From positions 1 through 25,854 of the forward strand of contig JALURJ010000209.1 of assembly GCA_027016915.1 (NCBI GenBank): a stretch of 25,854 bases of DNA, read 5' to 3'. Origin of the DNA: Desulfurococcales archaeon (lineage in GTDB: Archaea > Thermoproteota > Thermoprotei_A > Sulfolobales > WAQK01). The translations under genes were made by a program, and so were the position numbers. The notes beneath the pieces were generated by a model, which worked only from the letters and a program-made list of their open reading frames with translations, made no database searches and was not told where the DNA came from. Below, piece after piece: positions 1 through 25,854 of the stretch. How positions within the stretch are numbered: the stretch's first letter is position 1; each line of letters opens with the position of its first letter.

Positions 1-1
1 T

Positions 2-1282
2 ATTGCGCGGATTAAGGCCTACCAGGTTGATAATGGCGGGAACAGGGATCTTGATCCCCTAGACTTCGCCGACCTCCCCGACAATGTTAAGGTTAAGGTA
101 AAGGATGAGGTTGCAACAAACATACTCGGAGCTCTGAAGAAGAAATACGGTACCCTGAGAAACGCTTCAAGGGAACTGGGCGTCAGTGAGGCCTATCTAT
201 ACAGCTTCAACAAACATGCCCATTATTACGATAAGCTGAAGCTCGTACTAGAAGCTGTGGGCCGATCCCTCAGGACAACCGATATTGAGTATGTGGAGTA
301 TCGTAACGGATTTAGGCATAGGATCCCTGAGTTCAACGCTGATTTCGGGTACCTTATAGGCTACATGCTGGGGGACGGCACAGTATATATGCACAGGGAG
401 CTGAACAAGGGGTACATCAGGATATCCGTAAAGGACAGTGAAACAGCTCGGTATCTAGTAATTCTCATGGAGAAGCTTTTCGGGCGAAAACCGACTGTAG
501 TGAAGGATAGGCGGGCCGGGGTCATAGATATAACGTTTAACTCCATAGTGCTGGCGAGAATACTTCACGCACTAGGCGTGAGGAAGCCTAAGGCCAAGGC
601 GTCCATACATCCGCTACTAACGAGTCTTGGAGACGGCTTTCTCTCGATGCTCATAGCTGGCCTCATAGACTCTGATGGATCCTATATAATTAGGAAAGCC
701 GGGAACAAAGCTGGGGTCAGGGTAAGTATAGAGTTTAACACTACTAGTAAAGACCTTGCATATAAGCTACACATGTTGTTGCTCAGAATGGGCATATTTA
801 GCAGGATAAGAACCAGGAAGCCCAAAGCTGCGGAGCTTAGAAACCGTAAAGTTAGGGGTAAATTCGTGAAATATGTGGTTACCATAGCTGACCGAGAGAG
901 TATCAAGAAGTACGCTCAGAACATTTCATCCCCGTTAGAGAGGAACAGAAGAATCCTAGAAGAGATGGCCAGACTAGCGAAGGGGAAACTGCTAGACACA
1001 GTGCCGTCCGTTCTGGTAAAAGACATACTACGAAAATACCTCAAGCACAAGGAGGCGAAAAACGCGCTTATAAGCAAAAGCGTGTCAAGAACATGGCTAA
1101 GCAAAGTTTTAGACAAAATCCCGGAGGGCAGGGATAAGGAGTACCTCGAAAAACTTGTCAGAACACCGATATTTTGGGACAGAGTGAAAACCGTCACCAT
1201 ACAACCCGGCCCCCACATAGTCTACGACCTCACCGTAGAGGGTCAGCACAACTTCGTAGCAAACTCTCTCATAGTACACAAC
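2..1282 (+). mobile_element. Intein 1 in MCM (N-terminus outside window) with LAGLIDADG homing endonuclease
   Basis: LAGLIDADG motifs YLIGYMLGDG and IAGLIDSDG; block F VYDLTVEGQHNFVAN; terminal VHN followed by +1 Thr of TAAVLRD, matching the known MCM GL|TAAV insertion site. Confidence 0.95.
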
Positions 1283-3862
1283 ACCGCGGCCGTCCTCCGC
1301 GACAAGACTACAGGTGAGTATTATCTCGAAGCAGGAGCACTTGTACTAGCGGATGGCGGCGTGGCATGCCTTCATCCCGAGACCAGGGTTTTAGCCAATA
1401 ATGAGTATGTGCGTATCAGCGAGTTGTTCCGCGAGGATGTAGCGTTTAGTGCCTCGTCTAAGGGAGAGCCTGTAGAGCTTAGCCCCGTTAGGTGTAATGT
1501 AGTGGGGGTAAGGCTAGACAGGCTGGCCGTAGAAAGCGCCATTGCCAGCATTGTGAGGAAAAAACGGTGGCGTGGGGAGCTAGTTAGGTTTGTCTTCAAG
1601 AGTGGAGCCGAACTCATGGTGACGCCGGATCATCTGCTGATAGATGCTGATACCCTGGAGTGGAGGGAGGCGGGCAGCTTCAAGGTTGGAGACAGGGTGC
1701 TCTCGCTACAGAGGATACCTGGACATAACCATGATGTGTACATCCTAGATCTAGTTCCCGGCGAGTGGACCGCCGTCGTTGAGGGCAGGGATGCCGAGCA
1801 TTTGGTAGAAATAGCTAGGAGACTGTATGGTGGTCTCTCGAACCTCCGAAAGGCTGGGTGGAAGATCTATAGGTCACGCGGCAAGCTCTACATAAACGTA
1901 GGACTACTAAGGAAGATTCTTAGAGAAACCGGGCTATACAACGAATGGAGAGCCAAGAATACAATAAGGTATTCGAGAAAGCATCGGGCAGACGCGTTAA
2001 GGGTAGCAAAGATTACACCAGAGCTAGGCTACCTCCTAGGCTTCCTCCACGGCGACGGCTATATTATTCTGAATAAGCGGAGAGGCGTGGTGAACATAGT
2101 ACAGTCGTCTAAGCATGGACGGATCATAAATAGACTAGTGGAACTCATCGGCAAAGTTGTGGGGAAAACACCTAGGATTGATGTAAGACGCCTGGACTCA
2201 ATTATAGAGGGCAGGCGGGTCCCTATAGAATACGTTACTATCAGTGTAAACTCGGTTCTCCTAGCATACATAGCTAATTATTTCCTTGGCGATGGTCTTA
2301 GAAGACTGCCTAAGCTCCCTGATGAGGCGCTTAAGGCGTTTCTGGCGGGACTGATCGATTCAGATGGCTTGATCTCTGTGAAGAAATCGAGGGTTAACGG
2401 TGGACAGTACAAGGTTATCCATGTAGATATAGTTCTGGAGAACCGCGACCAGGTCGGCACCATACCGCTGGTCCTCAGACGTTTCGATATATATTCGAGG
2501 GTTAAAAGGAGAGGGAAAGTATGGCTTATCCAGATAACCAGTAGAGAGGACGTGGCCAGACTATTGGAGGTAATAAAACCATACAGCCTCAAGGCATCTA
2601 GAATCAGCATGCCTAAGTGGGTGAAAAACATTTCATCGAGAAAGAACCGTATACCCAGAAAATTATCGGAAATACTGGCCTCCCAGCTAATAAACTGTGT
2701 CAAGCCTTCAAACCTACTTAGGTTAGGAGCTTGGGGTATACTCTACGAGGCCTCTAAGGGCAGGAGAACTCTTGCTAAAAAGTGGCTTAGAAACCTGGTG
2801 TCCAGAATAGATTTCAGCATGCTCCCGACAGAAACAAAACAACTCCTAGAGGTGGCGATCAGCGAAGACTACTATGTCGACGAAATAGTGAGAATCGAAC
2901 GTATAGAATACGAGGGACCAGTCTACGACTTATACGTACCCGGAATCCACAACTTCCTAGCCAATGGAATAATAGTCCACAATTGTATAGACGAATTTGA
3001 TAAAATGAGAAGCGAGGACAGGAGCGCTATACACGAAGCACTCGAGCAGCAAGGCGTTAGTATCGCTAAGGCTGGTATTGTGGCTAGGTTGAATGCTAGG
3101 ACTACGGTGATTGCTGCTGGTAATCCTAAGTATGGTAGGTGGTTGGGTACGAATATTGCGGAGAATATTGAGTTGCCTCCGACGATTTTGTCGAGGTTTG
3201 ACCTGATCTTCATCTTGAGGGATGAGCCTCATCCGGAGCTGGATAGGAAGCTGGCGCGTCATGTGTTGAGGGTTCACAGGGAGGCCGAGTATATGAGGCC
3301 GGAGATACCGGTGGAGCTGTTGAAGAAGTATGTGAGCTATGCTAGGAGGAACGTGTATCCTAGGATGACGGAGCGCGCGGCGGAGATAATCGAGAAGTTC
3401 TTCGTGGAGCTGAGGAAGCAGGGCCTGGTGGAGGGTAGGGGCGGCAGGATGGTCGTGGTCCCCATCACGGCGAGGCAGCTCGAGGCCCTGGTGAGGCTGG
3501 CGGAGGCGCATGCCAGGATGGCGCTGAAGCCCGAGGTCACTGAGGAGGACGCGCTGGAGGCGATAAGGCTCATGATGGTGATGATGCAGGGCGTAGGCTA
3601 CGACACAGAGACCGGGATGATAGACTCCGACATCATAAGCGTGGGCATGCCGCGGAGCAGGCAGGAGAAGCTGTACAGGCTCTCCGAACTCATCAGGACC
3701 ATGGTCGAGGAGAGCGGCGAGGACTGCGTCAAGCTCGCCGACCTCAAAGAGAGGGCCGAGACCCTGGGCATAAAGGCCGACGAGCTCCAGAGGCTCCTAA
3801 AAATGCTGAGAGGCAAGGGAGAGATCTACGAGCGCCGCTTCGAATGCTACGCACCCGTCTAG
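2..3862 (+). CDS. mcm: Replicative MCM helicase (5'-partial), intein-containing precursor
   Basis: Frame is open from position 2; the ORF-track start at 257 is internal. Extein motifs: TAAVLRD...EAGALVLADGGVA, Walker B CIDEFDKM, EQQxVSIAKAG hairpin, AAGNP sensor 1, SRFDL arginine finger, ITARQLEALVRLAEA sensor 2, C-terminal winged helix. Confidence 0.97.
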   Translation: MARIKAYQVDNGGNRDLDPLDFADLPDNVKVKVKDEVATNILGALKKKYGTLRNASRELGVSEAYLYSFNKHAHYYDKLKLVLEAVGRSLRTTDIEYVEYRNGFRHRIPEFNADFGYLIGYMLGDGTVYMHRELNKGYIRISVKDSETARYLVILMEKLFGRKPTVVKDRRAGVIDITFNSIVLARILHALGVRKPKAKASIHPLLTSLGDGFLSMLIAGLIDSDGSYIIRKAGNKAGVRVSIEFNTTSKDLAYKLHMLLLRMGIFSRIRTRKPKAAELRNRKVRGKFVKYVVTIADRESIKKYAQNISSPLERNRRILEEMARLAKGKLLDTVPSVLVKDILRKYLKHKEAKNALISKSVSRTWLSKVLDKIPEGRDKEYLEKLVRTPIFWDRVKTVTIQPGPHIVYDLTVEGQHNFVANSLIVHNTAAVLRDKTTGEYYLEAGALVLADGGVACLHPETRVLANNEYVRISELFREDVAFSASSKGEPVELSPVRCNVVGVRLDRLAVESAIASIVRKKRWRGELVRFVFKSGAELMVTPDHLLIDADTLEWREAGSFKVGDRVLSLQRIPGHNHDVYILDLVPGEWTAVVEGRDAEHLVEIARRLYGGLSNLRKAGWKIYRSRGKLYINVGLLRKILRETGLYNEWRAKNTIRYSRKHRADALRVAKITPELGYLLGFLHGDGYIILNKRRGVVNIVQSSKHGRIINRLVELIGKVVGKTPRIDVRRLDSIIEGRRVPIEYVTISVNSVLLAYIANYFLGDGLRRLPKLPDEALKAFLAGLIDSDGLISVKKSRVNGGQYKVIHVDIVLENRDQVGTIPLVLRRFDIYSRVKRRGKVWLIQITSREDVARLLEVIKPYSLKASRISMPKWVKNISSRKNRIPRKLSEILASQLINCVKPSNLLRLGAWGILYEASKGRRTLAKKWLRNLVSRIDFSMLPTETKQLLEVAISEDYYVDEIVRIERIEYEGPVYDLYVPGIHNFLANGIIVHNCIDEFDKMRSEDRSAIHEALEQQGVSIAKAGIVARLNARTTVIAAGNPKYGRWLGTNIAENIELPPTILSRFDLIFILRDEPHPELDRKLARHVLRVHREAEYMRPEIPVELLKKYVSYARRNVYPRMTERAAEIIEKFFVELRKQGLVEGRGGRMVVVPITARQLEALVRLAEAHARMALKPEVTEEDALEAIRLMMVMMQGVGYDTETGMIDSDIISVGMPRSRQEKLYRLSELIRTMVEESGEDCVKLADLKERAETLGIKADELQRLLKMLRGKGEIYERRFECYAPV
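1367..2983 (+). mobile_element. Intein 2 in MCM (539 aa) with LAGLIDADG homing endonuclease
   Basis: Starts CLHPETRV (block A); block B VTPDH; LAGLIDADG motifs YLLGFLHGDG and FLAGLIDSDG; block F VYDLYVPGIHNFLANG; ends VHN before +1 Cys of Walker B CIDE. Confidence 0.96.
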
Positions 3863-3881
3863 CCCAGGGAGCTGGTAGGAG

Positions 3882-6080
3882 TTGAGGGTCGAAGAACTCC
3901 CCCTAGACCCCGAGGTAGTCGAGGCCCTGAAAAGGAGAGGCATAGAGAGTCTCTACCCGCCCCAGGAGGAGGCCATAAGGAAGGGGCTCCTCGACGGCAA
4001 GAGCCTTGTAGTAGCGGCGCCCACGGCTGCCGGCAAGACACTGATAGCCGAGCTGGCCATGGTCAGCGCGGCCCGGAGGGGGCGCAAAGCCATATACCTC
4101 GTGCCCCTCAAGGCCATAGCCTCGGAGAAGTACGCCGAGTTCAGCGAGGCATGGGCTGGCCTAGGAATACGCACAGCGGTAAGCGTGGGAGACTACGACA
4201 GCAGCGACGCGCACCTAGCCGGCTACGACGTAATCATCTCGACCTACGAGAAGATGGACTCGCTGCTCCGCCACCACGCCCCCTGGCTGGCGGACGTAGG
4301 CCTAGTAGTGGTCGACGAGATACACTACATAGACGACTCTAAGAGGGGGCCGACCCTCGAGATGCTGGTCGCACACCTGAAAAACGTTCTTCCAGAGGCC
4401 CAGCTCCTAGCCCTCAGCGCCACCATAGGCAACGTCGAGGAGCTGGCCGAGTGGCTTGGCGCCGAGCCCGTCGTCAGCGACTGGAGACCGGTGCCGCTGA
4501 AGGAGGGGGTCTACTACGGGGGCCGAATATACTACGCCGACGGCGAGGTAGAGGTCGTGACCGGGGCCACGGGCAACGCGCCCAGAGACCTGGTCAACGA
4601 CGTCCTTAGGAAGGGTGGCCAAGCCCTCATCTTCGTAAGTTCTAGGAGGAGAGCCGTGAGCCTAGCATCCCTACTAGCCGACACGGTGTCGAAGCATGCC
4701 AGTCCCCGCGAAGCAGCCGAGTACGCCGACAGGCTGAGGAGGGAGAGCGAATCTAAGGAGCTGGCCAAGCTCCTCGGCAGCCTTGTGGAGAGGGGAGTAG
4801 CCTTCCACCACGCAGGCCTCTCCTACGTCGAGCGCAGAATAGTGGAGGAGGCGTTCCGAAACACCGCGATCAAAGCAGTGGTGGCAACGCCCACCCTCGG
4901 CGCAGGCGTCAACCTCCCGGCAAGAAGGGTGATCATAGACTCGTACACCAGGTACGAGGTAGGCCTAGGCCGCATGCCCATAAAGGTCATGGAGTACAAG
5001 CAGTTCGCAGGCAGAGCTGGCAGGCCAGGCTATGACGAGGTAGGCGAAGCCATACTCATAGCGTCGAGGAGCCACGAGGTAGACGAGCTCCTAGAAAACT
5101 ACGTCCTCCAGGAGCCAGAACCCGTGTATTCAAAGATGGGGACGGGCCCGGCCGTGAGAAGCCACATCCTCGCAGCCATAGCCAGCCACGGATACAGGAC
5201 AAGGGAGGAGCTCGCCAAACTGGTGAAGCACACCCTCTACGCGAGCCAGTACGGGCCGCGCAGGCTCGTCGACCGCCTAGAAAGAACCCTCAGATACCTG
5301 ATCGAAAAAGGGTTCGTGGAGGACAGGCAGGGCATACTAACCCCCACACGGCTAGGACTAAGAGTGTCCGAACTCTACATAGACCCACGCACAGCCGAAA
5401 CCGTGCTGAAAGGGCTCAGAGCGGAGAGGCCGAAGGCAACCGCCATAGGCTACCTCCACCTAATAGCCATGACCCCCGACATGCCCAAACTCCCCATGCG
5501 GTCAGGAGACCACCGGAGGCTCGAAGCACTGCTCGACGCCCATTACCCCGAACTCGTCCTCCGCCCAGAGGACGTCGAGATCCTGGACCGTGACGACTAC
5601 CGAGACTACCTGGCCGCCCTCAAGACAGCCCTAATGCTGGCAGACTGGATCAACGAGCTCGACATGGACACACTGCTGAAAAGATACGACGTAGGCCCAG
5701 GCGACGTGAGGGCCTACGCCGAGACAGCCGCATGGCTCGCATACGCCGCGGCGGAACTCGCCAAGCTGGAGAAACCAGAGAAATACGCGGAACTGGCCAA
5801 TCTCCACCTAAGGATAAAGCACGGCGTTAAGGAGGAGCTCCTCGAGCTGGTCAGGGTGCCCGGCATAGGCAGGGTCAGGGCCCGCAGGCTCTACGACGCA
5901 GGGCTCAGAAGCATAGATGATCTCAGAAAGGCCGAGCCCGCAAAGATACTCTCCATAGCAGGCATAGGGGTGGAGACCCTCAGGAAAATCCTGGAATACG
6001 TTGGCTCGCGCAAACCCCTCCCCGAAGCCGGGCAGCCGGAAGACTCGAGGAAGAAGGGCAACCTCCTAGACTACATGTAG
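3882..6080 (+). CDS. hel308: Ski2-like SF2 DNA helicase Hel308/Hjm
   Basis: Q motif LYPPQ, Walker A APTAAGKT, DEIH box, LSAT motif III, FHHAGL, TLGAGVNLPA, QFAGRAGRPG, C-terminal HhH VPGIGRVRARRLY. TTG start 19 nt after the mcm stop, preceded by GTAGGAG. Confidence 0.95.
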   Translation: MRVEELPLDPEVVEALKRRGIESLYPPQEEAIRKGLLDGKSLVVAAPTAAGKTLIAELAMVSAARRGRKAIYLVPLKAIASEKYAEFSEAWAGLGIRTAVSVGDYDSSDAHLAGYDVIISTYEKMDSLLRHHAPWLADVGLVVVDEIHYIDDSKRGPTLEMLVAHLKNVLPEAQLLALSATIGNVEELAEWLGAEPVVSDWRPVPLKEGVYYGGRIYYADGEVEVVTGATGNAPRDLVNDVLRKGGQALIFVSSRRRAVSLASLLADTVSKHASPREAAEYADRLRRESESKELAKLLGSLVERGVAFHHAGLSYVERRIVEEAFRNTAIKAVVATPTLGAGVNLPARRVIIDSYTRYEVGLGRMPIKVMEYKQFAGRAGRPGYDEVGEAILIASRSHEVDELLENYVLQEPEPVYSKMGTGPAVRSHILAAIASHGYRTREELAKLVKHTLYASQYGPRRLVDRLERTLRYLIEKGFVEDRQGILTPTRLGLRVSELYIDPRTAETVLKGLRAERPKATAIGYLHLIAMTPDMPKLPMRSGDHRRLEALLDAHYPELVLRPEDVEILDRDDYRDYLAALKTALMLADWINELDMDTLLKRYDVGPGDVRAYAETAAWLAYAAAELAKLEKPEKYAELANLHLRIKHGVKEELLELVRVPGIGRVRARRLYDAGLRSIDDLRKAEPAKILSIAGIGVETLRKILEYVGSRKPLPEAGQPEDSRKKGNLLDYM

Positions 6081-6090
6081 CCCCGGAGGG

Positions 6091-7137
6091 CTAGAGGCTC
6101 CAGAACCTAGCCAGGATCCTCCTCGCCCTCCCCACGTACTCCACGTACCTCCTCGCCCCTCTGCCCGGATGCTGCTCCCTGAAAGGAGGCTCAGCCCTGT
6201 GGCCCGAGAGGAAGTTGTACACGGCACGCGGCAACGCCGAGACATTGTAGCCCCCCTCCAGCACAGCGGCAATGCCCCGACCAGTAACCTTCCCAGCAGC
6301 CTCGAGAAGCATGCGCGAGATGCTCCAAAAGCCTTGCAGCGTGACCGAGAGGTCTGCAATGGGGTCCGCATGGTAGGAGTCGAACCCCGCCGACACAAGT
6401 ATCAGTTCAGGCCTATACTGGTCCAGTAAGGGCAAAACGATGCGCTCAAAGGCGTACTCGTAGCCGTCATCACTAGTCCCCGGGGGAAGCGGCACGGCCA
6501 CGTTAAACCCCTTGCCATCACCCTCGCCCAGCTCCTCCGGAAAACCCCGGCCCGGGAAGAAGCCCAAGGGGTCCCTGTGCAGGCTTATGTAGAGCACCGA
6601 GTCGGTGTCGTAGAAGGTATAGGCCGTCCCATCGCCGTAGTGGGCGTCGAAGTCGACAATGGCAAGACGGGACACCTGGCCCTCCACCAGGAGCTTGGCA
6701 GCCGCAATGGCTATGTTGTTGAATATGCAGAACCCGGAACCCCGCCTCGGGTAAGCGTGGTGGCCCGGAGGCCTGACAGCGGCTAAAACTATATCGTAGG
6801 CGCTGTGGAGGGCCAGCATAGCAGCCTGGATGGCCGCCCCAGCCGCGTGGACCGCAGCGTCCCAGGTGCCCTCCGATACGTAGGTGTCGGGGTCCAGCAT
6901 GGTGGTGTATCCAAGCTTCGAGTAGTTCTCGATAAGCGACACATACTCATCCTCATGGACCAGGAGCAACTCCTCCATAGATGCAGGCCTAGGCTTAACG
7001 GTGTGCACCCTGCCCCCCAGGCCTTCGAGGAGGACCCTGATCCTCTCCCTGGACTCCGGATGGCCCCTGGGCTCCTCGTGCCGCGTGAAGACGGCGTCAA
7101 TTATTACGGCGATCTTCCCCTCCCCGGCCAAAAACAT
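6091..7137 (-). CDS. Zn-dependent histone deacetylase family protein (lysine/acetylpolyamine deacetylase)
   Basis: HPE, RPPGHHA, GFCIFNN, DFDAHYGDGT, SAGFD and LEGGY motifs of the classical HDAC fold. Confidence 0.93.
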   Translation of the reverse strand: MFLAGEGKIAVIIDAVFTRHEEPRGHPESRERIRVLLEGLGGRVHTVKPRPASMEELLLVHEDEYVSLIENYSKLGYTTMLDPDTYVSEGTWDAAVHAAGAAIQAAMLALHSAYDIVLAAVRPPGHHAYPRRGSGFCIFNNIAIAAAKLLVEGQVSRLAIVDFDAHYGDGTAYTFYDTDSVLYISLHRDPLGFFPGRGFPEELGEGDGKGFNVAVPLPPGTSDDGYEYAFERIVLPLLDQYRPELILVSAGFDSYHADPIADLSVTLQGFWSISRMLLEAAGKVTGRGIAAVLEGGYNVSALPRAVYNFLSGHRAEPPFREQHPGRGARRYVEYVGRARRILARFWSL

Positions 7138-7158
7138 TCCACCGCTATACAGTGTTGC

Positions 7159-7172
7159 GGAAAGCTATAAAT
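7159..7172 (+). promoter_or_regulatory. BRE + TATA box for the 7220 gene
   Basis: GGAAAGC followed by TATAAA at 7166-7171; a GGTGA ribosome-binding site lies just before ATG 7220. Confidence 0.6.
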
Positions 7173-7219
7173 CCTTCAACACATGTCAGTGAGTGGGCAA
7201 GACACAAGGGTGGTGAAAC

Positions 7220-7465
7220 ATGGCCGAGGAGACGGGTAGGCAGAGGTATGTTGTCGTGGTGGGGGACAAGGAGATAGAGATTAACGAGGAGGTGCTCAAC
7301 ATACTCCACGAGTATGTCCACACCCCCATGTCGCTGGAGAAGCTGGCTGAAAAGCTGGGCCTAGAGAACTGGGAGCAGGCATACGAGTTCATCAAGAAGG
7401 TGCCTGCCTGGATCATCTGGACTCCTCCAAGCCTCTGGAAGATAAAACGCATGGCTGAGGGCTAA
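7220..7465 (+). CDS. Small (81 aa) protein with HTH-like segment, function unknown
   Basis: Own promoter and RBS; MSLEKLAEKLGLENWEQAYEFIKK resembles a helix-turn-helix; Trp/Pro-rich tail. Confidence 0.8.
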   Translation: MAEETGRQRYVVVVGDKEIEINEEVLNILHEYVHTPMSLEKLAEKLGLENWEQAYEFIKKVPAWIIWTPPSLWKIKRMAEG

Positions 7466-7490
7466 TCATCTGACAGTGTTTTTAACATTA

Positions 7491-7508
7491 TAGCGGTTTT
7501 CTCCGCTA
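7491..7508. repeat. Inverted repeat TAGCGG-N6-CCGCTA (terminator or operator candidate)
   Basis: Perfect 6-bp arms in the AT-rich gap between the 7220 gene and the MoxR operon, with T-runs just upstream. Confidence 0.45.
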
Positions 7509-7579
7509 GTTAACAAATAAATACCCAGCACACCATTATCGATACCAAGGATCCCCAGCGCGCGGGGGAGGCACACTAA

Positions 7580-8638
7580 ATGAGGACACAGGCCGCCCTG
7601 CTGCTAGTATTGCTGGTGGTCACTGCAGCTTCTTCCCCACACCTAATCGGGGCCACAGAAACCACTACCCCCGAGCAGCTCTGGACTAGGCACGCCCCCA
7701 TAATAGGCAACCTCACCCTTACAGCCGAGGAGCTCCAGCAGCTCCTAGGATCCTTGCTCAACGCAACAACCGACCCGGAGCTAGCCGAGATCCTCGACGG
7801 CATGAATACAAGCCTAGCAATGGGAGACGAGGAGGGCTACAATAACGCCACCACCGAGCTACAAGAATACCTGGCTAACCTCTCCAGCGGGGAGATCTAT
7901 GCGGATATGGTTCTCGACCCAGCCACGTTGGAGAAACTGGCACTACTAGCATCCACCAACATGCAGGAGGGCGGAGGCCAGGCAAACGCAGACCTAAACC
8001 TCTACGCCCAGTTTCTAGAGCAACTGGTTGAGAGCGGCCTGCTCGGCGAGGCGGAGCCCTTGAGCGGCGAGCTAACCCCCGAGGACCTGGTTCAGACCTT
8101 GGAGGACATGGGGTTCAACGAGTCCGAAACAGCGTCCAAGAAAACGCCGCTCGAGGTAGCTAAGAGCCCGCCCCCGCTCCCCTCGGCCAGCCTGCCCTCA
8201 ACCCCTAGCCTATCCGCTCAAGGTGTAACCAGTCAACTAATCACAGCGTTCAAACTTATAGTCATATTTGCCGTCATCATGATTGCATCTTACCTCGCAT
8301 ACATGCATCGGCACAGGCTGCTCCAAGTCTCAGAGAGGCTGGCAAGCCGGATCACAGCACGGGCGAAGACCTGGGCAGCCCAGAGGGCAAAAACCCCCAG
8401 GGACGCCATTATAGCGTGCTTCGGAGCACTGGTGTCTGCAGCGTCGAGGCTCGGCTACCCTAAAAATAGGTGGGAAACAGCCAAGGAGTACGCGTCGAGG
8501 CTCGCATCCAGAGGCTTCGGACAGGCAGTGATAAAGGTGGCCAGCCTATACAACAAGGCCAAGTTCTCGACCCACGAGGTGACGTGGGACGACGTAGAGG
8601 AGTGCGTCACCTGCGTAAGAGAGGTGTCGTCAAGGTGA
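7580..8638 (+). CDS. DUF4129-like membrane-anchored protein
   Basis: N-terminal signal peptide, acidic ectodomain, Pro/Ser linker, one TM helix; C-terminal WETAKEYASRL...LYNKAKFSTH matches the DUF4129 pattern from memory; MoxR operon context. Confidence 0.78.
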   Translation: MRTQAALLLVLLVVTAASSPHLIGATETTTPEQLWTRHAPIIGNLTLTAEELQQLLGSLLNATTDPELAEILDGMNTSLAMGDEEGYNNATTELQEYLANLSSGEIYADMVLDPATLEKLALLASTNMQEGGGQANADLNLYAQFLEQLVESGLLGEAEPLSGELTPEDLVQTLEDMGFNESETASKKTPLEVAKSPPPLPSASLPSTPSLSAQGVTSQLITAFKLIVIFAVIMIASYLAYMHRHRLLQVSERLASRITARAKTWAAQRAKTPRDAIIACFGALVSAASRLGYPKNRWETAKEYASRLASRGFGQAVIKVASLYNKAKFSTHEVTWDDVEECVTCVREVSSR

Positions 8639-10128
8639 GGTTCCGCAGCTTCCTAATAGGCCTTGTACTGGTAGGCCTCGTCGCCTCTCTCTACTCGGCT
8701 CCGAAGACCCTTTTCATGAGCATGGTGTTCGAAGGAACCCCGGCACCCTACAACACGGGGTGGGTGGGGACTAGCGAGCTGGCCCGGCTCCTCAGGAGGC
8801 AGGGCTACAATGTCTACGCTCCAACCGCCTGGGACAGGGTGGAGGACATAGTTTTGGGCGGAAATTATACACGCTACATACTTGTATTCATATCACCCGA
8901 AAAGCCAATAACAAGCTATGAGGCCAGCCGCATAGCCTCGATGCTGCAGGTAGCCAATATCTCCATACTCGTAGCCGATGAAGCCGAAACATCCAATGAG
9001 CTGCTAGGGTATTTTGGAGCCCGTGTCACGGGTGAACGCCTGGAAGGGCCCGAGGGCTCGGGCTACATATACGCCTCCCTAAACGTCCCGGTGAACGGCT
9101 TCTCGAAATCCTACATGCTGCAGCTTAGCATAGCTTCCGGCATAGATGTGGAGCTCTTCAGGAGGCCTGGAAAGGCGCCTTTAACCGTTGCGACGGAAAC
9201 TATATCGCTGACCCAGGACGGTGTGCTCGTTGGGGCATTTATCAGGTATACCTATCTCCGCACCTTTGGTAGGGTGGCGGTCTTCGGGGATGGCACGATT
9301 TTCCTCAACACGGCGCTGAGACACTCAACACCCACAATGAACTACACAGACTTCGCGCTGGCAGTGTTCTCCTCTCTCTCCATGGGGGCGAACCCCAACG
9401 ATATAGCAGTAGTGCTTGACACTTCCCACTACCACTCCAACCTCCCCAACGTTACGAGCGATATGAGGCCGGAGGAGGCCCTGAGAAACTATGTGCAGGC
9501 ACCGCTCCCAATAATAATCCACCCATCCATGATAGTGTTCCTAGCGATATGGCTGCTCCGCGCCCTCGAGAAAATGTATTTCGAGGCTCTCTCGACAAAC
9601 CCTGCCATAGGCGTACCAATAATTGCCGCCATCTCGTACCTTGTCTACCGCGGAGTTATGGGGAACATGGGTGTCAGAATGGTCAACGATGACGTCATTA
9701 GGAGCGTTGAGGAGACGAGCATCGTGGCTGAAACCCCTCTCCGCACAAGACTGCTTAAATCGGCTAAGCTCTCCCGCCGAGAGGCCCTTGAGGCCCTTTA
9801 CAACCTCTCGGTCACACTGGACTATCTTTTGGAGAAGCATCTAAACGTCTCCCTTAGGGAGCTCGTCGAGGACCCTGGAATCCTTGAGGCCGCGTCCCGT
9901 GTCCTCCAGGTCGAACCTGAGAGGCTGCAGAGGCTCGCTTCCAAGCTCATGGCCCTAAGGGAGAGGTATGAGGGTGTGAGAAGGTTCACACCCATAGTCT
10001 TTAGGTGGAACGCATTGGTGAGGAAAATGGTGTACGAGTCGGAGGGCATATTAGAGAAGTTAGGCTATACGCTTATAGGAGAAAAGGAGGGTTATAAGGG
10101 TGTAGAGTATGGGGTTAGAAAATACTAG
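8635..10128 (+). CDS. DUF4350-like membrane protein (497 aa)
   Basis: GTG at 8635 overlaps the upstream TGA (GTGA) and is followed by a signal/TM segment. [16 protein letters not shown] and FGDGTIFLN resemble DUF4350. Two C-terminal TM segments, then a helical tail. Confidence 0.75.
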
Positions 10129-11074
10129 TGGGACCCCCGTGGACACGGAATATGCTGGAAGCATAACCGAGAGCATCCTTAACGAGGTAGGAAAAATCCT
10201 GGTGGGCAAGGAGAAAGACGTGCTATTCATCCTAGCAGCACTGGTGGCTGGAGGCCACGTTTTACTCGAGGGCGTGCCCGGCGTAGCCAAGACGACAATG
10301 GCAAAAGCTGTTGCGTCAGCGCTGAACCTTAAGTTCAAGAGAATACAGTTTACCCCGGACCTCCTGCCAACAGACATTGTTGGAACCATGGTTTACGATC
10401 CTAAGACGGGGGAGTTCAGGCTAAGGAGGGGCCCCATATTCGCCAACATAGTATTGGCCGACGAGATCAACAGGGCCAGCCCTAGGACCCAGTCAGCCCT
10501 CCTAGAGGCGATGCAGGAGCGCCAGGTAACAATAGAGGGTAACACGCTGAGGCTCCCCGAGCCCTTCATAGTGATAGCGACTCAGAACCCGATAGAGCTG
10601 GAGGGAACCTTCCCACTGCCCGAGGCCCAGGTGGATAGATTCCTTATGAAGCTCGACGTCGGCTACCCCACCAAGCCCGAAACCATAGAGATGCTTAAGA
10701 GGCTCAGAACCATAGAGGAGTGGCCCGTAAGGCCCGTGGCCTCGGAGAAGGACATAATGGCCCTCCGCGCCATGGCCTGGAACGTCCATGTGGACGAGTC
10801 TATCCTGAACTATATTGCGGACATTGTAGAGGAGACACGCAGGCACCCGACTGTGAGACTTGGAGGCTCGCCGAGGGCGGCAATATCGCTACTCCAAGTC
10901 TCCAGGGCGCTGGCGCTGCTGGACGGCAGAGACTACGTCCTGCCAGACGACGTCAAGAACGCCGCCAAACCAGTGTTGAGGCACAGGATAATTCTGACGC
11001 CTGAAGCCGAGATCGAGGGCATAGACCCTAACCAGGTTATCGACGAGATACTCCGGAAAATCCCTGCACCCTAG
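10109..11074 (+). CDS. moxR: MoxR family AAA+ ATPase
   Basis: [78 protein letters not shown]. Confidence 0.96.
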
Positions 11075-11083
11075 GGGGCCCGT

Positions 11084-12451
11084 ATGGGCGTCTCGATAGC
11101 ACCTATAGGCGAGGGACTCACTCCTAGAGGCCGAGCCCTCCTAGCAGCTGCTAGCATACTCTTCGGCCTCCTAGCCATAGTCTCCGAGGCCAACATGAGC
11201 GTCATACTCGTACTGGCCTCCTTCCTCATGGTCTTCATTTACCTATCCAAGGTCACCCTCGATTTCAAAATCAACGTCGCAAGGAAGCTGAAGGCAAGGA
11301 GAATATTCGAAAAGCCGATAGTCGAGGGGCGGCCCTTAAAGGTTACGGTCAGGATAGAGAACCCCACACTGGCACCCCTCGAAATAATCGAGATCTTCGA
11401 CCCCTACCCCTCCAAGTTCCGCCTCCACCGCGGCTCTAATACCAGTATAGCCTACATACCCGCCAGCGGCTTCTTCGAGCTTTCCTACGAGGTTCTCCCA
11501 GTACTCGGAAAACATGAGTTCGGGAACCCAAGAATAGTCATCAGGGACCCTGCTGGCCTTTTTTCCAGAGAAATAGAACTCAGGGTAAACAACGTGGTGG
11601 AGGTCCAGCCCCGCTACGAGCCTATTCATCGACGCGGCCTCCTCGTCGTGCCCACCCTGATGCCTGGGGGAGTGTCCAGCATCAAGCGGCGAGGCATAGG
11701 GATGCAGTTTATGGACATAAGGGAGTACGTGCCAGGCGACGAGTACAGGAAGATAGAGTGGAAGGCCACTGCCAGGACTGGGCGTTTGATGGTTAAGGAG
11801 TTCGAGCAAGAGTCGAGCCTCGAGGTCATGCTTATTCTAGATACAAGGGACACTATGAGCTATGGCGTGCTGGGGCAGACAAAGCTCGAATACGTGGTAA
11901 GAGGGGCTGCAGCCATTGCGGGATACCTGTTAAGACGAGGAGACTTCGTGGGTCTAGCCTATGCCAGCATGGATGGTCTAAGGGTTCTCAAGCCTAGGAG
12001 GGGGCCAGCGCACTTCAAGCTATTAATGCGGGCCCTGGCCAAGATAACGTGGCCCATACCTGGGCTCATGGGCTCAACGCCGCTCCACACCGTGATTCGC
12101 CAGGCGGCCTCCCGCGCCACGAGGCGGGGTAAAAACCTGTTCATAGTGTTCAGTGATCTCGAGATGCCTGCTGAGGAACTACCCCTATACATTAACCTAT
12201 TCAGCAAGCTCCGCGGCATGAGGAGCGAGGTCATAGTGATATCGCCCTACACGCCGCTTTTCGAGGTCAAGGGCATGAGTGGGATGAGCGCCGTGATCTA
12301 CAGGCTCTACGCTTCCAGAAGCATAAGGGAGAGGGAGAAGACCGTTAGGGCGCTGCTGAGGCACGGGATACCGCTGGTAAACGTGGGGCCGGAGGACCTT
12401 GTAACCCACACGCTTCTCAGGATTGAAGCCATCAGGCAGAGGTTGAGCTGA
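11084..12451 (+). CDS. DUF58 / VWA-domain protein (COG1721-like) with two N-terminal TM helices
   Basis: GMQFMDIREYVPGDEYRKIEWKATAR...VKEFE DUF58 signature; VWA-like ILDTRDTM, STPL and VFSD segments; directly after moxR. Confidence 0.92.
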   Translation: MGVSIAPIGEGLTPRGRALLAAASILFGLLAIVSEANMSVILVLASFLMVFIYLSKVTLDFKINVARKLKARRIFEKPIVEGRPLKVTVRIENPTLAPLEIIEIFDPYPSKFRLHRGSNTSIAYIPASGFFELSYEVLPVLGKHEFGNPRIVIRDPAGLFSREIELRVNNVVEVQPRYEPIHRRGLLVVPTLMPGGVSSIKRRGIGMQFMDIREYVPGDEYRKIEWKATARTGRLMVKEFEQESSLEVMLILDTRDTMSYGVLGQTKLEYVVRGAAAIAGYLLRRGDFVGLAYASMDGLRVLKPRRGPAHFKLLMRALAKITWPIPGLMGSTPLHTVIRQAASRATRRGKNLFIVFSDLEMPAEELPLYINLFSKLRGMRSEVIVISPYTPLFEVKGMSGMSAVIYRLYASRSIREREKTVRALLRHGIPLVNVGPEDLVTHTLLRIEAIRQRLS

Positions 12452-12452
12452 A

Positions 12453-13754
12453 ATGGGTTTCACTGAGAGGGTGAGGCAGGCTCTCAGGCCCTACGGGTCA
12501 GGCACCCAGGCAGCTGTTACGCTGGCTGGCATGACCATGGCGTCGATACTGGTACTCTACGCCTCCTATAGGCTGGCAGCCGCGGCACACAGCGGATACT
12601 CTGCCGAGAACCCGCCTTTCAACAAGTTGCCCGGCGCGCCGGTGGTTTCCCTGCCATACCTGGGCCCCCAGAGCATGGCCGAGCTAGCCGTGCTAGGTGT
12701 GAAGATGCTGGCAGTCCTCCTAGGCATTCTAGCCACCTACTACTCGATCCGCGGGGGCGGTATGGCCAAGAGCATAATATATCTATACGTACTCCTGGTC
12801 ATAGCTGCTGGAACTGGGAGGGTTGGTCTGAGGGATATAGCGGTCCTGATAACGGCAACCATGCTACTACTATATACCTATCCATTCAGGCGCAGCGTGG
12901 AGCTTGCACTCCGAGGTAAAGGGGGAGCGATGCTTCAAAGCTCGGGCTCAAGAGCAGCCAGCTTAGCCTTCACACTGGCCTCCTACTTCATACCCCTAAG
13001 CCTCTCGATAGGGGTGGCGAGCATAATTGCAGCGATGGCGGTGATCGCTACGAGGATAAGGCTCGATGTCCCGCCGCCTCTACCCAACATATGGAGCCTG
13101 TTCCTAGAGACAAGGGTCGCATTCATAGTGCTGGGGCTTGCAGCGATACTCGTGGCGCTCTGGCTTATAGGAGACCTGCTTGAGAGCGTCCTGCTGATGG
13201 CGATACTCATGCCCGAGGAAGCCCTTGACACGGCCTACCGGGAAGCGTCAAGGGATCTGGAAGAGCTTGAAGCCTGGAGGACTTGGCACCAAGCCATACC
13301 ATTGAGGCTTTACACGATGTTGGCCAGCATAATCATCTACATTGTAGCCCTAGAAGTCATAGATAGGATAGAGGCACTGCTGAAACCCTACCTGGCGCCC
13401 GGAATACCATGGTATATCCGGAGCCTGCTAAGCCTGGCCGTGGTCGTAGCGCTCTGGAGCACCATATCGGAAAAGCTGAAAAACCTGATCATGGTTAGAG
13501 GGAGCCTTAGGTTCAACTGGGCCGCCGCTGCGTTAACTGTAATGATAGTGGGCTTCCTCGTAGCCTTGTGGTACCAGGGGGCGGGAACCCTAGACCCCAT
13601 ATACTATGCGCTAGGGCTGGAGAAACCTACAGGCAGCGGCGACGTAATCTCCATTCTTAACCTGTGGCCCCAGGGTGTAGACGCGAAGATTGAAGGTATG
13701 TTTAAAAGCTTTGAGAAAATAGCTAGACTAGTGATCAAATTCCTATGGGGATAA
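12453..13754 (+). CDS. Polytopic membrane protein, unknown function
   Basis: 433 aa with about 10 hydrophobic segments; starts 1 nt after the DUF58 stop. Confidence 0.8.
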   Translation: MGFTERVRQALRPYGSGTQAAVTLAGMTMASILVLYASYRLAAAAHSGYSAENPPFNKLPGAPVVSLPYLGPQSMAELAVLGVKMLAVLLGILATYYSIRGGGMAKSIIYLYVLLVIAAGTGRVGLRDIAVLITATMLLLYTYPFRRSVELALRGKGGAMLQSSGSRAASLAFTLASYFIPLSLSIGVASIIAAMAVIATRIRLDVPPPLPNIWSLFLETRVAFIVLGLAAILVALWLIGDLLESVLLMAILMPEEALDTAYREASRDLEELEAWRTWHQAIPLRLYTMLASIIIYIVALEVIDRIEALLKPYLAPGIPWYIRSLLSLAVVVALWSTISEKLKNLIMVRGSLRFNWAAAALTVMIVGFLVALWYQGAGTLDPIYYALGLEKPTGSGDVISILNLWPQGVDAKIEGMFKSFEKIARLVIKFLWG

Positions 13755-13993
13755 CCGTGGTCTCGGGAGAGGCGATTAAAAGCGCCATTCTCGGGCTAAC
13801 CGCTATAGCCCTTATCCTAGTTAGCCTCTACTTCTTCCTTCTCAGCATAAGCCTAGCATCTGCCGCCGAGCCCAACATCACTGCATCCCTCCTCTCAGCC
13901 CTTATAGGGTTCTCAGTGCTGTCCTCGGGTGTGACCATACTGAGGTCGTGGGCTATAGCCAGGGTAGCCGAAAGGGCGGCTGAACAAAGGTAG
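13745..13993 (+). CDS. Small two-TM membrane protein, unknown function
   Basis: 82 aa with two hydrophobic helices; overlaps the upstream gene by 10 nt. Confidence 0.72.
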   Translation: MGITVVSGEAIKSAILGLTAIALILVSLYFFLLSISLASAAEPNITASLLSALIGFSVLSSGVTILRSWAIARVAERAAEQR

Positions 13994-14095
13994 CTTCCCG
14001 CGTCTAAGTCCTTTTCTTTAGCGTCTTCCTGCGAGGCGTACCCACGCAGTTACTGTTAGGGCATCATTGCTTTACACCTCTACCGTACTCTGTAT

Positions 14096-14112
14096 GGGGC
14101 GGGCACCGCCCC
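14096..14112. repeat. GC-rich hairpin GGGGCGG-GCA-CCGCCCC
   Basis: Perfect 7-bp arms in the gap between convergent genes. Confidence 0.5.
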
Positions 14113-14136
14113 TTGTAGAAGCCCTGAAACCCGTTA

Positions 14137-14210
14137 TGTGGGGCTCAGCCGGGGGTTCTTAAGGACGCTTCACAGCCCACTATGGGCTCATCGGCGGCGT
14201 GGCTTCAGCA
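14137..14210 (-). ncRNA. Candidate K-turn-containing small RNA (box C/D- or H/ACA-like)
   Basis: Minus strand reads ACGC-CGCC-GAUGA-GCCCA-UAG-UGGGC-UGUGA-AGCGU, then CUGA at 14148-14145 and ACA at 14139-14137; no coding potential. Internal D'/C' boxes are not canonical. Confidence 0.3.
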
Positions 14211-14215
14211 TCCTG

Positions 14216-15316
14216 CTATGCATCCATAGTAACAGCCTCCTCTAATATCTTAGACCTGTCCTCGACGCCTTGCCAGCTGCTGGTTAAACGCACTGTTGTT
14301 ATGGGGAACGGGATCTCTATGCCCTCCTCTTTGAACCTTTTATGCAGCCTCTTTATAAACTCGTGGACCACCAGGAGATTGTATGGGAACCCCTGGGCTG
14401 CAAGGTATACGCGGAGGACGATGCTATAGTCCCCGAAAGAGACGTAGCGTACGTAAGGCTTGTGGCCCGGCACCCCGCCGGGAACCTCCCTCATCACGGA
14501 CTCTGCCACCTCTACGGTAACTCTTTCCACCTTTTCGAGATCGCTGTCGTAACTTACACCCACCTCGACTGGTACTATGAAGTTCCTATCAGGGTAGTGG
14601 TAGTTGGTGACCACGGCGGAGGCCAATCTCGAGTTGGGGACAACTATTGTGCTCCCATAGGGGGTCCTGATGACGGTGTTCCTCCACCCTATATCAGCTA
14701 TGAACCCCTCAACCCCTGTGTCCAGCTTAACGTAATCGCCCACCCTCAGCTGGCCGCTTATGGCTATGTAGAGTCCTGAGAATAGGTTGGAAAGCGTGTC
14801 TTGAAGGGCCAGGGCGACGGCTAGGCCGGCGATACCCAGAGTTGTCAGTATGGGTGTTAGCGATACGCCCATTGCCTCGAGGAGTATTAGGAAGCCTAGA
14901 ACCAGTATGACGAGCTTGGCGAGGTGGAGGAAGAGGGTGGTTGTGCTTCTAGCCCCTCTGCCCTTCTCGGTGTATATCCTGAGAAGCCCCGCAGCTATGT
15001 TTGATAGGAATATCGAGGCCTGGATTATTATAATGGTTATGATGAGCTTCTCGACAACGGGCTTAAGCGTTGCTGGCAGCTCTATGCTGGAGAGATAGAT
15101 ATCTAGGCCTACCAGGATTAGAAGCGTCGTGGGGGTCCCCCTAAGAGCCTTAGCTAAAGCCATATACTCCTTCTTGCGCCTCCCGGTGAAAAGGGAGGAG
15201 AAATACCTGGACAGCAACTTTTCCACAAGCACACCTGCAACTAACGAAACACCGAGGACAAGTACAAGCTCTATCAGCAGCTCCGTGTTGCCCGGCTTCA
15301 GCCAGTCCCCCAGCAT
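14216..15316 (-). CDS. mscS: Small-conductance mechanosensitive channel
   Basis: GLAVALALQDTLSNLFSG TM3 motif, GDYVKL, GFIADIGWRNTVIRT, VPNS, VGVSYDSDLEKV, GIEIPFP. Confidence 0.93.
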   Translation of the reverse strand: MLGDWLKPGNTELLIELVLVLGVSLVAGVLVEKLLSRYFSSLFTGRRKKEYMALAKALRGTPTTLLILVGLDIYLSSIELPATLKPVVEKLIITIIIIQASIFLSNIAAGLLRIYTEKGRGARSTTTLFLHLAKLVILVLGFLILLEAMGVSLTPILTTLGIAGLAVALALQDTLSNLFSGLYIAISGQLRVGDYVKLDTGVEGFIADIGWRNTVIRTPYGSTIVVPNSRLASAVVTNYHYPDRNFIVPVEVGVSYDSDLEKVERVTVEVAESVMREVPGGVPGHKPYVRYVSFGDYSIVLRVYLAAQGFPYNLLVVHEFIKRLHKRFKEEGIEIPFPITTVRLTSSWQGVEDRSKILEEAVTMDA

Positions 15317-15439
15317 CCTTCATACCCTGCCGCTCTCGGAAACCTATGCTTCGATCCAGGTGCGATTAAAAGGCGCGGGCCTATCATGACGGTAATAGTT
15401 TTAGCGTCGGCCGCATATTGTCAGCCAGGGCCCGGAGTC

Positions 15440-16120
15440 TTGACCCTAATAGTAGCTCTCGACCCCCCTCAGAGCGTGGACGACGCCCTAGAGTGGAGCT
15501 CCAAACTGGTTGAGGAGGTGGGTACAGCGGCAGCGGGGTTCAAGATAGGGCTGCCCCTGCTGCTCAGAGCAGGGCTTCCCGGCCTGAAAACCCTGGCAGA
15601 CAAAATGCCGCCCGAGTCGCTCAAAATAGCCGACCTAAAGCTGGCCGACGTAGGCCATATAATGTCGACCACGGCTGAAGCGGTGGCCGCTGCCGGCTAT
15701 GACGCCGTCATTGCTCACGGCTTCGTCGGGGTGGAGGGGGCTCTCGACGAACTTGCAGATACCTGTAGATCGATGGGCTTGAAGCTCATAGTACTAGTCT
15801 CCATGAGTCACCCCGCAGCTTCCCGTATAATGGACCCTATGCTCGACGCACTACTAGAAGAGGCGGTGAAAGCCGATGCTTGGGGCGTGGTTGCGCCGGC
15901 TACACGGCCAGAGATAGTGGCAAAGGCCCGTAAACGGCTAGGCCCAAGTTACACCATTCTTTCGCCCGGGGTGGGTGCCCAGGGAGCGGAGCCCGGCACA
16001 GCCCTCTGCGCCGGAGCAGACTACGAGATCGTGGGTAGACTTATAACTAGGAGTGCCTCTCCGAGGGAAACTGCCTTCCTCTTATTGGAAAAACAGAGAG
16101 AGGCTGTGTCACGTTGCTGA
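15440..16120 (+). CDS. pyrF: Orotidine 5'-phosphate decarboxylase
   Basis: LIVALD, GFKIG, catalytic DLKLADVG, SPGVGAQG, IVGR. TTG 15440 follows GGAG and is preferred over ATG 15386. Confidence 0.94.
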   Translation: MTLIVALDPPQSVDDALEWSSKLVEEVGTAAAGFKIGLPLLLRAGLPGLKTLADKMPPESLKIADLKLADVGHIMSTTAEAVAAAGYDAVIAHGFVGVEGALDELADTCRSMGLKLIVLVSMSHPAASRIMDPMLDALLEEAVKADAWGVVAPATRPEIVAKARKRLGPSYTILSPGVGAQGAEPGTALCAGADYEIVGRLITRSASPRETAFLLLEKQREAVSRC

Positions 16121-16710
16121 GCCTAGCCTTGGAGCTATATAGGCTTGGAATGGTGCGGTTCGGCAGGTTTAGGCTAACCTCGGGTGCTGAGAGTCCATAC
16201 TATATCGACCTAAGACCGCTGCCAAGCTACCCGGAGGTATTCAGGAAAGTGGCCCTAAGAATGGCTGCACTCCTCGAGGGATACAACTATGACTACATTA
16301 TCGGCGTGGCGACGGGCGGTGTGCCGCTAGCAACAGCCGTGGCTCTGATGGCCGGCAAGCCCATGGGGTATGTGAGGCTGGAGGCCAAGACGCATGGTAC
16401 AGGGAGAAGGCTGGAGGCCCTGGTCAAAGGGAGAAGAGTAGCCATTATAGATGACGTAGCCACCACGGGCGGCTCTCTTGCAGCCACAGTGGAGGCTGTA
16501 AGGGGGGAGGGAGGTGAGCCGATCATAGCAGCTGTGGTTGTGGACCGGGAGCAGGGTGCTGCGGAGCGGATCAAAGGGCTGGGAGTAGGGTTTGTACAGC
16601 TTTTGAAGGCATCACAGTTATTCGCAGAACTATATGCTGCGGGAATTATAGGTGAGGACAGGTACTTGGAGCTCCTCCGCTACGTTTCAAGCTCGACCCA
16701 GGGTCGCTGA
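16114..16710 (+). CDS. pyrE: Orotate phosphoribosyltransferase
   Basis: FRLTSGAESPYYIDLR, PRPP loop IIDDVATTGGS, VVDREQG; overlaps the pyrF stop. Confidence 0.95.
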   Translation: MLSLALELYRLGMVRFGRFRLTSGAESPYYIDLRPLPSYPEVFRKVALRMAALLEGYNYDYIIGVATGGVPLATAVALMAGKPMGYVRLEAKTHGTGRRLEALVKGRRVAIIDDVATTGGSLAATVEAVRGEGGEPIIAAVVVDREQGAAERIKGLGVGFVQLLKASQLFAELYAAGIIGEDRYLELLRYVSSSTQGR

Positions 16711-16736
16711 GCCCGCAGGAATGTGGGTGCTGCCTG

Positions 16737-18218
16737 ATGAGTCAAGGTAAGCAGGGTAGCGTGAGGCCCTTCCTGAACTACGCGGTTACGGTACTTTCTA
16801 TATCCTCTTCCTTCATCCTGGTTGTCCCCCTAATCTACGACTTCATAGTATACGGTGCCCCAACCCAGGTGGGCGCCTACCTCTTCATGTGGGGTGTCCT
16901 CATACTAGGTGTAGGCATGGTCCTCAGACACCTCACCTACACCACTGCCCCGCTCACGCTCACCAGTGCCCTCTACATAACCCTGCTCAACTGGCTCGTG
17001 GTGCCTGTCCTCATAGCTATGCCTGTGGCCCGAGTTTTGGCCATACCGTTCGTGGACGCATGGTTCGAGGCTGTGAGCGGCCTCACAACCACGGGTCTCT
17101 CGGTTTTCTCAGGCTCATACGACAATGGGGTTTACGTTCCCAGCGTTGAGGAGCTACCGCCGGAGATCCTGCTATGGCGAAGCCTGAGCCAGTGGGTAGG
17201 CGGCCTGGGGATCGTGGTGTTCATGATTGTGGTTATTGCCCGTACACCGGGCATAGTGGTCCTATACAGGTCGGAGGGCAGATTCGAGAGGCTGGAGCCC
17301 AGCCTTGCCAAGACGGTGCGCGAGATGCTGGCTATCTACACGTTGCTCACATTCGTCGAAACCCTGGTTCTCAGGTATACTGGGATGTCCTGGTTCGACG
17401 CCGTCAACCACGCCATGACGGCGTTGTCGACGGGCGGCTTCTCCACGAGGAATGACAGCATAGCTGCCTTCGCGTCAAGGATTCTGGAGATAACAACCAT
17501 TATAGGCATGTGGCTGGGCGCCACCAACTTCCTGGACCACAAAAACATGCTTAAGGCGAGGATCCAGGAGCTCCTCAGATCCGTGGAGCTGAAAACCTTC
17601 ATATTCCTTCTAACAATACTAACCGGCTTCTCAGCCTATCTTCTCAGGATAGGCAGCGTGCTTGATACCGACGAGCTCTGGCGCCGCTTCTATCAGGTCT
17701 TCTCAGCCCTCACAACCACAGGGTTTCAGACTGTAGATATACATGCAGAGGACCCGGCCTTTAAGATGGTTCTCATAGTAGCTATGCTCATAGGCGGATC
17801 TGTGTTCTCCACCGCCGGCGGCGTCAAGCTTCTGAGGATAGCGATAGTAGCCAAGTCGCTTAAGAACATGATTGCCTCGTTCATAACCCCGAAAGGCTAC
17901 ATAGCTTCGTCAAGGCTGGGCAGGTACACCGTCACACCGGGCCTGGCCGTGGAGGCGTTAGGCCTAATATTCATATACGTGGTCACGGTGATAGTCTCCA
18001 CGCTGATAATGGTGCCCTTCGTGTCTTCGGAGTACAGCTTTATGGACGTGTTCTTTGAGGCAGCCTCAGGCCTGGCCACCACAGGGCTTTCCTCAGGGAT
18101 ATCAAGCGCCTCGGCCCATCTGGTGGTAAAGCTGGTCCTCATGGCCGACATGATCCTAGGCAGGCTTGAGATAGTCCCCTTCGTGGTAGGCATTTACAGC
18201 CTCACACGTAGGAGGTGA
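16737..18218 (+). CDS. trkH: TrkH-family K+ uptake membrane subunit
   Basis: Four pore loops (SGLTTTG, ALSTGG, ALTTTG, GLATTG), GGSVFSTAGGVK, LGRLE. Confidence 0.93.
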   Translation: MSQGKQGSVRPFLNYAVTVLSISSSFILVVPLIYDFIVYGAPTQVGAYLFMWGVLILGVGMVLRHLTYTTAPLTLTSALYITLLNWLVVPVLIAMPVARVLAIPFVDAWFEAVSGLTTTGLSVFSGSYDNGVYVPSVEELPPEILLWRSLSQWVGGLGIVVFMIVVIARTPGIVVLYRSEGRFERLEPSLAKTVREMLAIYTLLTFVETLVLRYTGMSWFDAVNHAMTALSTGGFSTRNDSIAAFASRILEITTIIGMWLGATNFLDHKNMLKARIQELLRSVELKTFIFLLTILTGFSAYLLRIGSVLDTDELWRRFYQVFSALTTTGFQTVDIHAEDPAFKMVLIVAMLIGGSVFSTAGGVKLLRIAIVAKSLKNMIASFITPKGYIASSRLGRYTVTPGLAVEALGLIFIYVVTVIVSTLIMVPFVSSEYSFMDVFFEAASGLATTGLSSGISSASAHLVVKLVLMADMILGRLEIVPFVVGIYSLTRRR

Positions 18219-19294
18219 ACCACATGGGGGAGAAGCCGGGCGAACTTGGACCGGAGCACTGGGATAGGGTGCTTAGAAGGATCCAGGTAACCGGGGGCTC
18301 AACCTATATAGTATCGCTGCCTAAGGAATGGGTTAGACGTAGCAACCTCAGCCGCGGCGACTATGTAGAGCTGGTGCTGGAGCTCGACGGTTCGCTTAGG
18401 ATCAGGCCTGCTGAGCGAAGAGCGGAGAAGCCTGAGACCAGCATGACTGTGTCCAAGGATGAGCCCTCAGAGTGGGTTCTACGGGAATTCATATCCAGGT
18501 ACCTGGCCGGATACTATACTATACGCGTATTCTTCGAGGACAACGTGGCGCCGTACAGGAGGCTGTTCAGGGTAGTTATCCCTGACAAGCTGATAGGGGT
18601 AGAGGTTGTGGACGAGTCGACAAGACACTTGGTGGCCCAATGCCTCGTGAACGTTCACGAACTTCCCCTTTCAACTGCTATCCAGAGGGCGTACAGGATA
18701 GTCTACACCATGATCTACGACGCGTTAAAGGTTGTTTCGGGAGAGCTGGGTGCTGAGATGCTGGACGACATAGTTGAGAGGGACGATCTGGTGGACAAAT
18801 TCTACCTGTACAGCGTAAGGCAGCTCAATGAGCTCCTGGCTGGCCTGATTTCCCCCAGCGAAATAGGGCTTGCAAGGCTTAGCGACTCCCTCACCTATAG
18901 AATTATGGTGAAAAACCTGGAGAGGATGGGGGATCATGCTAGAAGGGTGGCGAAAAGCCTTAAGATGCTGAAGAAGCCTGTTTTGGAACCAAATCTTGGC
19001 AGGGTCGTTGTAAGGCTGGGCGAGGAATCTCTAAAACTGCTGGAGGACTCCTACAAGAGCTTCAGAGAAGGCAACACGGAGCTTGCACACAGGGTTATAG
19101 ACGAGGTTAACCAAAGGCTACCCCAACTCGAGGGCCAGGCTCTCTCGTTCATCCTGGACAGGAACTACACCTCTAGGCAAATAACTTTGCTCAAAACGGT
19201 GGTTGAGAGCCTTAAAAGGGTCGCCGAGTACAGCGCCGACATAGCGGAGCTAGCCATAGATATGTCCGTCCACGGCGGCAGCGGTGTTGGCTAG
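18215..19294 (+). CDS. Archaeal PhoU-type regulator (N-terminal AbrB-like domain + PhoU repeats)
   Basis: RRIQVTGGSTYIVSLPKEWV AbrB-like N-terminus; PhoU motifs ERDDLVDKFY, KNLERMGDH, SLKRVAEYSADIAE. Confidence 0.88.
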   Translation: MNHMGEKPGELGPEHWDRVLRRIQVTGGSTYIVSLPKEWVRRSNLSRGDYVELVLELDGSLRIRPAERRAEKPETSMTVSKDEPSEWVLREFISRYLAGYYTIRVFFEDNVAPYRRLFRVVIPDKLIGVEVVDESTRHLVAQCLVNVHELPLSTAIQRAYRIVYTMIYDALKVVSGELGAEMLDDIVERDDLVDKFYLYSVRQLNELLAGLISPSEIGLARLSDSLTYRIMVKNLERMGDHARRVAKSLKMLKKPVLEPNLGRVVVRLGEESLKLLEDSYKSFREGNTELAHRVIDEVNQRLPQLEGQALSFILDRNYTSRQITLLKTVVESLKRVAEYSADIAELAIDMSVHGGSGVG

Positions 19295-20079
19295 AAAGAG
19301 GGCCGGGTGATGCGGAACTCGCAGTATTTGTGGCCCAGGGACATACAACTTGTCTCGCGGGCCACAACAAGCTTACCCAGATATTCTGAGAATATACCGG
19401 AGATTATGCCCCGCGCCAACGCACTATAGGGCTTGTCTGAGCGCACCCCTCTGCACTCTATGTTGTCCCTCACAAGGATTGTTGCCTCACCCTTTTCCTC
19501 ATCCAGTTCCTTGAGCTCGAAATCCCCCCACCCAGCCACCTTGAGTTCCAAGAACACGAAGTGGAGTGCGTCGCGCCTCCTGCTGAACTTGTATTTTCTC
19601 AGCGCCTTCCTGAAGAAGGCTTTCCCCATATCCATACCGGCATAGAACAGATATGCCTCGCCTGTTGTGCCAAACTTCTCCCGCATGCCCCGGCTTAGCG
19701 CCTTAAGCATCATCTCAGTGAGTATAGCCACACGTTCACCCCCTATGTAGAGTGGAAAGTGGAAAACATCTACCGCCAAGCCGTTGGTCAATGGTTTACT
19801 GGCCTTAACGTCGAGCACGCCGCTAATGTTTCTAATAGCCTCCATGGACTCCTCCAGTTCCTTCTCCTTCCCCGTAACGTCGACGAAAAACACTATGCTA
19901 GCCGTGTCGCTCTGGGAAGGATTTGACACCACGGTGTTCACTATGTTTATGTTCCGAGAGGCGAAAGCTGCTGAGATCGCTTGAAGCATGCCGGGCTTGT
20001 CCTCGACTTTTAGGGCTACGGTATATATTGTTCTGCCAGGCCGGTAAACTATACGGCCGACATCCAGCGGTCTATCCAA
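19291..20079 (-). CDS. ACT domain + V4R domain protein
   Basis: ACT: VEDKPGMLQAISAAFASRNINI. V4R: AGWG, IEC, RGIISGIFS, ETSCMSLGHKYCEF. GAGGAGG RBS before the TTG start. Confidence 0.87.
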   Translation of the reverse strand: MDRPLDVGRIVYRPGRTIYTVALKVEDKPGMLQAISAAFASRNINIVNTVVSNPSQSDTASIVFFVDVTGKEKELEESMEAIRNISGVLDVKASKPLTNGLAVDVFHFPLYIGGERVAILTEMMLKALSRGMREKFGTTGEAYLFYAGMDMGKAFFRKALRKYKFSRRRDALHFVFLELKVAGWGDFELKELDEEKGEATILVRDNIECRGVRSDKPYSALARGIISGIFSEYLGKLVVARETSCMSLGHKYCEFRITRPSF

Positions 20080-20109
20080 AATATCCTCCTCACTAGGATA
20101 TCCCGGTTT

Positions 20110-20122
20110 GTATAATAAAAAT
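20110..20122 (-). promoter_or_regulatory. TATA box for the ACT-V4R gene
   Basis: Minus-strand TTTTTATTATA about 30-40 nt upstream of the TTG start at 20079. Confidence 0.5.
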
Positions 20123-20161
20123 GCTTACTCTCTTCAGCCATTCTACTAGTCAAACACGATT

Positions 20162-21298
20162 CTAGAGTTTCCAAGCATTTCTAGGCGTATAGACGCATGC
20201 CGGATCCTCGGCGAACGGGTCACCTGTATAAGCATAGGCTCTAGCCCTGCTCCCCCCGCACAGGTCTCTGTACTCGCAGACCCTGCATCTCCCCTTGAGT
20301 ATGCTGCTGTCCCTAAGGCCCCTGAGTATGCTGCTGTTCCTATAGATCTCCCTCAATCTCGCCGTCCTGACATTGCCTACAGGGAGGGGGAGAAAGCCGC
20401 TTGGACGTACCGAGCCGTTGTAAGCCACAAAGATTACACCTTTCCCGTCCCGTGTGCCTGCCGTGTGCGCCCTAGCCTTGCCCCTCGGCTCTCCGAGGAG
20501 TTTAATGGTCTTCTCCATCAACCTGAGGTAGAGCGGGCCCGTCTTAACCGGTAGTCCTTCATTCTCGGCTCTCAGCCTCTCCACCACAACTCTACGGAAC
20601 ATGGGGCCCTCCGTTGTGCGGACCAGGATGCCGTATCGGGAAGCGTCGTAGAGGAAGTGGGAGACGTCCTCGTACTCCTGAGGCGTTAGGTCAAGCGAGA
20701 AAGCGCCCCTTCCCGTAGGGACGAAGTAGAATACCTCCCACACACCCACTCCCAGTTCTAGGAGGAGCTTCAGTGTTTCGGGGAGATACTCCACGGTATC
20801 CCTCATAACCACGGTGTTGACCTGTACTCTCATGTTCCTGTCTATAGCCTCGGCCAGCATCTCGACGGTTCTCCTCCACACTCCCCGTATCCCGCGGATG
20901 GAGTCATGAACCTCTGGTACGGCTGAGTCTAGGCTTATGGAGATTGCCTTAACCCCTGCCTCTAGGAACTTGTCGAGGGTTTTCGGTGTGAGCAGTGGGG
21001 TAACGCTTGGCGCTACAGCAACTCTGATCCCTTTGCTTGACGCGTAGGCCAGCAGCTCCCATATGTCTGTCCGCATGAGGATATCGCCGCCTGTAAACAC
21101 GAGTATAGGGTGTGGAGCCCCGAACTCCGCTACCTGGTCTATCAGGTCTAGGCCCTCCTCTGTTCCAAGCTCGCCTGGAAGGGGGTTTTCTATGGCTTCA
21201 GCTCTGCAGTGTTTGCAGGCGAGTTTGCAGGCCTTGGTGGTTTCCCAGAAGACGAGCAGCGGTTTCTCCCCGTAATCCCATGAGGCCTTGCCATGCAT
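20162..21298 (-). CDS. Radical SAM/SPASM protein, TIGR04053 (BA_1875) / NirJ-AhbD-like
   Basis: VFWETTKACKLACKHC (CX3CX2C), FTGGD, PTGRG, RPSGFLP, CRVCEYRDLCGGSRARAY...DPAC. Confidence 0.88.
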   Translation of the reverse strand: MHGKASWDYGEKPLLVFWETTKACKLACKHCRAEAIENPLPGELGTEEGLDLIDQVAEFGAPHPILVFTGGDILMRTDIWELLAYASSKGIRVAVAPSVTPLLTPKTLDKFLEAGVKAISISLDSAVPEVHDSIRGIRGVWRRTVEMLAEAIDRNMRVQVNTVVMRDTVEYLPETLKLLLELGVGVWEVFYFVPTGRGAFSLDLTPQEYEDVSHFLYDASRYGILVRTTEGPMFRRVVVERLRAENEGLPVKTGPLYLRLMEKTIKLLGEPRGKARAHTAGTRDGKGVIFVAYNGSVRPSGFLPLPVGNVRTARLREIYRNSSILRGLRDSSILKGRCRVCEYRDLCGGSRARAYAYTGDPFAEDPACVYTPRNAWKL

Positions 21299-21381
21299 GT
21301 ATGCTACGCCCTATAAGCCCGTTGCCAGGTTAACCCTAATAGCGTGTTCATATATACATTTCTTACCTGTCTAGCTCTCTA

Positions 21382-21954
21382 TTAGGCTAGAAATATCCTG
21401 AACGCTGTAAAAGCTGATAACGCTCCGAGAACAGTCCCCATAGCTACTTGGAGCACGGTATGCTTACCGAGCTTCACCCTGGCCCATCCAACCATTAACG
21501 TGGCAAGGCCCGCCATGAGGGTGAGGGGCGCACCAGCCAGGTAGTAGAAGCCGACGACCGCTTCTGCAACACCGAGGGCATGGATACTGACCTTCCACCT
21601 TTTGGAGGCTACATACGCCATCAGCCCGCCTATACCGTACCCAGTCATTATGGCTGACACGTATCTTGCCGATGAGAGAAAATATACTACAAAGGCCCCA
21701 ACGAGGTTCGAGGCTGAGGCGAATAGCAGGGGAGTCCCGCGCAGCCCCCTGCTTGGCAGATCCCAGGGAGCCCCATTGAGCCTTGCCCACGAGATCGCGA
21801 AGGCGAGCGGGAGGAAGGAGGAGAACATTAGGGCTAGCGGGAGGCCGAGCCACTCACCCATAATTTTGGCGGAGGCTATGTAAAGGGCTGCTGCAACCAG
21901 TGATGGCTGAAGTACCAGGGAAACGGCCAGCGCCAGCCTCCTCAAAGCCTCCAC
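21382..21954 (-). CDS. PAP2-superfamily-like membrane protein
   Basis: About six TM segments; KVSIH and WARVKLGKHTVLQVAMG resemble PAP2 motifs C2/C3; BRE/TATA AAACCGTTATAT near 21983-21994. Confidence 0.7.
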   Translation of the reverse strand: MEALRRLALAVSLVLQPSLVAAALYIASAKIMGEWLGLPLALMFSSFLPLAFAISWARLNGAPWDLPSRGLRGTPLLFASASNLVGAFVVYFLSSARYVSAIMTGYGIGGLMAYVASKRWKVSIHALGVAEAVVGFYYLAGAPLTLMAGLATLMVGWARVKLGKHTVLQVAMGTVLGALSAFTAFRIFLA

Positions 21955-21993
21955 CAGTCCTCACAGGCTATGGTGAGAGAAGTATATAACGGT

Positions 21994-23289
21994 TTATGGA
22001 GGCATGGCACCCCTCCGCCTCCGAAGCGAGAACCTGGCCGTCAGTATCCTCTCGCTGTTGAACAGCTTTGATGCTGCCAGGAGCAGCGCGGCTAGGTATA
22101 TCAGCATACCTGCAAACCCAATGGCGGCCTTAGCAGCATCGTTGCTCGCCACTCCGAGGAAGGCGTTGAGCAGATGGACGTAGGGGTCTAGCATGAGGAC
22201 GGCCTGGATGCTTGCTGGGAGGCTTTCTAGGCTCACGCCGAACATGAACACGAACAGCGGCAGTATTAGGGGGAGTGACACGTAGCTGGAGAACACCTGG
22301 GCGCTTTTAACATCGCTGACGAACACGGAGGCAAGTATTCCTATGCCTATGCTTATCAGCAGTCCCAGCAGCAGGGCGAGGAAGTAGAGTATAGCCTCCA
22401 TGGGGCCTACAGTTATGGTGAGAGGCATAGACTCGGCACCCGGCATAGAGGAGGCGTAGAGAGCCATGTATACTAGGAAACCACCCGTATAGCTCATGGC
22501 CCCGAGAGCTGCGATCAGCGAGACGCCGGCCAGCTTTCCTAGTAGGATCTCTGTCCTCGACACCGGCAGGGTCAGCAGCATCTCCAGGGTCTTGGCCTCC
22601 TTCTCAAGAGCCATAGAGACCGATGCCACCTGGAGAGCGGCCATTACTGCTGTTAGTAGCATTATTGGGAGGATGAAAACCTGTGCGAAGAGGCGGCCCA
22701 TGACCTCCTCGGGCCCGCCCTTGACAGGCTTGCCGAAGAGTATGACCGTTCCCTTCTCCACCACCGGACTGGCTACAAACTCTATGGTGGCGTTGGGGTA
22801 AACCTGCCTAACAGCCTCCAACAATATGTTCTTGTTAAACGCATCGATATAGGCTGAGATCCTCCCCATGCCGGGCAGCCCGAAGAAGCTGAGCTTGGCC
22901 ATGTACAGGTATTCCTCCACTATGCCCGGAACCCCTTCTGTAAGGTTGCTGCCGAAGCCCTCAGGCACAACGACTAGGATCTCCACACCCTCCTCCTGGT
23001 ACAGTTTTGTCAGGGTTTCGACGGGATCCCCGGGTCCGACCAGCCGCACGTGGCTGGCCACCGACTCCAGGTAGCTTGTGAATTCGGCTGCCGTTTCCGA
23101 GGTGTCGAGAACCATGACGGCCATCTTTACAGGCTTCCCGGCCTCCTTAACTGCAGCCTTGAAGGACAGGCTCATAACCCCGCCGAGCACGGCGAACATT
23201 ATGAGGGGCCCTACTATCATTCCCAGCAGCACGACGCGCTCCTTGAACAGGTCCTTGACCTCTTTCCTGATCAGGGGAAGTATCTTCAA
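21994..23289 (-). CDS. ABC-2 type exporter permease (NatB-like)
   Basis: LIRKEVKDLF, one N-terminal TM, large ectodomain, EKEAKTLEMLLTLPVSRTEILLGK, further TM helices. Confidence 0.9.
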   Translation of the reverse strand: MKILPLIRKEVKDLFKERVVLLGMIVGPLIMFAVLGGVMSLSFKAAVKEAGKPVKMAVMVLDTSETAAEFTSYLESVASHVRLVGPGDPVETLTKLYQEEGVEILVVVPEGFGSNLTEGVPGIVEEYLYMAKLSFFGLPGMGRISAYIDAFNKNILLEAVRQVYPNATIEFVASPVVEKGTVILFGKPVKGGPEEVMGRLFAQVFILPIMLLTAVMAALQVASVSMALEKEAKTLEMLLTLPVSRTEILLGKLAGVSLIAALGAMSYTGGFLVYMALYASSMPGAESMPLTITVGPMEAILYFLALLLGLLISIGIGILASVFVSDVKSAQVFSSYVSLPLILPLFVFMFGVSLESLPASIQAVLMLDPYVHLLNAFLGVASNDAAKAAIGFAGMLIYLAALLLAASKLFNSERILTARFSLRRRRGAMPP

Positions 23290-24035
23290 CCAACTGCACC
23301 CCCAGATTTTACAGCCTGGATGAATGCTTCTTCGAGATTGGAGGCCCCATACTTAGCCTTGATCTCGTCCGGGGTTCCGGAGTCCACTATAACGCCTTCA
23401 TGGATGAAGGCAACCCGGCTGCAGAGGTACTCTACCTCGAGCATGTTGTGGCTTGACAGCAGGACAGCGGCGCCGGTCTCGGAGACGTAGTGCTTGATCG
23501 CCTTCCTCACTTCTACTGCGTGGTATACGTCTAGTCCTGTTGTTGGTTCGTCCAGTATTGCTAGCCGGGGCCTGACCATCAGGGTACGGGCAAGCAACAA
23601 CCTCCTCCTCATACCCTTACTATAGGTGCTGGTGGGCTCGTAGAGCCTGGCGCCGAGGCCGGAAAGCCTGGCGCCCAGCTCCACCATTTCCTCCGCCTCG
23701 CTCCTGGTGGAAGCGTAGATCTCGGCGGTAAACTCGAGGAAGTCTGCCCCGGTAATGTTCTTGTAGACCCCGGCCTCCTCAGGTAAGTAGCTTATGAGCC
23801 TCTTGACCGCTTCAGGCTCCCTCGCCACGCTGTGACCGTAGACATAGGCGTCGCCGCGGCTGGGACTGAGCAGCGTGGCCACTATTCTCAGCGTTGTTGT
23901 CTTCCCAGCTCCGTTGGGCCCTATTAGGCCGAAAACCTCCCCCACCCTGACCTCGAAGCTCACTCCTCTGAGTGCATGTATCTTTCCGAACCACTTCTCT
24001 AGCGATACTACTCTCAGGGGTTCACTGGGCTCCAT
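23286..24035 (-). CDS. ABC-2 type exporter ATP-binding subunit (NatA-like)
   Basis: GPNGAGKTT, YSKGM signature, ILDEPTTGLD, SSH; 4-nt overlap with the permease. ATG 24035 is preferred over 24107. Confidence 0.94.
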   Translation of the reverse strand: MEPSEPLRVVSLEKWFGKIHALRGVSFEVRVGEVFGLIGPNGAGKTTTLRIVATLLSPSRGDAYVYGHSVAREPEAVKRLISYLPEEAGVYKNITGADFLEFTAEIYASTRSEAEEMVELGARLSGLGARLYEPTSTYSKGMRRRLLLARTLMVRPRLAILDEPTTGLDVYHAVEVRKAIKHYVSETGAAVLLSSHNMLEVEYLCSRVAFIHEGVIVDSGTPDEIKAKYGASNLEEAFIQAVKSGGAVG

Positions 24036-24170
24036 CCCACGTACCCCGCAGGGCTTCTTGGTCCTCCATGATGGTAGGGGCACCAATATAATATTTACAC
24101 ACCCCAACCATGGTAATAGTAAGGGTGTGATGAGTACGCCATCGACCGATCCTCCTCCTTGCTGGGAGGG

Positions 24171-24599
24171 GTGAGGCGTCCCGTCCCCACTGAACCACGG
24201 GTGATCCGCGTGCCTCCCCCACTGCCACCCATATACGGTGTAGCCCTAGCATCAGCGGGCATAGTGGCACTGGTACTCTCCCTCATAGTAGCCAGCATAC
24301 CCTTATGGCTGGCGTCCAAAATACTGGGCCTTAGGCGCAGCGATCTCGGCACAGCGCTGGTAGCCCTACTGGTCATGGCCCTACTCTTCATGGCGGCATC
24401 CATCGCTACGATCTTCATTTACCCCCTGAACGGGCTCGTTGGCTTCATAGCGGCGCTCTGGGGAGCCAAGAAAATCTATGACACTGGGTGGCTTCAGGCC
24501 TTCCTCCTAGTGCTGGTCTCCACGGTTATAGTGGTCGTTATGACGCTTGCCCTAGCATCTCTGCTGGCGGGGCTAGCCCTTTTCCCGGCACACCCCTAA
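24171..24599 (+). CDS. Four-TM membrane protein, unknown function
   Basis: GTG start after GGAGGG; Pro-rich N-terminus, then four hydrophobic helices; divergent from the ABC operon. Confidence 0.72.
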   Translation: MRRPVPTEPRVIRVPPPLPPIYGVALASAGIVALVLSLIVASIPLWLASKILGLRRSDLGTALVALLVMALLFMAASIATIFIYPLNGLVGFIAALWGAKKIYDTGWLQAFLLVLVSTVIVVVMTLALASLLAGLALFPAHP

Positions 24600-24644
24600 G
24601 ACATGGACAGAACATTATTAACCGCATGTTATGAAGAGATCTTA

Positions 24645-24705
24645 GGGTAGGCCCGGAAGACGCCGCCCGGGAGGCGTGGGGATGACCGGGCCTCTCCCGG
24701 CCTTC
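24645..24705 (+). ncRNA. Candidate structured small RNA or HUH-type end hairpin with K-turn-like internal loop
   Basis: TTATTAA at 24615-24621 is at promoter distance from G24645. Fold: GGCCCGG/CCGGGCC stem, AAGA / GGGAUGA internal loop, CGCC/GGCG apical stem. Confidence 0.4.
24682..24705 (+). repeat. 24-bp direct repeat, copy 1
   Basis: ATGACCGGGCCTCTCCCGGCCTTC; 22/24 identical to 25488-25511. Confidence 0.8.
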
Positions 24706-24827
24706 ACTTTAGAGATGAGCACTATCAGTAGCCCTCATGTTACGTCTTGCCGCCTTTTAATAGGCTGAAGCTTGTGATAATTGTAAGGATTTTCTAGGCA
24801 ACTCCTGAGGATCTCAAGACGCCGGGA

Positions 24828-25187
24828 TTACGGGCTCTGCACCTCAACTACTCCTCCAGGATATACTACTATTAACAGGCCTCTCTTGGGGGTGGCTGTG
24901 GACGCTATTCTAGCCAGGGCTCTGGCTAATTTTTCCAGCTCCTGTTTGTCCGGGTTGTATGCTATGTAGATTACTCCACTGCCCGCCCTTGAAAGCATCC
25001 AGGGAAGCGTGTAGTCTGAGTCTCTCGTCACTATGACTCTCCCTAAATTGTTTGACACCTCTATAACCTCCAGGTCGCTCCTACCTCTTCCCACAGCATC
25101 AGCTATACGGATCACATCTATGCCCAGCCTCCTCAAAATAGACACAAGACGCCTAGGTATGTTCTCATCAGCCAGTAATTTCAGCAA
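24828..25187 (-). CDS. DUF5615 PIN-like toxin (VapC45-like)
   Basis: LLADENIP, SDLEVIE, VIVTRDSDY pattern; overlaps the DUF433 gene by 20 nt. Confidence 0.88.
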   Translation of the reverse strand: MLKLLADENIPRRLVSILRRLGIDVIRIADAVGRGRSDLEVIEVSNNLGRVIVTRDSDYTLPWMLSRAGSGVIYIAYNPDKQELEKLARALARIASTATPKRGLLIVVYPGGVVEVQSP

Positions 25188-25407
25188 AGACCGTTACCCT
25201 CCTTAGAGCCTCGGAAGCATAGCGTAAAGCTTCATATACGGCTTCCACCGGGATCTCGAGCTCCTCGGCTACCTCTTTAGGGCTCCACCCAGCCGAGAGC
25301 ATTCCAAGAATATCATCCACCGAGACCCTAGTCCCCCTCACGGTGGGCCTGCCACCACGTCTTCCCCGCACAACTTCCAAGTACTTAAAACCTGGAAGGA
25401 GCACCAA
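25168..25407 (-). CDS. DUF433 antitoxin (VapB45-like)
   Basis: GGRPTVRGTRVSVDDILGMLSAGWSPKEVAEEL...VYEALRY; TATA-like ATATATA about 40 nt upstream. Confidence 0.9.
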   Translation of the reverse strand: MVLLPGFKYLEVVRGRRGGRPTVRGTRVSVDDILGMLSAGWSPKEVAEELEIPVEAVYEALRYASEALRRVTVFAEITG

Positions 25408-25487
25408 GCGCTTCCACCAAGATACCTACACTGTAGCTGAACACTATATATATTGCCACGCCCCTCCAAGCCTGTATGGGCTCAGGA

Positions 25488-25511
25488 ATGGCCGGGCCTT
25501 TCCCGGCCTTC
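25488..25511 (+). repeat. 24-bp direct repeat, copy 2
   Basis: ATGGCCGGGCCTTTCCCGGCCTTC, containing the perfect hairpin GGCCGGG-CCTTT-CCCGGCC. Confidence 0.8.
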
Positions 25512-25631
25512 GAACTTCTATTAGACACATGTTTCTAACCCTTCAATCTTCGAAGAGCCCCGCTAAAATTGGGACCCTGGCCTTCCAGTTTTTGACTTTA
25601 ACCATCTAATTATCTTCATGTCGCTGGGTGG

Positions 25632-25853
25632 CTATGTGGTAGCCAGGTCTAGCCATTTCAGGACTCTCCTCGGCCTGGGCAACTCGGGGGTTTTCGCCAC
25701 CTGGTGTAGCTCTTGGTCTTCGGTTAGCAACATAGCGTTTCGAACCACTGCTGTTGCATAGATAACTCTGTCAAAGTAGTCCTGCAGCCCGGCGTCAATG
25801 AGTAGTTTGTCGGCTACTTCTTCTACTTCGGGGCTTGTAAGCACAGTCTGCAC
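25632..25853 (-). CDS. vapC: VapC-type PIN domain protein, C-terminal part (5' end outside window)
   Basis: DYFDRVIYATA...LLTEDQEL PIN C-terminal motifs; frame runs to the window edge. Confidence 0.82.
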   Translation of the reverse strand: MQTVLTSPEVEEVADKLLIDAGLQDYFDRVIYATAVVRNAMLLTEDQELHQVAKTPELPRPRRVLKWLDLATT

Positions 25854-25854
25854 T

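Follow-up and report, generated by a model that had tools for sequence, protein, structure and literature searches.

The six co-directional plus-strand genes at 7580-13993 of the window (the whole 25,854-nt stretch analysed) are a further member of a known module, predicted in 2015, and represent a minimal, transglutaminase-free variant of it. In order, they encode a DUF4129 protein (g1), a DUF4350 protein (g2), a MoxR ATPase (g3), a DUF58 protein (g4) and two further membrane proteins, one polytopic (g5) and one small with 2 TM segments (g6). As the best explanation, which draws on analogy with other MoxR systems and which we hold at close to an even chance, a membrane-tethered DUF58 protein may couple MoxR to the cytoplasmic tails of surface proteins. 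A previous reading of the sequence alone (the sequence-only reading) had the anatomy right and was also right that no substrate is established, as our full-text search of the literature on DUF4350 or DUF4129 gave no function. It had, however, presented the locus as an undescribed system, which is incorrect: the neighbourhood was modelled in 2015 and a bacterial counterpart is common. Makarova, Galperin and Koonin (2015) predicted that the neighbourhood of DUF4350 (arCOG01314), MoxR and vWA genes forms a secretion or membrane-remodelling complex.

Gene calls were read from the window, domains were assigned with Pfam profiles and membrane segments by hydropathy (Table 1). The source is a MAG of an uncultured vent archaeon of the Pyrodictiaceae, with a genome that is 88% complete. 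Successive genes are joined at intervals of -4 (GTGA), -20, +9, +1 and -10 nt. All five junctions match exactly those of the sequence-only reading, which described a translationally coupled six-gene system, and hydropathy agrees that MoxR alone is soluble and that the other five products are membrane-anchored. The region upstream of g1 is a putative promoter region, and the tract TTTTCTTT downstream of g6 is likely to mark the transcript end. Ratios of dN/dS between 0.03 and 0.14 for all six genes, g5 and g6 included (relative to L033, a locus of a close relative), indicate purifying selection, and inheritance of the six genes as a unit is strongly indicated. Sequencing runs with matches to the locus were DNA metagenome runs only, with no RNA run. 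A defence system was considered, and PADLOC gave no model match beyond generic AAA hits.

Table 1 Features of the six-gene locus, with positions in the window
Feature	Position	Strand	Details
g1, DUF4129 protein	7580-8638	+	352 aa; DUF4129 at residues 280-347 (nt 8417-8620), Pfam 42 bits
g2, DUF4350 protein	8635-10128	+	497 aa; GTG start overlapping g1 stop (GTGA); DUF4350 at residues 38-228 (nt 8746-9318)
g3, MoxR AAA+ ATPase	10109-11074	+	321 aa; AAA_3 224 bits, AAA_lid_2 94 bits
g4, DUF58 (vWA-like) protein	11084-12451	+	455 aa; DUF58 at residues 211-359, 95 bits
g5, polytopic membrane protein	12453-13754	+	433 aa; at least 7-9 helices (hydropathy)
g6, 2-TM protein	13745-13993	+	82 aa; no Pfam family
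Upstream intergenic region	7453-7579	+	127 nt; read directly from sequence
TATA-like element AAATAAATA	7515-7523		Only such element near operon start
Shine-Dalgarno-like run GGGGGAGG	7564-7571		Read directly from sequence
Convergent intergenic region	13994-14215	.	Followed by minus-strand MscS gene
T-rich tract TTTTCTTT	14012-14019		Within region between g6 and MscS gene

The first gene encodes a signal peptide (residues ~1-25), an ectodomain (26-219), a TM segment (220-238) and a basic tail with DUF4129, which thus lies C-terminal to the last TM segment, as in TgpA triads. The ectodomain is acidic (31 D/E versus 5 K/R), includes a Pro/Ser stalk and six N-glycosylation sequons, evolves fast and varies in length from 190 to about 1500 residues. 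In other lineages this position is filled by giant TgpA-like transglutaminase proteins. The first module gene in Asgard archaea and other Thermoproteota is giant and combines Transglut_core, Ig-like repeats, a TM segment and a C-terminal DUF4129, which is the TgpA architecture, and Transglut_core was found in four positional equivalents of g1 (L036, L037, L045 and L054). Pfam searches found no Transglut_core in g1 or in the 88%-complete genome. What remains in g1 is just the DUF4129 tail of a giant TgpA-like protein, a feature not previously noted. The lack of a transglutaminase in the module here shows that the core can do without this enzyme domain.

The N-terminus of g2 is a hydrophobic signal or anchor segment, and one or two further hydrophobic segments lie at about 290-345 (293-344). 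With its signal peptide, large ectodomain and C-terminal membrane anchor, the protein has the organization that characterizes arCOG01314. DUF4350 scored 33 bits in Pfam against a cut-off of 30.4, and the AF2 model (pLDDT 83) matched DUF4350 clusters (E 6e-17). The modelled ectodomain, which also matched 'ABC-type uncharacterized transport system' folds, probably has a GATase1/flavodoxin-like, GldG-like fold; a fold search against the PDB returned weak GATase1-like matches only, and we found no solved structures sequence-related to DUF58 or DUF4350. A GATase catalytic triad is ruled out for this ectodomain, which contains no Cys. A conserved helical tail follows (~375-475, pLDDT about 90); the idea that it is a second DUF4129 was ruled out by hhalign (probability 0.1%).

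The combination of AAA_3, AAA_lid_2 and intact motifs (Walker A GVPGVAKT, Walker B IVLADE, sensor 1 ATQN and the conserved Arg positions) places g3 in the MoxR family. It also matched the bpMoxR profile (46 bits) and, weakly, chelatase families. Its sole hydrophobic stretch is the strand leading into Walker A, which is why MoxR alone is considered soluble. According to PMC12067865, a neighbouring DUF58 gene was the criterion of Snider and Houry (2006) for the MRP-type, DUF58-associated MoxR ATPases; g4 begins 9 nt 3' of g3. The g4 protein starts with a 2-TM hairpin (~18-54), and the segment behind it is rich in K/R (8 in 26 residues). Its MIDAS-like motif is degenerate (DTRDT versus DxSxS), so target binding in the style of a classical vWA domain is uncertain, and a 2025 review describes the role of DUF58 as still unknown. 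A T6 run is present inside g4 at 11559.

The two last genes are lineage-specific. The g5 protein belongs to a tiny orphan family, newly recognized here: no family was found in Pfam, NCBIfam or PADLOC, a word-indexed search returned 1 relative, an exhaustive HMMER search returned 10 cluster representatives among 1.84 billion, and all matches in the ESM Atlas scored 0.80 or less. PPPLPD-W and TWHQ are conserved motifs of the family, and its C-terminal LWG is invariant. An archaeosortase link was rejected, as g5 contains no Cys and no Exosortase_EpsH was detected in the genome. Fold searches with its poor AF2 model (pLDDT 64, pTM 0.45) gave noise only, with no transporter or secretion fold. Comparison by hhalign of the polytopic partners (the g5 family, the Asgard family, short Pyrodictium paralogues and bacterial SpoIIM) detected no homology across these groups, the only links being g5 with L103 (88%) and the Asgard polytopic family with L042 (94%). 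Because the partner has no detectable homology between lineages, its role is not transferable from one to another. For g6, 12 homologues (28-88% identity) were aligned, which come from modules of Thermoproteota and Pyrodictiaceae and cover both types of paralogue; the gene always lies 3' of the polytopic gene, and F30 and G55 are invariant. It is specific to Thermoproteota, which is also new.

To assign the conserved parts to a side of the membrane, we counted N-glycosylation sequons in 16-25 archaeal homologues and expressed them per 1000 residues (sequon density). Densities were 1.6 for MoxR, 1.8 for the soluble part of DUF58 and 0 for the DUF4129 tail, versus 9.6 for the DUF4350 ectodomain and 26.6 for the ectodomain of DUF4129 proteins; within g2, the tail had 2.3 and the ectodomain 14.1. 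The soluble part of g4 has 1 sequon in 401 residues and is accordingly read as cytoplasmic. In Asgard and bacterial homologues of g2, a single TM segment precedes a K/R-rich stretch. Sequon density and charge thus appear to place DUF58, DUF4129 and the tail of the DUF4350 protein in the cytoplasm, a new assignment. There are strong indications that g1 and g2 are type-I-like surface glycoproteins with conserved cytoplasmic tails, and equally that DUF58 is held at the inner membrane face by its 2-TM hairpin. Sequon density, charge and hairpin together agree with the earlier suggestion of a cytoplasm-facing DUF58 and two surface proteins with cytoplasmic tails. This conflicts with Makarova, Galperin and Koonin (2015), who considered the vWA protein 'likely secreted'. 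The two hydrophobic segments of g2 in this lineage count against the best explanation, since the g2 tail would lie outside if both span the membrane.

To assess conservation, archaeal loci were surveyed through a DUF58 alignment. All six genes occur in the same order in a close relative (L020/L033) and in three further genomes (G084, G068 and G063), with a partial match in a fourth (G003). The flanking genes of loci that share this order, which come from several families of the class, are unrelated, and recurrence of the order amid unrelated flanks indicates that the arrangement exceeds chance. MoxR-DUF58 is immediately preceded by a DUF4350 gene, and this in turn by a gene for a large SP/TM protein, in 19 archaeal loci whose upstream DNA is intact. 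Three paralogous modules are present in the genome, a further new observation; all of its DUF4129 genes (3/3) lie in MoxR clusters, and gene order is kept in a paralogous module. In the survey across archaea, as proposed from the sequence, order is retained in families of the class and in Asgard archaea despite different flanks. The companion suggestion of a Sulfolobales host for genetics was a poor choice: the control genome of S. acidocaldarius had no match for DUF58, DUF4350 or DUF4129, and DUF4350 was found in 1 of 34 genomes of one large family of the class. Haloferax volcanii had matches for all three. The module is widespread: many archaea have it, Asgard archaea among them, as do many bacteria, for example mycobacteria with their Rv3689-Rv3695 region.

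The core of the module consists of the DUF4129-tail protein, the DUF4350 protein, MoxR and DUF58, with g5 and g6 as an extension in this Pyrodictiaceae lineage. DUF58, as an adaptor like that of other MoxR/vWA pairs, would bind the cytoplasmic tails and pass them to the MoxR hexamer, which would remodel them at the expense of ATP and in this way govern how the surface complex is assembled, which conformation it takes or how it is turned over, a form of inside-out control for which g5 and g6 may provide a membrane platform. MoxR might do so by pulling on the tails, as the sequence-only reading suggested. In lineages with a giant transglutaminase/Ig-repeat g1, the controlled output would be surface cross-linking or anchoring. 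No transglutaminase is left in this genome, so the controlled output here would lie in the ectodomains of g1 and g2 themselves, serving as scaffolding of the envelope or glycoprotein layer. A broader version, which we regard as somewhat unlikely, is that the core is an ancient inside-out machine of bacteria (including mycobacteria), Thermoproteota and Asgard archaea, in which a cytoplasmic AAA+ ATPase acting through a membrane-tethered vWA-like adaptor mechanically sets the state of extracellular proteins by way of their cytoplasmic tails, and lineage-specific partners of the g5/g6 type are interchangeable membrane platforms. If true, such a machine would give prokaryotes a counterpart of integrin-type inside-out activation. 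Understanding the module would explain how the surface is built or regulated in some prokaryotes and give a role to four Pfam DUFs.

Information could also flow in the opposite direction, with variable g1 and g2 ectodomains detecting an external cue (virus, epibiont or surface contact) and MoxR-DUF58 transducing or thresholding the signal. Such a sensor has precedents in the proposal for MoxR-vWA conflict systems and in the actinobacterial Esr pathway, where it has been shown and where MoxR and vWA are combined with a sensor at the cell surface and a transglutaminase as anchor; the fast-evolving g1 ectodomain with its wide range of lengths, the three paralogous modules and the bpMoxR match of g3 are in line with it. 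We nevertheless consider it unlikely, as AAA_3 scores far above bpMoxR on g3, no PADLOC defence model is matched beyond generic AAA hits, and the operon and its conserved neighbours encode no kinase, phosphatase, FHA domain, beta-propeller, effector or transcription factor. Decidedly unlikely, even with a published prediction for arCOG01314 neighbourhoods behind it, is the secretion or membrane-remodelling system of Makarova et al. (2015), in which GldG-like DUF4350 and the membrane proteins would form a conduit that MoxR assembles or regulates. The transport-system fold matches of the g2 ectodomain and the two integral membrane proteins of the operon would suit a conduit, but neither a translocation ATPase nor a channel family or cargo gene can be recognized, g5 gave no match to transporter or secretion folds, lineages differ in their polytopic component, and the DUF58 domain appears cytoplasmic rather than secreted. 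Moreover, MoxR ATPases are known as remodellers rather than translocases.

MoxR and vWA pairs often serve in cofactor or metal insertion, and the weak chelatase-family matches of g3 might be taken to suggest a chaperone of this type that acts on a membrane enzyme, along the lines of NorQ/NorD, CoxD/CoxE, CbbQ/CbbO or Mg-chelatase. This seems very improbable for a conserved unit that encodes no enzyme, has non-conserved flanking genes and a degenerate DUF58 MIDAS, and includes a g2 ectodomain that, without Cys, lacks the GATase triad. The chance that the six genes are merely adjacent, with no joint function, is close to negligible: the restriction of matching runs to DNA metagenomes and the internal T6 run would allow it, but the junctions are overlapping or very short, and order is kept both in the paralogous module of the same genome and, amid differing flanks, in Asgard archaea and several families of the class.

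The preferred reading, in which DUF58 would couple MoxR to the tails of surface proteins, can be set against several known systems. RavA-ViaA, CbbQ-CbbO and NorQ-NorD each pair an AAA+ hexamer with a vWA-type adaptor encoded next door, and such classical pairs have a canonical MIDAS and act on soluble or membrane enzymes. In the module here, by contrast, MoxR and DUF58 would work on surface proteins that have a tail in the cytoplasm, and DUF58 has a degenerate MIDAS. The arCOG01314 neighbourhood (Makarova 2015) is similar in that its DUF4350 protein is membrane-anchored and has a large ectodomain, and in that a COG0714 MoxR gene and a vWA gene (Ig-plus-vWA, DUF58-type, in that paper) lie next to it; the COG0714 ATPase and vWA protein are encoded in one predicted operon, as are g3 and g4. 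Additional membrane proteins are found in both, those of the published neighbourhood having 2-3 and about 5 TM segments. The 2015 paper does not mention DUF4129 or a TgpA-like first gene, whereas g1 carries DUF4129. Ig-like/S-layer-like partners (arCOG02884/pfam07760/DUF1616), described there as frequent and not obligatory, were not found by Pfam in g1, g5, g6 or the flanks.

The bacterial (RDD)-SpoIIM-DUF4129-DUF4350-MoxR-DUF58 cluster (Rv3689-Rv3695 type) has the four-gene core in the same order (L072, L082 and L061), and in M. chelonae the orthologues of Rv3689-Rv3695 fall together in RNA-seq, consistent with joint regulation. Its polytopic partner is SpoIIM (PF01944), whereas g5 has no PF01944 match and no profile similarity to the SpoIIM group (hhalign probability 0.1%); the archaeal polytopic gene lies downstream of DUF58 on the same strand, and no RDD protein was matched here. 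MoxR-DUF58-TgpA triads (PA2875-PA2874-tgpA of P. aeruginosa and the PFNA cluster of Bifidobacterium) differ from the module in lacking DUF4350. We take PA2875 and PA2874 to be the MoxR and DUF58 proteins. The essential tgpA gene is co-transcribed with two upstream genes and encodes a periplasmic, active transglutaminase domain (PMC3507681); the PFNA cluster is from PMC8430577, as cited in PMC12067865. MoxR-vWA-beta-propeller ternary systems have also been described (Kaur et al. 2020, PMC7159879), and Pfam found no beta-propeller, effector or kinase-FHA genes in the operon or flanks. Genes for a surface protein, MoxR, vWA and a transglutaminase occur together in the Esr threat-sensing pathway of Schaalia odontolytica (bioRxiv 10.64898/2026.09.08.750141), the only experimentally tested case of such a gene set acting across the envelope. 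Esr differs by its FHA proteins, Esx effectors, Ser/Thr kinase and phosphatase and by a sensor with a beta-propeller, and the operon and flanks here encode none of them.

The six genes at 7580-13993 of the window are a genuine, conserved unit. An earlier sequence-only reading had described six translationally coupled genes. They are plus-strand ORFs, and all five junctions were reproduced (-4, with GTGA, then -20, +9, +1 and -10 nt); the starts assigned to g2 (GTG, 8635) and g3 (ATG, 10109) are backed by the gene calls of a close relative, through their lengths and their identical overlaps. Measured against the closest relative, each of the six shows purifying selection (dN/dS of the neighbouring mscS, 0.06). 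The same gene order, with equally tight junctions, was found in other families of the class, complete in three genomes (G084, G068 and G063) and partial in a fourth (G003), each with different flanking genes. Divergence along the operon is very uneven, as judged by identity to G084.

Coordinates of the operon genes, the related gene clusters of the same genome and two flanking ORFs
Feature	Position	Strand	Content	Pfam matches	dN/dS against closest relative	Identity to G084
g1	7580-8638	+	DUF4129 protein	DUF4129 (residues 280-347)	0.14	33%
g2	8635-10128	+	DUF4350 protein	DUF4350 (residues 38-228)	0.12	43%
g3	10109-11074	+	MoxR	AAA_3, AAA_lid_2	0.03	71%
g4	11084-12451	+	DUF58	DUF58, weak VWA_2	0.08	52%
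g5	12453-13754	+	polytopic protein		0.12	37%
g6	13745-13993	+	small 2-TM protein		0.08	61%
MCM gene	2-3862		two LAGLIDADG inteins	Intein_splicing, LAGLIDADG_3 (two stretches each)		
ORF 3' of TrkH	18215-19294		AbrB/MazE-type domain, two PhoU domains			
Second module, contig C340	L017:10590-15781	-	DUF4129-like (259 aa), DUF4350 (376), MoxR (307), DUF58 (426), polytopic (296), g6-like (59 aa)			
Third module, contig C214	L018:956-7609	-	polytopic (468 aa), MoxR (317), 5-TM (229), 2-TM (255), DUF4129 protein (606 aa), DUF4350 (282)			
MoxR/DUF58 pair, contig C53	L019:495-3422		MoxR (349 aa), divergently transcribed DUF58 (338 aa)			

Near the operon start a TATA-like element occurs only once, in the 127-nt upstream spacer, the internal junctions are too tight to fit promoters, and a single T6 run occurs across the whole 6.4 kb. 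The operon ends convergently with mscS, with a T-rich tract just 3' of g6. Though thin, these signals fit a single operon, whose genes would be co-transcribed. The flanks are ordinary archaeal housekeeping genes, with an MCM gene, a Hel308-type helicase and a histone-deacetylase-family gene upstream, and MscS, pyrF, a phosphoribosyltransferase and TrkH downstream. The MCM gene bears inteins, and the ORF immediately 3' of TrkH combines its three domains in one protein.

To assess how widely the module occurs, we scanned one genome per prokaryotic species with a DUF58 alignment and ran iterative HMMs on 80 fetched loci. DUF4350 lies directly upstream of MoxR-DUF58 in 19 archaeal loci whose upstream DNA is intact; these belong to Pyrodictiaceae, to other Thermoproteota and to Odin-, Jord-, Njord- and Hel-archaeal MAGs. 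In the same 19 loci, a gene for a large protein with a signal peptide and TM segment precedes DUF4350, and a polytopic membrane protein follows in nearly all (the exception is L112). Within the window's class, DUF4350 was found in 80 of 151 genomes searched; most families have it, but one large family has it in a single genome out of 34. Among the control genomes, Haloferax volcanii gave matches to DUF4350, DUF58, DUF4129 and AAA_3, and the module was not found in S. acidocaldarius. TON_1832 and PAB1295 are listed among the members of arCOG01314 in PMC5898192. Bacterial loci have the order DUF4129-DUF4350-MoxR-DUF58, with a SpoIIM-family protein adjoining (PF01944, E values of 2e-41 and 6e-34). 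An RNA-seq table for M. chelonae lists the Rv3689-Rv3695 orthologues (membrane protein, DUF4350, MoxR, DUF58, SpoIIM and RDD) as jointly down (log2 -6.2 to -7.8).

Elsewhere in the window's genome, a second module on contig C340 retains the gene order of the window operon; its MoxR is 61% identical to g3 and its DUF58 29% identical to g4. Loci of Pyrodictium and other Thermoproteota contain the same short type (L076, L080, L083 and L112). A third module, on contig C214, is rearranged and has no detectable DUF58. Each of the genome's three DUF4129 genes sits in a MoxR cluster, and a search of the genome for an archaeosortase (Exosortase_EpsH) as a further partner found none. The duplication is old, as the window genes are nearer to orthologues in other families than to their in-genome paralogues. 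A fourth MoxR, on contig C53, adjoins a soluble DUF58 protein with no TM segment, a different, non-membrane pairing of the two families.

At the g1 position, Asgard and other Thermoproteota loci encode giant proteins (590-1634 aa) with a transglutaminase core, a weak TgpA_N match, Ig-like repeats (MG2, Big_1 and CarboxypepD_reg), a TM segment and a C-terminal DUF4129, an architecture matching that of TgpA. In Pseudomonas aeruginosa, tgpA is essential and is co-transcribed with two other genes (PA2875-PA2874-tgpA), and transglutaminase activity resides in the periplasmic part of its product (PMC3507681). PA2875 and PA2874 are putative MoxR and DUF58 proteins. Window g1 retains only a signal peptide, a 190-residue acidic, sequon-rich ectodomain with a Pro/Ser stalk, a TM segment and the DUF4129 tail, and no transglutaminase core was found in its genome, a MAG of 1.72 Mb in 352 contigs (88% complete; the window is contig C209) whose nearest named relative, L033, is a hydrothermal-vent MAG of the Pyrodictiaceae. 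The module can therefore do without the enzyme domain; what stays invariant is the DUF4129 tail together with DUF4350, MoxR and DUF58.

Every ATPase motif of the MoxR protein g3 is intact, and DUF58 (g4) has a degenerate MIDAS-like motif (DTRDT in the window) that varies among orthologues. AF2 gives a good model of g2 (pLDDT 83), in which the ectodomain matches the AFDB clusters DUF4350 and 'ABC-type uncharacterized transport system' and weakly resembles class-I glutamine-amidotransferase folds in the PDB; as it contains no Cys, it has no catalytic triad. The g2 tail (about residues 375-475, pLDDT about 90) is predicted to be a conserved helical domain, and profile comparison ruled out its being a DUF4129 domain. 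One AFDB cluster match, an 833-aa 'DUF58 domain-containing protein' (A0A7J3BHY6) that aligns to g2 residues 1-477, may be a natural DUF4350-DUF58 fusion.

Neither g5 nor g6 matched a family in Pfam, NCBIfam or PADLOC. The g5 family is very small, with 10 cluster representatives among 1.84 billion proteins, and the predicted model is too poor to assign a fold; PPPLPD-W and TWHQ motifs are conserved and a C-terminal LWG is invariant. In every member an amphipathic helix precedes a terminal (F/L)LWG. A comparable helix precedes a terminal LLRW in the short polytopic proteins of L046 and L054, and a g6-like gene lies directly 3' of all of them. These termini suggest a conserved C-terminal contact element in proteins whose overall homology is undetectable. 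No homology was detectable among the polytopic partners of different lineages, or to SpoIIM, so that these partners either diverge very fast or have been replaced. g6 is conserved across the Thermoproteota modules, in either type of paralogue, always 3' of the polytopic gene, and no equivalent was seen in the Asgard loci examined.

As a proxy for exposure, we used the density of N-glycosylation sequons (per 1000 residues) in 16-25 archaeal homologues. Density was low in MoxR (1.6), the soluble part of DUF58 (1.8) and DUF4129 tails (0), and higher in the ectodomains of DUF4350 (9.6) and DUF4129 proteins (26.6). Charge agrees with this pattern, with 8 K/R in the 26 residues after the DUF58 hairpin and a basic segment after the g1 TM. 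The g2 tail had a density of 2.3, against 14.1 in its own ectodomain, and Asgard and bacterial g2 homologues have a single TM followed by a K/R-rich stretch. On these grounds a cytoplasmic position is likely for DUF58, DUF4129 and the g2 tail, the orientation needed by the mechanism put forward in the sequence-only reading and compatible with it, with the caveat that in the window lineage g2 carries a pair of hydrophobic segments (293-321 and 323-344), modelled by AF2 as two helices. The best explanation, which we hold tentatively, is that membrane-tethered DUF58 would recruit MoxR, and that MoxR so recruited would act on the cytoplasmic tails of the two surface proteins.

Other functions are less well supported. 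In 2015, Makarova et al. described the arCOG01314 (DUF4350)-MoxR-vWA neighbourhood and modelled it as a new kind of system for secretion or membrane remodelling; they called the vWA protein 'likely secreted', contrary to the cytoplasmic reading, and we consider secretion distinctly improbable. Cofactor insertion, as an alternative task for the module, seems very improbable indeed. Outside-in sensing is rather unlikely: sensor, signalling and effector parts like those of the Esr pathway are not present in the window operon.

A 2025 review gives the role of DUF58 adjacent to MoxR as unknown (PMC12067865). Within the literature searched, the archaeal system is treated by Makarova et al. alone, and the suggestion that the operon is an undescribed system does not hold, its kind having been predicted computationally in that work. 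The nearest experimentally tested analogue is Esr, which comprises a surface sensor, a transglutaminase required for that sensor to stay attached to the cell, MoxR, vWA and kinase/FHA signalling (bioRxiv 10.64898/2026.09.08.750141). The window operon belongs to a kind of system already known from computational prediction.
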